Both the position numbers and the translations under genes were made by a program. The notes beneath the pieces were generated by a model, which searched no databases, was not told the origin of the DNA, and saw only the letters and a program-made list of their open reading frames with translations. Below, piece by piece: positions 1 to 64,000 of a stretch of 64,000 bases of DNA. The DNA lies in contig CAZKMA010000021.1 of assembly GCA_964553615.1 (NCBI GenBank), positions 4,402 to 68,401 of the forward strand. The letters are read 5' to 3'. Source of the stretch: an uncultured Spirochaetales bacterium. Its GTDB lineage: Bacteria > Spirochaetota > Spirochaetia > DSM-27196 > DATKUC01. Each line of letters starts with the position of its first letter. The stretch's first letter is position 1.

Positions 1-74
1 TGCCGGCCATACTCTTCTATTTTTCGGCCCAACGGTACATCGTGAAGGGTGTGACCCAGGGCGCGATCAAGTAG
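1..74 (+). CDS. carbohydrate ABC transporter permease, 3' end only (gene begins upstream of window)
   Basis: Frame 3 reads PAILFYFSAQRYIVKGVTQGAIK followed by TAG at 72-74. The QRY[IF]VKG.T.GA[IV]K tail is the typical C-terminus of MalG/BPD-type sugar ABC permeases. Confidence 0.6.
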   Translation, partial: PAILFYFSAQRYIVKGVTQGAIK

Positions 75-129
75 ACTCATCGGTTGTCCGGCCGCTGAAC
101 GACGCGCGCTTCTGGAGTATGATGGGGGA

Positions 130-1737
130 ATGGAGAACAAGCGCCTTTCGGGGTCAACGCACGGCAATAAACCGATAAGGAATTCATCCCACGGCACGCG
201 CGCACACACGGCGCCAGAGCCGTTTCGCGTAAAGCAGCGGGATCGGCAGTCAATTGAGCTGAAGTTTCGCTACATGCTCAGCCGCGAGCTCCGGCGCAAT
301 CGTCAGACATCGGATGTGAGCATCTATTTTTTCCTTCCGTACTCATTCAACGTCGGTCCGGATAACTACGACCGCAGTTCCTTTTATGACGATTTGAAGC
401 TCTATCTTCGTTTCAATACCCCGACCCTTACGGCCCAGGAGCTTCTGTCCCGTGAGTCCCGCATATCGCCCCTGGTCCGGGTTGAGCGCATGATACGCGC
501 CGCCCGAAGAGAGGGAAAGTCGATAGACAGCCGGAATTGCGTGTACGAGGGCAAGCTCCTCGGATGTATCTACAAATCACTCCTGCGGGATGTATTCGGC
601 AGCGCAGCCGCGGTATCTCCGCTTGGCCGGGAGACTTCCGTCTCTGGAGTCCGTGAATCCTTCAAGGAGATTCGCGACATTGCGCGGAGATTTCACCGTG
701 CAACCTCCGCAATAGAACAAAGGGTGAACGACGCCGATCCGGATCTTGTTCAGCACATGCGGATGATAGATGAGCATCTTTCGCTGCTGATCGAGAAATA
801 TGCGGCCACGCTCTTTCAGCGTCTTCGTGGTGGTGCGTCACGGGAGTTGCGGCATCAGTTGTCCCGTATTATTGCCAAGGAGATCGGTTACCGTGAGAAC
901 GCCGGCTATCCGACTGTCATCCGCGGCAGGCCCGATGAGGCAAAATTGGAGGAACACATCTACCGGGAGAAGATCCTGAAACGGTACGCTTCCGAAGTGC
1001 TGTTCTTTGATGTCAGACGCCGCAACACCGGGAAAGGCATGGAGCAGGTGCTTTACGCAGTGGCTGCCGGAATTGCCATGATTTTTGCAACCGGAATGGC
1101 ATTCCTCGGGCAATCCACCTACGGAAGGCTCACGACCTCGCTCTTCATCGTTCTGGTTGTGAGCTACATGCTCAAGGACCGGATGAAAGACTTTTTCCGG
1201 GATGCCTTTCGAAAAAGACTCGGCAGCCATTTTTTCGATCGAAGCGCACGGCTCTACGATTCACGGCACAGACGGAAACTTGCCATTGTCAGGGAAAGGA
1301 CCTCGTTTATTGCAGAGACGCGTATTGATCCTGTCGTCCGGGAGCTCAGGAATCGCGGAACCTTCGAGCGGGCGCTTGCGCGCACCACCGCCGAATCCGT
1401 ATTTCGTTACCACAAGAGGATTGTCCTGTTCACCAGGACTATGAAAGGAATTCACCGACGAATATCCGGGGTAGCCGACATCAGCATCATAGACCTGGGA
1501 GGCTTCCTTCGCGGTCTGGCGTCCCAACGCGGCCTCATTCCCTCGTTGGACGACAAGGGATCGATCGAGCTCAATCCGGTAAAACGGATCTACCACCTCA
1601 ACATGATTGTTCAAATGAAGACCGGTGATTCCGAAAGACAGTATCGCTACCGGATGATCATGGATGCGGGCGGCATTGTGCGCATCGAGCCGGTGGAAGG
1701 CGTGGATCCGATAGGCGGGGAACCGGTCGATTCTTAA
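130..1737 (+). CDS. hypothetical membrane protein (535 aa), no family recognised
   Basis: Long uninterrupted ORF. It has a charged N-terminal half, two central hydrophobic helices (VLYAVAAGIAMIFATGMAFLG and LTTSLFIVLVVSYML) and an Arg-rich C-terminal half. Opposite-strand ORFs inside it are shorter and look like shadows. Confidence 0.6.
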   Translation: MENKRLSGSTHGNKPIRNSSHGTRAHTAPEPFRVKQRDRQSIELKFRYMLSRELRRNRQTSDVSIYFFLPYSFNVGPDNYDRSSFYDDLKLYLRFNTPTLTAQELLSRESRISPLVRVERMIRAARREGKSIDSRNCVYEGKLLGCIYKSLLRDVFGSAAAVSPLGRETSVSGVRESFKEIRDIARRFHRATSAIEQRVNDADPDLVQHMRMIDEHLSLLIEKYAATLFQRLRGGASRELRHQLSRIIAKEIGYRENAGYPTVIRGRPDEAKLEEHIYREKILKRYASEVLFFDVRRRNTGKGMEQVLYAVAAGIAMIFATGMAFLGQSTYGRLTTSLFIVLVVSYMLKDRMKDFFRDAFRKRLGSHFFDRSARLYDSRHRRKLAIVRERTSFIAETRIDPVVRELRNRGTFERALARTTAESVFRYHKRIVLFTRTMKGIHRRISGVADISIIDLGGFLRGLASQRGLIPSLDDKGSIELNPVKRIYHLNMIVQMKTGDSERQYRYRMIMDAGGIVRIEPVEGVDPIGGEPVDS

Positions 1738-1763
1738 TCCGAGTAATTTTATCAGCTAAACAC

Positions 1764-1793
1764 TTGACCATACCTCGTCTCTGTCGCTATATT
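1764..1793 (+). promoter_or_regulatory. sigma70-like promoter upstream of marR-wrbA (TTGACC-18 nt-TATATT)
   Basis: TTGACC at 1764-1769 and TATATT at 1788-1793, with an 18-nt spacer. It lies in the gap upstream of the MarR gene. Confidence 0.45.
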
Positions 1794-1808
1794 GTTCAAC
1801 ATAGAACA

Positions 1809-1822
1809 GTTCGATGTCGAAC
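1809..1822 (+). promoter_or_regulatory. perfect palindrome GTTCGAtgTCGAAC, candidate MarR operator
   Basis: A 6+2+6 inverted repeat sits about 16 nt downstream of the predicted -10, directly upstream of a MarR-family gene. A related half-site, cgaac/gttc, flanks it. Confidence 0.4.
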
Positions 1823-1928
1823 TAAATGCATGTCGAATGTTCTTTTGCCCGTCATCCTGGTGACGGACCGGAACGCTGCTGTTACGCGCGGACAGCAGCG
1901 GCCGGACCAGGGCGGAAAAGGAGTTGCT

Positions 1929-2393
1929 GTGGGAACGAAGTATCAGGGAACAGAGCAGGAAGTGCTGGCCTTGAATACGTTCATACGACTTCAGCGTGCC
2001 GTGGGCGCCGTGGAAGGGTACCTCGGCCGGACGGATCCCTTCCCCGACCGGTTGACCGTAAGCCAGTTCGGCGTTCTCGAAGCGCTGCTCCACCTGGGGC
2101 CGTTATGCCAGAATGAGCTTGGGGCGAAAATCCTGAAGAGCAAGGCGAACATAACCGTTGTCGTCGATCATCTGGAGCGGGCCGGGCTCGTTTTGAGGGC
2201 CCCTCACCCGACAGACCGGCGAATGGTGCGTGTCGAGTTGACTCCCGAAGGGCGCAAATTGATAACAGAGATCTTTCCCGCTCGACTCCGGTCGATCGTG
2301 GAAGCCTTCAGCGTTCTGAGTTCCACCGAACAGGTGCAGCTTGGGACTCTGTGCAGGAAACTAGGTATTGGACTACAGGAGAGAGGAGACTGA
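1929..2393 (+). CDS. MarR family transcriptional regulator
   Basis: Winged-helix MarR pattern (LTVSQFGVLEALLHLGPLCQNELGAKILKSKANITVVVDHLERAGLVLRAPHPTDRRMVRVELTPEGR). I prefer the in-frame GTG at 1929, preceded by AAAGGAG, over the track start at 1764, which would include the promoter. Confidence 0.85.
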   Translation: MGTKYQGTEQEVLALNTFIRLQRAVGAVEGYLGRTDPFPDRLTVSQFGVLEALLHLGPLCQNELGAKILKSKANITVVVDHLERAGLVLRAPHPTDRRMVRVELTPEGRKLITEIFPARLRSIVEAFSVLSSTEQVQLGTLCRKLGIGLQERGD

Positions 2394-2396
2394 GAT

Positions 2397-3005
2397 ATGA
2401 AGATAAAGGTAATTTTCTACTCGACATATGGTCACATGTTGCAGATGGCAAAGGCCGCAGCCGAAGGTGTAAAAGAGGCCGGTGCGGAGGTCGAGCTGCT
2501 TCGCATTCCGGAGACGCTTCCGAATGAAGTTCTGGAACAGATGGGCGCGCTCGAGGCCCAGAAGCAGTTTGCCGACATTCCGCTGGCAACGGTGGAATCG
2601 CTCGCGGAAGCTGATGGTTTCATTTTCGGCGTCCCGACCAAGTATGGAACGATGGCATATCAGGTGAAACAGTTCCTGGATCAGACCGGTCAGCTGTGGG
2701 CAACCCAGGCACTCGGGAACAAGCCTGCCGCGGTCATGTCGAGCACGGCGACTCAGCACGGGGGACAGGAGATGGCACTCATCTCAATGTATGTTTCGCT
2801 CATGCACCACGGCATGATACCCGTGGGACTGCCGTATTCTTACCAGGGGCAGATGGGCGTTGACGAAGTTGTCGGTGGATCACCCTACGGCGCAACAACA
2901 AGCACCGGCGGAGACGGTTCCCGCATGCCGAGCAAGCGCGAGCTGGACGGAGCCCACTACCAGGGAAAGAGACTCGCGGAGATCGCGAAGAAATTGAGTG
3001 CCTGA
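2397..3005 (+). CDS. wrbA: NAD(P)H:quinone oxidoreductase, WrbA type (flavodoxin-like)
   Basis: MKIKVIFYSTYGH...GFIFGVPTKYGTMAYQVKQFLDQTGQLW...STATQHGGQE matches WrbA along its full length. It starts 3 nt after the marR stop. Confidence 0.9.
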   Translation: MKIKVIFYSTYGHMLQMAKAAAEGVKEAGAEVELLRIPETLPNEVLEQMGALEAQKQFADIPLATVESLAEADGFIFGVPTKYGTMAYQVKQFLDQTGQLWATQALGNKPAAVMSSTATQHGGQEMALISMYVSLMHHGMIPVGLPYSYQGQMGVDEVVGGSPYGATTSTGGDGSRMPSKRELDGAHYQGKRLAEIAKKLSA

Positions 3006-3029
3006 GCGCGGACACATCTCCAGCAATGA

Positions 3030-3067
3030 GGGCCGATCGGCGAAACGCCGACCGGCCCATTTTTTTT
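3030..3067 (+). terminator. Rho-independent terminator after wrbA
   Basis: A 13-bp GC-rich stem (gggccgatcggcg / cgccgaccggccc, one mismatch) with loop aaa, followed by a T8 run at 3060-3067. Confidence 0.85.
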
Positions 3068-3127
3068 CCGAAGGTCTTCGGCACGCCGCTCTTGGCCAGT
3101 TCCGAAGTCATCTGCTACTATCAATTC

Positions 3128-4381
3128 ATGCAATTCTCTCAATTCGGTGAAAAGCTTGCCGGCCATTCGGGGATACTCCAGCTCATGGACGATCTCGGCA
3201 AGGCGTTGCAGGGGCCTGAGAAGGTACAGATGCTCGGCGGAGGAAACCCGGCGCATCTGCCGCAGATGAATGCGCTCTGGAGAGCGCGGATGGGCGAAAT
3301 CCTTGCCAATCAGGATGAGTTCGAGCATATGGTTGCGGACTACGACACGCCCCGCGGAAAGGACGCATTTCTGGAGTCGATCGCCGGGTTCCTCCGACGA
3401 CAGTACGGATGGGCAATCGGCCCGGAAAATGTCGCAGTTACCAATGGCAGCCAGAGTGCGTTTTTTTTCCTCTTCAACATGCTTGCGGGCCCGTATCCGG
3501 ACGGAACCAACCGCAGGATTCTCTTTCCGCTGGTACCGGAGTACATCGGGTATGCGGATCAGGGTGCTCACGACGATATGTTTGTCGCGGCCATGCCTAA
3601 AATCGACGAGCTGGAGGATCGTTCCTTCAAATACCATGTGAACTTTGATCAGCTCCCGATCGACGACACGGTTTCTGCCATCTGTGTTTCGCGGCCAACA
3701 AACCCGACCGGAAATGTTCTGACCGACACTGAAGTTCTTCATCTGGCTTCGCTTGCCGAGGAACGCGGAATTCCACTTCTTGTAGATAATGCGTACGGCA
3801 TGCCGTTCCCCGGCATCATATTCACGGACGCTTCTCCGGTATGGAACAGGAACATTGTGCTCAGCATGAGCCTTTCCAAGCTTGGACTCCCGGCGGTCAG
3901 AACAGGTATCGTCGTGGGACGTGAGGACATCATCCAGGCGCTTTCGAGTGTAAACGCAATTGCGAGTCTCGCGAACGGGAGCCTCGGGCAGGTTCTTACG
4001 AAGCCCCTGTTCGACGATGGGAGTATCGTTTCCCTCGTTTCGGAGGTTGTGCGTCCGTTCTACGAAGCGCGCGCGAAGCAGGCACGATCCTGGATTCGCG
4101 AATATTTCCCCGCCGATCTGGACTACGCCGTACACGTGTGTGAGGGATCTCTCTTTCTCTGGATCTGGTTCCGGGGACTGAGCGGCACCTCACGCGAGCT
4201 GTACGAACGGCTGAAGCGGCGGGGTGTTATCATTGTGCCCGGGGAGTACTTCTTTTTCGGCATTGAGGAAGACTGGCCGCACAGGAGACAGTGCATACGC
4301 GTAAACTACTGTCACAACGAAGAATCCGTGCGGACCGGCATCAAAATAATTGGCGAAGAGGCGCAGAACCTCTCCCGATGA
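3128..4381 (+). CDS. avtA: valine-pyruvate aminotransferase-like PLP aminotransferase
   Basis: MQFSQFGEKLAGHSGILQLMDDLG...LGGGNPAHLP...YDTPRGKDAFLESIAGFLRRQYGW...SLSKLGLP (PLP-Lys context) resembles AvtA. The start is moved to the ATG at 3128 because the track start at 3026 overlaps the wrbA terminator. Confidence 0.8.
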   Translation: MQFSQFGEKLAGHSGILQLMDDLGKALQGPEKVQMLGGGNPAHLPQMNALWRARMGEILANQDEFEHMVADYDTPRGKDAFLESIAGFLRRQYGWAIGPENVAVTNGSQSAFFFLFNMLAGPYPDGTNRRILFPLVPEYIGYADQGAHDDMFVAAMPKIDELEDRSFKYHVNFDQLPIDDTVSAICVSRPTNPTGNVLTDTEVLHLASLAEERGIPLLVDNAYGMPFPGIIFTDASPVWNRNIVLSMSLSKLGLPAVRTGIVVGREDIIQALSSVNAIASLANGSLGQVLTKPLFDDGSIVSLVSEVVRPFYEARAKQARSWIREYFPADLDYAVHVCEGSLFLWIWFRGLSGTSRELYERLKRRGVIIVPGEYFFFGIEEDWPHRRQCIRVNYCHNEESVRTGIKIIGEEAQNLSR

Positions 4382-4388
4382 GGCAAAC

Positions 4389-5399
4389 ATGGTCGTAGTA
4401 ACCGGAGCGACCGGTCATCTTGGTGGCGTCCTCGTGCGGCGCCTGATCGATGCCGGTGAAACCGTCAGAGTAATTACCCGAAGGCAGAGCGTGATGAGCG
4501 GACTCGAAGGCCTTCCCGTGGAGATACACGACACCGGCCTGCTCGACACGGCCGCTCTCGAACGTGCGTTTTCCGGCGCCTCGGTCGTGTATCACGCTGC
4601 AGCACTGATCTCCTTCGCCGGCGGCAGTACGGAAGAGCTTCACCGTGTGAACGTCGACGGGACGCGAGCCGTCCTGGACGCCGCACGGAATGCCCGCATC
4701 GGACGGTTCGTCCACGTAGGCTCAATAGAGACCTTTCCCCTTACCCTTGGTAAGTTCCCGATTACCGAAGCTTCCGGGATAGATCCCCTCCATACGGTGA
4801 TGGAATACGGGAAGACGAAGGCGCTTTCGACGCAGATGGTGCTCGACGCCGCCGCGGACGGACTCGATGCGGTCGTTGTCTGTCCGACGAGTTTCCTCGG
4901 GCCGCCGGATTTTCGTCTTTCGCCCGTCGGGAGACTGATCCGTGACTTTGCGCTTGGACGGCTTCCTGCCGTGGTTGACGGCGGTTTCGACTTCGTTGAC
5001 GTCCGGGATGTGGCAGATGGAACGCTGCGTGCAGCAGAGTTCGGGAGAACGGGAGAGTGTTACCTCCTTTCCGGAAGATACACGACTCTTCCGCAGATGA
5101 TGGAGATGCTCAGGGAAATGACGGGCCTTTCGGGGCCAAAGCTCTGCCTCCCGACGCGCCTCATTCTGCCGTTCATGCCGCTCGTCGAGATGTATTACCG
5201 GATTGCGGGCAGGCCACCGCGTTTCACCCGGGACAGCCTGCACATTGTTTCTCTTCATGCCACGGTGGATTCGTCCAAGGCGAGAGACGAGCTTGGCTAC
5301 AGTCCGCGACCGCTCACTGTCACACTGTCGGACACGCTTTCATGGTTCAGACAGGCCGGAATGATCCCTCCGGAGGTGGCTACCACAGAAACGGAATGA
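4389..5399 (+). CDS. NAD-dependent epimerase/dehydratase (dihydroflavonol reductase / HpnA-like SDR)
   Basis: Rossmann motif VVVTGATGHLGGVLVRRL at the N-terminus, and a YGKTK catalytic Tyr-x3-Lys. The ATG at 4389 follows the avtA stop. Confidence 0.8.
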   Translation: MVVVTGATGHLGGVLVRRLIDAGETVRVITRRQSVMSGLEGLPVEIHDTGLLDTAALERAFSGASVVYHAAALISFAGGSTEELHRVNVDGTRAVLDAARNARIGRFVHVGSIETFPLTLGKFPITEASGIDPLHTVMEYGKTKALSTQMVLDAAADGLDAVVVCPTSFLGPPDFRLSPVGRLIRDFALGRLPAVVDGGFDFVDVRDVADGTLRAAEFGRTGECYLLSGRYTTLPQMMEMLREMTGLSGPKLCLPTRLILPFMPLVEMYYRIAGRPPRFTRDSLHIVSLHATVDSSKARDELGYSPRPLTVTLSDTLSWFRQAGMIPPEVATTETE

Positions 5400-6138
5400 C
5401 CGCGCGGCGTTCTGGAGGGTAATCGGGAAAGTTCGCATGGTACCAGCGATGATGTGAAATGCCTCGCGGCAGGAGATTTGCTATCGTAAAGACCGCGAAA
5501 GAGAGACCTGCAACTGACCACGTTGCAAGCGCAAAACCGCACCATTGGATGATTTCGCCGAAGTAGTTCGGACTCGATACATAGGTGAACATCCATCCGC
5601 GCGGAATCCGGTAGGTGCGATCTCCGGGCTTCCGGAGGGAGCGCAGGATTGCGTCCGACCTGATGTGGATTACCATTCCGGCAAGGAATATCGCTACTCC
5701 TCCGATAAACCTCGGGTCCCCGAGCCACGCGCTGCCATAGTTGATCCCGCTGTCAAACAGGTAATAACCGTTCACGTAACCGTTTGCCGTATTGTAGACC
5801 ATGGCCATGACAATCAGGATGACCGGGAAATTCCGTGGGCCCGCCTCCTTCAGCATGAATGGATAGATGAAGGTCCGGTAGACGTAGTGTACCAGCCAGA
5901 GGACAAGGAAGACGAGGGGCAGCAGGCCATGGTATGTGCCGAACAGTGCCATGAGCGCTATCACAAAGACCGCAGGTGACTCCATGATGAGCCATGCCCA
6001 GTGTGGCTTCAACGCAAGCCCCCACCCGCTCCGCATGTATCGTCCGTACGGGGCCGTCAGAAAAAAGAGTGCAACAAAAGTAAGGACGGCCGCTGCGAAT
6101 ATCGCCCAGAGCACTATGTGGTACAGATCGACGTGCAT
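5380..6138 (-). CDS. 3-oxo-5-alpha-steroid 4-dehydrogenase (SRD5A/DUF1295-like) family membrane reductase
   Basis: Polytopic protein ending ...YRIPRGWMFTYVSSPNYFGEIIQWCGFALATW...HHRWY...FPDYPPERRAVIPFLW, the hallmark C-terminal block of the steroid 5-alpha-reductase family. Its 3' end overlaps the convergent epimerase gene by 20 nt. Confidence 0.8.
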   Translation of the reverse strand: MHVDLYHIVLWAIFAAAVLTFVALFFLTAPYGRYMRSGWGLALKPHWAWLIMESPAVFVIALMALFGTYHGLLPLVFLVLWLVHYVYRTFIYPFMLKEAGPRNFPVILIVMAMVYNTANGYVNGYYLFDSGINYGSAWLGDPRFIGGVAIFLAGMVIHIRSDAILRSLRKPGDRTYRIPRGWMFTYVSSPNYFGEIIQWCGFALATWSVAGLSFAVFTIANLLPRGISHHRWYHANFPDYPPERRAVIPFLW

Positions 6139-6261
6139 AGCTCCCCCGTCCCGCTACCATACTCCGTGGAGCAGTGGTGCGGCAAGCGGATGTGCCGCGA
6201 ACGCAGACAGCTGCGGGCGCTGCAGTTGACATTTCGTGCGCTGTGCCGGTAGCATGCCGCC

Positions 6262-6717
6262 ATGATTCCGGAAAAAGTACGCACGGTGCTGGATGCCCAC
6301 GGTCTTGAGCCCCTCGAGTTTGAACCGGGCAGCACGCCCACTGCAGAGACGGCGGCGGCGAGGATTGGTGTCCTGGTGGGGCAGATTGCGAAATCCATTC
6401 TCGTTCGTGGCAAGGACGGAGTCTTCCGCATGGCCGTTCTTCGCGGCGACCGGAGGATCTCCTCTGCTCGATTCAAGGCCATTACCGGAGCAAAACATTC
6501 AATGGCCTCCGCCGAAGAGACTGAACGGGTAACCGGATTTCGCCCGGGGGGCGTGTGTCCGTTTGCCGTAAACGGTCTGGAAATCTACCTGGACCGAGGT
6601 CTCGCGGAGTATCCGCTTATCTATCCTGCGGCAGGAACGGACGCCACCGGTGTTCCCATGTCTTTCCAACAGATGGTGGAAATTACCGGCGGAACAGTCT
6701 GCGATCTGGCTGACTGA
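6262..6717 (+). CDS. YbaK/EbsC-type aminoacyl-tRNA editing (deacylase) domain protein
   Basis: 151 aa with ...GQIAKSILVRGKDG...TGFRPGGVCPF...IYLD, typical of YbaK/ProX-like trans-editing domains. Confidence 0.7.
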   Translation: MIPEKVRTVLDAHGLEPLEFEPGSTPTAETAAARIGVLVGQIAKSILVRGKDGVFRMAVLRGDRRISSARFKAITGAKHSMASAEETERVTGFRPGGVCPFAVNGLEIYLDRGLAEYPLIYPAAGTDATGVPMSFQQMVEITGGTVCDLAD

Positions 6718-6826
6718 CTCAAAATCCTGCGGCTCCTGCCGTTACACACTTTTCTCCATCACGCTGCAACTATTTCCGGACGCTCGCGGTCAGTAGTTGT
6801 ATCCCCACCGTAAGACGGAGCGTGCG

Positions 6827-8410
6827 ATGGATTTTACGAATTTCCTGCTGGTTTACCCGGAGACCCCCGACACGTACTGGAGTTACAAACATGCTATTTC
6901 CTTTGTAGGCAAGAAGGCGCTGATGCCGCCGCTCGGACTTGCCACAATTGCCGCAATGATTCCCGAACGTTACTCGGTGCGGCTTGTCGACATGAATGTA
7001 GAACCGCTTACAGACGACGACCTGAAAAGCGCAGATCTGGTTCTGCTTTCCGCCATGCTCGTGCAGAAGACTTCGTTTCAGGAAGTTGTAGCCCGATGCA
7101 ACAGGGTAGGCGTTCCCGTTGCGGCCGGTGGTCCCTATCCCACATCCTGTCCCGACGAAATGAGCGCGGTCGACTTTCTTGTTCTGAATGAGGGCGAAAC
7201 AACGTTTCCGCGGTTTCTCGACGACTGGCTTGCGGGTCAACCGCAACGGGTCTACGAGGATGCCTCCCGGCCGGATATTCGGACCGCGCCGATCCCGCGG
7301 TTCGACGTCATCGACATGGACCGTTACGACACGCTTCCGCTTCAGTTCTCGCGCGGCTGTCCGTTTCACTGCGAGTTCTGCGACATTGTGCACCTCTTCG
7401 GCCACACTCCGCGCACGAAGACCCCGGAGCAGTTCATACGCGAGCTGGATGCGGCATATCGCACCGGATTCCGGGGAAGTCTTTTCATTGTGGATGACAA
7501 TTTCATAGGAAACAAGCACGCGGTGAAGCGTCTGCTGCCCGCGATTGAAGCCTGGCAGCAGAAGCACGGGATGCCGTACCAGTTAGCTACGGAAGCGAGC
7601 CTGAATCTTGCCGCGGACGACGAGCTGCTCGCCATGATGGAACGAGCCGGCTTTGTCATGGCGTTCATTGGAATTGAGTCCCCGGTAGAGGAATCACTGA
7701 ATCTGGTTGGGAAGACTCAGAACCTGCAGAATGACATGGCACAGGCGATACGGAAGATCCAGAGCCACGGCATTGAAGTAACGGCAGGCTTTATCGTCGG
7801 ATTCGATACCGATCCGATCGACATTTTTGACCGGCAGATCCGGTTCGTGGAGGAACTTGCGGTGCCGGTGGCGATGGTCGGACTCCTGATGGCGCTTCCG
7901 CATACGAAACTCTGGGAGCGGCTGGATGCAGAAGGCCGCATCCTTTCCCGGTCGGACGGGAACAACACTCACGGTTCACTCCTCAATTTCAGGACTACCC
8001 GCGATCCGGTGGAACTTGTCCGTGGTTACCGCCGGGTTCTCGGAACAATATACCGTCCGCGCAACTACTTCCATCGGTGCATCGAACTGCTTCGGAGGCT
8101 TCCGGCAATTCGACCCGCACACGGCTCGGGGAACCGGATTCACTATAGGGAATTGCGGGCGCTGGCGCGGTCACTGGCCGTACAGACCTTCTCGAGATAC
8201 GGATTCAGCTATCTTGGATATCTCGTTCATGCACTGATCGTGAAGCCTTCACAGGTGGTCAGGATTTTTACGCTGGCCATCCAGGGACACCATTTCTTCA
8301 CTATTACACGTGCAATGCTCCAGGATCTCCCGCAGGTTGCCGAAGCGCCGGCGAAGAGGGAAAGGGCTCGCCGCAGCAGCAGTGCACAACCCGTCAGTGT
8401 TCGCCTTTGA
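6827..8410 (+). CDS. B12-binding domain radical SAM protein (DUF4070-type C-terminus)
   Basis: N-terminal cobalamin-binding-like fold (LGLATIAAMIP...DLVLLSAML). It also has the radical SAM CxxxCxxC motif (FSRGCPFHCEFCDI) and a long helical C-terminal extension. The ATG at 6827 is preferred. Confidence 0.85.
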   Translation: MDFTNFLLVYPETPDTYWSYKHAISFVGKKALMPPLGLATIAAMIPERYSVRLVDMNVEPLTDDDLKSADLVLLSAMLVQKTSFQEVVARCNRVGVPVAAGGPYPTSCPDEMSAVDFLVLNEGETTFPRFLDDWLAGQPQRVYEDASRPDIRTAPIPRFDVIDMDRYDTLPLQFSRGCPFHCEFCDIVHLFGHTPRTKTPEQFIRELDAAYRTGFRGSLFIVDDNFIGNKHAVKRLLPAIEAWQQKHGMPYQLATEASLNLAADDELLAMMERAGFVMAFIGIESPVEESLNLVGKTQNLQNDMAQAIRKIQSHGIEVTAGFIVGFDTDPIDIFDRQIRFVEELAVPVAMVGLLMALPHTKLWERLDAEGRILSRSDGNNTHGSLLNFRTTRDPVELVRGYRRVLGTIYRPRNYFHRCIELLRRLPAIRPAHGSGNRIHYRELRALARSLAVQTFSRYGFSYLGYLVHALIVKPSQVVRIFTLAIQGHHFFTITRAMLQDLPQVAEAPAKRERARRSSSAQPVSVRL

Positions 8411-8473
8411 ATACGCTCGGGGAAGGTGATAGGATGTTCACCATAGAGTCCGTTAGTGGCAAAAGGAGAAATC

Positions 8474-8815
8474 ATGGGGTCGGTTCCTTCCGCGGCTGCA
8501 CAGATCATGGTGACGGTAATTCCAATTGTTGCGATCGTCCTGGGATCTGCGGTTGTTTTTTTCTACCTCCTGTGGCGGCACAAACAGCGTATTCTCATGA
8601 TAGAGAAGGGGATGTCACCTCATCAGCCGTTCGATATGTTGTCTTTCAGTCTGCTGGCGGGCCTGCTGAATTTTGGTGTTGGGTTGGTGCTGTCGATCTT
8701 CTTCCTCGTGAAGGAGGGAGCGAGCTACAGCCTGCTGGGCGGACTCATACCGTTTTCAATTGGTTTGAGTCTTCTCGCATTCTATCGGGCGAAGCGGGCG
8801 AACAACGACAGATGA
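8474..8815 (+). CDS. small polytopic membrane protein (3-4 TM) preceding an ECF sigma factor
   Basis: The ATG at 8474 is preceded by AAAGGAG. The protein is hydrophobic (IMVTVIPIVAIVLGSAVVFFYLLW...LLAGLLNFGVGLVLSIFF...). Its stop overlaps the sigma start in ATGA (8812-8815). Confidence 0.65.
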   Translation: MGSVPSAAAQIMVTVIPIVAIVLGSAVVFFYLLWRHKQRILMIEKGMSPHQPFDMLSFSLLAGLLNFGVGLVLSIFFLVKEGASYSLLGGLIPFSIGLSLLAFYRAKRANNDR

Positions 8816-9372
8816 CTCCGGACAGGAATCCGGACATCGCGGATGTCGATATCGTAAAGAGAGTGGTTCAAGGAGAAACCGAACTGTTCCGGCATATCGT
8901 TACGCGATACCAGCGGCGTGTTATCGCCATGGGTATACGTTTTCTTCATAATCGGGAAGCGTCCGAAGACTATGCGCAGGAGGTATTCATCCGGGTCTAT
9001 CGCAATCTCCATACGTTTCGGGGCGAGTCGCGGTTCTATTCCTGGCTCATGCGCATTGCCTATCACATGGCAATCGACGCCAGCGCCTCCCGGAAACGGA
9101 CCGACAGCCTCGGGGACTTCGAACCGCAGGATGGCGCGGACACTCCCGAGCAACAACTGCTTCGGCGCCAGGCGGCGGGGGCCATCCGGGACGCAATGAA
9201 AGAGCTTTCTCCCTATCACGCAGTGTGCATTGACCTGTATTTCTTTTTCGATCTCCGCTACGAGGAGATCAGCAACATGACCGGTTATCCCCTCAACACC
9301 GTTAAGTCCCATGTCAGGCGTGCAAAGGTCAAGCTGAGGCAGATTCTCGACGATTCGGTATCGGAGGTATGA
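8812..9372 (+). CDS. ECF (sigma-70 family group 4) RNA polymerase sigma factor
   Basis: Region 2 (EDYAQEVFIRVYRNLHTFRGESRFYSWLMRIAYHMAID) and region 4 (EISNMTGYPLNTVKSHVRRAKVKLRQ) are both present. The longer track ORF from 8407 is rejected because it overlaps the membrane protein gene. Confidence 0.9.
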   Translation: MTPDRNPDIADVDIVKRVVQGETELFRHIVTRYQRRVIAMGIRFLHNREASEDYAQEVFIRVYRNLHTFRGESRFYSWLMRIAYHMAIDASASRKRTDSLGDFEPQDGADTPEQQLLRRQAAGAIRDAMKELSPYHAVCIDLYFFFDLRYEEISNMTGYPLNTVKSHVRRAKVKLRQILDDSVSEV

Positions 9373-9373
9373 A

Positions 9374-9880
9374 ATGAACTGTGAAGATGTACGCGCCCTG
9401 TTTTTCGAACTCGACAAAGGCGAGTCCCTGCCCTCCGCAATACGTGAACACACCGAAACCTGCGAATCGTGCCGGTTGACGATTGCGCGCATGAGCAATG
9501 CAATGAACATGATGCCGGACCAGGTCGGCGCAGACTGGGCCGTGGATGAGCTGTTTGTTACGCATTTCACCGACTCGGTCATGGACATGGTGTATCAGGA
9601 GCGGTCCGCCGATGGCGCCGCGAAGCGCGCGTCCAACAGGTCTCTTGCGAGCTGGGTTGTGGCGGGAGTAATAATCCTCGCCGCAATGCCCCTCATCTCC
9701 TTCAGTAATTCATTCAGGTGGCTTTCCGGAGCCTACGGAAACAGACTCGATTTCCCCATCCACCTGATTTTCGGCATCATTGTCGCGGTGTACAGCTTGC
9801 TCTTCATCGGGTCCCATCTGAAGGAGATATCTCGCTGGCTCCACCTGAAGCCATACACGATATCATCGGAATCCAGCTGA
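9374..9880 (+). CDS. zinc-binding (HxxxCxxC) anti-sigma factor, membrane anchored
   Basis: Starts 1 nt after the sigma stop. The N-terminus MNCEDVRALFFELDKGE...EHTETCESC carries the ZAS-type H-x3-C-x2-C motif. C-terminal TM helices are present. Confidence 0.75.
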   Translation: MNCEDVRALFFELDKGESLPSAIREHTETCESCRLTIARMSNAMNMMPDQVGADWAVDELFVTHFTDSVMDMVYQERSADGAAKRASNRSLASWVVAGVIILAAMPLISFSNSFRWLSGAYGNRLDFPIHLIFGIIVAVYSLLFIGSHLKEISRWLHLKPYTISSESS

Positions 9881-9883
9881 CCC

Positions 9884-10732
9884 TCAGTGCGCACCGAAGA
9901 TGGATTCGAGGGCATTCCTCATGACACCGGCGTCGGCATCCGCGCCCGTCCAGTACTTGATTCCAATAATACCCTGATTCACGAGCATCTCGAGCCCGTC
10001 GATGACCGTGCATCCGCAGGAATCCGCCGCCTGAATCAGGTTGGTACGTGGCGGGTTCGGAATCACGTCCGAAACGACCATCCGCTGTTTCAACGATTCG
10101 AAAGCAATGTCCAGGTGCGCATCGCCGTCCGGATACAGTCCGATGGAAGTTGCGTTAATCACGACATCGCAGACGTCCGGAACTGCAAAGGTGTGGTCCC
10201 AGACGACCAGTTCGGCAGCCACATTCAGCTTTCTCGCAAGCAGATCCACCAGTTCCTCACCGCGTTTTCTGGTCCGATTCACCACGGTAATATGCGCGGC
10301 GCCCGCGAGGGCAAGTTCAACCGCAATTGCGCGGGCCGCACCGCCTGCCCCGAACAGGACCACTCTCTTCCCGCGTGGACTCGTGCGCGACTCCAGGGCG
10401 CGCAGAAAACCCTTACCGTCGGTATTTTCCCCAATGAGTGAGTTTCCCCGGCGGACCACGCAGTTCACTGCACCCATCACCTGTGCCGATTCTCCGAGCC
10501 CATCAAGATGCTCTATTACCGAAATCTTGTGCGGGATGGTGCAGTTGAAGCCGGCGAATCCCATTGCTCGTGCCCCTCGAACTGCAGTCCCCAGATCCGA
10601 CGGGTCCACCTCTATTGTGAGGTATCGCCAATCCAGGCCCAGGTGCCGATATGCCGCCTCCACCATTGGTTGTGTCGGGTTCTCGGCCACCGGTTTACCG
10701 AAGACTGCGGTCAGTTCCTGTTTGAAGTTCAT
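9884..10732 (-). CDS. aroE: shikimate dehydrogenase
   Basis: MNFKQELTAVFGKPVAENPTQPMVEAAYRHLGL...FNCTIPHK...NTDGKGF...VLFGAGGAARAIA matches AroE. The ATG at 10732 is chosen. The 440-aa track ORF runs upstream across the DRTGG gene and is not credible. Confidence 0.9.
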   Translation of the reverse strand: MNFKQELTAVFGKPVAENPTQPMVEAAYRHLGLDWRYLTIEVDPSDLGTAVRGARAMGFAGFNCTIPHKISVIEHLDGLGESAQVMGAVNCVVRRGNSLIGENTDGKGFLRALESRTSPRGKRVVLFGAGGAARAIAVELALAGAAHITVVNRTRKRGEELVDLLARKLNVAAELVVWDHTFAVPDVCDVVINATSIGLYPDGDAHLDIAFESLKQRMVVSDVIPNPPRTNLIQAADSCGCTVIDGLEMLVNQGIIGIKYWTGADADAGVMRNALESIFGAH

Positions 10733-10802
10733 GTGAGTTCCCCCTTCGTCATTGTAACGGGGGTATGGTCTGCTGTACCATTGTCGCTTACAGAGGTCAA
10801 AT

Positions 10803-11144
10803 GTGAATATCGAAGACATCATACAGGCGGTCGACGGCAGCGTGATCTGTGGTGCCGGCTCTCCGGCTACGGTACAGTACGGCTTCGCGTCCGACCTGAT
10901 GAGCGATGTCCTGACCATCACCGCAGACAGCGTGCTCCTCATTACCGGACTCGCATCCATCCAGACAATCCGTACCGCCATTGTTGCTGATATCGGATCT
11001 ATCCTCTTTGTCCGCAACAAGCGCGTAACCTCAGACATGAGCGACCTCGCAGCCGAAAACGGCCTTATTCTCATTTCAACAACCGCTTCCATGTTCAAAT
11101 CCAGCGGCATCCTCTTTGCCCGTGGATTGAAGCCGGTATATTGA
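10803..11144 (+). CDS. small DRTGG-domain protein
   Basis: GTG start. ...GFASDLMSDVLTITADSVLLITGLASIQTIRTAIVADIGSILFVRNKRV...LILISTTASMFKSSGILFARGL matches the ~110-aa stand-alone DRTGG proteins of anaerobes. Confidence 0.7.
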   Translation: MNIEDIIQAVDGSVICGAGSPATVQYGFASDLMSDVLTITADSVLLITGLASIQTIRTAIVADIGSILFVRNKRVTSDMSDLAAENGLILISTTASMFKSSGILFARGLKPVY

Positions 11145-11265
11145 ACTTTACCTCCTGATCCGGGAGGCAAGACGGAGAAGTCAGCCATAGTGCCCAAAAT
11201 CCTCACTAAATGCGTTAGAATTTATGCGCACAACACGACTTTCATGTTGATAGGAGGAGTAGACT

Positions 11266-12966
11266 ATGAAACGAATCGCAGTGCTGTTGTTCTGTTTGGT
11301 TGCGCTGTCGTTTTCGTCCTTCGCCCAGGCGAACGGCTCGTCCGACATCACCAATTTCGCACTCGACTGGGGAGTAAACAGTGCAAACTCAGTGCTTCCC
11401 TTGCCGGAGACGGCGTACAGTTATCTCTATCCGGAGACAGCGTACCGCTACAATCCGAGCGTTCTTACCGATGTGAGGCGCGTGTACATCATGCCACATG
11501 TATACCTATCCGCGAATCACAATCAGCCCACCTACACCCGGCGCGATGCCACGATCGGCGCTCTCGGGGGCACTGAGACCACCACCAGCACCGGCCGGCA
11601 AATCGTACCGGATGCAACAGCCTTCATGCCGATCAGCAGTACGATATTTTCCGGGATCTCGGCCAGTTATACGAACAGAGGCGGAGAGACTACCGTGGTA
11701 GACGACCGGTACACTTCTGCCACGTCGAGCATTACCACCGTAAGCGGGAAGTCGCTTACCAGCGGATTCTCCGTACAGCCGTACTTCGCAGCAAAGCTCA
11801 GCGGTCTTGACATCGGTTTTTCGCCGCTGGTGGTCTACCAGAACTCCCCCGGGGACAAGGTGTTCAATACAACAACCGATGCCGCGGCGAATGGCGGGAA
11901 GACCTACTACACTGCCGGTGCAGGGGCAAGCCACCCGACAAGCACAAATATTCAACTCTCTGGAACCATCGGTGCCCGGAAGAGGACGGATGCACTGGAC
12001 ATCGGACTCGCATTCAATGCATCCTACCGCAGCTCCGACAAATCCAGTGTGTGGTATGCGGCAGATACCACCGGGAACACCTTTGCGGATACGATTGTGA
12101 CGGGTCAGAGTTACTACACGAACACGACGTGGGGTCTGGGAAATGCAGCATACGCCAATATGGACAAGGGAACATCCCTGAGTCTTGCGGTAACCCCGAG
12201 TGTTGTTTACACGGTGTCACCCGCGCTGAAGATCATCGGGATGGTGCAGTGGCAACCATACAACACGGTCCGGACACAGCAGTACCTGCGCACGACGGCG
12301 ACCGACAGGAGTGATTATCAGGAACACCAGACCTACGGTTTGTTGAACCTTGTTGCGGTGGGCGGCATCGAGGTCGTTCCGTTCGGCGGTGCGTCTCTCC
12401 GCGTGGGAATTGGATATACCTCCAGTAACTGGGAGAATCTGATCGCCGTTCAGACCAGCGCGGCGGGAACAAGTACGTTGACCGCGGGCAATCCCGGTTA
12501 TCCGGAGTTTGCACTCGGTGCGCAACCCGACAATCAGGTCGTTCAGAACGCGGGCAACTCAGATGCGTACGCGTCCAATGCAATTCTCCTTCTGACCGGA
12601 TTCCGGTGGGACATTACGCCGCGAATTACCGTCTTCAGCCGACTGGGAGCGACCCTCGAGTTCAAGAAAATCATCTATCGCGTCTTCAACACGAGCGACA
12701 ACAAAGTGTGGGAGGAGGTTTCTCCGTCAACTGATTTCTCGCTCGGTGCCGACCCTCTGCTTGGTGTTGCGGTGAAGATATCGGACAATGCTATCATTTC
12801 TCTCAGCGCACCAAGTGGCACGGGGAATATTTCAGTCTCGAGTCAGACGATCGGAGACGGCATTCCGCAGACGGGGGGAACCGCGACGACGACGACCACG
12901 ATCGACAGCACGACCTCCAGGAGTGGCGACTTTACCGTAGACTTGAACTTCATTCTCGGACTCTGA
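11266..12966 (+). CDS. secreted outer-membrane beta-barrel/porin-like protein (566 aa)
   Basis: Signal peptide MKRIAVLLFCLVALSFSSFAQA. The protein is rich in Thr/Ser/Gly/Asn/Tyr with alternating amphipathic stretches and no long hydrophobic helices. The family is not identified. Confidence 0.6.
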   Translation: MKRIAVLLFCLVALSFSSFAQANGSSDITNFALDWGVNSANSVLPLPETAYSYLYPETAYRYNPSVLTDVRRVYIMPHVYLSANHNQPTYTRRDATIGALGGTETTTSTGRQIVPDATAFMPISSTIFSGISASYTNRGGETTVVDDRYTSATSSITTVSGKSLTSGFSVQPYFAAKLSGLDIGFSPLVVYQNSPGDKVFNTTTDAAANGGKTYYTAGAGASHPTSTNIQLSGTIGARKRTDALDIGLAFNASYRSSDKSSVWYAADTTGNTFADTIVTGQSYYTNTTWGLGNAAYANMDKGTSLSLAVTPSVVYTVSPALKIIGMVQWQPYNTVRTQQYLRTTATDRSDYQEHQTYGLLNLVAVGGIEVVPFGGASLRVGIGYTSSNWENLIAVQTSAAGTSTLTAGNPGYPEFALGAQPDNQVVQNAGNSDAYASNAILLLTGFRWDITPRITVFSRLGATLEFKKIIYRVFNTSDNKVWEEVSPSTDFSLGADPLLGVAVKISDNAIISLSAPSGTGNISVSSQTIGDGIPQTGGTATTTTTIDSTTSRSGDFTVDLNFILGL

Positions 12967-12985
12967 AGCGGACATATGTTGCCGG

Positions 12986-13017
12986 AGCCTGTTCCCACGC
13001 GGGACAGGCTTTCTTCC
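12986..13017 (+). terminator. Rho-independent terminator after the OMP gene
   Basis: Stem agcctgt(t)ccc / gggacaggct with loop acgc, followed by the T-rich ttcttcc. Confidence 0.55.
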
Positions 13018-13069
13018 GTGACATATCCTTTCTTTGGGTGTAGTATTTTTACCAACCGGGGGGTGAAGG

Positions 13070-13552
13070 GTGAAAACGAGGTTTCTTGGACTCCTGCTTC
13101 TGGCGTTGAGCGCAGGAGTGGCGTTCGCACAGTCCGAAATGAGTGTCACCGTCAAGGAGACTCAGGTAAGGGATCGTCCGTCTTTTCTCGCAAAAAGCGT
13201 GGCGAAGGTTGCATACGGCGACAGGCTTACGGTGATGAGCAAGCGGAGCGGCTGGGTTCAGGTCAAGGTGCCTGCAAACGGCATGGAAGGCTGGGTCAGC
13301 GCGTCCGCGCTCACGGAAAAAAAGATAGTCTTTCAGGCCGGGGCGTCGAACGTCGACAAGACTGCGTCGAGCAGTGAGGTCGCACTTGCCGGTCGGGGAT
13401 TCAACAAAGAGGTCGAGGCGAAGTATAAGTCGGCCAACGATCTGGACTACACGTGGGTTGACCGGATGGAAACCTTCGGTGAGCCGACGAGCGCACTGGT
13501 GGCATTTATGGAGGCAGCAGGTCTCCATTACGGAAACGGGGGTGACAAATGA
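13070..13552 (+). CDS. secreted bacterial SH3 (SH3b) domain protein
   Basis: GTG start and signal peptide MKTRFLGLLLLALSAGVAFAQ. The SH3_3-like core is VRDRPSFLAKSVAKVAYGDRLTVMSKRSGWVQVKVPANGMEGWVSASAL. Confidence 0.7.
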   Translation: MKTRFLGLLLLALSAGVAFAQSEMSVTVKETQVRDRPSFLAKSVAKVAYGDRLTVMSKRSGWVQVKVPANGMEGWVSASALTEKKIVFQAGASNVDKTASSSEVALAGRGFNKEVEAKYKSANDLDYTWVDRMETFGEPTSALVAFMEAAGLHYGNGGDK

Positions 13553-14487
13553 AAAGGCTGCGTCCTCTTGGTTCCCGTCATGGCCGGCCGGTCGTTCTCT
13601 TTGGGATTGCCGCGGTGATAGTCTTGGCGCTTGGCAGTTGCACGAGTTTTTCGCTCGGCAACATTGGATCGCGAATTGTGTCCGGCGATATTACGCAGGA
13701 GCAGGCGAGCTCGGTGCAGAAGACCGTGACCGCAGTACAGAAGAGTACCGAGGATATTACGCCCGAGCAGGAATACTACATCGGGCGCGCCGTTGGTGCG
13801 GTTATCCTCCGGAAGTACAAACCCTATGACGATCCAAAGGCAGATACCTATATCAACACCCTTGGACAGGCCCTCTCGCTCGTTTCGGATCGCCCCGAAT
13901 TGTACCTCGGGTACCGATTTCTCATCCTGGACTCCAACGACATCAACGCGCTTTCCACGCCGAGTGGATTGGTTTTCATAACGCGCGGTCTGCTCAGGCT
14001 CGCTCACACGGAGGCCGGTGTTGCCGCGATCCTTGCGCATGAGATCGGTCACATAGAGGACAAGGATGCTATCAAGGCTATCAAGACCTCCCGCGTAACC
14101 GCGGCGCTGACGAATGCCGCAATTACGACCGCGCAGTTTGCCACCAGCCAGGACGTGGCAAAGCTCACATCGGTGTTCAGCGATTCAATCAACGACATAA
14201 CACAGAAGCTCGTGAACAGCGGTTATTCCCGGGGCGCGGAGCTGGAGGCCGACCATCAGGCGGTCCGGATTCTCGAGCGAGCGGGCTATGATCCGCACGC
14301 GCTTATCGATGTGCTCGAGCAGATGAAGACCCACCTGAAACCGGGTGGTCTGGACTTTGCGAAAACCCACCCGAGCCCGGATGTGCGCATAGAAGCTGCA
14401 CAGAAAGATATCGGTAATTATGTCGCGCCGGGGTACGACAGCACGGTGACTCGAAAACGGTTTGAAGCAGCAATGAACGGCATCTGA
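13549..14487 (+). CDS. M48 family zinc metallopeptidase, lipoprotein
   Basis: Overlaps the SH3b gene by 4 nt (ATGA). It has a lipobox-like LALGSC and the HExxH motif in AILAHEIGHIEDKD, plus a downstream E (GAELEAD). The architecture is Ste24/BepA-like. Confidence 0.85.
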   Translation: MKRLRPLGSRHGRPVVLFGIAAVIVLALGSCTSFSLGNIGSRIVSGDITQEQASSVQKTVTAVQKSTEDITPEQEYYIGRAVGAVILRKYKPYDDPKADTYINTLGQALSLVSDRPELYLGYRFLILDSNDINALSTPSGLVFITRGLLRLAHTEAGVAAILAHEIGHIEDKDAIKAIKTSRVTAALTNAAITTAQFATSQDVAKLTSVFSDSINDITQKLVNSGYSRGAELEADHQAVRILERAGYDPHALIDVLEQMKTHLKPGGLDFAKTHPSPDVRIEAAQKDIGNYVAPGYDSTVTRKRFEAAMNGI

Positions 14488-14501
14488 TTCGAGGTGGGCG
14501 T

Positions 14502-16679
14502 ATGATGGAAAAAGGCGCGGCTATGCGACCCCGGCTTCTCCGCGGTGTTCTTATTGGAGCCGGGGCGGGAATCCTTGCGATCATTATCTGGTTGAGCGGA
14601 ATCCTTGCCGGTTTCGAATCACCGACCTGGGATGCGCGGGTCAGAATGTTCGCTCACCCCGATGCGGCAACGAGCCAGGTCGTTCTGATTCTGCTGGATC
14701 AGAACAGTTTCGACTGGGGCAAGAGCACGAACGGCTGGTCGTGGCCATGGCCACGCGAAGTCTACGGCGCAATTGTGGATTTCTGTAACCGTGCAGGTGC
14801 AAAGTCACTCGCGTTCGACGTGCTCATCGCCGATCCATCGTCCTACGGCGTTGCAGACGATCAGGCACTCGGAGCGTCGATCAAGGATTACGGTCGGTTC
14901 GTCGCAGCCGCGTTCCCGGGAAATGAAAAGGGAGGCGCCACCGCGTGGCCGAGTGGAGTACCGGTTCCGGGTCTCTCCGTCAACGGACTGCAAAGCTGGC
15001 TTTCCCCGTCCATTCAACCTGTGCTCCGTGACCCCTATGTCCTGTTTCCTATTCCTGAGATGGCGCGAAATAGCCGCATGCTGGGTGCCGCAAGCTTCAC
15101 GAAGGACCCCGACGGTGTGTACCGTCGCGGGAGACTCTTCACCCTCTTCGACGGGCGGGTCGTTCCTTCGATTGCTCTTGCCATGTACGCGGCGGCGGAC
15201 TCTTCCGTTCCACAGATCTCGATTCGTCCGGGGACCCTGGTGGTCGACGGCAGAAACATTCCGATCAACAGCACAGGGCAGGCTCTTCTGCATTATGTAA
15301 CCCGGACCAACACCCACAAGAGCTACTCCGCCGCGGCAATTATCCAGAGCGACATTCAGCTCCAATCGGGAGAAAAACCGAACATCGATCCGAAAGAGCT
15401 TGCAGGCAAGTATGTGCTGTTCGGGTTTTCCGCTCCCGGTCTGCTCGACCTCCGTCCTTCGCCGATCGATCCGATTGTTCCCGGTACCGAGATCCACGCG
15501 ACGATGCTCGACAATCTCCTGTCGAACTCGTTCATGCGCGACATGCCGGTCTGGGAGACCATGGCACTGTTTCTGCTCTTCGGAATAGCTGCCGGAGTAG
15601 CGGGATCGGTCGTCGCCGGTGTTGTTGCCACCCCACTGCTCTTTATCCTCGTACTCGCCGCGCCGGTTGGTCTGAGTTTTCTCTTTTACGGCGGCGGTGT
15701 GTGGATGCCGCTCATCGGGATGGAGCTCGGGGGCGTGCTCGCGCTCGTGGGTGCAAATGTCTTGAACTATGCCACCGAGGGGCGTCAGCGGCGCTACATC
15801 AAGAACGCGTTTCAGCAGTATCTGAGTCATGCAGTTATCGATCAGCTCATTGCCCATCCGGAACGCCTTACGCTTGGCGGTGAGCGTCGCGAGCTCTCGA
15901 TATTCTTTTCCGATCTGCAGGGATTCACCGGCATTTCCGAAGGTCTTTCGCCTGAAGAGCTCACCGCGCTCCTGAATGACTATCTTTCGGCAATGACCGA
16001 CATTATTCAGGAGGAGGGCGGCACCATCGACAAGTACGAGGGAGATGCCATTATCGCCTTCTGGAATGCTCCGGTACCTCAGGAAGACCACGCAATCCGG
16101 GCGGTTCGCGCTGCTCTCCGGTGTCAGGCGGCGCTCGCAGAGCTCAGGCCCGCATTCAGGGAGCGCGTGGGCAAGGACCTTTTCATGCGTGTGGGAATTA
16201 ACACCGGGCCCGCGGTCGTCGGAAATATGGGTTCTCACACCCGGTTCGATTACACGATGCTCGGTGACGCAGTGAACCTGGCGTCGAGGCTGGAAGGAAT
16301 CAACAAGCAGTTCGCCACCTACACCATGATATCTCAGGCAACTCTGAACGCCATAGACGGCGCGTTTCCCGCGCGCGAGCTTTCACGCGTAGCAGTGGTC
16401 GGGCGCAAGGAGCCGGTGGTCGTCTACGAGCCGATGTTCCAGGAGGAGTATGCGGCCGCCACGGAAAGTCTCGCCGCCTTTGCGGAAGCGCTTCCCCTGT
16501 TCTATGAAGGGCGTTTCCTCGAGGCGGCCGAAAAGTTCGAGGATTGCCCGGACACTGATCCCGCCGCGCGAATGTACGCGAAGAAATGCAGACAACTTGC
16601 CGAGCAATACGGCAGCACATCGACATCGGACGATCCGCCTTCCGACTGGACCGGCGTCTGGATCATGACGGAGAAGTAG
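14502..16679 (+). CDS. CHASE2 sensor domain-containing class III adenylate/guanylate cyclase
   Basis: An N-terminal TM is followed by a ~330-aa periplasmic region (CHASE2-like: ILLDQNSF...WPWPR), then three TM helices. The cyclase core follows (LSIFFSDLQGFTGISE...DKYEGDAIIAFWNAP...RVGINTGPAVVGNMGS..RFDYTMLGDAVNLASRLE). Confidence 0.9.
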   Translation: MMEKGAAMRPRLLRGVLIGAGAGILAIIIWLSGILAGFESPTWDARVRMFAHPDAATSQVVLILLDQNSFDWGKSTNGWSWPWPREVYGAIVDFCNRAGAKSLAFDVLIADPSSYGVADDQALGASIKDYGRFVAAAFPGNEKGGATAWPSGVPVPGLSVNGLQSWLSPSIQPVLRDPYVLFPIPEMARNSRMLGAASFTKDPDGVYRRGRLFTLFDGRVVPSIALAMYAAADSSVPQISIRPGTLVVDGRNIPINSTGQALLHYVTRTNTHKSYSAAAIIQSDIQLQSGEKPNIDPKELAGKYVLFGFSAPGLLDLRPSPIDPIVPGTEIHATMLDNLLSNSFMRDMPVWETMALFLLFGIAAGVAGSVVAGVVATPLLFILVLAAPVGLSFLFYGGGVWMPLIGMELGGVLALVGANVLNYATEGRQRRYIKNAFQQYLSHAVIDQLIAHPERLTLGGERRELSIFFSDLQGFTGISEGLSPEELTALLNDYLSAMTDIIQEEGGTIDKYEGDAIIAFWNAPVPQEDHAIRAVRAALRCQAALAELRPAFRERVGKDLFMRVGINTGPAVVGNMGSHTRFDYTMLGDAVNLASRLEGINKQFATYTMISQATLNAIDGAFPARELSRVAVVGRKEPVVVYEPMFQEEYAAATESLAAFAEALPLFYEGRFLEAAEKFEDCPDTDPAARMYAKKCRQLAEQYGSTSTSDDPPSDWTGVWIMTEK

Positions 16680-16684
16680 TCGGC

Positions 16685-18073
16685 ATGATCACATTTCTCC
16701 TGGACCGGATAGTCCGCGCAATGCAGGGCGGCGGAAATCCGTACGCGGTCTCTCTGATGAGCCGTGCAGGGCGGCGCGCCTGGTACCGAGGACGAACCGA
16801 GATTCAGGATTCCGAGACTGAATTCGGTGCGGGGCTGCTCTATCACCTCCAGGAGAAGAGGCTCGTCCCGTCCATGCGATGGGCGGCGACCCATTCGCCT
16901 TACTACCGTGAGCTGTTCGCCCAAAATCACGTAACCCCGCGGGATATCCGCTCGATCGCCGATCTTCGCGCTCTTCCGTTTACAGAACGCGAGCACCTTG
17001 CGGAATGGAGACGATTTCTCGCGGTACCCGAAGGTGAGGTGTACCGTATTGTCACCTCTGCCGGTACCCGCGGAACCGCCCGGACCACAGCCTTCACCGC
17101 GGCGGACTGGCATCGGGTCTGTTCCGCCCGTTCCGTTGCAATCGGGAGCCTGCTTCCGCGATCGGTCTGGCACCACGGCCGACCAAAGGCGCTCTTGATT
17201 TCTCAACCCGCCATACCCATGTGGGCGGACGCGGAATCTACCGCCGATGCCCTCAGACTGCTCGGATTCGACGTGCTGACCGTGCCGGATTCTGAGCCGG
17301 AGGAGGCCGTGCGCTGGATAGTGGATTTCGAACCGCCCGTAATTGCCGGGACGCCTCTTTCTCTGTGGAGCACTGCCCGCTGTGCGTCGGAGGTTCGCGC
17401 TTCCTTCAAACCTTCGCTTATCCTCGGACTCGGTGAACACGCGACACCTGCGGTTCGTGCACAGACCGAGTCTCAGTGGGGTCTGGCGCCCGTGGAAGGG
17501 TACGGAAGCGCTGAAATTGGCGGAATCCAGACCATATCCCTTCCGAACTGCCGTGGTGTTCATCTGAATGGTCTCGACTTCATTTGTGAAGTGATAGATC
17601 CCGACACGGGAGAGGCGGCTCCACTCGGCGAACTGGTCATTACGACCATGCTCCGGAAGGCTATGCCCCTGATCCGTTACCGTACCGGGGACACGGTTCG
17701 CCTTGTGCAGCACAATTGCAGGGTTCCATTTCCGTCAGTCGAGATTGTCGGCGACGACGATTCGCTCCTCTGGGGAGGGGTGCGTATCTCCGCATCCGAG
17801 CTCGTTGCGCGGCTTCAAACGCAGATCGGTTTCGCCGGAAAACTGGAATTGACGGCGGAATGGGTGGATGGCCGGGAACTTCTGACCTGCACCGTGGAGG
17901 GAGATCCTGATGAGCGTGGCGCGGCAGAACGCGTTCGAGCCGGAATAGAAGCAGCGTATCCGGGGATATCGGAAGACCGCCGGGAAGAGTCGAGATTCGA
18001 AGTCCGGGTGAGAGATCAGTTGCGGAGCCAGGTGAAATCCTACCGTATTCGGGATTTCAGATCGTTGCAATAG
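16685..18073 (+). CDS. adenylate-forming enzyme, phenylacetate-CoA ligase/coenzyme F390 synthetase-like
   Basis: PaaK-like order of motifs (HSPYYRELF...DIRSIADLRALPFTEREHL...YRIVTSAGTRGTARTTAFT...EGYGSAE...YRTGD). The P-loop is atypical, with TRGTAR where TTGKPK is expected. The ATG at 16685 lies 5 nt after the cyclase stop. Confidence 0.7.
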   Translation: MITFLLDRIVRAMQGGGNPYAVSLMSRAGRRAWYRGRTEIQDSETEFGAGLLYHLQEKRLVPSMRWAATHSPYYRELFAQNHVTPRDIRSIADLRALPFTEREHLAEWRRFLAVPEGEVYRIVTSAGTRGTARTTAFTAADWHRVCSARSVAIGSLLPRSVWHHGRPKALLISQPAIPMWADAESTADALRLLGFDVLTVPDSEPEEAVRWIVDFEPPVIAGTPLSLWSTARCASEVRASFKPSLILGLGEHATPAVRAQTESQWGLAPVEGYGSAEIGGIQTISLPNCRGVHLNGLDFICEVIDPDTGEAAPLGELVITTMLRKAMPLIRYRTGDTVRLVQHNCRVPFPSVEIVGDDDSLLWGGVRISASELVARLQTQIGFAGKLELTAEWVDGRELLTCTVEGDPDERGAAERVRAGIEAAYPGISEDRREESRFEVRVRDQLRSQVKSYRIRDFRSLQ

Positions 18074-18084
18074 AGGAGGATGCG

Positions 18085-18684
18085 GTGGACGCAGCAAAGA
18101 GTGTTCTCCTTTTCTCGAGCGGCATCCGTTACCCCAGCCCGTTTGCACGGCTTCAGCTTGCTCGGATCATATCCTCAATGGAGGCTGTTTCAGTACGGAA
18201 GACCTCGCGTCTCGATCGTCTCGGGCGGCTCGAAACAGCGGATACACCCGGAGTAGTGCTGCACGTCGGACACTCAACGCCGAACCAGGGAAACGGAGAT
18301 GCAGAGGCATTCATTGACGACTATCTGTTGCAGGGGGGTGGTGTTCTTGTTGTTGGAGGATCCGCTGCACCGAACGTCGATTCAAAAACTACCATACGGC
18401 AGGCGATACTCGTGCACCAGATCAACGAGTTTTCGCGAGTGTTCGATCAGACTGCAGACTTCACCATTGAGGAGACGCTCGTTCCCGCGATTTCCGGGAT
18501 CTCATACGATGTTCATTTCGCGGGATTCGACGCAACCGGAAACAGCGTTCCTGCGGTCTGGACCCGCTATCGCGGCAAAGGACGAATGTGCGGGATCGCA
18601 TTCGGAAACCGATCCGTAACCCTCAGGAACCCGCAGGTGCGAGGCATTATTCATCAGGCACTCAGATGGATGCTCATGACCTGA
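18085..18684 (+). CDS. hypothetical protein, possibly ThuA-like/class-I amidotransferase-like fold
   Basis: GTG preceded by GAGGAGGA. It is the last gene of the operon. Only weak resemblance (VLLFSSG...GGGVLVVGG...KGRMCGIAFGN) supports the fold suggestion. Confidence 0.5.
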   Translation: MDAAKSVLLFSSGIRYPSPFARLQLARIISSMEAVSVRKTSRLDRLGRLETADTPGVVLHVGHSTPNQGNGDAEAFIDDYLLQGGGVLVVGGSAAPNVDSKTTIRQAILVHQINEFSRVFDQTADFTIEETLVPAISGISYDVHFAGFDATGNSVPAVWTRYRGKGRMCGIAFGNRSVTLRNPQVRGIIHQALRWMLMT

Positions 18685-18685
18685 A

Positions 18686-19096
18686 CTACGGATTCTGCCC
18701 GCTCTGAGCTTTCCCGTTCTGCTGTTGTTTGAGGTAATCCTGCAGGATCTGAACGAGCTCCTGGAGCGTCTCTTTCGGAATCTGATTCAAACGGGCTTCC
18801 ATCTGAGAAGCGAGTTTCTTCAGTTCAGCCGTTGATTCCTTTGTCTTCTGAATGTCTCCGATGAGGGACTCCATCGTTGCGCGGAGCTCGCTCAGACTCT
18901 TCACGTCCGACTTGACCTTGCGCACCTCGTTCGTGTTTTCGGCAATACCTGCGCGGGTCTCCTCCTGTACGGTGGCCAGGTGTGTGTCCACGTACTGGGT
19001 AGTGGCGAGGAATCCAAGAAATCCGGTGGAAGCACAACTCGAGAGCAGGAGGCTGAGAGAGATCGCACCGACGGCCATGGAAAGAGAAAGCTTCAT
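18686..19096 (-). CDS. coiled-coil lipoprotein
   Basis: Signal plus lipobox (LSLLLSSC), then a heptad-rich, Glu/Lys/Gln-rich sequence to the C-terminus. Confidence 0.7.
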   Translation of the reverse strand: MKLSLSMAVGAISLSLLLSSCASTGFLGFLATTQYVDTHLATVQEETRAGIAENTNEVRKVKSDVKSLSELRATMESLIGDIQKTKESTAELKKLASQMEARLNQIPKETLQELVQILQDYLKQQQNGKAQSGQNP

Positions 19097-19146
19097 GGTT
19101 CACCTCCGAAACGGTTCCTATTCCTATCATGGAGCAACCGCAGGAC

Positions 19147-20094
19147 TCAAGTGGAGATGAGTGTATTGACGGCTTCCGTCGCTGCGGCAATCTGCGTGGC
19201 CGGGTCTTCGGGCAGGACACGAAAGGGCGTCCCCATCGCAGAGAGAAGGGAACCGTACGTCTCCAGTTGTTCTCCCGCGGAGCGTGGATCGATGAGAGTC
19301 AGGTCGTAGTGGTCGCGCTCTGCCGCCTGCTGAAGCAGAAGCAGGGTCCGTGAATCAATGTCCGGGAATCTCGCACGCGCCTCGACGCCGATGCGAAGTG
19401 CGGATGTCGCGATGATCAGCACGCGATCGGCCTGACGTGCGAGCGCAGCTTCGGATGCATGCTGGGCGCGCAGAATGATGGAAAGATCCGAAGGTTCTAT
19501 TGACCGGTTGTGGTATTTCTCCCAGAAAATCTGATAGGCAGGTACAAAGAGCGTTTCAAAATGCTGAGCCACCGCGTGCGCGAACCCATCGCTCTCTGAT
19601 ATTATCTGGACCCGTTTCAGGAAGTAGGGACGGACCGGTTCCGGGATATACTTCCAGTACCGCATAGGGGAAGTTCGAATATCGGTTGCCGAAACGGGGA
19701 ACTGCGTTCGTGACGGATCCACTGCAATGAATGTTGCCCCAAGATCTGAAGCAAGCTGTATTCCGTACTGTTCAGACGCAAATACGAAGGAAATGGGGCC
19801 GCTCACGTGCGATCGGATAGTGTCCGCCCAGATACCCGTTGACCCGGGAACATCCTTCCGTGCTTCCGGGACTGCTTCGGTAATATGGACCATCTGAACG
19901 CCCGGAAAGAGTTCCTTCATCCACGAGTATCTCAGGCTTCCGGGAATCGGTTCGTTCGGAAGGGTGCATACGAGTACCGTCAGCTCATCGCAATAGCTGC
20001 GTGCAAAGTTGACCAGGTAGAGATGCCCGTAGTGGGGAGGCATGAAGCGGCCAATGACCACGCCACGAGTGGGGGTGTGGGACGTTGTTTGCAT
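19147..20094 (-). CDS. nadR: NadR-type nicotinamide-nucleotide adenylyltransferase with degenerate ribosylnicotinamide-kinase-like domain
   Basis: N-terminal cytidylyltransferase motif GVVIGRFMPPHYGHLYLV (H-x-G-H). The C-terminal half aligns in layout with the NadR kinase domain, but the P-loop position reads IISESDGFA, with no GK[ST]. Confidence 0.7.
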   Translation of the reverse strand: MQTTSHTPTRGVVIGRFMPPHYGHLYLVNFARSYCDELTVLVCTLPNEPIPGSLRYSWMKELFPGVQMVHITEAVPEARKDVPGSTGIWADTIRSHVSGPISFVFASEQYGIQLASDLGATFIAVDPSRTQFPVSATDIRTSPMRYWKYIPEPVRPYFLKRVQIISESDGFAHAVAQHFETLFVPAYQIFWEKYHNRSIEPSDLSIILRAQHASEAALARQADRVLIIATSALRIGVEARARFPDIDSRTLLLLQQAAERDHYDLTLIDPRSAGEQLETYGSLLSAMGTPFRVLPEDPATQIAAATEAVNTLIST

Positions 20095-20139
20095 AACCGG
20101 TCAACTATAGTAACATTAATCCCGGGGAGGGGGAACATC

Positions 20140-21123
20140 ATGCACGAAGATCGCACATACCTTATTGGATTCGACCTCGGCGGTACGAAGATGCTCGGCT
20201 GCCTTCTGGACCGGAAACTCGACATCGTGGCGCGAAACAAACAGAAGGTTGGAGACGGTTCCAGCGCCGAGCAGGTGTTCACCCGGATCCTGAGCTGCAT
20301 TCACAATCTGCTCGAGACGGCGAAGGTCGACATTTCTCAAGTTGCAGGAGCCGGAGTAGCTATCCCCGGGCCTATCGATCTTGCGAACGGTGTTGTGCTG
20401 GAGACCCCGAACCTCGGATTCCGCAATTTTCCGCTGAAGAAGCGACTGGCTGCGGAACTTGGAATTCCCGTCATCCTTGAGAATGATGTGAACGCCGGGA
20501 CGTACGGCGAGTACGTGAAGGGGGTCGCAAAGGGTATGAAGCACCTCCTCGGCGTATTTCCCGGAACGGGGATTGGCGGCGGGATCATCATAGACGGGAA
20601 ACTCTATCGCGGGGCAACCGGCGGCGCCGGCGAGGTTGGCCATATGATCATACAGGTAGACGGCAGACTTTGCGGCTGCGGCCAGTACGGTTGCCTCGAA
20701 TCGGTTGCGTCCAAAACGGCAATCTCGAAGGATGCAGCAATGCTCGCCGCGACCGGCAGCGCGCAGACCATGGCCAAGCTCGCCGGAAGCGACATCTCGA
20801 AGATGAAGAGCAGTGTTTTTTCCAAAGCGATTGTCGGAGGCGACAAATCCATTGCACGTCTTGTAGACCGTTCCGCGAGCTTCCTCGGGATCGGGCTGGC
20901 CAATCTTGTGAACATTTTCAATCCCGAGGCAATAGTCCTTGGCGGCGGACTCGTTGAGCGATTCGGGAAATCGTACGTGGCGATTGTTGAGCGGTCCATG
21001 CAGGAGCACGCTATGCCGTATCTGGCGAAGGGCGTGAAGCTTCTGGAAGCACAACTGGGCGATGATGCGGTGGCGATTGGAGTCGGATCGCTCCTGTCGG
21101 ATCATCTTGCCGATCGGAAATAG
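20140..21123 (+). CDS. ROK family sugar kinase (glucokinase-like)
   Basis: YLIGFDLGGTKM (ATP-binding DxGGT). ROK signature with zinc cysteines (GEVGHMII...CGCGQYGCLE). The ATG at 20140 is preceded by a G-rich RBS. Confidence 0.85.
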   Translation: MHEDRTYLIGFDLGGTKMLGCLLDRKLDIVARNKQKVGDGSSAEQVFTRILSCIHNLLETAKVDISQVAGAGVAIPGPIDLANGVVLETPNLGFRNFPLKKRLAAELGIPVILENDVNAGTYGEYVKGVAKGMKHLLGVFPGTGIGGGIIIDGKLYRGATGGAGEVGHMIIQVDGRLCGCGQYGCLESVASKTAISKDAAMLAATGSAQTMAKLAGSDISKMKSSVFSKAIVGGDKSIARLVDRSASFLGIGLANLVNIFNPEAIVLGGGLVERFGKSYVAIVERSMQEHAMPYLAKGVKLLEAQLGDDAVAIGVGSLLSDHLADRK

Positions 21124-21134
21124 CACGTAAAAAC

Positions 21135-22685
21135 ATGGAAGCGAAACGTCCGCACGGCTACAAGACAGTAGCGGTCATCGATATCGGCTCGACGGCAATC
21201 CGCATGGTCATAGCGGAGATCGACCCGGAAGGGGACTGGCGAAGGCTTGACCGGGCAGCGAAACCGCTCCCGCTCGGACGGGATGTATTCATGTCCGGAT
21301 ACCTCAGCCGGGAAACAATGCTCGGGGCGGTGAAAATTCTGACCGGATTTCTGGAACTGCTGTCCGGCTGGCACATAAGCCCCAGAGACGTGCGGGTAAT
21401 TGCGACCAGTGCCATCCGCGAGGCACGGAATCGGGATACCTTTGTTGACAGGGTTTCCATCCGGACCGGACTCCGTATCAACATCATAGAAGGCGTCGAA
21501 GAGAACCATCTCACCTATCTCGCGGTCCAGCATGCCGTAACCAACATGCAGGGACCGTTCGCCCGTTCGAGCTCCCTGATCATCGAGGTCGGTGGCGGGA
21601 CGACCGAGGTCATGATGCTGGATCGAGGAAAGATGGTCGCGGCGCACTCTTTCCGCATCGGGACTGTACGGATCGAACAGACGGTGAGGCCACGCTGGGA
21701 ATCCGGAAGCCAGATGGAAGAGTATCTCCGCGAAAATCTTCGGGGAACTCTGGAGATAATGAACACGGAGTTGAAGCTTGCGCGCATCCACTACTTTGTG
21801 GCAGTCGGTGGAGATGCACGCCTTGCCGCCTCCAATGTTGGGCGTCAGGAAGCGGAACATTACTGGCTCATCGACAAGAAGGCATTTAACGATTTCCTGA
21901 CGGAACTCGAAGAGCTTTCGGTCGATCAGATTGTGAGCAAACTCGCTGTAACATATAACGAGGCGGAAGGACTCGTGCCGGCACTTGTCATCTATCGTCT
22001 TTTTCTCGAGGCCACGAGCGCTACCCAGCTCATTGTTCCGGACGTCAGTATCCGAGAAGGAATGCTCGTCAGTTTCGCGCTCGGAACCGCGAAGGATGTC
22101 GAACAGCAGCTGTATGGCCAGGTCATCACATCCGCGATGAGTATTGGCCGAAAGTATCATTCGGACGAGAAACACGCGCTGCACGTCCGGAATCTGGCAC
22201 TATCATTTTTTGATCAGTTCCAGGCCGAACACGGGCTGGACGGACACTCCCGCCTTCTCATGGAAGTTGCGGCCATCCTGCACGACATCGGGAACTTCGT
22301 GCGCGCGAGTGGCCACCACAAGCATGGGCAATATCTGGTCGCGAATTCGGAGATTTTCGGGCTGTCGCGGGACGATATACGGATCATCTCCAACGTAATT
22401 CGCTATCATCGAAAATCAATGCCGTTGGCATCGCACAGTACCTTCATCTCTCTTCGCCAGGAACAACGGATTGTGGTTCAAAAGATTGCGGCAATGCTTC
22501 GCATTGCCGACGGACTGGATCGCAGCCATCTGCAGCGCGTGAAGTCAGTCCGGATCGAGGTGAAGGAGGGCGATCTCCTGGTCCACTGTGAGAACCACGG
22601 AGATATCTCGGTGGAGAAATACGGCATGCCGGCAAAGGCACAGATGTTCGAGGATGTGTTCGGATACAATGTTGTGATCACATAA
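21135..22685 (+). CDS. ppx: exopolyphosphatase / GppA phosphatase with C-terminal HD domain
   Basis: Ppx/GppA ASKHA fold (VAVIDIGSTAIRMVIAEI...ATSAIREARN...EVGGGTTE) and an HD region (AAILHDIGNFV..SGHHKHG). Confidence 0.9.
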   Translation: MEAKRPHGYKTVAVIDIGSTAIRMVIAEIDPEGDWRRLDRAAKPLPLGRDVFMSGYLSRETMLGAVKILTGFLELLSGWHISPRDVRVIATSAIREARNRDTFVDRVSIRTGLRINIIEGVEENHLTYLAVQHAVTNMQGPFARSSSLIIEVGGGTTEVMMLDRGKMVAAHSFRIGTVRIEQTVRPRWESGSQMEEYLRENLRGTLEIMNTELKLARIHYFVAVGGDARLAASNVGRQEAEHYWLIDKKAFNDFLTELEELSVDQIVSKLAVTYNEAEGLVPALVIYRLFLEATSATQLIVPDVSIREGMLVSFALGTAKDVEQQLYGQVITSAMSIGRKYHSDEKHALHVRNLALSFFDQFQAEHGLDGHSRLLMEVAAILHDIGNFVRASGHHKHGQYLVANSEIFGLSRDDIRIISNVIRYHRKSMPLASHSTFISLRQEQRIVVQKIAAMLRIADGLDRSHLQRVKSVRIEVKEGDLLVHCENHGDISVEKYGMPAKAQMFEDVFGYNVVIT

Positions 22686-22699
22686 GGGCAAGTTTAATT

Positions 22700-24868
22700 A
22701 TGGAAAATGTAGTTCGCAGGTACAAGAAGCACGAAGGGGGCCGCTACTTCAATCGGGAGTTGAGCTGGATCGAGTTCAACCGTCGGGTGTTGTCCGAGGC
22801 TATTCGACAGGACATCCCCCTTCTGGAACGGCTTCGATTTCTCTGCATTGTGGCATCAAATTTCGACGAGTTCTTCATGGTCAGGGTGGCATCTCTGAAG
22901 CGGCAGATTCAGACCCGGAACAAGGTTGTATGTCCGTCCGGAATGAGCCCCGAAGAGCAGTTGCGCGAAGTCATACAGCGAGTCCGAGAAATGGTTGCAA
23001 CGAAGTATGATTGCCTGCTGAACGACATCATGCCGAAACTCGGAGATGCCGGCCTTCTGCTCAAGACACCGGAGACGTATTCGCCGCAACAGAAGAGATA
23101 TCTGGAGGAGCTGTTTCGGGAGGAGATCTTTCCCGTTTTAACCCCCGTCCGATGCGAGCTTGGCAAACCTCTTCCCTATTCGGGAAATCTCCGGCTTCAT
23201 GCGGCGTTTCTGCTTCGACCGATCGTACGCGAACATCTTCTTATTCCCGAAGCGGGGGAGCTTTCGTTTGCCATTGTGCAGATTCCATCCGGTATACCGA
23301 GGATTCTCTACCTGCCGGATTCTGAAGGCTCAGTCTCTTTCGCTCTGCTCGAACACGTGGTTGTCGAACATGCAGCCCAGCTGTTCCCGGGTTACGAAAT
23401 TGTTGAAGACATCTTCTTCCGTGTAACACGCGACGCCGACCTGGGCGTGGACGAAGAACGCGATGAAGACTTTGTCGAGGCGATGACTCAGGTCCTCGAA
23501 TCTCGCCGATCCGGAATGGCAGTACGATTGAGCCTGAACAAACCCACTGCACGCTTGCGAAACATCCTTACCGAGGCACTTGGCCTGGACCCGTCCGAGG
23601 TGTATGTCAAAACAGACCCGATGGATCTGAGTACCTTCATGGAGCTGGTGGAATTACCGGGCTTTGATCATCTTCGGAACGAGAAGTGGATTCCGCAGGA
23701 TTCGCCCTATGTTCCCGAGGAAAGCTCCATCTGGGATGCAATCAAGAAGCAGGACATTCTTCTTCATCATCCCTTCGAATCGTTCGGTCCCGTAATTCGT
23801 CTGGTGCGGGAGTCTGCCGAGGATCCGGCTGTTCTTGCAATCAAAATGACACTGTACCGTACCAGCGGAACGTCGCCTATTGTGCACGCGCTGGAGCTCG
23901 CCGCTGAAAATGGGAAACAGGTGACCGTTCTCGTTGAACTCAAGGCACGATTTGATGAAGAGCAGAATATCGAATGGGCCCAGCGGCTGGAACGCGCAGG
24001 GGTCATTGTGGTGTACGGCATTGCGCGCTTGAAAGTGCACGCAAAGGCGCTTCTTATTATCCGGCGGGAGGAGAAAGGGATAACCCGTTACGTCCACCTC
24101 GGCACCGGCAACTATAACGACAAGACCGCGCGACTGTACACCGATCTTGGCCTCCTGACCGCAGATGATGATCTCGCCTACGAGGTTGGTCTGTTCTTCA
24201 ATTCCATTACCGGTTATTCCGCAATTCCCGCACTCAGTAAGCTCGTCATGGCGCCCACAGCGCTGAAGGGACGGTTGCTGCAGCTCATTGACCGGGAAGC
24301 TCAGAGGTCGACTCCGGAAAATCCCGGGGTGGTTATCCTCAAGCTGAATGCCCTTGCGGATCCGGACATCATAGAGGCGCTCTATCGCGCATCGGGCCTC
24401 GGAGTCAGAATCTCTCTCATCGTTCGTGGAATCTGTATGCTCGTTCCGGGAGTGCAGGAGATGAGCGAAAACATTACCGTCATGAGCGTCGTGGACCGGT
24501 ATCTGGAGCATTCGCGTCTCTACTACTTTTACAACGGCGGAGCCGAGGAAATATTTTGCGGCAGCGCGGATCTCATGCCGCGGAACCTCGAAAGACGCGT
24601 GGAGCTGCTGTTCCCTGTCGAAGATGCCGGACTGAAGAAGCGTATCAAGAAGGTTCTGGACACCTACCTGACCGACAGCTCGAACTCTCACATACTCCAG
24701 AAGGATGGAAGTTACGTCAGACGGGTGCCGGGGAGTGGCCCGGCAAAGCGATCTCAGCAGGTGCTCTACGATGCCGCCCGCAGCAGGGCGGACATCGTAG
24801 CTCCGGTCAATCGGAAAGAGTTCAATGTTCGCCGCAAGCCTTCCGCCTCCGGCCGTGCGCATGTCTAG
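22700..24868 (+). CDS. ppk: polyphosphate kinase 1
   Basis: YFNRELSWIEFNRRVLSEA at the N-terminus. Two PLD-like HKD-type domains (KVHAKALLI, YLEHSRLYYF). Full-length PPK1 layout. Confidence 0.95.
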   Translation: MENVVRRYKKHEGGRYFNRELSWIEFNRRVLSEAIRQDIPLLERLRFLCIVASNFDEFFMVRVASLKRQIQTRNKVVCPSGMSPEEQLREVIQRVREMVATKYDCLLNDIMPKLGDAGLLLKTPETYSPQQKRYLEELFREEIFPVLTPVRCELGKPLPYSGNLRLHAAFLLRPIVREHLLIPEAGELSFAIVQIPSGIPRILYLPDSEGSVSFALLEHVVVEHAAQLFPGYEIVEDIFFRVTRDADLGVDEERDEDFVEAMTQVLESRRSGMAVRLSLNKPTARLRNILTEALGLDPSEVYVKTDPMDLSTFMELVELPGFDHLRNEKWIPQDSPYVPEESSIWDAIKKQDILLHHPFESFGPVIRLVRESAEDPAVLAIKMTLYRTSGTSPIVHALELAAENGKQVTVLVELKARFDEEQNIEWAQRLERAGVIVVYGIARLKVHAKALLIIRREEKGITRYVHLGTGNYNDKTARLYTDLGLLTADDDLAYEVGLFFNSITGYSAIPALSKLVMAPTALKGRLLQLIDREAQRSTPENPGVVILKLNALADPDIIEALYRASGLGVRISLIVRGICMLVPGVQEMSENITVMSVVDRYLEHSRLYYFYNGGAEEIFCGSADLMPRNLERRVELLFPVEDAGLKKRIKKVLDTYLTDSSNSHILQKDGSYVRRVPGSGPAKRSQQVLYDAARSRADIVAPVNRKEFNVRRKPSASGRAHV

Positions 24869-24947
24869 CTCTTTCGGTATAAGCGACCGTGTTGATTTTT
24901 CGGCCTCCAGGTTGCGGATGTCTCGCCGTACCGTTAAAGTGACGAAT

Positions 24948-25370
24948 ATGGACCGTGAAGCATTACGCGAGGATCTCGAACACGCAATCAAGCTCACATT
25001 TTCCCGTTCCGGAGGCGCGGGAGGCCAAAACGTAAACAAGGTGAATACGCGAGTTACCGCGCGGGTTGAAATAGCCTCCCTGAAGTCGCTCTCTCCGGAT
25101 CAGATTGAGCGGATTCGCTCAGGGCTCTCCAATCGAGTGAACGAATTGGGAGAGCTCGTCATTCATGTAGGCGAAGAGCGATCCCAGCTCCGGAATCGCC
25201 AGATTGCAGTCGAACGGTTGGTTGAGCTACTCGTCTCATTCGGGAGACGACCACGAACGCGACGGCCTACCCGGCCCAGCCGTGCATCTCGCGAAACCCG
25301 GCTCCGAGGGAAGCGAAAGCAGAGCGTCAAGAAGCATCTTCGCAGCAATCATGGGCTGGACGAACAATGA
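24948..25370 (+). CDS. arfB: alternative ribosome-rescue factor ArfB (peptidyl-tRNA hydrolase, GGQ domain)
   Basis: RSGGAGGQNVNKVNT GGQ motif plus a basic C-terminal tail (RRPRTRRPTRPSRASRETRLRGKRKQSVKK). The ATG at 24948 is preferred over the track start, which overlaps ppk. Confidence 0.9.
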   Translation: MDREALREDLEHAIKLTFSRSGGAGGQNVNKVNTRVTARVEIASLKSLSPDQIERIRSGLSNRVNELGELVIHVGEERSQLRNRQIAVERLVELLVSFGRRPRTRRPTRPSRASRETRLRGKRKQSVKKHLRSNHGLDEQ

Positions 25371-25402
25371 CACTTCAAGTATTGCATTGAGAGGGGGGGG
25401 AG

Positions 25403-26260
25403 ATGGCCCATTGCGTTGTACCGGAAGCCGAGGAGATTCTAGACGTCGAGTTCAAGGTTCTCGACCATGGGTTTGTTCGACTTGTCGATTATATGGGGGG
25501 CGACGAGCGCATTGTGCAGGCGGCGCGTGTCTCCTACGGAGCAGGAACAAAATCCTACCGCCAGGACCGTGCACTCATAGATTACCTGTTGAGAAATGAG
25601 CACACATCTCCGTTTGAACAGGTCAGCCTCACTTTTCATGCCAAGATGCCCATTTTTGTCGCGCGACAGTGGGTCCGGCACCGTACGGCGCGGCTGAACG
25701 AGATTTCCGGTCGGTACAGCGTTATCAAGGACGAATTCTACGTGCCGGAGGGCGACAAGATCGCCATGCAGAGCGAAGACAACAAGCAGGGCAGGGAGAC
25801 GGCGCCGATGGCGGAACCGCTTCAGGAGAAGGTGCGAGATTCGATTACGGCGGGCCAACGGGCGGCCTACGAATCGTACGAGGAGTTGCTCGCCACTGGT
25901 CTGGCGCGGGAGATAGCGCGCATCAACTTGCCGCTCAGCACGTACACCGAATGGTACTGGCAGATAGATCTGCACAACCTTTTCCACTTCCTTCATCTTC
26001 GGATGGATCCGCACGCCCAGTTCGAGATCCGTGAATATGCACGCACCATGTTCGATATCGCGACGAGGGTGTGCCCCGCCGCGTGCGCATCGTTCCAGGA
26101 GCACATCCTTGGCTCGGTTAAGCTGTCACGATCGGAGTTTGAGCTGGTAAGGCAGATGTCGGACGATGATACGGTTCGCCGACTCGCCGCGGAGAGTAAT
26201 ATTTCGGGCCGTGCGCTCGATCGGCTGATCGAAAAGATGAAGGGGAATTCTTCACCCTGA
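25403..26260 (+). CDS. thyX: FAD-dependent thymidylate synthase
   Basis: ThyX motif RHRTARLNEISGRYS and the surrounding conserved blocks (HTSPFEQVSLTFHAKMPIFVARQW). Confidence 0.95.
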   Translation: MAHCVVPEAEEILDVEFKVLDHGFVRLVDYMGGDERIVQAARVSYGAGTKSYRQDRALIDYLLRNEHTSPFEQVSLTFHAKMPIFVARQWVRHRTARLNEISGRYSVIKDEFYVPEGDKIAMQSEDNKQGRETAPMAEPLQEKVRDSITAGQRAAYESYEELLATGLAREIARINLPLSTYTEWYWQIDLHNLFHFLHLRMDPHAQFEIREYARTMFDIATRVCPAACASFQEHILGSVKLSRSEFELVRQMSDDDTVRRLAAESNISGRALDRLIEKMKGNSSP

Positions 26261-26394
26261 ATCACGGAATAAGTGGATTTGATGTTGTTTCTTTGTGCAT
26301 AATTTATCCAAAAAACAAAAAGAGAACAATATCTCATTTTCTGCTTGATTCATTGAGGATTGTGTTGTATCCTCCTCTAACGAGGAGACATGTT

Positions 26395-26883
26395 ATGGCT
26401 GAGGAAACGATTGTCGAAAAATCACAGTTTCTGACGTTCACGCTCGATCAGGAGCAGTATGCGATTGACGTGGCAAAAGTGAAGGAAGTCCTTGAGTATA
26501 CGAACGTTACACGCGTACCGCGAACCCAGGAGTTTATGCGCGGCGTAATAAACTTGCGCGGCAGCGTCGTTCCGGTAATCGATTTGCGGATGAAGTTTGG
26601 AATGGACAAGACGGAAACGACCATCGACACGTCTATTGTTGTTGTAGAGGTGGAGATAGACGGTGAAACAGTAGTCCTGGGTACGCTGGCAGATTCCGTC
26701 CAGGAGGTCGTCGATCTGGACAGGAATCAGATAGAGCCGGCGCCGCAAATCGGGACAAAGATCAATACCAGCTTTATTCAGGGAATCGGCAAACAGGATG
26801 AGCACTTCATTATCATTCTCAATATTGACCGGGTTTTCACGGATGCGGAAATCCTGAATGTCGCCGAACACGCGACGGCATGA
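26395..26883 (+). CDS. cheW: chemotaxis coupling protein CheW
   Basis: QFLTFTLDQEQYAIDVAKVKEVLEY..VTRVPRTQEFMRGVINLRGSVVPVIDLR is a canonical CheW domain. The ATG at 26395 follows an AT-rich promoter region. Confidence 0.9.
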   Translation: MAEETIVEKSQFLTFTLDQEQYAIDVAKVKEVLEYTNVTRVPRTQEFMRGVINLRGSVVPVIDLRMKFGMDKTETTIDTSIVVVEVEIDGETVVLGTLADSVQEVVDLDRNQIEPAPQIGTKINTSFIQGIGKQDEHFIIILNIDRVFTDAEILNVAEHATA

Positions 26884-26903
26884 TTTTACCGGCATAAGCC
26901 GGA

Positions 26904-27731
26904 TTATCTGACGAGTGCAGACAGGAGTGCCGCTATCACGGCGCCTGTCGCGCAACTCGCAATATTCACCACGTCGTTGTTCACGCCTGATAGCCCGCGG
27001 ATACGTATGTTCTTTGTGCCATCTCCACGGGTTTTTCGTTCGGTTATTCTGCCGGTGGATTCATCCCGGTACGTCGCCTGGATGGTGGCACCGATCACGC
27101 TGTCCACGATTGAGCCCGCGAAACCACTTCCTGTAACAATTCCCACAATCAAGAGGTCGCGGGGCCGGAACGACCAGCTGTTCGTCGCGAGGAGTCCTAT
27201 TCCGTAGATGAGGCCGATGAACAGGGCGCCGAGGAGCGCCGCGACTGTTCCGAATGCCGTTACTCCACCGGACATTCCGGCGGGAACGGCGCGGCCGGAG
27301 ATTATGGACACGGGACGTTGCCGGGAAAGCATTCCAATCTCCGTGGCCCAGGTGTCGGCGTTCGCCTCGGCAAACGATGCGGCAAGTGCGGCGAGCCATA
27401 TGGTGTTGCCGCTCAGCGCGTAGATTGTTGCGGCAAGGAACCCGATGCCGCCGTTCGCCATGACCTGCAGACTGTCTCTGCGATCGCCTTTTTCAATCAT
27501 GACCGCAGACGATTCCTTCCGTGCCCTGCCAATCCTGCTGAGAATCGAGGAAGAGAGGAAGAACGCGCCGAGGACAGTCCACGCCGACCAGCCGGAGAAT
27601 ATGAGAATCCCGGCGCTTACGAGGAATCCGACTGCGGCTCCTCCCGCGGTAACCGCCTTTCTCCAGTATGCGCCTGCGGCCAGCAGAAGATTTACCGCGA
27701 CGATCGTTACAAATGAAACTGGCGATAGCAT
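26904..27731 (-). CDS. DUF92/TMEM19 family membrane protein (VTE6 phytyl-phosphate kinase family)
   Basis: Polytopic Gly/Ala-rich protein with the DUF92-like blocks ...FAEANADTWATEIG... and ...GVNNDVVN.... Its start overlaps the upstream kinase gene's stop by 1 nt. Confidence 0.65.
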   Translation of the reverse strand: MLSPVSFVTIVAVNLLLAAGAYWRKAVTAGGAAVGFLVSAGILIFSGWSAWTVLGAFFLSSSILSRIGRARKESSAVMIEKGDRRDSLQVMANGGIGFLAATIYALSGNTIWLAALAASFAEANADTWATEIGMLSRQRPVSIISGRAVPAGMSGGVTAFGTVAALLGALFIGLIYGIGLLATNSWSFRPRDLLIVGIVTGSGFAGSIVDSVIGATIQATYRDESTGRITERKTRGDGTKNIRIRGLSGVNNDVVNIASCATGAVIAALLSALVR

Positions 27732-28414
27732 CAGACCCTCGCCAGGTTGAACAGCACGGTGGTCAGAATGGGCACGGTCAGATTGTCCAGGCCGAATGGT
27801 GTCAAAACCTCAATAGCGGTGGCAGTTGCCGCCACTTTGACCGATGTCAGAATGATTGAGTCAATTCCGCCGGCGAAGGAAAAGACCGAGAGTACTCCGA
27901 TTGATACGAGGAGGGATGCCAGAAACATGGCAACCGTTCCGCGAACAGATTTGAAGGTCCCAAAACCGAAGACTGTGAATCTCAGCCTGGAGCTTCTCCT
28001 GCCGATCAGCGCCGCCATTCCGTCTCCCCATCCCATGATCAGGACTCCGAGAGCGCCGGTATAGACAGGGAATACTCCTCCGAAAGTCAGGAATACCAGC
28101 ACGAGAAGGGAAACCGGATAGTAGATTGTGCCGAGACTTGCACGTGCCGCCTCGGAATCCAGTGCGGAAAACAGAGGCCGTTTCAGCGCGAACAGATTGA
28201 ACGCAATGAAGAACAGCGGGCCAATCGCCGCCACCCACGGTTTGTGGTGGAAGAGCATTGCAATGATCCACCAGTGTGCAACTCCAATGTGAACGATCTT
28301 CCGTCCCGTGTCGCCATCTATCTGATTTCGGTGGATGAGAATTTGAACGAAGCCGAGAAGAGAAAATATGAAAACAAATGAAACGAGGATGCCAAGAATG
28401 TCACGCATACCCAC
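27731..28414 (-). CDS. CTP-dependent polyprenol (phytol/dolichol) kinase family membrane protein (VTE5-like)
   Basis: Polytopic. RKIVHIG and the C-terminal MGWGDGMAALIGRR motif are typical of the phytol kinase/dolichol kinase/CDS-related family. Confidence 0.7.
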   Translation of the reverse strand: MGMRDILGILVSFVFIFSLLGFVQILIHRNQIDGDTGRKIVHIGVAHWWIIAMLFHHKPWVAAIGPLFFIAFNLFALKRPLFSALDSEAARASLGTIYYPVSLLVLVFLTFGGVFPVYTGALGVLIMGWGDGMAALIGRRSSRLRFTVFGFGTFKSVRGTVAMFLASLLVSIGVLSVFSFAGGIDSIILTSVKVAATATAIEVLTPFGLDNLTVPILTTVLFNLARV

Positions 28415-28470
28415 GCATTGTAGCGAGCTTGCACAAGCGGTGCAATTGATCTATTCTGAAGGGGATTCCA

Positions 28471-29217
28471 ATGGCAGTTCAAGATAAACAAAAACGGCTG
28501 GCTGTGCTCATCGATGCAGATAACACCCAACCATCAATCATTGAGGCATTGCTCGAAGAGATCGCCAAATACGGCGTATCGAGTGTGCGCAGGATCTACG
28601 GAGACTGGACGAGTCCCAATCTCAAGGGATGGAAAGACGTTCTTCTCGAGTATGCAATCCAGCCGATTCAACAATTTGCATATACCCGTGGCAAAAACGC
28701 CACCGACAGCGCGATGATCATCGACGCGATGGACTTGCTGTACACCGACAAATTTGACGGTTTCTGCATCGTCTCGAGTGACAGTGATTTCACGCGTCTG
28801 TCGGCGCGCGTACGCGAGTCGGGACTCACCGTCTACGGGTTCGGCGAACAAAAGACTCCGAAGGCGTTTGTCGGTGCATGCGACAAGTTCATCTATACCG
28901 AAATTCTTCGAAAGCGGGATGAAAAAGAGCCCGAAGTTCGCAAGGCACCAAGCTCGAAAGAGCTGAAGAGCGACACGCGGCTGGTCACGCTGCTACGAAA
29001 TGCGGTTGAGGACTCTGCCGACGAGAACGGATGGGCGCACCTGGGTACGGTCGGTCAGAATCTTGCAAACCGCGCTCCTGAGTTCGATCCCCGGAACTAC
29101 GGCTACAAGAAGCTTGGAGATCTCATTCGAGCGACCGGCCTGTTCGAAATTGATGAGCGATCCGCAGAAAACTCCCCGGCAAAAAATCTGTATGTGCGGG
29201 ATATTCGACGGCGGTAA
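28471..29217 (+). CDS. NYN (LabA-like) nuclease domain + OST-HTH/LOTUS domain protein
   Basis: N-terminal LAVLIDADNT...GKNATDSAMIIDAMDLLY...FCIVSSDSDFTRLSARVRESG (NYN/DUF88). C-terminal WAHLGTVGQNLANRAPEFDPRNYGYKKLGDLI (OST-HTH). Confidence 0.85.
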   Translation: MAVQDKQKRLAVLIDADNTQPSIIEALLEEIAKYGVSSVRRIYGDWTSPNLKGWKDVLLEYAIQPIQQFAYTRGKNATDSAMIIDAMDLLYTDKFDGFCIVSSDSDFTRLSARVRESGLTVYGFGEQKTPKAFVGACDKFIYTEILRKRDEKEPEVRKAPSSKELKSDTRLVTLLRNAVEDSADENGWAHLGTVGQNLANRAPEFDPRNYGYKKLGDLIRATGLFEIDERSAENSPAKNLYVRDIRRR

Positions 29218-29220
29218 CGA

Positions 29221-29649
29221 ATGGCATTCATGAAAAGACGCAGTAGCCGATCGGATGAGCGGGCGCGTTTGATCGAGCGCGGATTTCGACTGCGATCGCT
29301 CGACATTCTTGCAATTGCCCTGGCGCTCGGTGTGGTTGTGCTCTTTTCCGTAAACGCGTACACCGGATCAGGAAACAGCAGCGAGGTAATTGTCCAGGCG
29401 GATGGGAAGGACTTTCTCTATCCGCTCAATCAGGATACCGAGTTCAAGGTAACCGGTCCCATCGGAAAAACTACCATTCAGATCAAGAACCATTCCGTCC
29501 GCGTTGTTGATTCGCCCTGTCGCGACAAGATCTGCATTGCCGCGGGGTGGCTCTCTCACACCGGTCAGTGGACTGCCTGTCTTCCCAATCGTGTCTTTGT
29601 CAGAGTTGAGGGTGGAAAGCCGGCCACGGTGGATGCTCAGACCTTCTGA
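29221..29649 (+). CDS. NusG domain II-containing protein (DUF1312-like), N-terminal TM anchor
   Basis: A TM helix (ILAIALALGVVVLF) is followed by ...IVQADGKDFLYPLNQD...IKNHSVRVVDSPCRDKICI..GWLSHTGQWTACLPNRVFVRVEG, the C-x3-C...C pattern of NusG_II proteins found next to flavinylation genes. Confidence 0.7.
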   Translation: MAFMKRRSSRSDERARLIERGFRLRSLDILAIALALGVVVLFSVNAYTGSGNSSEVIVQADGKDFLYPLNQDTEFKVTGPIGKTTIQIKNHSVRVVDSPCRDKICIAAGWLSHTGQWTACLPNRVFVRVEGGKPATVDAQTF

Positions 29650-29785
29650 TCCGACCGCCCTTTGACGTCTGGGCACACGCAGTTGCGGACCTGTCTTTCA
29701 GCACTATCATCCTTTTTGTAAGCAATCTCAATTGCATTTCACCTGGTTACCTCCATGCCGCAGTCAACGTCCATCTCGAAATGGT

Positions 29786-29814
29786 TTGACATATGCCGAG
29801 AAACAGGATAGGAT
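29786..29814 (+). promoter_or_regulatory. sigma70-like promoter of the FMN_bind gene (TTGACA-17 nt-TAGGAT)
   Basis: Consensus -35 TTGACA at 29786-29791, a 17-nt spacer and TAGGAT at 29809-29814, about 45 nt upstream of the ATG. Confidence 0.55.
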
Positions 29815-29859
29815 AAAATTATACCCAATTCACATCATAGCTTACCACGGGAGGAGAAT

Positions 29860-30693
29860 ATGAAGCGGCTAATGGTAGTCATGCTGTTGCTCGCAGTCGC
29901 ATTTGCGGCGTTTGCGAACGGCGAGAAGGAGAAGGGCGCTATCGGCTCTTCTGGGGCCCTGAAGGACGGAAGCTATTTTGCGACCTACACGACCGCAGAC
30001 AATCACGGCTGGCAGCCGTTCATGCGGATCGAGGTTGCCGGAGGTAAAATCGCTTCGGTTGCATACAACTATGTGAGTCCGGACGGAAAGATGTTCAAGA
30101 CTCAGGACAATCAGTACAACACAACCATGCTGAAGTTTGCCGGAACGAATCCTGAGAAGGCATACCCGGAGCTTGAAAAGCGGATAATATCCGCCCAGTC
30201 CGGCAAGATAGACGCGGTAACCGGGGCTACGCACTCGAGTGAAACCGCCATGGAGCTTGCTTCCGATCTTGTTTCTCGCGCCGGGACAGGAAATACCGCC
30301 GATCTGGTTCTGCCTATGACGGGAATGTATACGGCGGAAGACAAGCCGGACGAGCACGGCGGGTGGATCGGTCATCTTGAGGTGACATTCGGCGATCAGG
30401 GGAAGGTCACGAAGGTGGTCTACGACGAGGTCAAGAAAGAGAATAACAAGATTGTCGCCTACAAAAGCAAGGACATGGAATACGAGAAGAACTTCAAGGC
30501 CAAGAGCGGCATCAGTCAGGGAGAAGCTTACACCAGGCTGAGTGCCGAGCTGACGGCGACCGCCAAACTGAATACCGTTGATGCGGTCACGGGTGCCACA
30601 GGAACGAGTGAGCGGTTTAACGCGCTTGTGGAAAATATCAAGATGCAGCGGACAGGTGTTGCGCCTTCGGCAATAAAGGCGATGCTCAAGTAG
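29860..30693 (+). CDS. secreted protein with two FMN_bind domains (PplA-like flavinylation substrate)
   Basis: Type-I signal peptide (LLAVAFAAFANG). There are two repeats, each containing the ApbE target motif D-A-V-T-G-A-T (DAVTGATHSS at 30211-30240 and DAVTGATGTS at 30580-30609). Confidence 0.85.
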   Translation: MKRLMVVMLLLAVAFAAFANGEKEKGAIGSSGALKDGSYFATYTTADNHGWQPFMRIEVAGGKIASVAYNYVSPDGKMFKTQDNQYNTTMLKFAGTNPEKAYPELEKRIISAQSGKIDAVTGATHSSETAMELASDLVSRAGTGNTADLVLPMTGMYTAEDKPDEHGGWIGHLEVTFGDQGKVTKVVYDEVKKENNKIVAYKSKDMEYEKNFKAKSGISQGEAYTRLSAELTATAKLNTVDAVTGATGTSERFNALVENIKMQRTGVAPSAIKAMLK

Positions 30694-30719
30694 CCTGGAA
30701 TTGCTCCGCAGAGATCGCC

Positions 30720-30769
30720 ATGGCCGTTGTCCTCCGATGTCCTGCACCGGAGGCAACGGCCATTCTTTC
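30720..30769. terminator. long hairpin between convergent FMN_bind and apbE genes (probable bidirectional terminator)
   Basis: atggccgttg(t)cctcc ... ggagg caacggccat forms a ~15-bp stem with one bulge, followed by tctttc on the + strand. Confidence 0.55.
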
Positions 30770-30788
30770 GGCGTGTGTTCTCAGACTC

Positions 30789-31925
30789 TCAGTTTGTTAC
30801 GTTGTCCGCCTTTTCTATCTGATCAATGGTGGAAACGGGGGGCGTATAATTCGGACCGGCTGCTGCGGTGGAAATATCCTCGATGTGGTAATCGGAGTTG
30901 GTGAGGGTGAACTTCCCATCCAGGCCGGGAGTGTAGTAGACCTTCTTGTTGTCGGTCACAAATATGGCATCGACACCCTTCATGTCACGGATCAGTTTAT
31001 AGCCATTTTCAAGCCCAAGCACGAATACCGATGTCGAAAGTCCGTCACAGATCATGGATACGTTGCTGTAGATCGTGGTGCTGGTCAGATGGTCCTGCAC
31101 CGGATAACCTGTCTTCGGGTTGATAATGTGGTGATACATGACTCCGTTCCTGATGAAGTAACGTTCGTACGGTCCCGAGGTAACGACCGACATATTTGTT
31201 GCGTTAACGATACCGAGGTAGCCACCGCGCGGGGCAAACGGTGTCTGGATTCCGATGCGCCAGGGCTTCCCGTCTGGTTTCGCGCCCATTACCAGGATGT
31301 TGCCGCCGAAATCGAGGATGGCGTGTTTGACCCCTTCCTTGATGAGAATCTGTTCAGCCTGGTCTGCAGCGTATCCCTTGGCGATGCCACCCAGATCGAT
31401 TCCCATCCCTTTCTTCTCCAGATACACGGAGTGATCGGCTTCATTCAATTTTATCCAGTGCCAGTTCACCAGAGGAAGCAGTTTCTTGATCTCTTCCGGG
31501 GATGGAAGTTGTTCATGATCGGTGCCGATGCCCCATAGTTTTACGATGGGTCCGACCGAGATATCGAAGGCACCGTCAGTCAACTTGCTGAATTCGAGTG
31601 CCGTCTTTATTACGTCGAAGACGTCTGGGGTTACCTGTACCGGTTTGATGCCGGCATTCCTGTTTATTTCGACAACTTCGCTGCTGTTTCCTTCCGTTGT
31701 CATGCGGTTATGAATGTCGCGCACGCGGGCAAACGCTTTTTCGAGAACCGAGGGGTCTACCCGATCGTACACGGTCATGGTAATGGTGGTGCCAAGAAGC
31801 AGTTCCGTGCGGGAAAATGGCTTCGTGGATGTCCTGCTGCCACATCCAGTGACCAATACCAGAGTGAGGGTAGCCACGCCCAGCAGCGCAGCCGTTGTCC
31901 AGCGAAACGGTGTTACTCTGTTCAT
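30789..31925 (-). CDS. apbE: FAD:protein FMN transferase (ApbE/Ftp), lipoprotein
   Basis: Lipobox LVLVTGC. ApbE blocks are present (TMTVYD...RDIHNRMT...GAFDISVGPIVKLWG..., GIAKGYAADQ, VVTSGPYERYF). It also has a ~40-aa C-terminal extension. Confidence 0.9.
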   Translation of the reverse strand: MNRVTPFRWTTAALLGVATLTLVLVTGCGSRTSTKPFSRTELLLGTTITMTVYDRVDPSVLEKAFARVRDIHNRMTTEGNSSEVVEINRNAGIKPVQVTPDVFDVIKTALEFSKLTDGAFDISVGPIVKLWGIGTDHEQLPSPEEIKKLLPLVNWHWIKLNEADHSVYLEKKGMGIDLGGIAKGYAADQAEQILIKEGVKHAILDFGGNILVMGAKPDGKPWRIGIQTPFAPRGGYLGIVNATNMSVVTSGPYERYFIRNGVMYHHIINPKTGYPVQDHLTSTTIYSNVSMICDGLSTSVFVLGLENGYKLIRDMKGVDAIFVTDNKKVYYTPGLDGKFTLTNSDYHIEDISTAAAGPNYTPPVSTIDQIEKADNVTN

Positions 31926-31938
31926 GATAGAACTATTA

Positions 31939-32029
31939 GTACCATATTTATCGAATTGAGGTCAATGTATTACTCTTTTAGCAAGTAAAAAGTGATAACT
32001 GACTTGCGTTAATTCGATAAACATGGTAC
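31939..32029. promoter_or_regulatory. 19-nt inverted repeat pair (GTACCATATTTATCGAATT / AATTCGATAAACATGGTAC) in the apbE-ndh divergent promoter region
   Basis: The arms at 31939-31957 and 32011-32029 match at 18/19 positions as reverse complements and are separated by 53 nt. Each arm overlaps the spacer and -10 of a predicted outward-facing promoter. Confidence 0.6.
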
Positions 32030-32091
32030 GATAATTTTATACCGAAACATCACCATCTTTTTGGGAAACCAAAATCAGCGGAGGCCGCAGT

Positions 32092-34269
32092 ATGGCAGAG
32101 AAGACACGTATTGCTGTGTTAGGAGCCGGTTACGCCGGCATAGCTGCTACGAAACTGCTCTACAAGAGGTACAAGAAGAACCCCAACGTAGAGATCAGTA
32201 TTATCGACCGGAACCCGTACCACACCCTCATGACGGAGCTTCACGAAATTGCCGGGTCCAGAACCGAGCCTGGGGCAGTTCAGGTGAGCCTGGCGAAGAT
32301 CTTCGGCGGGAAACGCATGAAGGTCGTCATTGACGAAATCGATACGATTGAGTTCGAACAGAACAAACTTGTGTCGAAATTAACTGAATACCCCTACGAC
32401 TATCTCATCATCGGCGCCGGCGCTGAGCCGGAATTCTTTGGAACGCCCGGTGTCCAGGAGCATTCCTTTACCTGCTGGTCCCTGGAGGATGCAATTCGCA
32501 TTCGCGTCCACGTAGAAGACATGTTTCGCGAGGCAGCCAAGGAGCCGAACGAGTCGAGGCGCAGAGAACTGCTGACATTTGTACTGGCTGGGGCGGGGTT
32601 TACCGGCGTTGAGCTTGCCGGAGAACTTCTCGAGCGGCGCGATGTGTTGTGCGAGCAATATCATATCAACCCCAAAGAGGTCCGGGTCGTCATTGTTGAA
32701 ATGAAAGACACGATCCTGCCAATTCTGCCGGAATGGCCACAGAAGAAGGCTGAAAAGTACCTCCAGAAACGTGGCGCAGAAATCATGCTCAATGCTCCGG
32801 TAGCGGAGGCTTCAGAGGGTTCTGTACGGGTTGCCGGCGATCACGACCTCGAGATCCGTACCGAAACCTTTATCTGGACCTGCGGAGTTCACGGGTCCGA
32901 GTTCACTTCGAAGATTGAGCTGACCAAGGGGAACTGTTCGCCTGACCACGGAGCGGTTGCTTCAATCGAGGGTATTCACGGCATGGCCGGATGCCATTTC
33001 GACGACGACGAACGGTATGTCGTCGGAGAGCGCGGTCGGATCAGTGTAAACAAATACTGTCAGTCCGTGGACTTCGACAACGTCTATCTCGTCGGGGACG
33101 TCATGTGGTACGTTATTGGCGACAAGGTCGTGCCGCAGATAGTCGAGACGGCGTTGCAGTCAGGAGAAGTCACTGCCAGGAATATCATCACGGATATTGA
33201 GGGTGGTGAGAAAGAGGGCTTCAATCCGAAGTACCACGGATTCATGGTTTCAATCGGCGGGCGGTATGGTGTAGCTCACGGCATGGGGATGTCGTTTTCC
33301 GGGTTCATGGCCATGTCTGCAAAGCACCTCATTAACCTGCATTATCTGCTCGGACTTGCGGGAATTAACGCCGTGTGGGAATACATGCAGCACGAGTTTT
33401 TCACAATGAAGGACCGGCGCAGTTTTATCGGTGGACACCTGTCATGGAAGATTCCGTCCTATTGGGCCTTTCCGCTTCGATTGTGGCTCGGCGGAAAATG
33501 GCTTTACGAGGGAATCAAGAAGGTCACCGAAGGCTGGCTCAATCCCGGCAAGGAGGGACTCGCGCACGTATGGTCAGGAGCCATTCGAATGCCTGGTGTG
33601 AGTTTTGCTGCCGAGGCAACGTCCGCAGCAACGGCTGCGACGGGGGCAGCGGCGGGACACGTTGCGCAGGCGGCAACGAGTGCTGCGGCAAATGCGACCT
33701 CGGCAGCGACGGCGGTTGCACAAGCTGCACCGGCAGCCGCTCAGGCGGCGGCTGACGCAACATCGGCAGCAACTGGGGCAGTAGCCGGCGCGGTAGCCGG
33801 TGCGGCACACACTGCCGCAGCTGCGGCCTCCTCCTACGGGCAGGCACTGAGCGGCCCATGGGGCGTGTACACCTGGTTTGCCCACAATGTCCTCAGCGCT
33901 TCGCCGCTGCTGGCGTTTCTTCTGCAGGCCGTCGTTGTCATAGTTGAGATCGGCCTTGGACTTGCGTTCGTTGGTGGAGCCTTCACCTGGCTTGCCGCTG
34001 TCGTATCCATTCTCATTGGCGTAATGTTCATCGCCTCAGGATGGGGAAGTCCGGAGCTGCTCTGGTACATGTTCGGCGCTCTCGTCATGATGGGTGGTGC
34101 CGGGCGCGCTCTCGGCCTCGATCACTGGATCATGCCGTGGCTGAAGGGCTGGTGGAACGGTACCCGGTTTGCCAAGCGCACCTACCTCTACACCGATGAA
34201 CCGCACGATCGATGGAACGGAAAGCGAGCAAGTCGACCGCAATCCAACATTTCTGTGTCATCACGATAG
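32092..34269 (+). CDS. ndh: type II NADH dehydrogenase (NDH-2) fused to a C-terminal DoxX/DoxD-like membrane domain
   Basis: Two Rossmann motifs (IAVLGAGYAGIA and FVLAGAGFTGVELAGEL) and the NDH-2 C-terminal blocks up to ~aa 430. These are followed by WLGGKWLYEGIKKVTEGW, an Ala-rich linker and then ...VEIGLGLAFVGGAFTWLAAV...MMGGAGRALGLDHW, which is DoxX-like. Confidence 0.8.
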   Translation: MAEKTRIAVLGAGYAGIAATKLLYKRYKKNPNVEISIIDRNPYHTLMTELHEIAGSRTEPGAVQVSLAKIFGGKRMKVVIDEIDTIEFEQNKLVSKLTEYPYDYLIIGAGAEPEFFGTPGVQEHSFTCWSLEDAIRIRVHVEDMFREAAKEPNESRRRELLTFVLAGAGFTGVELAGELLERRDVLCEQYHINPKEVRVVIVEMKDTILPILPEWPQKKAEKYLQKRGAEIMLNAPVAEASEGSVRVAGDHDLEIRTETFIWTCGVHGSEFTSKIELTKGNCSPDHGAVASIEGIHGMAGCHFDDDERYVVGERGRISVNKYCQSVDFDNVYLVGDVMWYVIGDKVVPQIVETALQSGEVTARNIITDIEGGEKEGFNPKYHGFMVSIGGRYGVAHGMGMSFSGFMAMSAKHLINLHYLLGLAGINAVWEYMQHEFFTMKDRRSFIGGHLSWKIPSYWAFPLRLWLGGKWLYEGIKKVTEGWLNPGKEGLAHVWSGAIRMPGVSFAAEATSAATAATGAAAGHVAQAATSAAANATSAATAVAQAAPAAAQAAADATSAATGAVAGAVAGAAHTAAAAASSYGQALSGPWGVYTWFAHNVLSASPLLAFLLQAVVVIVEIGLGLAFVGGAFTWLAAVVSILIGVMFIASGWGSPELLWYMFGALVMMGGAGRALGLDHWIMPWLKGWWNGTRFAKRTYLYTDEPHDRWNGKRASRPQSNISVSSR
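33607..33834 (+). repeat. Ala/Thr/Ser low-complexity coding tract inside the ndh fusion gene
   Basis: Translates to AAEATSAATAATGAAAGHVAQAATSAAANATSAATAVAQAAPAAAQAAADATSAATGAVAGAVAGAAHTAAAAASS. The nucleotides are GCN-rich with reiterated gcagc/gcggc units. Confidence 0.8.
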
Positions 34270-34320
34270 TCTGCATTGTAGAACCCGGAAAATCTTAGTA
34301 CATTACATAACGGGAATCAT

Positions 34321-34346
34321 GCGGCCGGAATCCTCCGGCCGCTTTT
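34321..34346 (+). terminator. Rho-independent terminator after ndh
   Basis: Perfect 9-bp stem gcggccgga / tccggccgc with loop atcc, followed by TTTT. It lies only 38 nt upstream of the next ATG. Confidence 0.8.
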
Positions 34347-34384
34347 AGCAAATACGTGGCACACTGCTGCGGACGGGATGGAGA

Positions 34385-35512
34385 ATGACGCACTTCTGGG
34401 ATGACTTCCCGGCTATTCAACATGATCTGGAACGTGTCCATGATGTCATTCTGGACAATGTTCGCAGCCGGAACGTGACTATCACCCGCGCATTGACAAA
34501 TCTTGCGAATCGGAACGGAAAGTTGCTCCGGCCCGGGTTCGTGCTGTTGAGCGCTCGCCTGAAGGGCGACCTCATGAACGGAAATGACGGCAACGGGACG
34601 ATGGGCAATTTCGTGGAAAATGGCGATTTCGTCGGAAACGGCGGTTTCGTTGGAAACGGTCATGGATTTTCGGCCGAAGCAGCGGAATCCGGTCGTGGTG
34701 CCCGCACAGTTGCCGAAATACGGCCACTTCCGGAGAAGATCTACAAAATTGCCGCGTCCGTCGAGATGCTGCACATGGCGACCCTCATTCACGACGACGT
34801 GATAGACGAGGCCAACAACCGCCGCGGTCAACCGACGGTTCACGTCGAATACGGCAAGAAAGAGGCCATTCTGATGGGTGACTACCTCTTCAGCCGGACC
34901 TATCGGCTTCTTGCCGACAATACCAGCATCGAGAACGCAAAACGGCTTGCTCTGGTCGTGAGCCAGATTGTAGCCGGCGAAATCGATCAGTCTATTCCCG
35001 GCGAGCAGATCAGCTACGGACCGCGAACCTATATTCGCCGAGTCGTCGGAAAGACTGCCACCCTCATAGCCGATAGCTTCTATCTCGGAGCTTCGGAAGC
35101 CGATATGGGCCTTGCCCGGAGTACCTATCTCAGGCGGATTGGATACAGCATCGGGATGGCGTTCCAGATAATCGACGATATTCTCGATTTCACCGGTTCG
35201 GCCGATGTGCTCGGGAAGGCGCCGGGTTCCGACCTCCGTCAGGGAGTTGTGACGCTGCCACTCATCTACGCAATGCGCGCAAACGGCAAGGACGTTATCT
35301 GGAAAAGACTCTACACCCCGGAGAGGCTTACGAGTTCCGACTTGACCGCAATTATCGAGGCAATAGACCGGGAGGGCGGGTTCGCCATGGCCCGGGACAA
35401 AGCGGAGCAGTATACCCGCCGTGCTCTACGCCAGATCGCGTTTCTCCCACGCGGCGAGAACAAAGACGTACTGGCAGCGGTGGCCAGAAAGCTTCTCGAT
35501 CGTACCTACTGA
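34385..35512 (+). CDS. long-chain polyprenyl diphosphate synthase (hepta/octaprenyl type) with Gly/Asn/Phe repeat insertion
   Basis: FARM LIHDDVIDEANNRRG and SARM FQIIDDILDF are both present, as is KLLRPGFVLLSARL. A ~50-aa insertion precedes the FARM helix. Confidence 0.9.
   Translation: MTHFWDDFPAIQHDLERVHDVILDNVRSRNVTITRALTNLANRNGKLLRPGFVLLSARLKGDLMNGNDGNGTMGNFVENGDFVGNGGFVGNGHGFSAEAAESGRGARTVAEIRPLPEKIYKIAASVEMLHMATLIHDDVIDEANNRRGQPTVHVEYGKKEAILMGDYLFSRTYRLLADNTSIENAKRLALVVSQIVAGEIDQSIPGEQISYGPRTYIRRVVGKTATLIADSFYLGASEADMGLARSTYLRRIGYSIGMAFQIIDDILDFTGSADVLGKAPGSDLRQGVVTLPLIYAMRANGKDVIWKRLYTPERLTSSDLTAIIEAIDREGGFAMARDKAEQYTRRALRQIAFLPRGENKDVLAAVARKLLDRTY
34604..34675 (+). repeat. in-frame 18-nt tandem repeat (3 good copies + 1 degenerate) inside the polyprenyl synthase gene
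   Basis: ggcaatttcgtggaaaat / ggcgatttcgtcggaaac / ggcggtttcgttggaaac / ggtcatggattttcggcc encode GNFVEN GDFVGN GGFVGN GHGFSA. Confidence 0.85.
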
Positions 35513-35535
35513 CAATTCCACCGGGAGTCCGCTGT

Positions 35536-37089
35536 CTACTCCGGGTATTTTCGCCGTATTTCCCTGAAGGTGTCCTGGACTCCAACGAGCAGGTCCACCA
35601 GAACGGGGTCGAAATGCTTCTCGCGATCACCGACAATGTCTGCCATCGCCTGTTCGTGACTCCAGGGTTCCTTGTAGGGCCGTTTTGATGTCAGAGCATC
35701 GTACACGTCGGCCAGTGCCGTTATCCGGGCGGAGAGCGGGATCTCTGAACCAGCAATTCCGTGCGGGTATCCTGTGCCGTCCCACCGCTCGTGGTGATGC
35801 AGGGCGATTCGTGAGGAGAGAGTCAGGAACGATTGCTTACCGAGCTCCTGGTCCGCCTCGTTCAGGATGTTCCAGCCCCAGATTGTGTGTTTCTTCATGA
35901 TTGTCCACTCCTGCGGCGTCAGGGTCGCCTCTTTCAGGAGGATGCTGTCCGGAACTCCAACCTTTCCTATGTCGTGCAGCATGGACGAGAGAAAGATGTC
36001 ATCGATGTACTCGTCGGAGATGTTGAATTTGTATGGCTGGTGCCGGTAGACCTCGGCCGCAAGCGCGCCATTGTATTCGGATATCCTGTACAGATGTTTC
36101 CCGGTTTCCAGGTCACGGTACTCGGCAAGCGCGGCGAGGGATTTCATGGCGGTGGACTGGGTTTTTTGCAGCACCGAGGTCGTTGCCTGGAGTTTTTCGT
36201 TCACGACCCGATGTCGTTCCAGTGTTTCCTGAAGGTCTTCATTCAATCTGAGATAGTTGCTTACATCGAACAGGACTCCCAGCGTGTTCCTCCCTACGAG
36301 CGTTGCCGCATTCTGGACAATGCGGGTCTCTCCTTCCCCGGTGCGGATATGGGCGTTGATTGATCCGGGTTGATCCTGCAGAATTCGAAGCATTCCCTCC
36401 TGCCACAGATCATCTCCGACGAAGAACGGTCCGTGCTCGTTCACCTCGTCGATGTTGCCGTACTTGAACGTCCGCAGAAAGACCTGATTTGCCGTAACAA
36501 AGCGACCGGCCGGGTCGGTGACGTACATCGGAACGTTCAGCATGTTCATGAGGCGGCCAAGAACGCCGGGCGTCAGTGAATCCGGTTCGTCACTCTTGCG
36601 GCGGAGCATTCGGGTTTCCTTGCGGAGCATTCCGACGGTTGTCAGATCCTGAGCCTTGGATGCGAGGAATCCGAGCATGAGCGCATTCTGCTTGAGAAAT
36701 CGGCGCGGGGATTCGCACTTCACGAGAATGGCGCCGTTCGCATCGCCCACCGGGTTTTTCAGCGGATAGTAAAGGGTAACATCCTTCTGGAATTTCTGCG
36801 GGAATATGCTCTGCGGAACAGGCGATTTCCCGTTCAGAACCGCGGGTCCGCGCGGGAAGAGCGCCGCCTGCCGTGAAGGGAGCAGAAAACTGAAGTCTAC
36901 CGGTTTTTCCCCGTCAGGGCTGTCGAAGTACACAATTCTCGTCGAGTGAACGTCAGGGAATCGTTCAATCCAATCGAGAAGCCTTTTCATCTTCTGCGAA
37001 TGGGACAATTCGCAATCGAGTTCTTCGAACAGGTCCAGCAGCTGTTCCAGCACGCGTGTCATCCGATTCCACTCCCCTCTCATTACCAC
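35536..37089 (-). CDS. HD-GYP domain cyclic-di-GMP phosphodiesterase with N-terminal sensory (GAF/PAS-like) regions
   Basis: The C-terminus has HDIGKVGVPDSILLK...HHERWDGTGYPHG...ALADVYDALTSKRPYK, a canonical HD-GYP. The start is uncertain (GTG 37089, ATG 37083 or ATG 37062). Confidence 0.85.
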   Translation of the reverse strand: MVMRGEWNRMTRVLEQLLDLFEELDCELSHSQKMKRLLDWIERFPDVHSTRIVYFDSPDGEKPVDFSFLLPSRQAALFPRGPAVLNGKSPVPQSIFPQKFQKDVTLYYPLKNPVGDANGAILVKCESPRRFLKQNALMLGFLASKAQDLTTVGMLRKETRMLRRKSDEPDSLTPGVLGRLMNMLNVPMYVTDPAGRFVTANQVFLRTFKYGNIDEVNEHGPFFVGDDLWQEGMLRILQDQPGSINAHIRTGEGETRIVQNAATLVGRNTLGVLFDVSNYLRLNEDLQETLERHRVVNEKLQATTSVLQKTQSTAMKSLAALAEYRDLETGKHLYRISEYNGALAAEVYRHQPYKFNISDEYIDDIFLSSMLHDIGKVGVPDSILLKEATLTPQEWTIMKKHTIWGWNILNEADQELGKQSFLTLSSRIALHHHERWDGTGYPHGIAGSEIPLSARITALADVYDALTSKRPYKEPWSHEQAMADIVGDREKHFDPVLVDLLVGVQDTFREIRRKYPE

Positions 37090-37149
37090 TATCGGGTTAG
37101 GAGCGATCTCGATTGACAGGAAATTATTGTGTTTTGGTCATGATTCGGT

Positions 37150-37959
37150 TTATGGAAGGCGGTACAGTGCTCCGAAGTCTCTATACAGCTGCCCGGCAAG
37201 GAATACATGGGGATTCATGTACACCTGTGACCTCATTCTCATGGGGGAATTGACTATCTCGGTCCGCCCGTTCTCCACCCGGGTATACATGGCCGGGTGG
37301 ATCAGGTTCATGTGCTCCACCACAATGCCTCGTGCATAATTCTGATGAACATAGTCTATTGTGCCGTCGGAATGCACTCCGAGCACAATGCCGGCATGGG
37401 TCAGCGGATCGTCCCACTTCCCGTCTTCGTTGCTGTCGTACGTGTTGTCCCAGAAAATGATGTCTCCGGTCTGCGGGTACCGGGTCGTATAGAGCAGCCC
37501 CCGAGCTTTTGCTATCCGATAGAGGCGGGTTACGCCATTGCCTGTGACATTGTTGAAGTAGGGCATGAGATCGATGCCGGCCTTAAAGTAGATGGCAAGG
37601 ATAGTTCCGGTGCAATCGTAATTGAAGCGGTGGCCGTCAATGAGCAGGTTCGTCCGGCCGAGCATCCACTTCGCCGCCGCCAGGATGCGTCTCTGCCTTT
37701 CCGAGAGGGATTTGGTGCCGGCGGTGGTGTACGCCGCGGGGACCGTTGCGCTGCCGGCGGATTGCGCCCCGGCGTACTGTCCGAACAAACCCGTATCGGA
37801 GGGCATAATCATCACGCAGGATCCGAGGAGCGCTGCACCAGCTGCGACTGACACCGCGGTAAACGCGGATCTGAAGAAGCGCTGCAGCTTCAAAAGCGCA
37901 GTCCTGTGGCGCGGATTCTTGTGCCCATCGTCTGTACTTCCCACGCAATCTGCAGACAT
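37150..37959 (-). CDS. NlpC/P60 (C40) family cell-wall peptidase lipoprotein
   Basis: Lipobox ALLGSC. The catalytic Cys context is FNYDCTGTILAIY and the His context is THAGIVLG..DGTIDYVH. Confidence 0.7.
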   Translation of the reverse strand: MSADCVGSTDDGHKNPRHRTALLKLQRFFRSAFTAVSVAAGAALLGSCVMIMPSDTGLFGQYAGAQSAGSATVPAAYTTAGTKSLSERQRRILAAAKWMLGRTNLLIDGHRFNYDCTGTILAIYFKAGIDLMPYFNNVTGNGVTRLYRIAKARGLLYTTRYPQTGDIIFWDNTYDSNEDGKWDDPLTHAGIVLGVHSDGTIDYVHQNYARGIVVEHMNLIHPAMYTRVENGRTEIVNSPMRMRSQVYMNPHVFLAGQLYRDFGALYRLP

Positions 37960-38003
37960 TTCTGATCCTCCGACTACAGTATCGTCTGTCGGGCCGTTTC
38001 CCG

Positions 38004-38603
38004 TTAACCCGGGTCGCTCCGGTATCCAATGCCTATCAGAAACGATTCGAAGGACTCCTTTCGGCTGGACTTCGGTTTGAAGGGTTTTGCACTGTTGAAC
38101 CGTTCGCGAAAGAGTTTCAGAAAGGTCTGTTCATCCCCCCCCTGGAAGATCTTCACCATAAGGTTCCCGCCCCGTGTCAGATGACCGACCGCAATCTCCA
38201 GTACCATGTCGACCAGGGCGCTTGATCGAGCGGTGTCTACGGTTCGGTTTCCCGTGGTCGACGGGGCCGCATCGCTCAGGATTACGTCGAAGGGTCCTTG
38301 CCTGGACAACCATCCCTGCGCTTCCGGACTGAAAACATCTCCCTGCAGGAACTCCAGATTGTCGGGTATTCCGGGGAGGTTGAGAGGATTAAGGTCTATC
38401 GCAAAGACTGGTCCAGGTGACACTATGCCTGCGCTGTATGCGCTCCAGCTTCCGGGTGCGGCTCCCACGTCGAGCACCCTGTCTCCGCGCTTCAGAATCC
38501 GGTATCGTTCCTGAGCTTCCTGCAGCTTGTAGACGGATCGGGCCGGATAGCCTTCCCGGTGAGCCCTGCGGGTGTAGTGATCCGGTTCGTCACGTCCTGC
38601 CAT
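38004..38603 (-). CDS. rlmE: 23S rRNA (uridine2552-2'-O)-methyltransferase RlmE/FtsJ
   Basis: YPARSVYKLQEAQERYRILKRGDRVLDVGAAPGSWS...DVILSDAAPSTTGN...MVKIFQG is full-length FtsJ. It contains an internal G8 (C8 on +) tract at 38135-38142. Confidence 0.9.
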   Translation of the reverse strand: MAGRDEPDHYTRRAHREGYPARSVYKLQEAQERYRILKRGDRVLDVGAAPGSWSAYSAGIVSPGPVFAIDLNPLNLPGIPDNLEFLQGDVFSPEAQGWLSRQGPFDVILSDAAPSTTGNRTVDTARSSALVDMVLEIAVGHLTRGGNLMVKIFQGGDEQTFLKLFRERFNSAKPFKPKSSRKESFESFLIGIGYRSDPG

Positions 38604-39590
38604 TCAATCTGCCTGTGCAAGTGCGGAAAGGAAGGTAAATGCCCGGTCGGAGAATCCCGGTAGATTCTCATGGCCAAAGTCCGGGTAGATCTCGATCTGT
38701 TTGGCAGACATGATGCGGTTGTATACCGCGAAATGCGTGGACGGCGGGCACACATCGTCCTGGAGGCCGGACGCAAGCAGTACATCAGCGCGGATGCGGT
38801 GAGCGAGGTGCTGAATATCGATGTAGCCGAGCCGAGCAAATATCTCCTTCTCCCGACTATGGGTCGGGTCAAAGCGGCGGAAATACTCCTTGAGCTCGAC
38901 ATACGCATGGTCGACGAGGTCCATCTCCCAGACTCTCTGGTAGTCGCACAGGAATGGAAAGCGTGCGACTGTCTTTCGTATCCGGGGTTCGAGAGCCGCA
39001 CAGACCAGGGCCAGTGCCCCGCCCTGGGACCCTCCGGAGGTCCCGACGCGCGTCTCATCGATCTCCTCCATAGCCATGACAATGCGGGCAAGCTGGGCTG
39101 TGTCAAGGAAGATCTGCCGGAACAGCATCTTTTCGGGAGCGTCGTCCAGACCGCGAATGATGTGTCCCCGCAACGTATTACCACGGATCCCACCACGATC
39201 CTCCGAGAGCCCTCCCTGACCTCGCGCGTCCAATGCCGCGACCGTAAATCCTGCAGCGACGTAGCCGAGTTTTTCCGACCAGTCCCCGGCGTCTCCGCTG
39301 TAGCCGTGGAAAAGCAGCAGTGCCGGACCGGAGCCGCGCGATGAAGCTGGGGCGGAAGCTTTTGGCCGAAGGAGTTGCGAGTGAACCCGCGCGCCGCCAA
39401 CTCCAGTGAAGTACATGTCGAAACACTCAACATTCGGCGCCTGAAAAGCCGCCGGTATCAGTTCGAGCTCATCGGGCTGAACCTTCAGTTCTTCCAGCGC
39501 GCGGTCCCAGTACTGGTCCGCATCCGCAGGTTTGGGGTTACGACCACGGTAGGTCCTCAGCTCGGGAAGCGGCAGATCAAGCATCGGCAT
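38604..39590 (-). CDS. acetyl xylan esterase / cephalosporin-C deacetylase (CE7, AXE1 family)
   Basis: LPELRTYRG...DFDQYW-like N-terminus. It also has FHGYSG, the nucleophile elbow GGSQGG, and C-terminal ...IYPDFGHE. Confidence 0.85.
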   Translation of the reverse strand: MPMLDLPLPELRTYRGRNPKPADADQYWDRALEELKVQPDELELIPAAFQAPNVECFDMYFTGVGGARVHSQLLRPKASAPASSRGSGPALLLFHGYSGDAGDWSEKLGYVAAGFTVAALDARGQGGLSEDRGGIRGNTLRGHIIRGLDDAPEKMLFRQIFLDTAQLARIVMAMEEIDETRVGTSGGSQGGALALVCAALEPRIRKTVARFPFLCDYQRVWEMDLVDHAYVELKEYFRRFDPTHSREKEIFARLGYIDIQHLAHRIRADVLLASGLQDDVCPPSTHFAVYNRIMSAKQIEIYPDFGHENLPGFSDRAFTFLSALAQAD

Positions 39591-39592
39591 GA

Positions 39593-40780
39593 CTATTCTC
39601 CTATGGGTAGAACATAACTCTTCAAGGGAGGAATTCCGTTGAAATAGACCGAGCTGTAACTCTGAGTATACGCCCCGGCGGTGAAGATGTAGACCTTGTC
39701 TCCCGCACTGGTCGAACTCGGCATCTTGTACTTGAAATCCTGGTACATGACATCCATGGAGTCGCAGGTCGGTCCAGCAAGAATGATTTCCTCAGCCTCT
39801 CCCTGGCCTTCAAAGTAGATCGGGTATTTTATCGCCTCTCCAATCGACTCGATAAGACCGCCGAAGAGGCCGACATCGAGGAAGGTCCACCGGTAGAGAT
39901 TGTTTTTAGACTTCTTGGATATTCTGATAATTTCTGATACAATCACGCCGGCGTCCGCCGTCATTGCCCGGCCGGGTTCCATGTAGATTTCCGGGAAGTT
40001 GTCTCCGAAATCCTCGATAAGGAAGCGCTTGATTTCGCTCGCGTACACATCCAGAGGCAGGGTCGGAGATAGGTAGCTCGCAGGGAATCCGCCGCCGAGG
40101 TTGATCATCTTGAGGGAAATCCCTTCGTCCGCCTCGAGTGCGTCAAACAGGTACTTACAGCGGGCAATGGCGTCATCCCACTGACCGATATCCCGCTGCT
40201 GAGATCCGACGTGAAACGAAAAGCCGTACGGCTCGAGTCCCGCGTTGCGCGCTTCAATGATAAGGTAGTATATCATGTCCGAGTGGGCACCGAACTTTCT
40301 GGACAGCGGCCAGTCAGAGCCGGTACCCTCGGTCAACAGTCGAAAGAAAACCTTCGAACCGGGGGCGTGCTCTACGATATTCGCCAGATCTTCCTGGGAA
40401 TCCGTCACAAAGAGGCGAATACCCCGATCGTAGAAATACCTGATATCGCTGCTCTTCTTGATAGTATTTCCGGAGCTCATCCTCTCGGGCTCCACACCGA
40501 GTCGAAGCAGTTGGTCAAGCTCGAAGCGGGTTGCGACGTCGAAGCATGACCCGAGCTCGTTGAGCAGCTGAATAACTTCGTCCTGCGGATTCGCCTTTAC
40601 CGCGTAGTAGATCTGAGCAAACGGAAGCGCGTTCTTCATCTCGCCATACTTCCGGCGAATTGCTTCCAGGTCGATTATGAGGCAGGGAGTTTCCTTGTCC
40701 TTGGCGAACTCCTTGATCCTGTTGAAGCGTTCGCGCGTCATGTAGCGATCCAGAGGAAAGTAGTAATTTTCCTTGATCAT
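39593..40780 (-). CDS. ornithine (Orn/Lys) decarboxylase, alanine-racemase-fold PLP enzyme
   Basis: IYYAVKANP (PLP-Lys), HVGSQ, GGGFP and the C-terminal CDSMD active-site Cys block. The ATG at 40780 is preceded by AGGAGG. The upstream extension in the track ORF is rejected. Confidence 0.85.
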   Translation of the reverse strand: MIKENYYFPLDRYMTRERFNRIKEFAKDKETPCLIIDLEAIRRKYGEMKNALPFAQIYYAVKANPQDEVIQLLNELGSCFDVATRFELDQLLRLGVEPERMSSGNTIKKSSDIRYFYDRGIRLFVTDSQEDLANIVEHAPGSKVFFRLLTEGTGSDWPLSRKFGAHSDMIYYLIIEARNAGLEPYGFSFHVGSQQRDIGQWDDAIARCKYLFDALEADEGISLKMINLGGGFPASYLSPTLPLDVYASEIKRFLIEDFGDNFPEIYMEPGRAMTADAGVIVSEIIRISKKSKNNLYRWTFLDVGLFGGLIESIGEAIKYPIYFEGQGEAEEIILAGPTCDSMDVMYQDFKYKMPSSTSAGDKVYIFTAGAYTQSYSSVYFNGIPPLKSYVLPIGE

Positions 40781-40874
40781 GATGCCTCCTGTCCACGGGT
40801 GTAACCAGCATACAATAGAGAAAAACTCTACGCATGTCACTCCGTCCAAAACTGAATTACCACCCGCGTCAGTC

Positions 40875-40903
40875 TTGACTGCCTGACGGTCAATCCTTAC
40901 ATT
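40875..40903 (+). promoter_or_regulatory. sigma70-like promoter (TTGACT-17 nt-TACATT) placing the TSS at or next to the rhomboid ATG (possible leaderless mRNA)
   Basis: -35 at 40875-40880 and -10 at 40898-40903. The ATG at 40910 is 6 nt after the -10, with no Shine-Dalgarno in between. Confidence 0.35.
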
Positions 40904-40909
40904 CTGAGC

Positions 40910-41557
40910 ATGAGCAAAAGCTCCGGATTGCAGCGGCCGTTCGAGTACCGCGAGTACAACGTAACCATAATTCTCATTGCAGCAAATGCATTGGTCTTTC
41001 TGCTGAACAATGTTGCTCCTCAGACACGCCTCGAAATGTCTCTGGTGTCGCCGGCGGTGCTGGGCTACAACGTTCATACGCAGTTCTGGCAGCTTCTGAC
41101 CTACATGTTCGTACATGCAAACTTCTCACACATTTTTTTCAATATGCTGGGACTTTTCTTCTTCGGTCTTCAGCTGGAGCGGAGAATCGGCAGCACCGAG
41201 TTTCTGATCTTCTACCTTGTGTCCGGTATCGGCGCGGGTCTTATCTCACTGCTCATCTTCTGGCTGACCGGAGCGCCGACTGTATTGCTTGGCGCGTCGG
41301 GCGCGGTGTTTGCGGTGCTCCTTGGATTTGCCACCTACTTTCCAACCGCCATGATCTACGTGTTCGGCATTATTCCTATTCGTGCACCCATTCTGGTCCT
41401 CATCTATACCGCAATAGAGCTCTTTTCACAGTTCTTCGGCGCACGTTCCGGCGTTGCGCATCTGACTCATCTTGCGGGTTTTGCCGTTGCCTATCTCTAT
41501 CTTGTTGCGCGTCTTGGGATCAATCCAGTTCGAGAGTTCATGAATTCGCGCCGATAA
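40910..41557 (+). CDS. rhomboid family intramembrane serine protease
   Basis: HANFSHIFFNM, the catalytic GASGAVFAVLG (GxSG) and the downstream AHLTHLAGF histidine, across six TM segments. Confidence 0.9.
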   Translation: MSKSSGLQRPFEYREYNVTIILIAANALVFLLNNVAPQTRLEMSLVSPAVLGYNVHTQFWQLLTYMFVHANFSHIFFNMLGLFFFGLQLERRIGSTEFLIFYLVSGIGAGLISLLIFWLTGAPTVLLGASGAVFAVLLGFATYFPTAMIYVFGIIPIRAPILVLIYTAIELFSQFFGARSGVAHLTHLAGFAVAYLYLVARLGINPVREFMNSRR

Positions 41558-41563
41558 TAAGGC

Positions 41564-42265
41564 GTGAGTTATTTCCGCATCCATCATCGGCTGATACCTG
41601 CCATAGCGCGGGTACTGTGTATTTGTCTCTTTCTTGCATATTCCCCCGCATTACTCTCTGCGTCCGGGGACACGCTGCTTATTGCTGAGTTCTCGGCGGA
41701 GACTCACCCCCTTATCCGGGATACAGCCGCGCCCCCGACCCGGGATGAAATAATCCGGTCCCTGCTGCATGAGGCGCAGTACGTCTTTTCGGGAATGGTG
41801 TACGGTTTCAACTTTGTGTATACTCCGGCCGACCCGGCCAGGAAAGTCTCCGACGCATTTGATCTCAAACTGATTGCCGAGATCCCGTGGGGCGATCCAC
41901 GGATGTCCGTTCTCGATACCCGGACCGCAAACGGTCTGTTCTTCGCCCGAATCACCTACCGTCCGGCGGACTTCCAGGTGGCACGGTGGGAGGCATGGCA
42001 GAGCAACTCCAATGCGCATGCCTCCGGGGAAGGGAAGGCTTCCTATCTCAAGGGATCGCCTGCACGCAGGACTGCGGTGGAAGAGGCGGTGAAAAACGCA
42101 ATCAGGCGGTACGTGAGCGGGAGAATTTACAGCAGACCCCGCGAGATTTCCGGCAGTCTGGCCCTTCTCGACGCACCGCGCATCATAGTGCAGACCGGCA
42201 ATTACGTGGCAACGGTACGGATTGCCCTCGACGTTCGATCGGTCAAACCGTATACGGTCTTCTGA
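41564..42265 (+). CDS. hypothetical secreted protein (233 aa)
   Basis: GTG start 6 nt after the rhomboid stop. An N-terminal hydrophobic signal-like segment is present (VLCICLFLAYSPALLSASG). No family recognised. Confidence 0.55.
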   Translation: MSYFRIHHRLIPAIARVLCICLFLAYSPALLSASGDTLLIAEFSAETHPLIRDTAAPPTRDEIIRSLLHEAQYVFSGMVYGFNFVYTPADPARKVSDAFDLKLIAEIPWGDPRMSVLDTRTANGLFFARITYRPADFQVARWEAWQSNSNAHASGEGKASYLKGSPARRTAVEEAVKNAIRRYVSGRIYSRPREISGSLALLDAPRIIVQTGNYVATVRIALDVRSVKPYTVF

Positions 42266-42697
42266 TTACAGGACAAGGGCAGAGGCAACAAATGCAAGGC
42301 CCCCGCCGACCAGCATTCCGACAGCAATCTCGAGTACTGAGTGCCCAATCATCTCGGAGATTTTTGTCTCTTCGTGCGCACCGAGTCTGTCAAGCACACG
42401 GTTGAAGCGAATGGACAGGCTCTGGACGTGTCCTCGCAATCGGTATGCGTCGAATATTACAATCACCGCGAAGGCCGCGGTGACTGCAAAGATATCAGAA
42501 CCGATGCCGTTCTTCATTCCGATGAGTACCGTCAGAGCCGTTACGAACGCGGAGTGCGCACTCGGGATTCCTCCGGCTGTGGCCAGATATTTCCACTCTA
42601 GCTTCCCGTCCTTGATTGAGTAATACACGAGCTTGAACACCTGGCATGCCACCTGGACTACACCAGCGGTAATGAGCACGGCGGGGAAACTGTTCAC
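42266..42697 (-). CDS. divergent PAP2 family membrane protein (DUF212)
   Basis: ...ATAGGIPSAHSAFVTALTV...FDAYRLRGH...GHSVLEIAVG matches the acid phosphatase/vanadium-haloperoxidase-related DUF212 pattern. Confidence 0.8.
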   Translation of the reverse strand: MNSFPAVLITAGVVQVACQVFKLVYYSIKDGKLEWKYLATAGGIPSAHSAFVTALTVLIGMKNGIGSDIFAVTAAFAVIVIFDAYRLRGHVQSLSIRFNRVLDRLGAHEETKISEMIGHSVLEIAVGMLVGGGLAFVASALVL

Positions 42698-42706
42698 CCG
42701 ATCCTC

Positions 42707-44227
42707 CTACAAAAGTCGGTTTCGAATTTCTGCGCTTACATAGTCCAGGATTGCCACGGTAATTGCAATAAACCAGACGGCGATTCCTGCAGAACGATAG
42801 TCCAGAAGCCGAATATACTGCACCAGGAGGAATCCTATTCCACCGCCGCCAACTAACCCGATGACGGTGGACATTCGCACGTTGATATCCCAGCGGTAGA
42901 TCGAAAACGATATAAAGGGCGATATCATCTGCGGAATCACCGCATACATGATGGTCTGGAGCCTCCCGGCGCCGGTGGCCTGGATTGCTTCGATCGGGCC
43001 GTGGTCAATTCCCTCAATGGCCTCGGAATAGAGCTTTCCAAGCGCCGCGACCGAATGCAGCGTCAGCGCGATAATGCCGGCGAATGGTCCGAGACCAACC
43101 CACACCACCGCAATCAGCGCCCAGATCAGCGGTTCGATTGATCGGACAATATTGAGAATGGTTCGTGTTATGAAATAGATGGTCAGGGTTATCCAGGACG
43201 CGGACATTATGTTCCGTGCTGCAAGAAACGCAATGGGAATTGAGAGCAGAATACCGAAGAATGTCGCCATCATTCCCATCATGATTGTCTCGACCATGCG
43301 TGCAACGGTAAGTTTGAGCGGCTCGCTCGGGAGAGGCGGACCTGCACGGAAGATCTGCCGTGCCTCTACTATGTGGTACTGCGGCCCCTTTGCGCTGGGC
43401 GGCATGATCGCGTACGGCATGGCGAAGGTGACCGAAAAACGGCCCTTTGCATCGGTCACTACGCTCAGGTATTTTCCGTTTTCTCTCGGCTGGAAATCGT
43501 TTCCGAGCGGATCGATCCACCAGATTCCTGTCCGGGTATCCGGTTTGAAATTCCCGCCACGCAGGTGGATACGCGTCCCCGGCACGATCTGGTTGTCCTG
43601 GTCCCTGGAGGACAGATTGCCGTTCGTCGGCTCGGCAATGACGTAGGGTTTGTCGGCAATCGGCTGATTGACGGGCGGCGCAGGATACTGGTTTCCGATG
43701 AGTATCTTTGCTCCTGCTTTTACGACATTGTCCTTGTACGTAATTGCCGCTTCCCACGGCCAGAGCACCTTGGACAGCGGCCCCCATGCCTTCGGCGCTT
43801 CGGTGACCATTTTCCCTACGTTGATCTCCGAAATTTGCCATCCGAGCGCAAAGAATGCAACGAGCACTGCAATGAATACCCCGGCACCTGTTTTACGCCG
43901 TCTTTTTGCCGTACGATAGGCGTCCCACGCCGTCCAGAGCCACGCAACGAGCGTTGCGACAACGACCAGTCCCACGAAGAATGGACGGCGACCAATCGCT
44001 TTCGCGAAAATGTCCCATCCTCCGGACACGCGTGGCGCAAGGTCTATTGTTCTCCAGACCAGAAGCGCAATTATGGACATCAGAGAGCCAATGATGAGCA
44101 GTCCGCGTCCGACCTGCCGGTTCAAAATCTGTCCGAGCCCGGGGAATATGAGGGACGCAATTCCCGCAACGGGTGCAGGTGTAAGGGGTCGAACAGTGTC
44201 GTCGTTTCTCAGCTTCTGCTGCTTCAT
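42707..44227 (-). CDS. phnE: phosphonate ABC transporter permease PhnE with ~240-aa N-terminal membrane/periplasmic extension
   Basis: The C-terminal 260 aa are canonical PhnE (RSIEPLIWALIAVVWVGLGPFAGIIALTLHSVAALGKLYSEAIEGID..PIEAI.ATGA). The N-terminal half adds 3-4 TM helices and a beta-rich soluble segment. Confidence 0.85.
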   Translation of the reverse strand: MKQQKLRNDDTVRPLTPAPVAGIASLIFPGLGQILNRQVGRGLLIIGSLMSIIALLVWRTIDLAPRVSGGWDIFAKAIGRRPFFVGLVVVATLVAWLWTAWDAYRTAKRRRKTGAGVFIAVLVAFFALGWQISEINVGKMVTEAPKAWGPLSKVLWPWEAAITYKDNVVKAGAKILIGNQYPAPPVNQPIADKPYVIAEPTNGNLSSRDQDNQIVPGTRIHLRGGNFKPDTRTGIWWIDPLGNDFQPRENGKYLSVVTDAKGRFSVTFAMPYAIMPPSAKGPQYHIVEARQIFRAGPPLPSEPLKLTVARMVETIMMGMMATFFGILLSIPIAFLAARNIMSASWITLTIYFITRTILNIVRSIEPLIWALIAVVWVGLGPFAGIIALTLHSVAALGKLYSEAIEGIDHGPIEAIQATGAGRLQTIMYAVIPQMISPFISFSIYRWDINVRMSTVIGLVGGGGIGFLLVQYIRLLDYRSAGIAVWFIAITVAILDYVSAEIRNRLL

Positions 44228-45033
44228 TTTTCACCATCCTCTTCTGCTGCACTCATCCCAGTCAGCGGCCCGGTGTTTACCCGGACGGCCTCCTCGCCGT
44301 AGATTTCCTTGAACTGATCATCCGTCATCTTGCGGATGTCGTCGCGGGTGCCTTCGTACACGACGCGGCCGTCGCGCAGGCCGATAACCTGCGTTGAATA
44401 TCGCTGCACGAGGTCCAGGTAGTGAAGACTGCATATGATGGTCATGCCCTCTTCCCGGTTCAGCGTTTCCAGATAGCCGAGGATGGTGTGCGCAAGCACC
44501 GGATCGAGACTTGCCACCGGCTCATCGGCAAGAATGATTGAGGGCTGTTGCATGAGTGCTCGGGCAATTCCCACGCGCTGCTGCTGGCCTCCGGAGAGCT
44601 CGCTGGCCCGCTTCCGCGCCTGATCGGTCAATCCAACCCTCCTGAGTGCCTGCGTTGCCAGTTCACGGTCCTCCCGGGGGAATCGGTGAAGCAGACTTGT
44701 GAGGGTTCCGACGTACCCGAGCCGACCAGCCAGAACGTTTGTAAGAACACTCGACCGCCGAACCAGGTTGAAGTGTTGAAAGATCATTCCAATGCGGCGT
44801 CGTATGGTTCTGAGACCGGCGGAGTCGGCGGCTGTGACATCTGTTCCATCCCATATTATCTGGCCGCCGCTCGGCTCAATGAGCCGATTTATGCAGCGCA
44901 GAAGGGTTGATTTCCCCGATCCCGACAGTCCGATGACGACCAGGAATTCACCTTCCTTCACGGTGAAGCTTACATCCTGAAGGGCGCGCGTGCCGTCGTC
45001 ATACACTTTGGTGAGATTGCGTATTTCAAGCAT
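44224..45033 (-). CDS. phnC: phosphonate ABC transporter ATP-binding protein
   Basis: Walker [10 protein letters not shown], signature LSGGQQQR and Walker B ILADEP, with a PhnC-type N-terminus ([16 protein letters not shown]). It overlaps phnE by 4 nt. Confidence 0.9.
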
Positions 45034-45066
45034 GAAGTGTATCCGCTCCTATGGTTGTTGTTGGAA

Positions 45067-45103
45067 TAAAAAAGAAAGGCCACCCCGGCATGACAGGGTG
45101 TGG
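45067..45103 (-). terminator. intra-operon hairpin + U-run after phnD (attenuating terminator)
   Basis: On the minus strand, ccacaccc..ggggtgg is followed by cctttctttttta. A second hairpin (tggacggc...gccgtcca) lies just upstream of it. Confidence 0.45.
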
Positions 45104-45164
45104 AGCCGTCGGGGTAGCCTCGGACGTAATTGGACGGCAGCCAGGCGGCGGCCGTCCAGCGCCG

Positions 45165-46070
45165 TTACTTCATGAGATCTTCGATCTTGACTCCCGATGC
45201 CTGCAGCACTTGCCGGAACGGATCGTAGAAGCTGTCCCCCTGCTTTTCCAACCCGGTCCACTGATATGCCTGATTCAGCGCCTTCTTGCCCTCTTCGGTC
45301 TTTGAAATTGCGAGCAGCGCATTGGTGAGCTGGTCCTGGATGTCCTGCGGCACTCCAGGCGAAAACTGAACACCATCGTTCGGTATGTTAACGGAGACGT
45401 TAATGACCTTGACCTTGTCGTTTACGTCCGGATGGTCCTTCTTTATGCTTTGTCGCGCATCTACGAACGTCGCGCCGGCATCCACGTCTCCGTTGTAGAC
45501 AGCGGTGGCGACAGCGGTATGTCCGCCGGCGTCCACAATGCGCTTCAGATCCGTGTCCGGATTAATTCCGTTCGCCCGCATTGTGAGCTCGGGAATGATC
45601 CATCCGCTGGTAGAGAGCGGGTCAGGCCGTGCAAACGTTTTCCCCTTCAGATCTGCAAGGGTATTGATTCCACTGTTCACGTTTGCAATGATCTGACCAT
45701 TGTAGTACGGCGATCCGAACCTGACCGCTACAAGGGCGGCCTTTGCAACGCCACGGTCGGCGGCCAGAACGTATGCAAACGTGGCAAGCGAGGCCATGTG
45801 GGCCTTTGGCGGCTTGCTCGACAGCGCTTCGATGACGCCCGCATAGTCGGTAGCCACCATTACCTTCACATAGAGACCGGTCTGCTTGAGAATAAGGTCC
45901 GCAACCGAGTTCCCTCCGGCTACGATCTTCTGCGTATCCCCCGACGGTACGAACGCCCAGATGATGGGGTTCTCTTCACTTCCGAGCTTTGGCGGCTCTT
46001 TTGCCCCCGAAGCCATGGCGAGCCCGGCTACTGTTGCCAGCATAACGAGCACGACGAATACTCTCTTCAT
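45165..46070 (-). CDS. phnD: phosphate/phosphite/phosphonate ABC transporter substrate-binding protein
   Basis: Signal peptide MKRVFVVLVMLATVAGLAMA and PhnD-like blocks (FVPSGD...ATFAYV...GWIIPE). The ATG at 46070 is preceded by AGGAGG. Confidence 0.85.
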   Translation of the reverse strand: MKRVFVVLVMLATVAGLAMASGAKEPPKLGSEENPIIWAFVPSGDTQKIVAGGNSVADLILKQTGLYVKVMVATDYAGVIEALSSKPPKAHMASLATFAYVLAADRGVAKAALVAVRFGSPYYNGQIIANVNSGINTLADLKGKTFARPDPLSTSGWIIPELTMRANGINPDTDLKRIVDAGGHTAVATAVYNGDVDAGATFVDARQSIKKDHPDVNDKVKVINVSVNIPNDGVQFSPGVPQDIQDQLTNALLAISKTEEGKKALNQAYQWTGLEKQGDSFYDPFRQVLQASGVKIEDLMK

Positions 46071-46116
46071 GGCGAAACCTCCTGTGTTGTCTTGAGGACC
46101 CTGTAACCTCTCCATG

Positions 46117-47025
46117 TTATGAGAGTATTAGTGTAACAGGGAATTCCAGAATACAACAGGCTCCATTTTCATTTCGCAGCGTTAGTGACCCGTGAAAATG
46201 GGAGGCAATATCCCGTAAACACGAGAGGGAGTTCCCGACCTCTGCGGTGTCGCGCACGAACGTATCCGGAAATCCTGGCCCGCGATCGCAAAATCGGATT
46301 GTAAGCCCGTCTTCTTCGGCTGTGAGCTCGAGCGAGAACCATGGTGGAGCGTCTTTCTGTCTGCCGTACGCGAGCATATTCGAGGTCATTTTCGCAACAG
46401 CAAGTCCCAACTGAATGGCGGTTTCCGGTTCAACCGTGCAGCGATCAAACTCCGTCTCCCATTCGCCCTCTATTCCGGGTGGAAACAGATCCGGGATGAT
46501 CGTCTGGAAGTACGCGCCAAGCTCGGTTCGCGACGGAACCTGCTGGCCGTATGCACTCTCGTACAGGAGTGGGAGTATTGCGCTCGAAGAGGTGCTATCT
46601 GATCTGTCCAGCAGGGAAATCGTCTGGCGTACAGTGGCGCCGATCCTGCTGCGCAGGTAGTCCCGCTCTCCGGAAGTCTTCAAGAGTACCGATTTCAGAT
46701 CCGCCCTCTCCTGAAGAGTACGCACCAGTGTTCCAACGAGTATCCCGATGATCATGATGGCAACAAGGGGAACCATATAGTGCAGAAGGAGACTGCCGAG
46801 GGCTACACGGTCCGTCCGGGAGGCAATTACCAGGGTAACCGGCACGTTGATGACGGAAAGGAAACCGCCGGCCCAGATTCGTGAGGTCGCCGCCAGGGAA
46901 ACCGGAATCAACGCCAGGAATGCCGCCGGTATTGGCCAGGATGCAATGAGCGGGAAGAGCATGACGAATGCGATGTAGAGGATCAGTGCAACTGCAAAGC
47001 GCCAGTAGGCGCGTGACCAGTTCAT
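46117..47025 (-). CDS. membrane histidine-kinase-like protein (HisKA_2/HWE layout) lacking the phospho-acceptor His
   Basis: Four N-terminal TM helices. The DHp position reads ERDYLRSRIGATVRQTISLL where E[IL]HHRVKNNLQ.I.SLL is expected. The N-box Asn (MTSNMLAYG) and G1 (CDRGPGFP) are present. Confidence 0.65.
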   Translation of the reverse strand: MNWSRAYWRFAVALILYIAFVMLFPLIASWPIPAAFLALIPVSLAATSRIWAGGFLSVINVPVTLVIASRTDRVALGSLLLHYMVPLVAIMIIGILVGTLVRTLQERADLKSVLLKTSGERDYLRSRIGATVRQTISLLDRSDSTSSSAILPLLYESAYGQQVPSRTELGAYFQTIIPDLFPPGIEGEWETEFDRCTVEPETAIQLGLAVAKMTSNMLAYGRQKDAPPWFSLELTAEEDGLTIRFCDRGPGFPDTFVRDTAEVGNSLSCLRDIASHFHGSLTLRNENGACCILEFPVTLILS

Positions 47026-47026
47026 G

Positions 47027-48292
47027 CTATAGAGTCACCCGAATCCAGGTACCGAGTCCCGGCCGTGTACGTATTTCCAGCATTCCGCCGAGTTCCTTCA
47101 CGTTGCGGCCCACCCGCATAAGCTCCGTGCTCGGCCCATCCAGAGGGGCTGGGCCGTTCAGCCGGGCGTCGATGCATTCAATGCAGTTTTCTGATTCACA
47201 ATCAAAGCAGTATTCGAGGCCGGGCCCCGTATCCTGCACGGTTATTGACGCGCGTTCTCCTGCACGCTCAATCTCCGCGCGAATGACCGGGAGTTCACCT
47301 CGGGGAGGTAATTCGGCGACTGACGTACAGGAAGTACGAAGAACATCTTCTACAACGCTGAGGATCTTTGCGCGGGACCCCAGATAGGTCGGCTCGGCCG
47401 TTGGTTTGAACTGGAACACAATCTGTTTCCCGAACTTCGGGTCCACGCGGAAGATATAGATGGCGGACTCTGTGAGCATATTGAGATCGAGGATCTCCTG
47501 TTCGGTGTGGGAGGGTGCGGTAGTTACGTAACGAACCAGGTCGATGCGTCTGCTGATCCGTGCGACGACGTCTTCCAGGCGATCCAGCTTGTTCATATCC
47601 GGTGCATCATTCGAGTCTCGCAGTGCCTTCAATTCCCTTGTTGCCGCACTCGCCAGGTTCAAATCATTCTTCAGGTCGTGGGCAAGACCGGCGGTGTTCT
47701 TGCCGAACTCGACAAACGGCATATCTACCGCCATCTGATTTCTCAGTGCATCGCGCTCAGCGGTTGCATTTCGAAGGTCCTCCTCAAAGACGAGCCAGAG
47801 AAACATGACCACCACGGCGACCAGAATCACACCCGAAAGAAAGTTGCTGAACTCATTGTGATGAATGAGATTTCCCGCGACAAGCGCGCCGAGAGTGAGC
47901 GCTCCTATCACGCCGATCTTGATCCAGCGTCCGCGGTCGAGGAGACCGTATTTCAAGAGCAGGAAAGTGCCGATGGCGATGATTGTCTCACCTCCGGCCG
48001 CCACATCTCTCAGACTCATGATGTAAATGAGCCCTTCAACGATCAGCACTGAGACCTGAATGTACTTGCCGGCATTTTTCTCCGGAGCCAGGAACAGGAC
48101 GATGGCGAGAACGGTCGGAATGCCAACCCCGATGATTGTCGGGGAGAGCAGGATTTCCAGAATTGTTTTGTGGTTGTACAGGAGGTACCCGAACGCATCG
48201 ACGGCCATGGCGCCACCGAAGAAGAATATGAGCAGCACATTGATCTTCTGGTACTTCGTCAGACCGCCACGGGTTCGTGATCTCTCCATCAA
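47027..48292 (-). CDS. membrane sensor histidine kinase with H-box but atypical ATP-binding domain (4-Cys insert)
   Basis: Five to six TM helices and an H-box AGLAHDLKNDL. The N-box position reads VVEDVLRTS, with no Asn. G1 is QDTGPGL, followed by CFDCESENCIEC. There is no GxGxG G2 box. Confidence 0.7.
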   Translation of the reverse strand: MMERSRTRGGLTKYQKINVLLIFFFGGAMAVDAFGYLLYNHKTILEILLSPTIIGVGIPTVLAIVLFLAPEKNAGKYIQVSVLIVEGLIYIMSLRDVAAGGETIIAIGTFLLLKYGLLDRGRWIKIGVIGALTLGALVAGNLIHHNEFSNFLSGVILVAVVVMFLWLVFEEDLRNATAERDALRNQMAVDMPFVEFGKNTAGLAHDLKNDLNLASAATRELKALRDSNDAPDMNKLDRLEDVVARISRRIDLVRYVTTAPSHTEQEILDLNMLTESAIYIFRVDPKFGKQIVFQFKPTAEPTYLGSRAKILSVVEDVLRTSCTSVAELPPRGELPVIRAEIERAGERASITVQDTGPGLEYCFDCESENCIECIDARLNGPAPLDGPSTELMRVGRNVKELGGMLEIRTRPGLGTWIRVTL

Positions 48293-48353
48293 TGCTCATT
48301 ATATGGGCGCAATTTTGAATGTAAAGAGGAGATCAACCGTTCCACGAAGGACG

Positions 48354-50045
48354 CTAGAGCAGATTCCGTTCGCGGAGTCTCTTCGCAATTTGATCGAAGC
48401 TGATCCCGTACTGCTCGGCGATGTCCCTGGCGAAACTCTTGCCTTCCGGGGGACCGCTGCGGATGTGGTAGGTGCGAACGGCGGACGCCGATCCGGCGTC
48501 CTCCCGGATTCCGGCAACGAGACTTCCCAGGCGGCTTTTCCCCTGAAACTCCCGGTTCAGAGACTCGATCCGTTCAGCCAGCCCGTGAAGGTGGGTGGCA
48601 AAGATCCCGCGTGTACCGAGCACGCACAGGGCCCGAACGATATCCTCGGCAAGGTATTCGCCCTCTCCCGGGCTCGTGCTGGTCAGAGATTCGTTCAACA
48701 GAATGACCGAACGACTGGTAATCTCTTCAAACATGCGTGCAAACCGTTCTGCCTCTTCGCCGAGCCTGCCGGTATTCAGCAGCCCGCGTTCTTCCGCAGG
48801 GAAATGAGTCACAATCCAGTCGGCCGGGCTCAATGCAGCCGAACGTGCAGGAACGAAGATGCCGCACTGGGCAAGTACCTGGAGTAAGCCGATTCCTTGA
48901 GTGAAGGTTGTCTTTCCGCCCTGGTTGGGCCCGGTGAGAATCTGGATTCTGCTCTCATCGTTGAAATATGCGCTATTCAGCACCAGGTCTTCTGAAATGT
49001 CGGGCGGGGCCTGCCCATGCGCATCGTGGGGCACAAGACGGAGAGCCAGGACGATATTGTAAAAGTCCGCAGCTTCCAGATGGCGGTCGTCGATGGGCCG
49101 GATCGCCGGCTTGCACACCGGGAGCCCCGCCTTCTCGATTGTCTGGAGCAGGGTCAATGCTCCGAGGTAGAATGCCGCTTCATGCTGGAGCGTTTTCAGG
49201 ACTGCAGTGTTCGTCGTGATGTAGCGGTTGAGAACCCGGACCATGGGCCGGACGGTGGAACCAAGAAGCTGCTCCAGATCCTGAAACAACGGCGCAAGAG
49301 GGACCTTGAGCCGCGGATCGTGTGCGTATTCGTCTGGAACCGGGGATGAATGCAGTGGAGTGGAAGTCTTGAATGCGTCGTCATCCGGCCGTCCGAAGAG
49401 TCGGGGAAGCAGAGACTTCTCCTGGTACTCCTGTTCGTTGATGGAGATCAGCGTCGCATCCACCGGACGAAGACGTTCGTCCAGATTAATGCCGATCGTG
49501 ACGCTTCGCTTGCGGCGCAATCCCTCCCGCAGGGTCGGAAGCTCCCGACGAAGGCTCACGAACTGGTCCGTGCGCGTCGTTTTCTCCAGATGGTCACGCA
49601 GGAGAAGCAGACCCTGCGAACGGACCTCCGAATCAACGTGATGAAATGCCTCGTGGAGAGTATCCAGACACTCCACGTACAGTTCGAGCTCGCCGAGTCG
49701 CCAGATAGCCTCCTGAAGGGGAGAGCGGGAATCCCGCCGCGTATCCGCGAAAAGCGCAATCTCGCTGATTTTCGGAATAATCTGATGGAACGCGGTCGCT
49801 ATTGCGGGAGATCGGTACAGGTCCTCGAATATGTCCTGGCGGTATCGAATTACGGCTTCTTCTGTCGGTGGCGAGGAGAGGATCTCGAGTACGTGCTGGT
49901 AGTTTATCCCCTCCCGGCTCATTCTCCGGGCAATCTCATCGAGCCCGAGGTCTTTTACGGTCTCATCGGCCAATTGCCGGGAATTGACGCGAGCCTCCGC
50001 CTGTTGTGGAAAGAGGAGACTTGTTCGAAACGCATCTTGTCGCAC
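48354..50045 (-). CDS. MutS-related ATPase (MutS domains III + V only; no mismatch-binding or Smr domain)
   Basis: Walker A TGPNQGGKTTF, then Walker B ILLNE and TH..L as in the MutS ATPase domain. The helical N-terminal core is MutS_III-like. GTG start. Confidence 0.8.
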   Translation of the reverse strand: MRQDAFRTSLLFPQQAEARVNSRQLADETVKDLGLDEIARRMSREGINYQHVLEILSSPPTEEAVIRYRQDIFEDLYRSPAIATAFHQIIPKISEIALFADTRRDSRSPLQEAIWRLGELELYVECLDTLHEAFHHVDSEVRSQGLLLLRDHLEKTTRTDQFVSLRRELPTLREGLRRKRSVTIGINLDERLRPVDATLISINEQEYQEKSLLPRLFGRPDDDAFKTSTPLHSSPVPDEYAHDPRLKVPLAPLFQDLEQLLGSTVRPMVRVLNRYITTNTAVLKTLQHEAAFYLGALTLLQTIEKAGLPVCKPAIRPIDDRHLEAADFYNIVLALRLVPHDAHGQAPPDISEDLVLNSAYFNDESRIQILTGPNQGGKTTFTQGIGLLQVLAQCGIFVPARSAALSPADWIVTHFPAEERGLLNTGRLGEEAERFARMFEEITSRSVILLNESLTSTSPGEGEYLAEDIVRALCVLGTRGIFATHLHGLAERIESLNREFQGKSRLGSLVAGIREDAGSASAVRTYHIRSGPPEGKSFARDIAEQYGISFDQIAKRLRERNLL

Positions 50046-50055
50046 ACTATAAACT

Positions 50056-50090
50056 ACAGCAGCACCGTGCTGCTGTCAAAAGACAGCAGC
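50056..50090. promoter_or_regulatory. two mutually exclusive perfect hairpins sharing the segment GCTGCTGT
   Basis: acagcagcac/gtgctgctgt (50056-50076) and gctgctgtc-aaaa-gacagcagc (50069-50090) overlap in the central arm. They lie between the BON stop and the MutS-like start. Confidence 0.5.
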
Positions 50091-50140
50091 GGAAAACAAC
50101 TGCGTCGAGGTATAGGCGTGAGCAGGCGTGCAAACCGCGG

Positions 50141-50395
50141 TCAGGCGGTTCTGGAATTCGTCCGGTTCTTAACTGCGAGGTCGTTCTGGACCTCAATATC
50201 GGGCCCGGCCGCTCCCCGAGAGGTTCGCGACACATGCTCCTTTTCTTCTTCCGTGTTCACGGATCCGAAGATGTGGAGGACCGATTTCTTGCGAAAGAGC
50301 GAGCCAACTTTCCGTTCTTCGATGTTGACATTTGTTGAGTGAATCAGGGGATCGTTGGCCAGCTCATCCAGTATGCGTCTGATGAGCTCGTTCAT
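50141..50395 (-). CDS. BON domain protein (84 aa)
   Basis: MNELIRRILDELANDPLI.STNVNIEE......L.GSVNTEEEKE...........V.NDL fits the BON pattern. The ATG at 50395 is preceded by AGGGGGA. Confidence 0.65.
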   Translation of the reverse strand: MNELIRRILDELANDPLIHSTNVNIEERKVGSLFRKKSVLHIFGSVNTEEEKEHVSRTSRGAAGPDIEVQNDLAVKNRTNSRTA

Positions 50396-50481
50396 AGTAT
50401 TCCCCCTGAGATTATTATAAACCTCAATGGCGGAATGCGCACGAAAAAACACGTTCCGCGGTTCCAGGCATCTGCTCCGTG

Positions 50482-50510
50482 TTGACAGCGAAACAGCTTC
50501 CGAAGATAAT
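50482..50510 (+). promoter_or_regulatory. near-consensus sigma70 promoter for tRNA-Val (TTGACA-17 nt-GATAAT)
   Basis: TTGACA at 50482-50487 and GATAAT at 50505-50510, with an exact 17-nt spacer, about 40 nt upstream of the tRNA 5' end. Confidence 0.65.
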
Positions 50511-50549
50511 ATCCTCGTATGACCGTCCGAACCGGGGAGCGGTTTTCGT

Positions 50550-50621
50550 GGGCGATTAACTCAGTGGGAGAGTGCTTCCTTCACACGGAAGAAGTCAGCA
50601 GTTCAAATCTGCTATCGCCCA
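50550..50621 (+). tRNA. tRNA-Val (anticodon CAC)
   Basis: Manual cloverleaf fold. Acceptor GGGCGAT/ATCGCCC, D arm ACTC-AGTGGGA-GAGT, and anticodon arm CTTCC-TTCACAC-GGAAG. Variable loop AAGTC, T arm AGCAG-TTCAAAT-CTGCT, discriminator A. The 3' CCA is not encoded. Confidence 0.9.
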
Positions 50622-50695
50622 CGAAGGCCGTAGCCTCCCCGGCCCAGTCTGCAAATCCCTCAATGATTCATGGCCACACCTGCTGCCCACCGACG

Positions 50696-50704
50696 TGATA
50701 CAAT
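50696..50704 (+). promoter_or_regulatory. extended -10 element (TGaTACAAT) upstream of the SDR gene
   Basis: TG at 50696-50697 and TACAAT at 50699-50704, 22 nt upstream of the TTG start at 50726. No good -35 is present. Confidence 0.35.
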
Positions 50705-50725
50705 GTTCGTACGGGAGACAAGCCA

Positions 50726-51547
50726 TTGGCAGATCAGGCATTGCGCGGCAAAGCAGTAGTTGTGACCGGTTCGAGCCGCGGCATTGGACGCGAGACGGCA
50801 CTTCGTTTGGGACTGCTCGGTGCCGGTGTCGTCATAAACGGCCGTGATACGGCTGTGCTCGAAAGGTCACGGGATTATCTTCTCCAACACGGCGTAGATG
50901 TGAATGTCTGCCAGGGCGATGTGACCAATCCTGAGGACTGTCGACGGCTGGTAGAGACGTGCGTAACCCGCTATGGAAGACTCGATGTATTGGTAAACAA
51001 CGCGGGAGTATCCATGCGAGGCACGTTTTCCGACCTCGTTCCTGAGGTGGTCGATCGCGTGTTGACCACAAACATTGCCGGAGCAGTGCTTCCATCCGTT
51101 GCTGCAATGTCCGAGCTCCGCAGGTCCGGCGGCTCGATCGTCTTCATCTCAAGTCTCGCGGCACTGCGCGGTTTCCCCGGAGTCTCTATCTACTCGGCGG
51201 CAAAGATGTCACTGACCGCAATTGCCCAATCCCTCGAAGCTGAGTTGTATGGTTCGGGCGTCCATGTCGGGATCGTCTATCTCGGTTTCACCGAGAATGA
51301 TCCCGAAAAGCGTTCCCTCTCCTCCGACGGATCGGAGATTTCCGTTCGGAGGAGGGCGCACATGACACAGGCTCAGGCTGCCGAACGTATTGTCAGCCTG
51401 GTGCTCCGGAGGAAACGGACTAGTGTCCTGACCATCGAGGGCCGACTTCTGGGTTTGCTTCAGAGGATGTTCCCGCGGCTCGTTCAGTTTGTCATGAACC
51501 GGTCCGGGGGGAAGATTCACCTGGAGGCAAACCATGACCGACCTTGA
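50726..51547 (+). CDS. short-chain dehydrogenase/reductase (SDR)
   Basis: TTG start. VVVTGSSRGIGRETA (TGxxxGxG), NNAG, and catalytic S...YSAAK. Confidence 0.85.
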   Translation: MADQALRGKAVVVTGSSRGIGRETALRLGLLGAGVVINGRDTAVLERSRDYLLQHGVDVNVCQGDVTNPEDCRRLVETCVTRYGRLDVLVNNAGVSMRGTFSDLVPEVVDRVLTTNIAGAVLPSVAAMSELRRSGGSIVFISSLAALRGFPGVSIYSAAKMSLTAIAQSLEAELYGSGVHVGIVYLGFTENDPEKRSLSSDGSEISVRRRAHMTQAQAAERIVSLVLRRKRTSVLTIEGRLLGLLQRMFPRLVQFVMNRSGGKIHLEANHDRP

Positions 51548-53066
51548 CAGTTGGATTGCAGATCGCACCTTTCATCACTCACAGTTTCAAAATGTTGGTG
51601 ATCTTGTTGCCCGGAAGGAGGCTCTCGGGGTCACCATTAGCCTCTGTTTCCCCGCGTTGAACGAAGAAAAGACCATTGGCCGGGAGATTCGCGTGCTGAA
51701 GCGTGAGTTTATGGAGCGCCATCGCCTGATCGACGAGATTGGCGTTGTGGACAGTGGCAGCACCGATCGGACGCGAGAGACAAGTGAGCGCGCCGGTGCG
51801 ACAGTATTCCTTGCTTCGGACTATCTCCCCGAGTTTGGACCCCGACGGGGAAAAGGCGAGAATCTCTGGAAGAGTCTCTATCTCTTTTCCGGCGATATTA
51901 TTGTGTGGGTTGATTCCGATATCCGGAATATTCATCCAAAGTTTGTTTACGGCCTGCTTGGACCTCTTCTGGAATATCCGGAGATAGGCTACGTGAAGGC
52001 GTTCTATCGTCGTCCTGTTCAGTCCGGCAGACGGATGGTTCCTGGAGGCGGCCGCGTAACCGAGCTGCTGGTTCGACCGTTTCTCAATCTTCTCTACCCC
52101 GACCTGGCGCTTCTCGCGCAGCCGCTTTCCGGCGAATATGCGGGCCGTCGGGCAATTCTCGAGCAGGTACCGTTTTTCAGCGGGTACGGCGTCGAGATCG
52201 GGCTTCTCATTGACATTGAACACCGGTTCGGGTTGCGGGCAATGGCACAGGTGGACATGGACGAGCGCGTTCACCGGAATCAAAATATTGAGAGTCTGCG
52301 CCGAATGTCCTACGTCATTCTCTCGGTGCTCATTAAGCGGTCGGAGCAGCTCGGCAAGCTTGCGCTGCTCGAAGGACTCGGGCACCAGATGAACATCGTA
52401 CAGCGCCAGGGAACGCACTATCTTCGTGCAACCGAGGAGGTGCACGGCGTCGAGCGTCCACCAATGATTACGGTGCATTCGTATCAGGAGCAGCGTGGCA
52501 TCCAGGAAGACGACACCACATTGATCGGAACCTTCATACAGTCCAATTCGACCATCGTTCCCGCAATCAGTGATCTTCTGGACACCGCCATTGTTCGACT
52601 CACCCTGTCCGCATCCGAGCGGGACGCGGCGCTCGGCGAACTCGTCGACCTTGTTCCCGACGATGTTCTGACCGGCAGTCGTTCACGGATTCTCGCCGGG
52701 CTGCTCGAGCGGGAAGAGCGGATGACAACCGGAGTAGGGCAGGGACTCGCGATACCGCACCTGGTCAGTTCGGAGATCCGTTCGCTGACCCTGGTAATTG
52801 GCGCTTCATCCACGGGGGTGGATTTCAACTCCCTGGACCAGATCCCGGTGAAGCTCATCTTCGTCATTCTTGCACCCGAAAACATGCGTTCCCGGTATCT
52901 GCAGGTTCTCGCGGGGCTTGCCCGACTCCTGCGGGAGGAGCAGATAGTTCAACGGGCGTTGACTTCTTCAACTGCAGAAGAGCTCATTGCTCTCATGAAA
53001 AAGTATGAGGCGCTCATCCGCCTGAAACGTGAGCTCGAACCGGGATCGCCCTCCCCGGGAACATAA
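51534..53066 (+). CDS. gpgS: glucosyl-3-phosphoglycerate synthase-like GT81 glycosyltransferase fused to a PTS EIIA(Ntr/Fru)-type domain
   Basis: N-terminal 330 aa: ISLCFPALNEE...RGKGENLWKSL...IIVWVDSDI...VKAFYRRP...GGGRVTELLVRPFLNLLYPDLA...QPLSGEYAGRR...GYGVEIGLLID (GpgS blocks, DxD). C-terminal 150 aa: TGVGQGLAIPH...VKLIFVILAP (PTS_EIIA_2 with the phosphorylatable His). It overlaps the SDR gene by 14 nt. Confidence 0.75.
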   Translation: MTDLDSWIADRTFHHSQFQNVGDLVARKEALGVTISLCFPALNEEKTIGREIRVLKREFMERHRLIDEIGVVDSGSTDRTRETSERAGATVFLASDYLPEFGPRRGKGENLWKSLYLFSGDIIVWVDSDIRNIHPKFVYGLLGPLLEYPEIGYVKAFYRRPVQSGRRMVPGGGRVTELLVRPFLNLLYPDLALLAQPLSGEYAGRRAILEQVPFFSGYGVEIGLLIDIEHRFGLRAMAQVDMDERVHRNQNIESLRRMSYVILSVLIKRSEQLGKLALLEGLGHQMNIVQRQGTHYLRATEEVHGVERPPMITVHSYQEQRGIQEDDTTLIGTFIQSNSTIVPAISDLLDTAIVRLTLSASERDAALGELVDLVPDDVLTGSRSRILAGLLEREERMTTGVGQGLAIPHLVSSEIRSLTLVIGASSTGVDFNSLDQIPVKLIFVILAPENMRSRYLQVLAGLARLLREEQIVQRALTSSTAEELIALMKKYEALIRLKRELEPGSPSPGT

Positions 53067-53186
53067 AACTGACTTTCTGAATAGTCTATATGGTCTATAT
53101 TTATCCGATTACTCTTGCGAAACATGCATATTTGGGTTATGCTTTAGGTTCAACATGCAACCCGTTGGGGTTAGGGGCAATTCTTC

Positions 53187-53381
53187 ATGAACGATGCAAT
53201 CGTTTATATGGAAGGCACCGAAAAGTCCTTTCCCGGTGTTCATGATCTCGATAATTGTCGTTTCGAGTTGCTTCCCGGAGAGGGCCATGCGCCGGTGCGC
53301 CGGTTTGTCGACACCGGTTTCCACTGGTACGGCAAGACCAACATAGACGATTCTCCAATCAAGTCACTTCTCTATAACTGA
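53187..53381 (+). pseudogene. relic of a sugar-type ABC transporter ATPase (N-terminal ~35 aa recognisable, Walker A lost)
   Basis: IVYMEGTEKSFPGVHDLDNCRFELLPGEGHAPV parallels the RbsA/MglA-type start L.M.GI.KSFPGV.ALDNV...L.PGE.HAL.GENGAGKST. The sequence then diverges and stops after 64 codons. It lies in an AT-rich patch. Confidence 0.5.
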
Positions 53382-53403
53382 GTTTCCCGTTTCCAGGCCA
53401 TGC

Positions 53404-53438
53404 GGGCTGTCCGGTTTATTCCGGGCAGCCCCTTTTTT
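53404..53438 (+). terminator. Rho-independent terminator after the relic ORF
   Basis: Stem gggctgtccgg / ccgggcagccc (11 bp, one G-U pair) with loop tttatt, then a T6 run at 53433-53438. Confidence 0.75.
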
Positions 53439-53593
53439 CGGCTTGCTGCGTGTGCGCGGCATCCGGCTCCGGGCGAAGCCGCGCCTTGCAGGGCGGTCCA
53501 TCCGTGAGCAGGAGCTCCAACAGGAATCATGGACATGTTTTCCGGAAATGCATCACAAAAATCCCGTCACGTGCGTCTTATACTGGGAAGACA

Positions 53594-54145
53594 ATGAATG
53601 CAGACAATGACCACGACATGACACGTTCACGAATTGAGAAAACGTACCGCGAAGGCAGGAAGGGTTTCCTGCGCCGCGCGCGGCGTGCAGCCGGGTCACT
53701 GGTAGATGCGGAGGATGTTGTTCAGGATGCGTTTCTGGCGGCACTTGCCAACATCGACGCGCTGACTCTCGTGAACAACGCAACCTCGTGGGTCTACACC
53801 GCAATACGGAATCGAGCAATCGATTTGTGGAGACGCAGCAGGACCCGGGAGGCGTCGGGGCAAATTGACATTGCCGACGAGACGCTCTCGGAAATAGCGT
53901 TTGCCACCGGGCTTCGTCCAGACGACGCATTCATTCTGGGGGAACTCTCGGATGCGCTTGTGGATGCGATAGACGCGCTGCCTGAACCGCAGCGGGCGGT
54001 TATCCATGCACAGGTATTTGAAGGAACAACGTTTCGAGAGATTTCTGAGCAATCCGGGATTCCGATTGAGACATTGGCGGCCCGAAAGCGCGCTGCAGTG
54101 CGTGCGCTGGGTCTGGCCCTTCGTGGCTGGATCGAGGAAGACTAA
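53594..54145 (+). CDS. ECF RNA polymerase sigma factor
   Basis: Region 2 DAEDVVQDAFLAAL...WVYTAIRNRAIDLWRR and region 4 LPEPQRAVIHAQVFEGTTFREISEQSGIPIETLAARKRAAVRAL. The ATG at 53594 is preferred over the track start at 53450. Confidence 0.85.
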   Translation: MNADNDHDMTRSRIEKTYREGRKGFLRRARRAAGSLVDAEDVVQDAFLAALANIDALTLVNNATSWVYTAIRNRAIDLWRRSRTREASGQIDIADETLSEIAFATGLRPDDAFILGELSDALVDAIDALPEPQRAVIHAQVFEGTTFREISEQSGIPIETLAARKRAAVRALGLALRGWIEED

Positions 54146-54170
54146 GACGAGCCGCATGGAGGAGGAGACT

Positions 54171-54539
54171 ATGGTACGAGAACACGGGGATGGGCGCCGG
54201 CGGCGGCACCTTGATTGGCAAAGCCGCGGAATCGGCGTGAAAATTGGAATTATCATTGCAGGGATCTGCGCAGCCGGAGGGTTCTTTGTCCTTTTCGGAT
54301 ACGTGGTAGTGTGGCTCTGGAACTGGTTGATGCCGGCTATCTTCAATCTCCCGGCTATCGGTTTCTGGCAGGCATGGGGGCTCCTTGTCCTTTCGAGCAT
54401 CCTGTTCAAAGGCCATCCATCGGCAAATCAGTATCGCCATGACCGACGCCGCAAGCGGGCGCTTCGGGAGCGCCTCCACGACTTCGAGAACAACAACCGG
54501 CCGGAAGATGGGATTGCCGGAGCGGACGGTGTGGTCTGA
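54171..54539 (+). CDS. small membrane protein (2 TM, basic termini) downstream of the ECF sigma; possible non-canonical anti-sigma
   Basis: The ATG at 54171 is preceded by GGAGGAGGAG. The TM helices are IGIIIAGICAAGGFFVLFGYVVVWLW and FWQAWGLLVLSSILF. The ATG at 54156 is an alternative start. Confidence 0.55.
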   Translation: MVREHGDGRRRRHLDWQSRGIGVKIGIIIAGICAAGGFFVLFGYVVVWLWNWLMPAIFNLPAIGFWQAWGLLVLSSILFKGHPSANQYRHDRRRKRALRERLHDFENNNRPEDGIAGADGVV

Positions 54540-54590
54540 CGGCGGTGCACGTCTGTCCGTGGTGGCTCGGATCGCTTCCGGCGATTCCGA

Positions 54591-54650
54591 GCCGGCGGCT
54601 ATCGAAGCCGGCGGCAATCGAGCCGGCGGCTATCGAAGCCGATGGCGGCG
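54591..54650. repeat. 15-16-nt tandem repeat, 3 full + 1 partial units (gccggcggcWatcga[a])
   Basis: The units are at 54591-54606, 54607-54621 and 54622-54637, with a partial unit at 54638-54650. They lie in the convergent gap between the membrane protein and rluA-family genes. Confidence 0.8.
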
Positions 54651-54656
54651 TGGTAG

Positions 54657-55412
54657 TTACACCGGCGCGAGATGGTCGTACTTTGTGAGCACCTTCAACA
54701 GATAGGCAAAGTCTTTGGGATACGGTGCCTCGAATGAACAATCTCGATCGAAAAGACGGAACGCAAGAGAGTGCAGATGAATTGATGGGCGCAGGATGAT
54801 TGCCCGCTCTTCCTCATCCACTGCTTTCCGGTACCCAGGCTTCAGGCGGGACAGGAAGGGAAACTCGCCGCGGTAGAGCGGATCGGCCAGGAGCGGGAAA
54901 CCCTCTCGCGTCAGGTGAGCGCGGATCTGGAGTCGACGGCCCGTAAGCGGCACACAGCTCAGCAGCGAAAAGCGCGAGGAGGACGCAAGCGTTGATACGA
55001 CAGTGGTGGCCGGTCGACCCTTGCGGGTGTCAACCACCGAACGGAAAACCTGCGTGTGGGTGGTATCCGACTTGACGGCGGTGAGTCGAACCGGCCAGAC
55101 AATTTCGTGGTCAACGAACGCAGACCGTCCCCATACGACTGCATGAAAGATCGCGGTAGTCTCCGACTTCCGGAATCGCTGGGCAAGGTCCTTGAAAACC
55201 GGAAAAGACCTGGCTGCAACCACAATTCCACTGATGTCCGTATCCACACGGTTGCAGAGTCTGCTCCCCGGTGCGTAGCTTCCGAGCAGCAAGGAGAGGT
55301 TCGGCGCACGTACGTCGTTTTCCGTGGAGATGGCAACTCCGGCGGGCTTGCTCAGGACGATCAGATCATCGTCCTCGTGAAGGATCATCTCTTCAATGCG
55401 CGGCTGTTTCAT
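54657..55412 (-). CDS. RluA family pseudouridine synthase
   Basis: ILHEDDDLIVLSKPAGV...RVDTDISGIVVAA (variant of HRLDxxTSG with the catalytic Asp)...LTGRRLQIRAH...LHS. Its start overlaps the amylosucrase stop (ATGA). Confidence 0.8.
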   Translation of the reverse strand: MKQPRIEEMILHEDDDLIVLSKPAGVAISTENDVRAPNLSLLLGSYAPGSRLCNRVDTDISGIVVAARSFPVFKDLAQRFRKSETTAIFHAVVWGRSAFVDHEIVWPVRLTAVKSDTTHTQVFRSVVDTRKGRPATTVVSTLASSSRFSLLSCVPLTGRRLQIRAHLTREGFPLLADPLYRGEFPFLSRLKPGYRKAVDEEERAIILRPSIHLHSLAFRLFDRDCSFEAPYPKDFAYLLKVLTKYDHLAPV

Positions 55413-57361
55413 ATTGTACCCCGGCGCATGAGCCAGACGGTCTGATACGGTTCCAGAACCAGCGGTTCGACTGCCGAATGCGGCGAGTTCGTAATAAGAT
55501 CCGTAAACGAAATTCCTTCTCCCTCCGCTCGCAGAATACTTCCCGGGAAGTTGATTTTCTGCTCGCCAAAATTCGCCAGCACGAACAACCGCGACGCAGC
55601 ATGTTCTCGGACAAAGCCGAGGACGTGAGGATTCCTGGTATCTGGAAACTGTGTCGGAACGGAAGCTGCAAACACCGGGTGACCTTTCCTTATCCGGATC
55701 ATCTGCTCGAGCCTGGTAAAGACTCTGCCGACCGGACTGTGAGGCTCGGCGCGGAGTCGGTCGCGCTCCGGATCGTATTTCGGGCGATGAACCCAACGTG
55801 AGTCGTGCGCCTTGACCGGGTCTTTCGTGAACGAGTAGTCATTGAGGGTGGCAAGTTCGTCTCCAAGGTAGATCAGCGGAATTCCGCCGACCGCGAGGAT
55901 GATGCTGTGAACGAGAATTATCCGGCGAACCGCGAGTTCGACCTCGACCTCAGTCTCTTCTGCCAGCGCTTTCTCGAGTCCCGATAGAGATGCGCAGGTG
56001 CCTGAAATGCGGCAGTCTCGTGTTTCGGGATTATACTGGAACGGCATTCCGCGCGCAAAGCTTCCCGGGAAAACACCCGTGTAAAAGTCGTTCAGAAACA
56101 TGCGGTGGTCGAAACCATTTTTCCCCATAGCGGCCGCGTCTTCGTCGGAAAAGGTCCAACCGATATCATCGTGACATCGCACGTAGTTGACCCACGAACA
56201 ACTGTTCGGAATTTCAAAACGCTTCTGCATCGAGTAGCGCAGTAAGTCTATCTCCCGCGTGGCGAGTCCCTCCCACAGGAGAGCCATGAGAAGCGGATTG
56301 TAAGAGAGGGCACATTCATCCTTGCTGATGTACTGTTCCACCTCATCAGGGTGCACAATAGCCTCGGACTTGAACATGAGCGACGGACAGGCAAGCGCTG
56401 AGACCGCGTTGAACGCCTGAATGAGCGTGTGCGCCTGCGGAAGATTCTCACACGTGGTGCCCTCCTCCTTCCATGTAAAGGCAAGCGCGTCCAGTCGAAG
56501 AACATCCACGCCGCAGTTGGCGAGGAAGATCATCTCCTCGCACATGCTGCGGAACACTTCCGGATTATGATAGTTCAGATCCCACTGGTAACTGTTGAAG
56601 GTTGTCCACACCCACTTCTGCACATCTTCACGGTAGGTGAAATTTCCACGCCGAACCTGGGGGAATATTTCCCGAAGGTTTTTTTCGAACCTGTCAGGCA
56701 TGGTCCTGTCCGGAAAGAGGAAATAGTAATCCTCGTAGGCCGGGTCGCCCTGCAGCGCTCGAACCGCCCACTCGTGTTCATCGGAGGTGTGATTGAAAAC
56801 AAAATCCACTACCAGGCTGATTTCTGCACCGTGGAGCTTATCCGTGAGCGTGCGAAGATCCGCTATGGTTCCGAGATTCGGTTGCACTGCGCGGTAGCTG
56901 GAGACTGCGTAACCTCCATCGTTTTCCCCTTCAGGACAGGCAAAGAACGGCATGAGATGGAGATACGTCACGCCAAGTTGCTTCAGGTAAGGAATGCGGT
57001 CTTGCATTCCTGCAAGGTCTTTGGCGTACAAGTCGACATAACAGACCGCACCGAGCATCTGCTCGGACGTGAACCATGACGGAGACTCCTCCCGAATACG
57101 GTCAAGAGATCTCAGCTCTTTCGGCCTTGCAGACCAACCATTCAGTGCGGTCTTGAGTATTCGTTCAAGGTGGTAGAAAAAGTCGAATTGATTTCCATAG
57201 AGTCCGAGGAGCAACCGGAACAGTCGTTCGAAGTGATGCTCGAGCCGTTGCGCAAATAGCTGGAAGCTTTGCAGCTCCGCTTCCGGCAGATTTTCTCCAA
57301 GGCGGGGCAGGAGGCGATCAAGGGTCCGTCGTGCATCGGGAGACATGACCCTATTAAACAA
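55409..57361 (-). CDS. amylosucrase (GH13 sucrose glucosyltransferase)
   Basis: Collinear with my recollection of Neisseria amylosucrase over the whole length: VCYVDL.A.DL.G...IPYL..LG.TYLHLMP.F.CPEG..DGGYAVSSYR, VVDF.FNHTS.EHEWA, TFNS.QWDLNY.NP.VF, LR.DA.AF.WK..GT.CENLPQAH, NYVR.HDDIGW. Confidence 0.9.
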   Translation of the reverse strand: MFNRVMSPDARRTLDRLLPRLGENLPEAELQSFQLFAQRLEHHFERLFRLLLGLYGNQFDFFYHLERILKTALNGWSARPKELRSLDRIREESPSWFTSEQMLGAVCYVDLYAKDLAGMQDRIPYLKQLGVTYLHLMPFFACPEGENDGGYAVSSYRAVQPNLGTIADLRTLTDKLHGAEISLVVDFVFNHTSDEHEWAVRALQGDPAYEDYYFLFPDRTMPDRFEKNLREIFPQVRRGNFTYREDVQKWVWTTFNSYQWDLNYHNPEVFRSMCEEMIFLANCGVDVLRLDALAFTWKEEGTTCENLPQAHTLIQAFNAVSALACPSLMFKSEAIVHPDEVEQYISKDECALSYNPLLMALLWEGLATREIDLLRYSMQKRFEIPNSCSWVNYVRCHDDIGWTFSDEDAAAMGKNGFDHRMFLNDFYTGVFPGSFARGMPFQYNPETRDCRISGTCASLSGLEKALAEETEVEVELAVRRIILVHSIILAVGGIPLIYLGDELATLNDYSFTKDPVKAHDSRWVHRPKYDPERDRLRAEPHSPVGRVFTRLEQMIRIRKGHPVFAASVPTQFPDTRNPHVLGFVREHAASRLFVLANFGEQKINFPGSILRAEGEGISFTDLITNSPHSAVEPLVLEPYQTVWLMRRGTI

Positions 57362-57499
57362 CAGAACCGTTGCCGTTTCAAGTTGCTTCCGGTTTCCGAC
57401 GCCGGGACGTCATTTTTTCCGTTGGACTTCCGGAAAACGGGCGCAGTGATTATCGTTTTCAGATATAATGGTGAATCGGGGCGCTATAACGCGGTTGAT

Positions 57500-59140
57500 A
57501 TGAGCACATGGACAGTTCCCGGAGCGGTCTTCGGCTTCGGCAGTACAGTATTTCTCTTCGGCGTATTCCTGTATCTCTATATTCGCGAACATCGGCAACC
57601 GCTATTCTGGTTGACCATTGCGTGGGGTCTCTACGGTGTCCGCTATGTTATAGAGTTGCTGGAGATAGTGATTGGTTCGTCCACGCTGGAGCGGACACTC
57701 ATTCAGGTTCTCGTCATCCTCAGCGCCAACTTCCTCGTGCTCGGCACTCATACCCTTACCGGCCGGAGAGGGACTTTCCGTTTGACCGCCGTCTCTCTGG
57801 TTGCCGTTGTATTTGTTATTGGGTTCTCCTTTTTCCCGGGGCTCAATCTTGCTTCAACTTTGCTCGCCTTTGCTTTTACCGGTAGTCTGTACATCTGGAT
57901 CGGGGTAGTGTTCCTTGGTGTTCAGTCGGAGGCTTCTATCGGGTCCCGAGCCACGGCCGTGTTGTTTATTCTCTGGGGGCTCCATAAGTTTGACTATCCG
58001 TTTCTCCGGCAGCACCCGGTCGCTGCGGGATGGGGTTTCCTTCTCGCTGCGCTTCTGGGCATGGGCACCGCAATCTCGATTCTCCTGCACTATCTGGATG
58101 TGAGCAAGAACGCACTGGTCCGGAGTGAAAAGCTGTACAGGTTGCTCTCCGAACGTGCTCACGACATGATATTCCGGTACACTTTCGACCCCAGTCCGTC
58201 TTTTGAGTATGTGAGTCCGTCCAGCACAACCCTCGTCGGCTACTCGCCGGAGGAACATTATGCAGATCCTTCGCTTGCCGGCAAAATAGTGCATCCCGAC
58301 GATCGAGCCATTTTTACCTCGATACCGCAGTCGAACACGGGGGATATCCGCACCTTCCGCGTCATTCACCGGGATGGACGTGTTATCTGGCTCGAACAGT
58401 TATCCACGATCCTGCGCAACGAAAAAGGACGAACCATTGCGGTCGAGGGAACAATCCGGGATGTCTCGACGCGTGTTGAAAGGGAGGAGATGCTGCGCCG
58501 AGGCGAAGAACATCTGCATAGCGCTGTGCGCGAAAAGGATACGCTTCTTCAGGAACTCCATCATCTGGTAAATAATAATCTGGCCATCATACTCAGCCTT
58601 GTAGATTTCGAGATGCGGAAATACGGTGGCGCGGTCATGCCGGCACTTCGGAAAATCCAGCGCCGCGTAATGTCCGTTGCGTTGATCCACTCGCTTCTCT
58701 ACAACGGCAAGGATTCCCGGAGTCTGGATTTCCGGCAATATTGTCAATCTCTCGTGGAACATATCCGGGTAACATATCCGAAACCCTCGGCACGGCATGA
58801 GATCGTCGTTTCGATTGCCGCAGGAAATCTGGATATCGACCGGGCGAAGTCGTGTGGACTGATCATATCGGAGCTCGTCCCGAATGCGCTCGAACACGCG
58901 TTCGGGACCGGTGAGACTCAAGGAAGGGTGGAAGTCACATTCTCATGCGAGTCCGAAAGGTGTACTCTTGTCGTCTGTGATAACGGCTGTGGTTTCCCGC
59001 CGGACTTTGACTGGCGTCGGAAAACGAACTCCGGCCTCTTTATCGTGAGTTCCCTGTGTGACCAGCTCGACGCTCACATGAACATTCAATCAACACCCGG
59101 TCTTCGCGTGGAAGTTTCATTTCCCAGGAAAGGGAGGTAG
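57500..59140 (+). CDS. 7-TM sensor histidine kinase (PAS + HisKA_2 + HATPase_c)
   Basis: Seven N-terminal TM helices and a PAS region (MIFRYTFDP...HPDD...GRVIWLEQ). The H-box is ELHHLVNNNL, the N-box ELVPNALEHAF and G1 CDNGCGFP. The first in-frame ATG not overlapping the amylosucrase gene is chosen. Confidence 0.85.
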   Translation: MSTWTVPGAVFGFGSTVFLFGVFLYLYIREHRQPLFWLTIAWGLYGVRYVIELLEIVIGSSTLERTLIQVLVILSANFLVLGTHTLTGRRGTFRLTAVSLVAVVFVIGFSFFPGLNLASTLLAFAFTGSLYIWIGVVFLGVQSEASIGSRATAVLFILWGLHKFDYPFLRQHPVAAGWGFLLAALLGMGTAISILLHYLDVSKNALVRSEKLYRLLSERAHDMIFRYTFDPSPSFEYVSPSSTTLVGYSPEEHYADPSLAGKIVHPDDRAIFTSIPQSNTGDIRTFRVIHRDGRVIWLEQLSTILRNEKGRTIAVEGTIRDVSTRVEREEMLRRGEEHLHSAVREKDTLLQELHHLVNNNLAIILSLVDFEMRKYGGAVMPALRKIQRRVMSVALIHSLLYNGKDSRSLDFRQYCQSLVEHIRVTYPKPSARHEIVVSIAAGNLDIDRAKSCGLIISELVPNALEHAFGTGETQGRVEVTFSCESERCTLVVCDNGCGFPPDFDWRRKTNSGLFIVSSLCDQLDAHMNIQSTPGLRVEVSFPRKGR

Positions 59141-59142
59141 CT

Positions 59143-59532
59143 GTGGCAGAGCCTGCGATCATTCGAGTGCTTGTCGTTGAAGACGAAGCGTTGATCCGGA
59201 TGACACTCCGGTTCATGCTCGAGGACCTCGGTTGTGAGGTGGTCGGGGAAACTTCCTACGGCGAGGATGTGCGCATGATGTGCGAGGAGGTATCTCCGGA
59301 GGTGGTATTCATGGACATCCGGCTCAAGGGAACTATGGACGGAATCCAGGCGGCCGGCCAGGTGAACGAAGCAGGCAATGCTGCGATTGTCTTCATGAGC
59401 GCCTACGATTACGCCGGAAGAACTCAGGCCGGCAATCTGAGGAATGTCGTGGCCTTTGTCGGAAAGCCGTTTCTGCAAGAAGACATCGAAACCGTACTTC
59501 CGGCAGTTCGGAAACTCAGGAGTACGGATTAG
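59143..59532 (+). CDS. stand-alone response regulator receiver domain (CheY-like)
   Basis: GTG start 2 nt after the kinase stop. VLVVEDE...VVFMDIRL (phospho-Asp)...VFMSAY...GKPF. Confidence 0.85.
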   Translation: MAEPAIIRVLVVEDEALIRMTLRFMLEDLGCEVVGETSYGEDVRMMCEEVSPEVVFMDIRLKGTMDGIQAAGQVNEAGNAAIVFMSAYDYAGRTQAGNLRNVVAFVGKPFLQEDIETVLPAVRKLRSTD

Positions 59533-59545
59533 CGGTGCATCTGTC

Positions 59546-59875
59546 TCACTCGCCCGGACTATCTTCGAATACCACTGCAGTGCCGTATGCCATGAGTTCC
59601 GAAGCACCCTGCATCATGGAAGTCGTCGTGAATCGTACCGCAACCACCGCGTTGGCACCGAGCTCCTTTGCGTCTTCCATCATCCGGTCAAGGGCCTGCT
59701 CGCGGGATTCCGCCATCATCTTCGTGTAGTCGACTATTTCTCCGCCGACCAGGTTCTTGAATGCCGCCATCAAATCCCGCCCGATATGTCGGGCACGAAT
59801 TGTGTTTCCGCGTACGAGTCCAAGGACCCGGCCGATTCGCTTCCCGGGAATAGTTTCGGTGGTTACCAGAATCAT
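59546..59875 (-). CDS. ybjQ: YbjQ/UPF0145 family protein
   Basis: MILVTTETIPGKRI..VLGLVRGNTIRARHIGRDLMAAFKNLVGGEI.DYTKMM.ESREQALDRM...A.ELGANAVV.VRF matches YbjQ over its full length. Confidence 0.9.
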   Translation of the reverse strand: MILVTTETIPGKRIGRVLGLVRGNTIRARHIGRDLMAAFKNLVGGEIVDYTKMMAESREQALDRMMEDAKELGANAVVAVRFTTTSMMQGASELMAYGTAVVFEDSPGE

Positions 59876-60306
59876 CGGATCACCTCTTTATATCGATCGT
59901 TGCGGGATTCCCGTATTCTATCCGAAATGGTAATACCGAGTAAGATCAGAAAACCCGTAACCGCGACAGCCACGATCCCCTTGACCCAGATGTCGGCTCT
60001 GTCCGTGGTGAACAGGGTAATAATCGCATAGACCAGCAGTAACACGTAGGAACCGATGAAGAGTCCGAAGCCGACCGAACTGCCGATCTTTCGCGTGGTC
60101 TTCTTTGCCACCGCATCGTACCACTCTACCGGTCTTTCGGGTGCAGTAGTGCTTTCCAGACGGCGGCGAAGTCTGAGCAACTCGACGTATTCGTTCCTCA
60201 GGTCATATGAGCCTTCCACCTGTGACATGACCTCCGCTATTTCCTGCTCCGGCAGCTCGTTGTCTACGAGCGCCTGGATCTTGAGCTTCAGTTCTTCGAT
60301 TTTCAC
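59872..60306 (-). CDS. membrane-anchored anti-sigma factor (no zinc motif)
   Basis: Overlaps both neighbours by 4 nt. N-terminal LVDNELPEQEIAEV anti-sigma-like helix and two C-terminal TM helices. Confidence 0.6.
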   Translation of the reverse strand: MKIEELKLKIQALVDNELPEQEIAEVMSQVEGSYDLRNEYVELLRLRRRLESTTAPERPVEWYDAVAKKTTRKIGSSVGFGLFIGSYVLLLVYAIITLFTTDRADIWVKGIVAVAVTGFLILLGITISDRIRESRNDRYKEVIR

Positions 60307-60875
60307 TGCGACTCCTCCTTCAGAAGGACTTTCTTCAGATTCATTCGCGCGTTGTACAACCGTGACATGACGGTTCCAACCGGAATCTCCAGAATTTCGG
60401 CCATTTCAGCATAGGTCGAATTCTCAAAATGCTTCAGAATGATGATTTCCCGATGCTCGCTGCTGAGCTCTCCGAGCGCCCGGTGAAGCGCAGCATTCTC
60501 CTGCTCGGCAACCAATGCCGCGTCAGGGTCCGGCGTAACGTCCGACAGAAGTGCATCCTGGTCTCCCAGGTTCACGGTGCGACTACGTCGTTTCCGGTGC
60601 GTTGATGTGAGGTTGCGGGCAATTCGGTACAGCCACGGGTAGAAAGGTCGACAGACTTCGAACGAGGCGAGCGCGCGGTAGGCACGATAGAACGCCTCCT
60701 GCGTAAGGTCCGCCGCGTCCTCCGGGTTGCCCGTAAGATAGTAAATCGCCCGGTGCAGGCGCGGTCCGCATTCTCGAACGAGCACGCCGAACGCATTGCG
60801 GTCTCCCCTCTGTGCCCGCTGGATGAGCTCCGACTCACTGAGTGCGCTTTTATCGAGCATCTGTGTGCTTGCCAT
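60303..60875 (-). CDS. ECF RNA polymerase sigma factor (RpoE-like)
   Basis: LIQRAQRGDRNAFGVLV...PEDAADLTQEAFYRAYRAL.SFE....FYPWLYRIARN (region 2). YAEMAEILEIPVGTVMSRLYNARMNLKK (region 4). Confidence 0.9.
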   Translation of the reverse strand: MASTQMLDKSALSESELIQRAQRGDRNAFGVLVRECGPRLHRAIYYLTGNPEDAADLTQEAFYRAYRALASFEVCRPFYPWLYRIARNLTSTHRKRRSRTVNLGDQDALLSDVTPDPDAALVAEQENAALHRALGELSSEHREIIILKHFENSTYAEMAEILEIPVGTVMSRLYNARMNLKKVLLKEESQ

Positions 60876-60878
60876 CTG

Positions 60879-62543
60879 CTACCGCCGGATTGCGAAGGAA
60901 CGCTCGTAGCGACGGTCGGCATAACGCAGGACTGAATGCCTGAGAACGAGCCATGCACCAAACGCTGCGGTGGCCGCGACAAAATTGGCAATGGATCCGG
61001 ATACACCCGCGTACGCCGCGACACCGGTAATCAACGCCAGCCCGAGGAGCCCGAGGATGACCAGTCCCATTGAGAGTAATACATTCATGTTCTGTTTCAT
61101 TGCCTGTTGGGGATGACTCCAGTCGGTCAACGGCCGGCGAAGATCTCCATAGACAGTAATAAAAAAAAGCATGAGGAGAATTGGAATCCCGGCCACAACA
61201 AGCGAGATTGCTTCCAGTAGCGTGAAGCTCAGAAGAACCGACACAATGACGCTGTTGAGCGCGAACGCCGGGTAGAAGAGCAGGAAATAACATCCAAGTT
61301 TTCCGCCGACCTGCGTCGAACCCGGCAGAGGAAGACTCAGGCTGAAGGAGATATTCCGTCCTTCCCGAGAGATACTCGTGGCGGAGACTGTGTTGAATCC
61401 AGCCATCATTGAGAGGACCGCGAGTGTTATCGGTGCCGTGAAGGGGAAGCTTCGGATGGTTGGAACCATCGAAGCGAGGAGATCCTGCGGTGTAACGAGA
61501 ACAACGATGATCAAAACCAGCGGAATTGCCAGCACCTCGCCAATAGCCTCGAAGAGAAATGCGGAATTTGAGGTGAGGATGAAGAACTCCCTCGCGATAA
61601 GCGCTCGCACTACCGATCGTCGCGGGCGTACACTCTCCGTTGCGCGGTGTGCGTTTCTTCCCCGCGATTCGCCCTGACTGGTAAGCTGCGAAACATAGTT
61701 TGTGCGAACAATGGTCAAAACGCCCACGACAACAGCAATCTGAAAGACCACGAAGAGCATCAGAGCCAGTGGTGAGACGAACGCATCCGCGCCCCAGGAT
61801 GCGGGAAATACGGCTCGCTCGATTCTCGAGAAGACATCCGCTGCTGTCTTCATTGCGGCCGTCGGCTGCATCCCCGCAAGACTCCCCATCATCGTTCGCG
61901 AAATGGCTACCTGGAATGCTATCAGCAGAAGGAAGAGAACGCCCATTCCCGAAGCTTCGAGCGCAACACGATGTTTGCTCACGTTCACTGCTCGCGTAAT
62001 AGTGAAGACCAGAAGCAAGGCGAGGTTTACCGGCAGCAGACCGCCGAGCAGCATAGCAACTGCCGTGGCAACAATTCCGAGAAGGGATATTCCTGCGCCG
62101 ATGAAGTACACGCACACTGCCGGCACAAATGCGGCGAGGTAGATTGGGAAACTGTAGGCATAGAGAAGAAGATAGTTAACGCCGACTATGCGTCCGGGAG
62201 GAATGGGCAGTGCAAGCAGCATCCTCCCGTCGCGGGCAAGGTAGAAGACACTGAGGCCAAGCGGAAAGAGAGCGACAAATGTGAGCACCCACGCAACGAG
62301 CAACCCGGCAAACAGAACGAGTTCCTCGTTTCCTGTCGAGCGGCCGATCGCGAATATTGCCACATAGTTATTTATGAGGAAGAAGACCATGACCGCAGCC
62401 CCGACTGCGATTCCGAGCGCTGCCAGCGGCACAACCCATAGCTGGTCCTGACTTCGCAACTGCCTGAGCTTCGCACGCGAGAACCACGTGGTCGCCTCTA
62501 TCTTAGCCTTCAGAAGTGACAGTGTGCTGATCGAATTTTCCAT
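60879..62543 (-). CDS. large polytopic permease of a putative ABC exporter (about 12 TM)
   Basis: 554 aa, almost entirely hydrophobic helices. Its start overlaps the upstream ABC ATPase gene by 41 nt. It resembles the 'putative ABC exporter' permeases paired with DrrA-like ATPases. Confidence 0.7.
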   Translation of the reverse strand: MENSISTLSLLKAKIEATTWFSRAKLRQLRSQDQLWVVPLAALGIAVGAAVMVFFLINNYVAIFAIGRSTGNEELVLFAGLLVAWVLTFVALFPLGLSVFYLARDGRMLLALPIPPGRIVGVNYLLLYAYSFPIYLAAFVPAVCVYFIGAGISLLGIVATAVAMLLGGLLPVNLALLLVFTITRAVNVSKHRVALEASGMGVLFLLLIAFQVAISRTMMGSLAGMQPTAAMKTAADVFSRIERAVFPASWGADAFVSPLALMLFVVFQIAVVVGVLTIVRTNYVSQLTSQGESRGRNAHRATESVRPRRSVVRALIAREFFILTSNSAFLFEAIGEVLAIPLVLIIVVLVTPQDLLASMVPTIRSFPFTAPITLAVLSMMAGFNTVSATSISREGRNISFSLSLPLPGSTQVGGKLGCYFLLFYPAFALNSVIVSVLLSFTLLEAISLVVAGIPILLMLFFITVYGDLRRPLTDWSHPQQAMKQNMNVLLSMGLVILGLLGLALITGVAAYAGVSGSIANFVAATAAFGAWLVLRHSVLRYADRRYERSFAIRR

Positions 62544-63261
62544 CGGTTAGCTCCAGAAAAAGTCTTTCAAGCGTAGCGTTCTCTTCTCCGGCAGAACTGC
62601 GCAACTCTTCGAGCTGGCCGACCGCAATCATGCCCCCCCGATGAATGATACCAACCTGATCGCAGAGCCGCTCGGCCACATCGAGTACGTGGGTCGAGAA
62701 GAATACGGTCTTTCCGCGTTTGCACAGGCTGCGCATCTTCTCCTTCAGGAGAAAAGCCGAACGTGGATCCAACCCGACAATAGGCTCATCCAGAATGAAG
62801 ACATCCGGATCGTGGAGCAGAGCCGCAATAATGGAGACCTTCTGCTTCATGCCGTGGGAATAGGAGGCAATTCGATCCGGAAGCGCATCTTTCAATTCAA
62901 ACTCTTCGGCAAGTTTTTCTATGATTACGCGTTCGGCGTTTCCAACCCCGTAGACATCTGCAATGAACGAAAGAAATCGGAGCCCGCTCATGTTTTCGTA
63001 GAGCGCAGGCTCATCGGGCACATATCCGATCCTTCGCTTCACCTCAATGGGGTTCTTCAGAACGTCGATATCCTCGACACGCACGGATCCACTATCCGGC
63101 TTCAGTAACCCGATGAGGGTCTTGATCGTCGTTGTCTTTCCCGCTCCGTTTGGCCCCAGGAACCCGAAGAGCTCCCCGCGCTGGACAGTGAGACTCAGCC
63201 CATCCAGCGCGCGGGCCCCACCGCGGACGTACGTCTTTGTGACGTCCCTCAGTTCAATCAT
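62503..63261 (-). CDS. ABC transporter ATP-binding protein (ABC-2/DrrA-like)
   Basis: Walker A GPNGAGKTT, signature YSHGMKQK (variant of LSGGM.QR), Walker B FILDEP and an H-loop STHV. The RBS is GGAG. Confidence 0.9.
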   Translation of the reverse strand: MIELRDVTKTYVRGGARALDGLSLTVQRGELFGFLGPNGAGKTTTIKTLIGLLKPDSGSVRVEDIDVLKNPIEVKRRIGYVPDEPALYENMSGLRFLSFIADVYGVGNAERVIIEKLAEEFELKDALPDRIASYSHGMKQKVSIIAALLHDPDVFILDEPIVGLDPRSAFLLKEKMRSLCKRGKTVFFSTHVLDVAERLCDQVGIIHRGGMIAVGQLEELRSSAGEENATLERLFLELTDGKFDQHTVTSEG

Positions 63262-63608
63262 CTTCTACTCCAGTTCTGAACTTGGAATGTGCTCCCGTGC
63301 AGCATCCGTCATTGCACCAATGCGTGCGGGGACAGGCAGGATCACCGGAATCGCCGCCGGTCGCTGGCTGATGAAAATCCACTGGAGCCTTCGACTCATT
63401 CAGATGTCTATATTACTCCTATGCGTCCGGATTATTCATGTTCTCTTTCCACGTTTTTTTGTGCTCCCGGAATCCCGGCCTTCGGCCGACCGTGTTGGTC
63501 GACGGCGATGTTCCGGGCGCGCGGAGGTGATTTGAAGGAGATAGGTGACAGGTCTGCGCCGTGGATTTGTGTGAGTCTCAAAATGCCGATTCCCGACCTC
63601 GCACATGC

Positions 63609-63640
63609 GGGCCAGGATAATTCCTGGCCCGGGCGTTTTT
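63609..63640. terminator. GC-rich hairpin (9-bp perfect stem) with T-run on the + strand, 60 nt downstream of the minus-strand SBP gene
   Basis: gggccagga-taat-tcctggccc, then gggcgttttt. Strand assignment is ambiguous because the T-run is on +, yet the only nearby terminating gene is on -. Confidence 0.4.
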
Positions 63641-63689
63641 ACAAAATGCTCTTGCCGTATTTCGCCCGATCTATGCGGTCGTCGTTGTA

Positions 63690-64000
63690 CTATCGACCTT
63701 CACCAAGCTGGTGAATTATCCTGTCCGGATTGAACTTCTGCGGGATAAGACCCAGCTGCACCATCGTGGCAACCGAATCGACATAGCGTGGAACATCGAG
63801 GGTGCCGTACCCGGCGGGCGAGGTGTAGAGCGCGATGGTTGAAAGCAAAGCATCTTTCAGATACGGCTTCTGGCTCTCGTTGGCGCCGGTAATGTATTTC
63901 ATGGCAATCCCAACCGCCTCGTCCGGGTGGGCTGCGGTATAGGCCATAGCCTTCCTTGTAGCGTTGAAGAACCGGTCAAGAACCGGCCCCCGTTGGGCAA
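63690..64000 (-). CDS. ABC transporter substrate-binding protein, NMT1/THI5-like (nitrate/sulfonate/taurine type), 3' part only
   Basis: The frame stays open to the window edge (AQRGPVLDRFFNATRKAMAYTAAHPDEAVGIAMKYI...). The F..A..KA..Y...NPDEA block is typical of NMT1-like SBPs. The gene starts beyond 64000. Confidence 0.65.
   Translation of the reverse strand, partial: AQRGPVLDRFFNATRKAMAYTAAHPDEAVGIAMKYITGANESQKPYLKDALLSTIALYTSPAGYGTLDVPRYVDSVATMVQLGLIPQKFNPDRIIHQLGEGR

Follow-up and report, generated by a model that had tools for sequence, protein, structure and literature searches.

A 64-kb stretch of DNA from an uncultured member of Spirochaetia (64,000 nucleotides; hereafter the window) carries two divergent genes, apbE and ndh2, separated by a gap of 166 nt that holds both arms of an inverted repeat. 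The minus-strand gene apbE (30789-31925) encodes an FAD:protein FMN transferase (Pfam ApbE, E 8e-95; the NCBIfam ApbE match falls below its curated cut-off), whose translation has the signal peptide and the lipobox (LVTGC) of a lipoprotein. The plus-strand gene ndh2 (32092-34269) encodes an ndh2-type NADH dehydrogenase of 725 residues (Pfam Pyr_redox_2) in which an Ala-rich linker is followed by a C-terminal membrane domain; in their source records the Ndh2 homologues are called NADH dehydrogenase, and a DoxX match was seen in one of them. A gene for a long-chain polyprenyl diphosphate synthase (34385-35512, plus strand; Pfam polyprenyl_synt, closest NCBIfam model heptaprenyl diphosphate synthase component II) comes after ndh2 in 66 of 81 loci and is probably co-transcribed with it. 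On the far side of apbE lies a gene for a PplA-like FMN-binding lipoprotein (29860-30693, plus strand; Pfam FMN_bind; NCBIfam lipo_FMN_PplA, E 2e-40, 138.8 bits with a cut-off of 325), and genes for a NusG_II protein and a NYN/OST-HTH protein are also close by.

Gene content of the interval from the NusG_II gene to apbE (window 29650-30790; 2230-4660 in L004-L006) varies among close relatives: the window has the PplA-like lipoprotein there, L004-L006 have UbiA and a two-gene ABC transporter, and in L007 the lipoprotein and the transporter occur together. The Ndh2 linker (window 33500-33900) is a low-complexity stretch rich in Ala, Thr and Ser with local GC up to 0.70, and its length is highly variable among the homologues, which total 615-766 residues. 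In the N-terminal part of the polyprenyl synthase gene an 18-nt tandem repeat (3.1 copies; window 34604-34659) gives rise to a repeated G-x-F-V-x-N-G-like hexapeptide insertion. Genes related to cyclic-di-GMP signalling adjoin the ndh2 operon in two contexts, namely the window clade, where a 515-residue HD/HD_5 protein is encoded convergently to the polyprenyl synthase (window ~35536-37083; from L001 2265-3812), and L173, where an FHA-GGDEF protein (3940-4860) is encoded immediately upstream of ndh2. Scanning of the whole window also detected a 16-nt tandem repeat of 3.3 copies at 54590-54641, and the sole Rfam/tRNA match in the 64 kb was a tRNA-Val(CAC) at 50550-50622.

The left arm of the inverted repeat (31939-31957) reads GTACCATATTTATCGAATT on the plus strand and AATTCGATAAATATGGTAC on the minus strand, on which it forms the apbE-side box; the right arm (32011-32029), AATTCGATAAACATGGTAC, forms the ndh2-side box on the plus strand. 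The two arms are reverse complementary at 18 of 19 positions with 53 nt between them, exactly as a preliminary description of this DNA had stated. The repeat is real by several measures. At up to 3 mismatches the 19-mer occurs in two places only in the window, which are the arms themselves, with 0.01 occurrences expected, and when all 64 kb were scanned for inverted repeats (18/19 or better, gap 3-100 nt), this one alone was returned; 30 shuffles keeping the local composition gave 0. The intergenic region is the same (172/172), orientation included, in three independent assemblies of one and the same species (L001-L003; 99.85-99.89% identical). Similarity between the arms ends abruptly at the edge of the 19-mer, the flanks matching at 4/10 and 4/9 positions; we rejected a recent inverted duplication, as this sharp end is better explained by selection on the box than by the copying of a longer segment. 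Within a single arm no internal dyad symmetry was seen except for the tetranucleotide GTAC.

Both arms occupy the same place in a predicted promoter, each filling the spacer and running 3 nt into the -10 of its own promoter. As sigma-70-type we counted hexamers resembling TTGACA (-35) and TATAAT (-10) with 16-18 nt between them. On the plus strand the predicted -35 of ndh2 is TTGCGT (32004-32009; TTTACn in most relatives) and the predicted -10 is TACGAT (32027-32032; cross-species consensus TACnAT), with a spacer of 17 nt. On the minus strand the predicted -35 of apbE is TTGACC (31960-31965), invariant in the clade, and the predicted -10 is TACTAA (31936-31941; TACTAT in the relatives), with a spacer of 18 nt. 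Hexamers, spacers and coordinates thus agree on both strands with those given earlier. Since the hexamers of the window are weak in comparison with the consensus (7/12 for TTGCGT-17-TACGAT and 8/12 for TTGACC-18-TACTAA), a promoter scan of the window at a threshold of 9/12 reported neither promoter. The scan of L005 picked the exact homologous pairs on both strands, TTTACA-17-TACGAT and TTGACC-18-TACTAT, each at 9/12, and that of L006 picked the apbE-side promoter, also at 9/12. Together, the conservation of the hexamers in orthologues and the picks in L005 and L006 support the original proposal of two divergent promoters, putatively sigma-70-like, that carry one arm each in an equivalent position.

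The two predicted leaders are of different kinds. The ATG of apbE, at 31925, is separated from the predicted -10 by 10 nt in all five members of the clade (TACTAA-TAGTTCTATC-ATG in the window, minus strand, 31926-31938; TACTAT-TGATTTCATC-ATG in the relatives), and a purine-rich Shine-Dalgarno sequence precedes it in none of the five. The claim that apbE has next to no leader and no Shine-Dalgarno sequence therefore holds throughout the clade, and the distance of 10 nt suggests that the apbE mRNA is leaderless or has a leader of 3-5 nt. The Shine-Dalgarno sequence of ndh2 is clear (GGAGG, 32080-32084), and just upstream of it, in the predicted leader, there is a small hairpin, TTTTGG-gaaa-CCAAAA (32059-32074, plus strand), whose folding z of -0.7 is not significant as a single sequence. 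The stem reads CTTTGG/CCAAAG in L005, L006, L011 and L012, amounting to one compensated pair relative to the window (about 5966-5985 in L005), and the relatives have a second CTTTGG upstream that could pair alternatively. No terminator-like feature was found in the intergenic region.

Conservation of the region was examined in 80 species-level loci around Ndh2 homologues, taken from genome assemblies, and in several more obtained via exact-protein look-ups. In the closest relatives (L005/L011 and L006/L012; Ndh2 80-87% and ApbE 69-73% identical) apbE and ndh2 are still divergent and both arms are kept. Identity between the window and these four relatives reached 89-95% in the left arm; compared with the L005/L006 relatives, it was 79-84% in the right arm, 60-66% in the DNA between the arms, 40-52% in the ndh2 leader and 47-50% at third codon positions of ndh2. 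With 79-95% identity in the arms versus 40-66% elsewhere, constraint in the region is strongest on the arms, and as the most conserved intergenic part they fit the operator for a co-regulating protein, controlling both genes, that had been suggested for them.

Exploration of more distant species revealed that the ndh2-side box extends well beyond this clade. It is present, with the consensus TTTACn-n-AATTCGATAAAtnnGGTACnAT and in a constant position and orientation, in ~11 further species in which Ndh2 is 55-87% identical; loci with the box at the same promoter position include L005/L011, L006/L012, L007, L013, L019, L022, L025, L033, L053 and L172, the last a further species in which it reads GATTCGTTAAATAAGGTAC. 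The preliminary description had made its interpretation depend on finding the repeat in orthologous intergenic regions, and there it is, as both arms in the four closest relatives and as the ndh2-side box in the others. Several of the box-bearing species have no apbE upstream of ndh2. The apbE-side box is confined to the window's own clade, being absent or degenerate in L007 and in more distant species; on the apbE side of L007, GTACCATA is retained and TTATCGAAT is lost. On this comparison of sequences the ndh2 copy of the box, widespread in the lineage, is judged to be the older one and the apbE copy a recent, lineage-specific addition. A metagenomic relative of L012 (L118) has a 17-nt deletion, ttgctttacctaattcg, on the reverse strand ~60 nt past the left arm, so that the ndh2 -35 is missing, AATTCG has gone from the right arm and ATAAATGTTGTACTATAAGG is what stays; either a naturally occurring deletion variant of the promoter/operator or a fault in the assembly would account for it.

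These distributions also bear on what the unit of recognition is. The preliminary description had proposed one dimeric or looping repressor for both arms; the view of the two 19-mers as one dyad read by one dimer is one that we abandon: the unit is a single asymmetric arm, and ~11 further species have the ndh2-side box only. The region looks like an inverted repeat because two directional promoter/operator modules face opposite ways. A weight matrix for the 19-mer, built from the arms and run over 750 kb (the window plus 90 loci), showed the box to be specific to this locus, with matches almost only upstream of ndh2; all of the ndh2 matches share the strand of the gene and precede its start codon by 47-110 nt, and the sole other strong matches are the apbE-side copies in the window clade. 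Alignment of 14 sites gave TTtaC-nn-AATTCGATAAATAaGGTACtAT, in which a -35 (TTKACn) and a -10 (TACnAT) stand 17 nt apart, or 18 nt at the apbE copy; the flanking TTtaC and TACtAT are thus conserved with canonical spacing. Information in the alignment peaks in TTCGATA and GTAC, at ~1.6 of the possible 2 bits per position, and is lower in the 5 nt between them; TTCGATA is near-invariant inside the spacer and GTAC bridges into the -10. From a repressor operator one expects conservation beyond the hexamers that polymerase contacts, a position between -35 and +10, and specificity for the regulated genes; here TTCGATA is near-invariant, the arms are conserved above neutral and the matrix matches fall almost only at ndh2 and apbE promoters.

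A wider signal of the same kind was detected upstream of ndh2. Within 140 nt of the gene, TATCGA/TCGATA occurs in 25 of 79 species-level loci versus 6.1 expected and 4-11 in controls, in a test whose species are partly non-independent, and it is the second most enriched of all 6-mers there, the first being the Shine-Dalgarno sequence AAGGAG. About 12 other spirochaete species carry a perfect palindrome, (T)TATCGATA(A), upstream of ndh2.

The search for a regulator and for further sites was carried out at several scales. No candidate regulator gene was found within ~10 kb of the arms, and clustering of neighbour genes at 81 loci revealed no recurrent DNA-binding family adjoining ndh2. The adjacent NYN/OST-HTH protein was rejected as regulator, as it is predicted to bind RNA and its presence or absence in L007 and S. 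pacifica is independent of the box. Searches of the 64-kb window with the 19-mer, with ATTCGATAA-N5-GTAC, with TTCGATAA and with a 12-nt core matrix returned only the two arms as sites, the other matches, at 49833 and 21884, being chance-level or inside genes. Scanning of metagenomes with the promoter-plus-box pattern GTACNNNNNTTATCGAWTTN{2,3}GKMAA yielded 79 loci, among which only L100 and L118 are apbE/ndh2 relatives and the others are chance-like; two that we examined by hand have a phage-like context (L104) and a position inside a gene (L130). A regulon of the kind that the 19-mer or its half-site had been expected to define did not emerge from the window, the metagenome scan and the 3-10 kb flanks of the relatives, which gave no convincing site beyond apbE/ndh2 loci. 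In a comparison by eye with known consensus sequences, meant as a lead, neither those of sigma-28, sigma-54, ECF sigma and FNR/CRP nor those of Fur/Zur/PerR, ArcA, ModE, LexA, CtsR, PadR and the DnaA box fitted both conserved blocks. Searching the literature for TTATCGATAA brought up nothing relevant, the results being primers, a variant Zur box of mycobacteria and a Borrelia probe unrelated to the box.

Other clades carry other boxes in front of ndh2. Rex-like TGTGAA/TTCACA boxes, at up to 3 mismatches, are present upstream of ndh2 in 7 of 79 loci and in 0 of the control regions. Boxes of this type lie ~90-125 nt upstream of ndh2 in L015, L018, L020, L023, L029, L030, L043 and L056, belonging to Alkalispirochaeta and related MAGs (e.g. 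ATGTGAAAGAATTCACAA in L015 and the recurrent ATTTCACAACAAA). At no locus does a Rex-like box occur together with the TTCGATAA-GTAC box. The best intergenic match of the window to the 18-bp Rex palindrome, TTGTGAA-N4-TTCACAA, has 6 mismatches, and nothing at up to 2 mismatches was found in the 64 kb. The window box was rejected as a Rex site, since it has no TTGTGAA/TTCACAA half-sites, lacks the defining palindrome and is itself non-palindromic; it may be a functional replacement for one. In L036, L041, L042 and L045 an 11-3-11 palindrome, ATATCAATATT-aaa-AATATTGATAT, lies ~40-70 nt upstream of ndh2, the cultured Salinispira pacifica (CP006939; L170 4950-4975) has TATCAA-tcat-TTGATA at its ndh2 promoter, and another cultured relative, Gracilinema caldarium (L078), has a TATCGATAA box. 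A half-site like TATCRA is common to the window box and to the 11-3-11 and Salinispira pacifica palindromes, though in DNA so rich in AT this could be chance. Given that sister clades carry other palindromic boxes at this place, the ndh2 promoter appears to be a recurrent target of repressor-type control. More speculatively, the TCGATA box might mark an undescribed regulator of NDH-2/flavin electron-transfer genes across Spirochaetota that replaces Rex-like boxes in some lineages and reads the half-site TATCRA at very different spacings, an idea that we put forward as a tentative one with the balance against it. The half-sites would then overlap as TTATCGATAA in some species, be separated by 4 nt in Salinispira pacifica and by 13 nt in the L041 clade, and be split between two promoters, with 59 nt between them, in the window clade, which, if true, would mean an unusually flexible or monomer-binding DNA recognition.

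Taking the evidence together, we lean, with modest confidence, towards a reading in which the arms are two copies of one directional promoter/operator module whose box is bound by a sequence-specific protein encoded elsewhere, probably a repressor that co-regulates apbE and ndh2. The module would combine a sigma-70-type promoter (-35 TTKACn, 17-18 nt spacer, -10 TACnAT) with a spacer box, wATTCGATAAa, that ends 6 nt before the -10 and would lie at about -25 to -19 from the predicted transcription start. A putative DNA-binding protein, its gene not being nearby, would recognise this box; as the box is placed between the -35 and the -10, the bound protein would most likely exclude RNA polymerase and hence act as a repressor. 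With polymerase blocked at both promoters, both genes would be repressed. The ndh2 copy would be the ancestral, widespread one, and an apbE copy that arose in the window's own clade only would put the flavin transferase and the NADH dehydrogenase/polyprenyl synthase operon under shared control. By analogy, Ndh2, ApbE, the polyprenyl synthase and the PplA-like lipoprotein look like a flavin-based extracellular-electron-transfer chain. In this account we infer promoter function, binding of a protein to the box, repression and the role in the pathway. Counting against it, the hexamers of the window are weak, neither a candidate regulator nor a regulon emerged from the searches above, and a box without dyad symmetry is unusual for a classical dimeric repressor. 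As far as sequence can tell, the motif is a putative operator embedded in divergent promoters, ordinary in architecture; the arrangement is real and conserved, yet it is an ordinary kind of bacterial gene control.

A version of this control close to the idea of the preliminary description was also considered, in which one oligomer, such as a tetramer, sits on both arms, loops out the 53-nt segment with both -35 hexamers and shuts the two promoters cooperatively. Two near-identical boxes that overlap both core promoters are what such a looping repressor would use, and the arms stand exactly 72 bp (~6.9 helical turns) apart, start to start, in 5/5 two-arm loci. This constancy carries little weight, however, because the five loci are all close relatives in which the whole region is free of insertions and deletions. 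A loop of 72 bp is moreover short, and a candidate protein for it was not found. The lone ndh2-side box is maintained in ~11 further species, so pairing is not required and looping is not needed to explain the data; we consider it possible but doubtful.

We regard it as unlikely, and more so than looping, that the box is intrinsic to the promoter, with RNA polymerase itself, and no separate regulator, recognising TTCGATAA-N5-GTAC by means of an alternative sigma factor or by contacting the spacer in an unusual way. The geometry TCGATAA-N5-7-TAnnnT, always pointing toward the gene, is found in about 10-11 species, and a fixed distance of 5-7 nt between the end of TCGATAA and TAnnnT is what one would expect of a polymerase-recognition element. 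Yet a canonical -35 (TTKAC) and -10 (TACnAT) at 17-18 nt already flank the box, and sigma-28 and sigma-54 do not fit by inspection, there being neither a TAAA at -35 nor a GC at -12. Elsewhere in the 64 kb TTCGATAA is absent, indicating that it is not a general promoter feature. In L017, L048, L049 and L173, furthermore, the 5' leader holds the box, ~12 nt ahead of the Shine-Dalgarno sequence and away from promoter-like hexamers; a position that shifts around one promoter is more typical of an operator than of an element recognised by polymerase.

Activation in place of repression, i.e. a bound protein stimulating two intrinsically weak promoters, would suit the low scores of the window hexamers (7/12 and 8/12), but relatives with good hexamers carry the same box, and the box, at about -30 to -13, sits inside a spacer of 17-18 nt. 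Activators of the MerR type, which bind in the spacer, need spacers of 19-20 nt and palindromic sites, and activators of other types bind at or upstream of the -35. We therefore think an activator site improbable.

Least probable is a structural or mobile element, whether cruciform, RNA stem-loop, invertible promoter or miniature transposon: the region as a single strand does fold into a long hairpin (z = -6.2), but this signal comes wholly from the arms, because the 53-nt loop is unstructured (z -0.6 to +0.7 in three species), and in the five-sequence alignment 0 of 19 pairs show a compensatory change and 5 of 19 vary only by loss of complementarity, as expected of two independently constrained protein sites and not of a selected stem. 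The cruciform or RNA stem offered as an alternative in the preliminary description is thereby contradicted; Rfam gave a chance-level match only (E 0.48), neither transcript would contain the arms if the promoters are as predicted, since both starts would lie downstream of them, and inner palindromes between the arms appear in the window fold only, neither significant nor conserved. An invertible promoter is contradicted by three independent assemblies with one orientation, a segment of 53 nt, no recombinase gene nearby and distant species that keep one arm only, and a miniature transposon by a single copy in the window, a metagenome scan with apbE/ndh2 loci only and a fixed orthologous position.

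If the box is an operator, a defined 19-mer, conserved in about a dozen species, offers a handle on the way in which uncultured spirochaetes turn on an electron-transfer chain that depends on flavin and oxidises NADH. The locus would be a clean example of regulon growth, a promoter/operator module having been copied before a second gene, apbE, in one lineage, and of operator turnover, related clades using the TCGATAA box, Rex-like boxes or other palindromes at the orthologous promoter. The general mechanism is textbook; the value lies in the annotation and in a bait sequence for finding the regulator.

The products of the locus resemble those of the flavin-based extracellular-electron-transfer locus of Listeria monocytogenes, which comprises ndh2, fmnB/apbE, pplA, dmkA and dmkB. 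The likeness concerns the regulated genes and not the repeat itself, and among those the kinds of genes only: an NDH-2 with a C-terminal membrane domain, an ApbE lipoprotein, a PplA-like lipoprotein and a polyprenyl synthase, a UbiA prenyltransferase being present in the relatives and not in the window. It differs in that the host of the window is a spirochaete with two membranes and that the PplA match, at 138.8 bits, stays short of its cut-off (325); among the genes of the window locus neither EetA nor EetB was identified.

For the box itself, three known signals invite comparison. For short palindromic boxes of the TTATCGATAA type, the BioR signal of Alphaproteobacteria, TTATMKATAA, is a lead only: the perfect palindrome found upstream of ndh2 in other spirochaetes shares its right half with the window box, AATTCGATAA, whereas the window clade has not kept the left half, the genes around the box are unrelated to biotin and no GntR-type gene is nearby. 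Rex operators are found at promoters of respiratory genes, such as yjlC-ndh and cydABCD of Bacillus subtilis. What the window has in common with them is a box, here for a putative repressor, that is on or next to the promoter of a gene for a type II NADH dehydrogenase; unlike the Rex operator, the window box is non-palindromic and lacks the half-sites. Paired operators in divergent regions are bound by NagC at nagE-nagBACD of E. coli and underlie the ara and gal loops. These systems share with the window two similar operators, one for each of two back-to-back promoters, and one protein can control both; their operators, however, are each a palindrome bound by a dimer, with looping demonstrated, whereas the boxes of the window are asymmetric, only 72 bp apart, and the second of them appears to be a recent, lineage-specific addition. 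The closest known case by function is thus a Rex-type operator at an ndh promoter, and by geometry it is a pair of divergent operators such as those of nagE-nagB.

Follow-up and report, generated by a model that had tools for sequence, protein, structure and literature searches.

The window, a 64-kb stretch of spirochaete DNA, holds at 32092-34269 on the + strand an intact open reading frame (ORF) of 725 aa that runs from ATG to stop. A tblastn search with Listeria proteins found homologues of FmnB, PplA, Ndh2, EetA and DmkB side by side in the window, and the genes and sites of this locus are as follows:

29221..29649, + strand: EetA-like NusG domain II membrane protein (Pfam NusG_II, E=1.7e-25)
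29860..30693, + strand: PplA-like secreted protein with two FMN-binding domains (Pfam FMN_bind, two stretches)
30211-30231 and 30580-30600, + strand: canonical DAVTGAT motifs in the PplA-like gene (sequence)
30789..31925, - strand: ApbE/FmnB-type FAD:protein FMN transferase with a lipoprotein signal (LVTGC), divergent from Ndh2 (Pfam ApbE, E=8.1e-95)
32092..34269, + strand: very probable EET-type Ndh2, whole gene, NDH-2 plus DoxX-like membrane domain (725-aa ORF; homologues)
34385..35512, + strand: DmkB-like long-chain polyprenyl diphosphate synthase, for the quinone tail (Pfam polyprenyl_synt, E=7e-55)

The transferase is 45% identical to Listeria FmnB and the polyprenyl synthase 33% identical to that of the Listeria EET locus, and the EetA-like protein shares its Pfam family with Listeria EetA (tblastn, E=7e-8). 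The PplA-like protein, 34% identical to Listeria PplA, matches the NCBIfam PplA model with E=2.1e-40, which is under that model's cut-off, and differs from Listeria PplA in having a signal peptide and no lipobox. The locus is like that of Listeria in having an FMN transferase, PplA, EetA and a polyprenyl synthase as neighbours of Ndh2, but unlike it in that no tblastn match to EetB, FmnA or MenA/DmkA was obtained in the 64-kb window. EetB, FmnA and DmkA may be encoded elsewhere in the genome; in a close relative (L001), a UbiA prenyltransferase gene lies within the cluster. Among 80 related loci, the polyprenyl synthase gene stands directly downstream of Ndh2 in 77, and an ApbE gene is found within 8 kb of Ndh2 in 41, about half being without ApbE in that range.

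The Ndh2 of Listeria monocytogenes (Lmo2638) reportedly belongs to a locus for flavin-based extracellular electron transfer (EET), said to have been described by Light and colleagues in 2018. The spirochaete protein is 40% identical to it over the N-terminal part and 39% over the C-terminal part, an HMM made for the C-terminal domain covers residues 403-627 of Listeria Ndh2, and the Listeria C-terminal domain gave tblastn matches of E=1e-7 and 8.6e-14; the comparison that had been suggested thus identifies the two C-terminal domains as homologous. The Listeria and Enterococcus loci were taken from chromosome pieces filed among plasmid records, and a profile search for Listeria-like sequences in a large protein collection returned clostridial fragments only. 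Meheust et al. (2021) define the EET system by 'a NADH dehydrogenase with a transmembrane helix' whose gene belongs to a cluster for flavinylation, and the locus falls under this operational definition, with ApbE/FmnB, PplA-like, EetA-like and polyprenyl synthase genes all present; a 2026 phylogeny of NDH-2 places such enzymes with a TM helix in clade D. We regard the gene as very probably an EET-type Ndh2 with a DoxX-like domain. The sequence-only reading had considered the fusion of an NDH-2 to a quinone module unusual, but it is the NADH dehydrogenase that defines flavin-based EET, and Listeria Ndh2 has a homologous domain, so that the fusion is not new. Similarly, its idea that the fusion channels electrons into a quinone pool or to the periplasmic flavoprotein agrees with the published Listeria model and is hence reasonable, although not novel.

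An unusual stretch at the junction, of low complexity and with 72% GC, is the only feature that speaks for an artefact of frameshift or assembly, by which an NDH-2 gene would have been joined to a separate DoxX gene. Homologues of 637-766 aa align with a coverage of 97-99%, and more than 100 of them independently show this architecture in a single ORF. At all of the checkable genome loci (77/77) the two halves share one ORF, and among these are loci of the isolates Alkalispirochaeta alkalica and Sphaerochaeta halotolerans. Listeria and Enterococcus carry the same fusion, and the full-length matches to a profile of the C-terminal domain are all fused to NDH-2, the shorter ones looking like fragments from short contigs. 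Given the architecture of the homologues and the survey of loci, an artefact was rejected as extremely improbable. The ORF is genuine, unbroken and conserved, and the proposed covalent fusion of an NDH-2 to a DoxX/DoxD-like membrane domain is supported by the single ORF together with its Pyr_redox_2 match and the DoxX/DoxD matches at the family level. Within the ORF, the following parts were distinguished:

32092..33381, + strand: type II NADH dehydrogenase domain, predicted cytoplasmic, aa 1-430 (Pfam Pyr_redox_2 and Pyr_redox; 4nwz)
32122-32139 and 32590-32607, + strand: GxGxxG motifs of the NDH-2 domain (motif positions)
32926..33039, + strand: clade-specific insertion of ~38 aa, aa 279-316, with conserved Cys/His/Met (alignment, pLDDT)
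33304..33402, + strand: two post-core helices, aa 405-437, at the site of the membrane-anchoring C-terminal helices of NDH-2 (AlphaFold2)
33457..33528, + strand: TM1, the first DoxX-like helix, aa 456-479 (AlphaFold2, pLDDT >90)
33529..33903, + strand: predicted outward-facing (periplasmic) TM1-TM2 loop, aa 480-604 (charge bias, length variation)
33607..33834, + strand: Ala/Thr/Ser-rich tract, aa 506-581, predicted disordered or weakly helical (composition, pLDDT)
33904..34092, + strand: TM2-TM4 of the DoxX-like domain, aa 605-667 (AlphaFold2, hydropathy)
34093..34269, + strand: basic C-terminal tail, predicted cytoplasmic, with the conserved motif GGAGRxxGLDHW and AKRTYLYTxEP (alignment, K/R-rich)

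The first ~430 residues had been read as a complete NDH-2 with two GxGxxG motifs, and this was borne out. Both motifs were found (GAGYAG, aa 11-16, and GAGFTG, aa 167-172), Pfam Pyr_redox_2 matches with E=7.8e-29, and the solved NDH-2 of Caldalkalibacillus (4nwz, C. thermarum) matches with E=1.9e-62, alongside 9pxk (B. subtilis YjlD, 3.3e-54) and 5na1 (S. aureus, 1.9e-44). These similarities strongly support the assignment of the cytoplasmic domain as a typical NADH:quinone reductase. Unlike Listeria Ndh2, the domain has an extra Cys/His-containing insertion, as seen in the alignment of the NDH-2 parts, where ~478 residues here correspond to 445 matching residues of Listeria. In this insertion G294, H296, G297, M298, G300 and C301 are invariant (alignment A1), and the AlphaFold2 pLDDT is 50-57. 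The two post-core helices, modelled at residues 405-423 and 425-437, may anchor the domain to the membrane, by analogy with what is known of NDH-2.

Hydropathy and AlphaFold2 predict four TM helices in the C-terminal domain, with TM2-TM4 at residues 605-628, 632-649 and 655-667 and a model confidence that is mostly high for TM1-TM4. R463, G467, W470 and G474 of TM1 are invariant in the alignment, as are G668, G669, G671, G675, D677, W688, E703 and P704 of the C-terminal tail. The two peptides quoted as the beginning and the end of the DoxX-like part were located at aa 465-482 (WLGGKWLYEGIKKVTEGW) and aa 666-679 (MMGGAGRALGLDHW). With the Ala-rich tract kept, the protein scores 10.4-10.7 bits against Pfam DoxX, for which the gathering score is 23.6; with the tract removed, the score rises to 18.7 bits (E=0.0029, profile positions 4-77 of 85), which is below the gathering score as well, and the match begins at TM1 and crosses both flanks. 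Since helix 1 and the remaining helices flank the tract and the match spans both once it is removed, the claim that the tract splits a DoxX-like domain is upheld. Among 26 relatives, 17 match DoxX (best 4.9e-6) and 11 match DoxD (best 2.7e-6), MauE matches are also present, and these hits map to the region of TM2-TM4; the Listeria orthologue, with 25.6 bits, is above the Pfam threshold. The search against the DoxX HMM that had been proposed as a check was thus positive for the family and fell short of the cut-off for this protein: the DoxX similarity is weak for this protein and clear at the family level.

A Foldseek search of the C-terminal model against the PDB gave no meaningful match, so that the case for a DoxX fold comes from sequence profiles. 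With hhalign, E. coli DoxX (YqjF) aligned over 31 columns only, in TM2-3 (E=0.014, probability 3%), which is too weak as evidence; an E-x-x-G-x-G-L...G..T signature of the Ndh2 domain aligns with YqjF. Like DoxX and DoxD (PF07681, PF04173), the domain is a predicted four-helix membrane domain but, unlike them, its helix 1 is parted from helix 2 by a long loop, predicted extracytoplasmic. Out of 1.84 billion proteins, the profile of the C-terminal domain picks up only 391 representatives and fails to reach ordinary DoxX proteins, which points to a distinct subfamily. DoxD serves thiosulfate:quinone oxidoreductase (TQO) as its small subunit, and the E. coli DoxX gene yqjF adjoins a glutathionyl-hydroquinone reductase gene; by analogy with this family name and this neighbour, the DoxX-like domain may have a quinone-linked redox function.

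The Ala/Thr/Ser tract of ~75 aa described at 33607-33834 was recovered as 76 aa with 57% Ala, 12% Thr and 8% Ser, and the AlphaFold2 pLDDT is below 50 for residues 508-582. Tandem Repeats Finder detected nothing in it but one 12-nt repeat of two copies, and the tract is hence not a recent slippage array. In 154 relatives, the TM1-TM2 loop has 2.3 K+R per 100 aa, compared to 22.7 for the C-terminal tail and 11.9 for the part that precedes TM1, and on this positive-inside prediction we hold with good confidence that the loop faces outward. As the host is a diderm spirochaete, unlike Listeria, the acceptor side would be the periplasm. The tract had been described as a linker; it is better seen as part of an outward TM1-TM2 loop, given the K+R bias, that has a conserved, repeated flavinylation-like motif. 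Three copies of [D/E/N]-A-T-S-A-A-T, which resemble the ApbE motif D-x-x-[S/T]-G-A-[S/T], are found in it:

33613..33633, + strand: flavinylation-like motif 1, EATSAAT, candidate FMN-acceptor Thr514 (sequence)
33691..33711, + strand: flavinylation-like motif 2, NATSAAT, candidate acceptor Thr540 (sequence)
33754..33774, + strand: flavinylation-like motif 3, DATSAAT, candidate acceptor Thr561 (sequence)

The strict consensus is not matched here, as position 5 is Ala in all three copies and only one begins with Asp. Across the family, position 5 is preferentially Ala or Ser and is Gly in only 14% of instances, which sets the Ndh2 loops apart from known ApbE substrates; the other positions of the motif logo are D (86%), A (73%), any residue, S/T (82%), then after position 5 an A that is fixed by the search pattern, and T/S. 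The pattern D..[ST][GSA]A[ST] was counted 155 times, over 110 distinct loops, compared to 1.4 expected from shuffling. A relaxed heptad was seen in 110/113 loops of spirochaetes, 103/108 of clostridia and 57 of 65 diverse representatives, compared to ~5% after shuffling. The shuffle controls ignore shared ancestry, so that fewer of the observations are independent than these counts imply. From a conserved [LM]PG to the end of the first site, the distance is usually 13-16 residues in the spirochaete set, and it is 14 here. P0001, P0002 and L019, which are the closest homologues, have two to three copies of the heptad DATSAAT, and the copy number ranges from 1 to 6 across loops with the heptad itself kept. 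The DNA of motif 2 departs from the other copies at synonymous positions, and such differences among the three DNA copies point to selection on the peptide. Listeria Ndh2 has a site of the [S/T]GA[S/T] type in the same loop (PFEWLQTAATSGAS, TSGAS), and the loop of Enterococcus gilvus has PFPWLQEQVTTGAS (TTGAS) as well as EATTAAT. Compared to Listeria Ndh2, the loop is here expanded to the 76-aa Ala-rich tract with three heptads, in which Ala takes the place of Gly at position 5.

Published substitutions show that a position-5 change from G to A in the ApbE motif retains ~50% flavinylation and that the effect of D to A is minor, and the counterpart of the RnfD-type motif in E. coli RsxD is DGISQAT, so natural sites do not always have Gly at position 5. 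Taken together, these observations indicate that the strict consensus is not required. A tag of seven residues suffices for flavinylation by ApbE, also in surface loops, and the Ndh2 sites are like this engineered 'flavin-tag' in being a bare 7-residue motif. They are like ApbE substrates in having a predicted extracytoplasmic Ser/Thr in D-x-x-[S/T]-x-A-[S/T] with apbE adjoining, and like multi-flavinylated proteins in their number per protein. In every confirmed class of ApbE substrate, however, the site lies inside a folded flavin-binding domain, whereas no FMN_bind, NqrB/RnfD, DUF2271, DUF3570 or flavodoxin-like Pfam domain was detected in aa 440-725. Unlike the sites of the NqrC/RnfG FMN_bind, NqrB/RnfD, DUF2271 and DUF3570 substrates, those of Ndh2 are placed outside any such fold, in a loop of low complexity and predicted disorder that belongs to a membrane protein. 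Given the published substitutions and the RsxD motif, the heptads are likely to work as a substrate of ApbE, which is a statement about the loop and claims no membership of a substrate class. No mention of FMN on any Ndh2 was found in the literature searched, a body of work distinct from the original Listeria papers (2018 Nature, 2019 PNAS) and the 2024 Lactococcus paper, and the flavinylation-like nature of the tract appears to be unreported so far.

The same loop could be an unmodified, flexible spacer of low complexity, with a resemblance to the flavinylation motif that means nothing for function, in an otherwise known EET Ndh2, whose DoxX-like domain would anchor the protein and handle its dedicated quinone. 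The length of the loop (33-163 aa among homologues) and its sequence vary widely, the tract is predicted to be disordered, Gly is rare at position 5, and the canonical DAVTGAT motifs of the PplA-like protein already account for the adjoining ApbE. Furthermore, some homologues are motif-less: P0186 lacks the motif although its cluster has both ApbE and an FMN_bind protein, which means that a flavinylated loop cannot be universally required, and P0137 has neither of them nearby, so that these two give no clean correlation with the neighbourhood. Heptad copies also do not rise where the PplA-like gene is absent (mean 1.7 vs 2.0, p=0.28). However, the heptad is 20-100 times commoner than composition predicts, persists through changes in copy number and synonymous divergence of the DNA, occurs also where the loop is not enriched in Ala (that of Listeria, for example), and spans Spirochaetota, Clostridia and Bacilli. 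In 22 of the 41 ApbE-adjacent loci, moreover, no other FMN_bind-like ORF, and hence no other candidate substrate, is detectable, several of them being compact NusG_II-ApbE-Ndh2-prenyl synthase units. We consider a mere spacer unlikely, albeit the strongest of the competing explanations.

Ala/Ser-rich periplasmic tracts are glycosylation targets in some bacteria, and the heptads, with Ser/Thr set among Ala in a loop that faces outward by its K+R bias, might serve O-glycosylation or be an unmodified docking peptide for ApbE, PplA or a periplasmic reductase. A P-E-W-E that follows the motif in several spirochaete loops suggests a binding epitope and is not specific to flavinylation. Against such other purposes, the conserved residues (Asp at -6, Ser/Thr at -3, Ala at -1 and Ser/Thr at 0) are the positions of the ApbE motif, and the conserved gene partner is ApbE and no glycosyltransferase, which makes this explanation improbable.

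The explanation that we prefer as a whole is an EET-type Ndh2 of a Listeria-like flavin-based export system whose loop is flavinylated, to which we give a probability of about 0.55; for the loop itself, the sequence evidence puts its being flavinylated and carrying electrons at roughly even or slightly better. According to this proposal, the neighbouring ApbE would modify the three [D/E/N]ATSAAT heptads in the periplasmic TM1-TM2 loop, and Thr514, Thr540 and Thr561 would bear FMN through a covalent phosphoester link. The DoxX-like domain would oxidise quinol near the outer face of the membrane, and the flavins tethered on the flexible loop would accept the quinol electrons and hand these on to the PplA-like protein or other periplasmic acceptors. 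If the loop flavins do so, Ndh2 would serve both ends, from NADH to quinone inside and from quinol to flavin outside. The neighbouring polyprenyl synthase would serve a dedicated naphthoquinone. In Listeria, FAD export is the role now given to EetB and FmnA, and deletion of eetA has no EET phenotype, which leaves no Listeria protein assigned to the transfer from quinol to PplA/FrdA. Somewhat more tentatively, EET-type Ndh2s in general, including that of Listeria, could be ApbE substrates with one or several FMN molecules bound covalently to a disordered loop, a 'flavin tether' that would feed electrons of the dedicated quinol to PplA, FrdA or other periplasmic acceptors, a generalisation that we judge a little short of even.

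Flavin-based EET is widespread among gut, food and pathogenic Gram-positive bacteria. If the motif is unmodified, the locus would be an ordinary spirochaete member of this known system. If the loop is flavinylated, it would be a concrete candidate for the step from membrane quinol to an extracytosolic flavoprotein, and Ndh2 would be a single-polypeptide conduit from cytoplasmic NADH to an extracytosolic flavin. A class of flavinylation substrates with no folded flavin-binding domain would be new, the loop being a flavin tether that can be expanded by repeats, and in diderm spirochaetes flavin-based EET would constitute a periplasmic electron route.

The gene at 32092-34269 is a real open reading frame encoding 725 aa, of which the first ~430 residues form a typical type II NADH dehydrogenase (Pyr_redox_2, Pfam E=7.8e-29) with GxGxxG motifs at aa 11-16 and aa 167-172, as the sequence-only reading had proposed; the solved NDH-2 structures of Caldalkalibacillus, Bacillus and Staphylococcus match this part at E=1.9e-62 to 1.9e-44. 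The gene lies within the following cluster:

29221-29649: EetA-like NusG_II protein
29860-30693: secreted PplA-like protein (FMN_bind domain twice; two DAVTGAT sites, both canonical)
30789-31925: ApbE lipoprotein (FAD:protein FMN transferase), divergent to the Ndh2 gene
32092-34269, + strand: Ndh2, 725 aa
34385-35512: polyprenyl synthase

For comparison, the canonical Listeria locus for extracellular electron transfer (EET) and that of Enterococcus gilvus were taken from chromosome pieces filed among plasmid records. By tblastn, Listeria FmnB and PplA have homologues in the window (45% and 34% identity), as do EetA and DmkB, and Listeria Ndh2 is 40% identical to the window Ndh2 in its N-terminal part and 39% in its C-terminal part, while EetB, FmnA and MenA/DmkA gave no match in the 64-kb window. 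Since these homologues are present and a C-terminal-domain HMM covers aa 403-627 of Listeria Ndh2, the gene is, by homology, an EET-type Ndh2. An NDH-2 with transmembrane helices inside a flavinylation cluster is a published EET marker, and this group is named clade D NDH-2 in the literature. The fusion is real and DoxX-like, as first proposed, but it is that of a known EET protein and not an unusual one. A frameshift artefact joining two genes is excluded by more than 100 spirochaete homologues at 97-99% coverage and by the single ORF that holds both domains in 77/77 testable loci. At least 387 species-level genomes carry a relative of the C-terminal domain, and a polyprenyl synthase gene directly follows Ndh2 in 77 of the 80 related loci.

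Several neighbouring genes were also recorded. The window PplA-like protein begins with MKRLMVVMLLLAVAFAAFANGEK; it has a signal peptide but lacks a lipobox Cys. Listeria PplA, by contrast, is a lipoprotein by published accounts, and the window protein is probably soluble in the periplasm of its diderm host. In L001, the closest genome relative, the stretch from the EetA-like gene to ApbE, where the window has its PplA-like gene, instead contains a UbiA-family prenyltransferase (Pfam E=2.2e-13) along with two ORFs resembling an ABC transporter ATPase and permease (2934-5350); close relatives evidently differ by swaps of accessory genes within the cluster. Directly upstream of the EetA-like gene, an NYN ribonuclease-like protein with an OST-HTH/LOTUS domain is encoded (28471-29217, + strand), which is found near the cluster in 10 of the 80 related loci. 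A DUF92 membrane protein (26904-27731, - strand) and an adjoining 227-aa membrane protein with no Pfam match (27731-28414, - strand) accompany the Ndh2 cluster in 11-12 of the 80 related loci; as partners of the system they may have a lipid- or polyprenol-related role. The gene next to the polyprenyl synthase, on its far side from Ndh2, encodes a 517-aa protein (35536-37089, - strand) that contains HDIGK...HHERWDGTGYP and reads, from this motif, like an HD-GYP cyclic-nucleotide phosphodiesterase; it is kept in the related loci L001, L019 and L027. In the Listeria EET locus, too, the polyprenyl synthase is immediately followed by a gene annotated as a cyclic nucleotide phosphodiesterase; the stretch set beside the window protein here is L081 9571-10902.

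An AlphaFold2 model of Ndh2, built from a 64-sequence alignment (mean pLDDT 79, pTM 0.71), continues past the NDH-2 core with a helix pair (aa 405-437), a confident first transmembrane helix (TM1, aa 456-479), a stretch of low confidence (aa 508-582), three more transmembrane helices within aa 605-667 and a basic C-terminal tail. The Ala/Thr/Ser-rich tract at 33607-33834 (76 aa, 57% Ala) and the peptides quoted by the sequence-only reading lie where it had put them. With the tract left in, the window protein scores 10.4-10.7 bits against DoxX, and 18.7 bits (E=0.0029) after its removal, in both cases below the gathering score of 23.6 bits. The tract-less protein aligns to DoxX positions 4-77, which would make TM1 the counterpart of DoxX helix 1 and the tract a segment inserted ahead of helix 2, in keeping with the split domain first proposed. 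Taken alone, the window protein thus gives weak support for DoxX, and the proposed assignment holds at the level of the family: 17/26 relatives match DoxX (best 4.9e-6), 11/26 DoxD (best 2.7e-6) and 6/26 MauE, and the Listeria orthologue exceeds the threshold with 25.6 bits. A search of 1.84 billion proteins with a profile of the C-terminal domain brings up only 391 representatives, all full-length matches being fused to NDH-2 and the shorter ones resembling fragments; by these profile matches, the domain is a distinct subfamily.

The NDH-2 domain itself contains an insertion of ~38 aa:

32926-33039 (aa 279-316): …GNCSPDHGAVASIEGIHGMAGCHFDDDERYVVGERGR…

Its residues G294, H296, G297, M298, G300 and C301 are invariant in 64 spirochaete homologues, while pLDDT is low across it. 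In this part, 445 matching Listeria residues cover ~478 residues of the window protein, as would be expected if Listeria lacks the insertion. A metal or redox-sensing site is one possible role for it.

We then examined the segment between TM1 and TM2, which is 33 to 163 aa long among aligned homologues and nearly always holds at least one heptad such as DATSAAT, DAGSSAS, DAASAAT or DSGASPEWE. These heptads resemble the ApbE flavinylation motif, D-x-x-[S/T]-G-A-[S/T], in which FMN is placed on the last Ser/Thr. We counted 155 instances of the pattern D..[ST][GSA]A[ST] over 110 distinct loops, where within-loop shuffles predict 1.4, and the relaxed heptad is found in 110/113 spirochaete loops, 57/65 loops of 50%-identity representatives and 103/108 clostridial loops against ~5% of shuffled loops, expectations that ignore the shared ancestry of the loops. 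The motif recurs across separate phyla and in loops of quite unlike composition: in Listeria (...MPFEWLQTAATSGASQAAGDA...), in Enterococcus gilvus (...PFPWLQEQVTTGAS...EATTAATGA) and in further Bacillota loops, some named Clostridiales or Halanaerobiales (DATTGAS, DATSSAS, DAISSAT, DAVTSAS). Among 507 instances, position 1 is D (86%) or E (13%), position 2 A (73%), position 3 variable, position 4 S (62%), T (20%) or A (19%), position 5 A (49%), S (37%) or G (14%), position 6 A, as fixed by the search pattern, and position 7 T (63%) or S (37%). In the spirochaete set, the first site mostly ends 13-16 residues past a conserved [LM]PG; the distance is 14 residues from its proline in the window Ndh2 and 14 from the proline of MPF in Listeria. 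The window tract, first read as an Ala-rich linker, carries conserved flavinylation-like heptads, in three copies of AA[E/N/D]ATSAAT:

33613-33633: first copy
33691-33711: second copy
33754-33774: third copy

The copies use differing synonymous codons and no recent tandem DNA repeat was found in the tract, so what is kept among them is, judging by codon usage, the peptide and not the DNA. In related spirochaete loops of several lineages, including those of homologues P0013, P0022, P0028 and P0043, P-E-W-E-G-G or E-W-V-E-E-G comes after each heptad (DSGASPEWEGG and DATAAATEWVEEG being examples); this conserved Trp, 2-3 residues past the candidate acceptor, could stack on the flavin ring.

Across 154 relatives, K+R per 100 aa is 2.3 in the loop, compared to 11.9 ahead of TM1 and 22.7 over the C-terminal tail; with a cytoplasmic NDH-2 domain and one transmembrane helix, the loop would lie outside, where the ApbE lipoprotein acts. 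The heptads depart from the strict flavinylation consensus, Gly being in the minority at position 5 across the family and only one of the three window copies beginning with Asp. The RnfD-type motif of E. coli RsxD is DGISQAT and V. cholerae RnfD reportedly carries a covalent flavin (Backiel et al. 2008), so position 5 of natural sites is not always Gly. According to a 2025 ApbE review, seven residues are enough for flavinylation, the tag functions in surface loops, replacing Asp by Ala matters little, ~50% of flavinylation is kept after Gly-to-Ala, and Ser is accepted less well than Thr. ApbE lies within 8 kb of Ndh2 in 41 of the 80 related loci, about half being without it at this distance. 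An iterative HMM search found no FMN_bind/PplA-like ORFs in 22 of these 41, and in L008, L009, L028, L043, L059 and L066 the genes form a tight NusG_II-ApbE-Ndh2-prenyl synthase unit that leaves no space for a PplA gene; in loci lacking a PplA-like ORF, Ndh2 is the sole motif-type protein near ApbE. DUF2271 and DUF3570 were recognised as substrates by the same gene-context reasoning.

On the other side, the candidate sites sit in a predicted disordered tract and not in a flavin-binding fold, and motif copy number does not follow the absence of PplA. The motif-less homologue P0137 has no ApbE nearby; another, P0186, is motif-less yet has ApbE and an FMN_bind protein nearby, so loop sites cannot be universally required. 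Our literature search, whose scope excluded the original 2018 and 2019 Listeria papers, found no paper on Ndh2 flavinylation or its DoxX similarity. The Listeria tryptic peptide with TSGAS, which extends from MPFEWLQ... to ...LVMQK, is hydrophobic and ~59 residues long, so that ordinary tryptic proteomics would probably overlook it; this could explain the lack of proteomics reports of any modification. Some PplA-like proteins of related spirochaete loci also have non-canonical sites, with Ala at position 4 (DVVAGAT, DAVAGAT) or Val at position 6 (DAISGVS), at L003 4484-5455, L039 4245-5435 and L017 5595-6500; their cognate ApbE enzymes probably tolerate departures from the textbook motif.

In summary, the window Ndh2 is, as far as its sequence tells, a spirochaete EET Ndh2 with an outward loop grown into a multi-site flavinylation-like tract. 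Electrons would pass from NADH to FAD in the cytoplasmic NDH-2 domain and on to a dedicated naphthoquinone, as in the published Listeria model, its tail being made by the adjoining polyprenyl synthase. The DoxX-like domain would supply a quinol-oxidising site close to the membrane's outer face, and covalent FMN on the flexible loop would accept the electrons for the PplA-like protein or other periplasmic acceptors. For Listeria, the current assignment of EetB together with FmnA is FAD export, and eetA deletion has no EET phenotype; no protein is thus assigned there to the transfer from quinol on to PplA or FrdA. The loop motif, family-wide and also present in Listeria, offers a specific hypothesis for this missing step, to which we give about even odds. 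A flavinylated Ndh2 loop, if true, would fill the quinol-to-flavin gap of Listeria EET.

Follow-up and report, generated by a model that had tools for sequence, protein, structure and literature searches.

The window, by which we mean the whole 64,000-nt stretch of DNA that was analyzed, carries a gene for a polyprenyl diphosphate synthase directly downstream of a gene for an NDH-2-like flavoprotein, and genes for an ApbE-family FAD:protein FMN transferase, a secreted PplA-like protein and a membrane-anchored NusG_II-domain protein lie further upstream (Table 1). The synthase ORF reads ...KGDLMNGNDGNGTMGNFVENGDFVGNGGFVGNGHGFSAEAAE..., as the initial annotation described, and contains a long insertion within which there is a short in-frame tandem repeat. 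An ORF on the minus strand that overlaps the synthase gene (34295-34843) was unsupported and was disregarded. Scans for promoters and terminators within the synthase gene gave numbers at or below shuffle expectation, and a terminator-like match inside the repeat was likewise at chance level (1 found vs 1.5 expected).

Table 1. Features of the synthase locus, with nucleotide positions in the window and residue numbers of the synthase.
Feature	Position	Strand	Evidence or remark
NusG_II-domain protein, membrane-anchored (probable EetA-like)	29221..29649	+	PF07009 1.7e-25
PplA-like protein, secreted, two FMN-binding stretches	29860..30693	+	PF04205, 2 stretches
ApbE-family FAD:protein FMN transferase (FmnB-like)	30789..31925	-	PF02424 8.1e-95; NCBIfam ApbE 1.1e-45, below cutoff
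NDH-2-like flavoprotein (Ndh2-like of FLEET loci), directly upstream of synthase	32092..34269	+	Pyr_redox_2 7.8e-29
Polyprenyl diphosphate synthase gene	34385..35512	+	stop codon included; 375 aa; long-chain-type trans-, DmkB-like
GKLLRP motif, residues 45-50	34517..34534	+	opens helix preceding insert (AF2 helix 48-66)
Lineage-specific insertion, residues 62-112 (51 aa): DLMNGNDGNGTMGNFVENGDFVGNGGFVGNGHGFSAEAAESGRGARTVAEI	34568..34720	+	alignment gaps, spacing, AF2 coil
Gly/Asn-rich low-complexity leader NGNDGNGTM, residues 65-73	34577..34603	+	read from sequence; similar NGNGNG in P0006 loop
Three in-frame 18-nt tandem units, residues 74-91	34604..34657	+	TRF
Unit GNFVEN	34604..34621	+	
Unit GDFVGN	34622..34639	+	
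Unit GGFVGN	34640..34657	+	
GHGFSA, residues 92-97	34658..34675	+	unsupported as repeat copy
PLPEKIY junction, residues 114-120	34724..34744	+	FARM helix (AF2 helix 117-140) begins here
A132-T133, positions -5/-4 before FARM	34778..34783	+	small residues, as in long-chain enzymes
FARM, DDVID, residues 137-141	34793..34807	+	D137, D138 invariant, D141 nearly so (118 homologs)
SARM, DDILD, residues 264-268	35174..35188	+	D264, D265, D268 invariant (118 homologs)

The gene is intact and specifies a trans-polyprenyl diphosphate synthase of the long-chain type. The identification as a polyprenyl synthase that had been made from the sequence was borne out by the Pfam profile PF00348, which matched residues 117-325 with E=7e-55 (186.4 bits against a cutoff of 27). 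The substrate-binding and Asp-rich motifs of this enzyme class were all found: GKLLRP (with G45, K46, R49 and P50 invariant), FARM, RRG (residues 146-148) and SARM occupy invariant or near-invariant columns among 118 homologs, and the downstream K/D residues likewise fall at invariant columns of the same set. The AF2 model had a confident core (pLDDT 88, pTM 0.87), and a Foldseek search with it returned the all-helical isoprenoid synthase fold with prob 1.00 and TM-scores, normalised to target, of 0.86-0.93 against OsSPS3, HexB and HepT. The best PDB sequence matches were HepT and solanesyl- and nonaprenyl-PP synthases, and over NCBIfam, PDB and Foldseek together the top relatives were hepta-, solanesyl-, nona-, octa- and decaprenyl-PP synthases, which, along with the small residues at positions -5/-4 before FARM, places the enzyme in the long-chain (C30 and above) subclass. 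Its product is presumably the polyprenyl tail of a (demethyl)menaquinone, and the enzyme would serve quinone supply.

Among characterized enzymes, HepT of B. subtilis (9kp1_B; TIGR02748) ranked first by sequence in both NCBIfam and PDB (223.6 bits; 8.9e-48). It shares with the window synthase the fold and the FARM and SARM motifs, and likewise has small residues at positions -5/-4 before FARM. However, 223.6 bits is well short of the TIGR02748 equivalog cutoff of 456.55, and HepT is component II of a heterodimeric heptaprenyl-PP synthase, whereas no ORF for the partner HepS was present among the annotated neighbors from 22700 to 50045. The homodimeric long-chain enzymes, namely the solanesyl-PP synthase OsSPS3 (9jqs), the octaprenyl-PP synthases IspB (3wjk) and T. 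maritima OPPS (1v4e) and the nonaprenyl-PP synthase Rv0562, share the common fold and motifs as well (TM-score normalised to target at most 0.93).

The surroundings of the gene resemble the flavin-based extracellular electron transfer (FLEET) loci, the composition of which has been described (PMC9888254, PMC8906456, PMC9973259). In the loci of Listeria monocytogenes and Lactiplantibacillus plantarum that encode DmkB, a PF00348 long-chain synthase is likewise found beside an Ndh2 with a C-terminal membrane domain, and these loci also contain ApbE/FmnB-like, PplA-like and NusG_II genes (PMC9888254, PMC8906456). The likeness of the window synthase to the Listeria DmkB is one of family and gene neighborhood. 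The Ndh2-like protein of the window has an Ala/Thr/Ser low-complexity linker ahead of such a membrane domain, and the Ndh2 C-terminal domain adjoins a synthase homolog in 149 of 163 loci. The PplA-like protein matched the PplA model NF041941 at 2.1e-40, with 138.8 bits that are below the cutoff of 325. The NusG_II protein is a probable EetA-like component; it is 30% identical to the ORF that lies between ndh2 and the synthase gene in L013, and is homologous to the ORF of Clostridial ndh2-synthase loci. Differences from the DmkB loci are also apparent: the host of the window gene belongs to a Spirochaetia lineage whereas the DmkB hosts are Firmicutes, and the annotated neighbors of the window synthase included no DmkA (UbiA-type DHNA prenyltransferase), EetB (PF07456) or FmnA, nor did the EetB-like ORF of L013 have a tblastn match in the window. 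The best explanation of these observations is that the synthase is of the DmkB type, linked to ndh2, and belongs to a FLEET-like locus for flavin-based electron transfer. An Ndh2/PplA/ApbE/DmkB cluster of this kind is thereby documented in an uncultured diderm spirochete lineage.

The insertion separates the GKLLRP helix from the FARM helix and is ~52 aa above the modal spacing of the family. The initial annotation had put its size at ~50 aa, and this was confirmed in two ways. The spacing from GKxxRP to FARM is 85 aa in the window protein, whereas 104 of 160 homologs have 33 aa, and in the alignment with HepT (9kp1_B) query residues 58 to 118 correspond to chain residues 85 to 93, such that HepT has ~7 residues where the window synthase has ~59. 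No solved structure could be aligned through the insert, as all sequence matches to such structures start at query residue 107-123. The insertion is restricted to one small Spirochaetia clade, in which the spacing is 81-137 aa vs 32-45 aa in all other fetched homologs (the ~150 outside the clade lack it). It is therefore neither universal nor invariant in the family, and the view that a repeat-expandable loop is unusual for such an enzyme held for every homolog fetched from outside the clade. At the C-terminal junction, LPxKIY is conserved in all Spirochaetia homologs having any extra loop residues. A search with the insert alone against 1.84 billion (1.84e9) representative proteins returned only the window protein itself as a genuine match; two further matches, to SprB/PKD and cadherin-type adhesins, were repeat-inflated and were judged compositional. 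We also considered a left-handed beta-helix, given the three GxFVGN hexapeptides, but neither Hexapep nor any other Pfam family matched the insert at E<=10, three hexapeptides amount to one coil only, and AF2 gives coil. A foreign origin was rejected because the GC content of the insert (0.55 vs 0.57 in the rest of the gene) gave no compositional signal; its GC3 is lower (0.53 vs 0.68).

AF2 modeled residues 67-116 as coil, with pLDDT of 39-55 over residues 71-110, and the loop is probably an intrinsically disordered segment at the surface. Its location was argued from the topology of the model, i.e. from AF2 helix boundaries and not from measured distances: the helix of residues 48-66 begins by K46/R49, which bind IPP, and that of residues 117-140 runs up to FARM D137-D141, so that the connecting loop is predicted to lie a long way from the catalytic site, at the pole of the helical bundle remote from the catalytic Asp motifs. 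This topology does not support the proposals made from the sequence, namely that the insert abuts the chain-length-determining region, where residues normally set product length, and that the loop might cap the active-site tunnel. The insert ends at approximately residue 112-116, and the FARM Asp residues begin at 137, 20-25 residues (~six helical turns) later. The classical chain-length-determining positions are those at -5/-4 before FARM, and the residues there, A132 and T133, lie on the helix that follows the insert, are nearly invariant whatever the loop length (118 homologs) and align with A-S in B. subtilis HepT. The insert is predicted to be disordered and, since it joins the FARM helix at the end remote from the catalytic Asp residues, cannot on helix topology cap the mouth of the active site. 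D62 of T. maritima OPPS, which lies where the FARM helix begins, would form part of the tunnel floor; a literature search on D62A/F132A found nothing, and this residue was not used as evidence. In long-chain synthases the residues that line the tunnel from FARM towards the helix bottoms limit chain length, and the chain-limiting Phe-132 of T. maritima OPPS is at the bottom of helix F (PMC7839719). Since the pole at which the loop is predicted to lie is where the product tail ends in these enzymes, an effect of the loop on product release or length is conceivable.

The sequence of the loop changes far faster than that of the enzyme that carries it. Among the long-insert proteins, identity is 9-27% in the insert vs 68-77% in the core (9-18% vs 69-77% when the window protein is compared with its sisters), and within one 90% protein cluster there were 17 substitutions in 49 insert positions vs 19 in 322 core positions (Fisher p=1e-7). 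The lower GC3 of the insert is in line with such relaxed constraint. Despite this near-total sequence turnover, the length of the loop is 47-57 aa in four lineages, and is ~100 aa in one lineage. Disorder-promoting residues make up 75-88% of the inserts and no charge is conserved (net charges run from -5 to +4, and the numbers of aromatic residues are 4, 0, 1, 1 and 0), while the FV motif is unique to the window lineage. Judged by these comparisons, the loop appears to be under almost no sequence constraint.

The in-frame 18-nt tandem repeat within the insertion was recovered by TRF (34604-34659, period 18, 3.1 copies, 84% matches, score 63), and shuffle controls supported it. When the 64 kb was dinucleotide-shuffled 100 times, a score of at least 63 arose 3 times, or ~0.03 per window, and a unit with no more than 3 mismatches occurred 2 times, adjacently, vs 0.11 expected, with two or more such occurrences in 0/100 shuffles. 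There are three units, as had been noted, but their description as near-identical was generous in view of pairwise identities of 13/18, 14/18 and 16/18 (72-89%), and the degenerate fourth unit that had been added to them (GHGFSA) agrees with units 1-3 at no more than 5-6 of 18 nt, as expected by chance. With identities this low and a longest exact register match of 8 nt, the units would be too decayed for much present-day slippage, and the repeat appears to be the old, decayed trace of one duplication event. All three units retain the F-V dipeptide, with Val specified by three different synonymous codons (GTG/GTC/GTT), and approximately half of the nucleotide differences between units are synonymous, albeit in tiny numbers; this retention may be read as a faint hint of constraint.

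Comparison of copy number among relatives, which had been suggested as a check, uncovered in-frame tandem expansion at the same site. In the sister lineage L166/P0165 the loop contains a different, 21-nt unit in 8.8 copies, of which P0004 has a single copy although its core is 92% identical to that of L166/P0165. For the arrays of L002 and L166, matches were 92-95% and an exact match spanned 25 nt; the 21-nt array appears to be younger than the 18-nt repeat of the window. A third case is P0006, in which an NGNGNG run (AATGGA-AATGGA-AACGGC) is found in the same loop; no tandem repeats were detected in the inserts of L001/L084 and L085. Repeat periods of 6, 18 and 21 nt have therefore been seen in this loop, copy number ranges from 1 to 9 between enzymes that are 92% identical, and the loop expands repeatedly by in-frame tandem duplication in close relatives.

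We consider it likely that the insertion is a tolerated disordered loop shaped by slippage, a near-neutral passenger of the enzyme and not a determinant or switch of product length. A short turn that joined the GKxxRP helix to the FARM helix would have become a loop of 47-57 aa (~100 aa in one lineage), growing by in-frame tandem duplication, through replication slippage or unequal recombination, and then decaying by point mutation, and the three 18-nt units would be the decayed trace of one such duplication. The flanking helices are predicted to run antiparallel, away from and then back to the catalytic site, with the loop at the opposite pole. It is this far-pole position, together with the unchanged catalytic and chain-length residues, that makes the insert most likely tolerated and near-neutral.

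Counting against neutrality is the length of the loop, which is held at 47-57 aa in four lineages where sequence is not and could mean selection for length or disorder. The loop might then be a selected, functional disordered appendage that aids product exit, tethers the enzyme to the membrane, Ndh2 or a DmkA-type prenyltransferase, or tunes chain length, with tandem duplication as the way of adjusting its length and composition. Further support for this comes from the aromatic-aliphatic FV pair every six residues with its synonymous Val codons, from the conserved RPLPEKIY junction motif and from the predicted position of the loop at the pole where the end of the product chain is set (PMC7839719 and AF2 topology). 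We nevertheless regard such a function as unlikely. One ancestral insertion explains the similar lengths equally well, the inserts share no physico-chemical property, as the spread of their charges and aromatic residues indicates, and the FV motif is confined to the window lineage. In addition, the ~150 loop-less homologs have the same ndh2 linkage and catalytic features, so the system does not need the loop; conversely, L001/L084 retain the long loop with no adjacent ndh2, and AF2 gives the loop neither structure nor docking. A more specific proposal, to which we give still less credence, is that the loop between helices C and D is a selected disordered arm, maintained at a length of ~50 aa or more at the product-tail pole and retuned by tandem duplication, an evolvable ruler or tether that could either deliver long polyprenyl products to the membrane or to a partner or fix the extent of chain growth. 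If the loop were functional, it would point to an unrecognized way in which a soluble long-chain prenyl synthase is coupled to the membrane, or in which quinone tail length is tuned.

The initial annotation had also raised the prospect of slippage varying the repeat between strains, and the loop does expand in relatives, but within the window lineage no such variation was seen and the units are decayed. Variation there was judged from an exact-protein look-up and from cluster size. The identical protein was found on at least five contigs in independent assemblies, which differ in sample and in pipeline (Logan, JGI, NCBI/ENA); three of these contigs, from separate samples, were compared as DNA and were 99.9-100% identical, with SNPs elsewhere in two of them. 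The 90% protein cluster of the window synthase is a single sequence, with no length variant, and copy-number polymorphism of the 18-nt unit was thus absent from the contigs and from the cluster alike. Scans of metagenomes and genomes found no further members of the lineage. The repeat has some of the marks of an active, hypermutable contingency-type locus that would yield enzyme variants through strain-variable copy number, in that it lies in frame within a coding region and that a sister lineage has ~9 copies of another unit, vs 1, at the same site, in an array that broke a MAG scaffold. It is nonetheless very improbable that it is such a locus: the repeat count is constant on contigs that differ by SNPs elsewhere, units as diverged as these, far from near-perfect, are a poor substrate for slippage, in-frame changes provide no on/off switching, and the repeat is housed in a biosynthetic enzyme of the cytoplasm, not in a surface antigen. 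That the repeat and insertion are an assembly artefact, or the gene a decaying pseudogene, is scarcely credible, for although repeats can be mis-assembled and L002 has a gap inside its own array, the same sequence was recovered from separate samples by independent assemblies and pipelines, the ORF is uninterrupted with every invariant catalytic residue present, and the sister lineages have similarly sized inserts at that position.

Bacterial in-frame VNTR/SSR loci, which expand by slipped-strand mispairing, offer the nearest parallel to the expansion that we favor as the origin of the loop, having in common with it head-to-tail units, a period that is a multiple of three, copy numbers such as the 1 vs ~9 of P0004 and P0165, and decay by point mutation. 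Classical slippage repeats belong to surface or secreted proteins and have near-perfect units and strain-level polymorphism, whereas the window's host protein is a cytoplasmic enzyme with decayed units and no polymorphism seen. If the near-neutral reading holds, the window synthase is a natural example of a conserved enzyme in which a tight turn between helices has become a long disordered loop, and of loop growth by in-frame tandem duplication followed by decay. The distal pole of long-chain prenyl synthases would appear to tolerate insertions of 50-100 residues, which may be useful for engineering (tags, fusions). Lastly, the sister array carries a caution for annotation and assembly, since in L002 the 21-nt array broke the MAG scaffold, leaving a 100-N gap inside the array, and the called protein was truncated to 254 aa.

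The synthase encoded at window 34385-35512 (+) is an apparently intact long-chain prenyl synthase in which the loop between helices C and D is clade-restricted, fast-evolving and predicted to be disordered, and in which in-frame tandem duplications have recurred. The protein has 375 aa, begins with MTHFWDDFP as do its homologs, and was matched by the Pfam model polyprenyl_synt (PF00348; 186 bits, E=7e-55). The top NCBIfam model was HepT (TIGR02748), but its 223.6 bits lie below the equivalog cutoff of 456.55, so that identity was rejected; the next models, for solanesyl-, hexaprenyl- and nonaprenyl-PP synthase, were likewise each under their own cutoff. The nearest solved structures were Bacillus subtilis HepT (9kp1_B, 8.9e-48), plant and cyanobacterial solanesyl-PP synthases and Mycobacterium tuberculosis Rv0562. 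Intactness and long-chain class are suggested by three lines of evidence. First, the family-invariant residues are complete: GKLLRP 45-50, RRG 146-148, K278, D283 and the two Asp-rich motifs, DDVID 137-141 (FARM) and DDILD 264-268 (SARM). Second, the residues at -5 and -4 ahead of FARM, A132/T133, are small and long-chain-like, and are near-invariant across homologs independent of loop length. Third, the AlphaFold2 model, for which 118 homologs were the input, was confident (pLDDT 88, pTM 0.87) and superposed on long-chain synthases with TM-scores, normalised to the target, of 0.86-0.93.

The synthase family is an ndh2-linked one, since tblastn against 163 homolog loci put the Ndh2 C-terminal domain beside the synthase in 149, an adjacency that spans Spirochaetia and Clostridia; of the 163 loci, 134 had the NDH-2 domain, 47 ApbE and 24 the FMN-binding protein. 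Published loci for flavin-based extracellular electron transfer (FLEET) comprise Ndh2, PplA, FmnA/B, EetA/B and DmkA/B (PMC9888254, PMC8906456, PMC9973259). A FLEET-like cluster in this Spirochaetia genome spans window 29221-35512, and on synteny and family the synthase would correspond to DmkB, although no DmkA/UbiA or EetB (PF07456) homolog, both parts of the FLEET locus, was seen among the genes neighbouring it. Linkage to ndh2 was equal in short-loop and long-loop synthases, which indicates that the electron-transfer system does not need the insert. At loci L001 (4716-7113) and L084 (1716-4113), which represent the closest sister species (69% identity), the synthase directly follows ApbE without an intervening ndh2; ndh2 has been lost or moved in that lineage and the long loop has been kept.

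Features of the synthase loop and of the surrounding locus
Feature	Window position	Strand	Remarks
Repeat unit 1, GNFVEN	34604-34621	+	in frame
Repeat unit 2, GDFVGN	34622-34639	+	in frame
Repeat unit 3, GGFVGN	34640-34657	+	in frame
DUF92/TIGR00297 membrane-protein ORF	26904-27731	minus	
Polytopic ORF, 227 aa	27731-28414	minus	adjoins DUF92 ORF; no Pfam/NCBIfam match
NusG_II protein, membrane-anchored	29221-29649		upstream of synthase
Secreted protein, two FMN-binding stretches			upstream of synthase; NCBIfam PplA model, 2.1e-40, under cutoff
ApbE FMN transferase	30789-31925	minus	upstream of synthase
NDH-2-like flavoprotein, C-terminal membrane domain	32092-34269		upstream of synthase

The enzyme type and its locus type are already known; what is new is a long-chain prenyl synthase whose helix C-D turn carries a repeat-expandable insertion of 50-100 residues, and no comparable insertion was found among the solved structures matched or the ~150 further homologs that were examined. 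In the HepT alignment, query residues 58->118 pair with chain residues 85->93. The spacing between the end of GKxxRP and the His/Gln preceding FARM, taken for all 160 fetched loci, was 33 aa in 104 and 32-45 aa in all others save one small group, in which it was 85 aa (the window and its identical copies), 81 aa (L001/L084), 91 aa (L085) and 137+ aa (L002, a Spirochaetales MAG). In the homolog alignment most proteins (~321 aa) have no extra residues at the loop, a Spirochaetia sub-clade has ~10-20 together with a conserved LPxKIY where the FARM helix starts, and 47-57 are present only in the window protein, P0002, P0003 and P0004. The insertion is therefore lineage-specific, as the initial annotation had supposed, and because it is confined to this small clade it is not a universal, invariant feature of a large one. 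In P0071 (342 aa), an unrelated family member, that turn carries a separate Gly/Pro/Ala-rich insert of ~20 aa, GGGECGPGPGAGGDKGRPEAGAGEGAS, which suggests that low-complexity insertions are tolerated there more broadly.

The same annotation had read three near-identical 18-nt units and a fourth, degenerate one in the insert. Its peptide reading of the region (...SARLKGDLMNGNDGNGTMGNFVENGDFVGNGGFVGNGHGFSAEAAESGRGARTVAEIRPLPEKIY...) was exact and the triplication stands, but the fourth unit does not: GHGFSA (34658-34675) has 5-6/18 identity to the others, which is chance level. Tandem Repeats Finder (TRF) reported 34604-34659 with period 18, 3.1 copies, 84% matches and a score of 63, and pairwise identities among the three units were 13/18, 14/18 and 16/18. 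Scores of at least 63 occurred three times in 100 dinucleotide shuffles of the window (~0.03 per window), and the repeat unit, with three or fewer mismatches allowed, had two adjacent occurrences versus 0.11 expected, a pair being seen in none of the shuffles. Given these controls and the chance-level match of the fourth unit, the repeat is a real triplication, moderately decayed, and not a quadruplication.

That the loop is repeat-expandable was borne out in relatives within the clade. At the same junction (6169-6370) L002 has a different in-frame repeat, GCGAGGATGCGCGGAGACGGT (ARMRGDG), of which 3.2 copies with 95% matches precede a 100-N scaffold gap and about two more lie beyond it; the assembly broke within this array and the deposited protein call, P0007, is cut to 254 aa. 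P0165 (422 aa; locus L166 of an independent JGI metagenome), in the same 90% cluster as the L002 protein, has an array of 21 nt x 8.8 copies (1351-1535; 92% matches, TRF score 307) encoding nine A[RK][MI]RGD(G) heptads, and hence nine RGD tripeptides, whereas P0004, the catalytic body of which is 92% identical to the L002 protein, has a single ARMRGD at the array site and a second 21-nt indel difference farther along the loop. In a third lineage with a short loop (P0006, locus L165), the codons AAGAATGGAAATGGAAACGGC (AATGGA-AATGGA-AACGGC) encode NGNGNG, which compositionally resembles the NGNDGNG leader that precedes the 18-nt units of the window; such Gly/Asn-rich, microsatellite-like sequence may have seeded expansions in the loop. 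No other tandem repeats were found in the L001 and L085 synthase genes. As the units of the window, L002/P0165 and P0006 differ, three distinct in-frame repeats (periods 6, 18 and 21 nt) share one loop in one small clade.

In the AlphaFold model, residues 67-116 are coil save a four-residue helical turn (97-100), with pLDDT of 39-55 across residues 71-110. Helix 48-66 begins with K46 and R49 of GKxxRP, which are diphosphate-binding residues at the catalytic mouth, as established for the family, and helix 117-140 ends with FARM D137-D141; the two helices are thus predicted to be antiparallel, running away from and then back to the active site. The 50-residue connection is accordingly modelled at the opposite pole, ~19-24 helical residues away from the catalytic Asp residues, which is roughly 30 A as estimated from the helix boundaries with 1.5 A for each residue. 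With the loop so placed it could not cap the active-site entrance, and it leaves the classical chain-length positions (A132/T133) unaltered. In long-chain synthases the distal pole accommodates the tail end of long products, so the insert may modestly affect product exit or length. The chain-limiting Phe-132 of Thermotoga maritima OPPS has been placed at the bottom of helix F (PMC7839719).

Long-insert proteins share 68-77% identity in the core versus 9-27% in the insert, and P0166 and P0167, from one 90%-identity cluster, differ at 17/49 insert versus 19/322 core residues (Fisher p=1e-7). The inserts consist of 75-88% disorder-promoting residues, and GC3 in the window gene is 0.53 in the insert versus 0.68 in the remainder. 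When 1.84 billion representative proteins were searched by phmmer with just the insert as query, it retrieved only its own protein and two weak, repeat-inflated matches to SprB/PKD and cadherin-type adhesins. No Pfam family matched it at E<=10, so the bacterial hexapeptide repeat, to which GxFVGN bears a superficial resemblance, can be ruled out.

Growth of disordered loops by in-frame repeat expansion is well known in protein evolution. The loop described here is probably a tolerated passenger. Slipped-strand mispairing or unequal recombination would create duplications, their tolerance would follow from the loop's exposure to solvent and its distance from the catalytic site, and point mutation would then decay the units; the window's triplication would have reached the decayed stage, and the 21-nt x 8.8 array would still be young. 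The main rival, which we consider rather unlikely, is selection for a long flexible arm at the distal pole that might, for instance, contact the membrane or a partner or assist product release. Retention of ~50 aa in four lineages and of the FV pair via synonymous Val codons would fit such an arm, but the inserts have no property in common (net charge ranges from -5 to +4, and aromatic content is not shared, four Phe being present in the window insert only) and family members that lack them are functional.

In register 18, exact matches within the window repeat reach at most 8 nt, versus 25 nt in the L002 array, making the former a poor present-day slippage substrate. The exact 375-aa protein is present on at least five contigs, and three of these from separate samples (Logan ERR11523667, Logan SRR11829268 and JGI 3300036937), compared at the DNA level, matched the window at 99.9-100% identity, with a handful of SNPs elsewhere and the repeat unchanged; the 90% cluster of the protein holds this one sequence alone among ~15 billion proteins. 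The window's repeat appears old and fixed, and the strain-to-strain slippage that had been envisaged finds no support in its lineage. An active contingency locus is very improbable given the decayed units, the constancy across the three samples and the one-sequence cluster. An artefact or pseudogene is scarcely credible, as the same protein on at least five contigs and the DNA-level agreement of separate samples exclude misassembly.

Several minor observations were made in the window. Between the ndh2-like stop (52 nt before it) and the synthase start (~40 nt after it) lies a GC-rich hairpin with a trailing TTTT, GCGGCCGGA-atcc-TCCGGCCGC (34321-34346; flagged by TRF as a 14-nt repeat); it looks like an intrinsic terminator with a T-run below the threshold of the terminator scan, and it suggests that transcription of the synthase may be separate or attenuated. 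A low-complexity linker rich in Ala, Thr and Ser (33540-33900), ATSAATAATGAAAG...GAVAGAVAGAAHTAAAAASS, joins the NDH-2 domain of the Ndh2-like protein to its membrane domain and includes a small in-frame 12-nt repeat (33781-33805, TRF); as the gap between the tblastn-matched Ndh2 domains ranges from ~250 to 500 nt across loci, this is a second FLEET protein here with a variable low-complexity segment. DUF92, which includes the plant VTE6 phytyl-phosphate kinase, is also near the synthase in L001/L084, and the DUF92 and 227-aa ORFs could be a candidate prenol-salvage kinase pair. The window's highest TRF score, 90, belongs to a 16-nt repeat, AGCCGGCGGCTATCGA x 3.3 (54590-54641, 89% matches), in the gap of two convergent ORFs (ends 54539 and 54657), which is non-coding since 16 is not a multiple of three. 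A (CGA)x7.3 trinucleotide run lies at 12884-12906 (TRF score 30).
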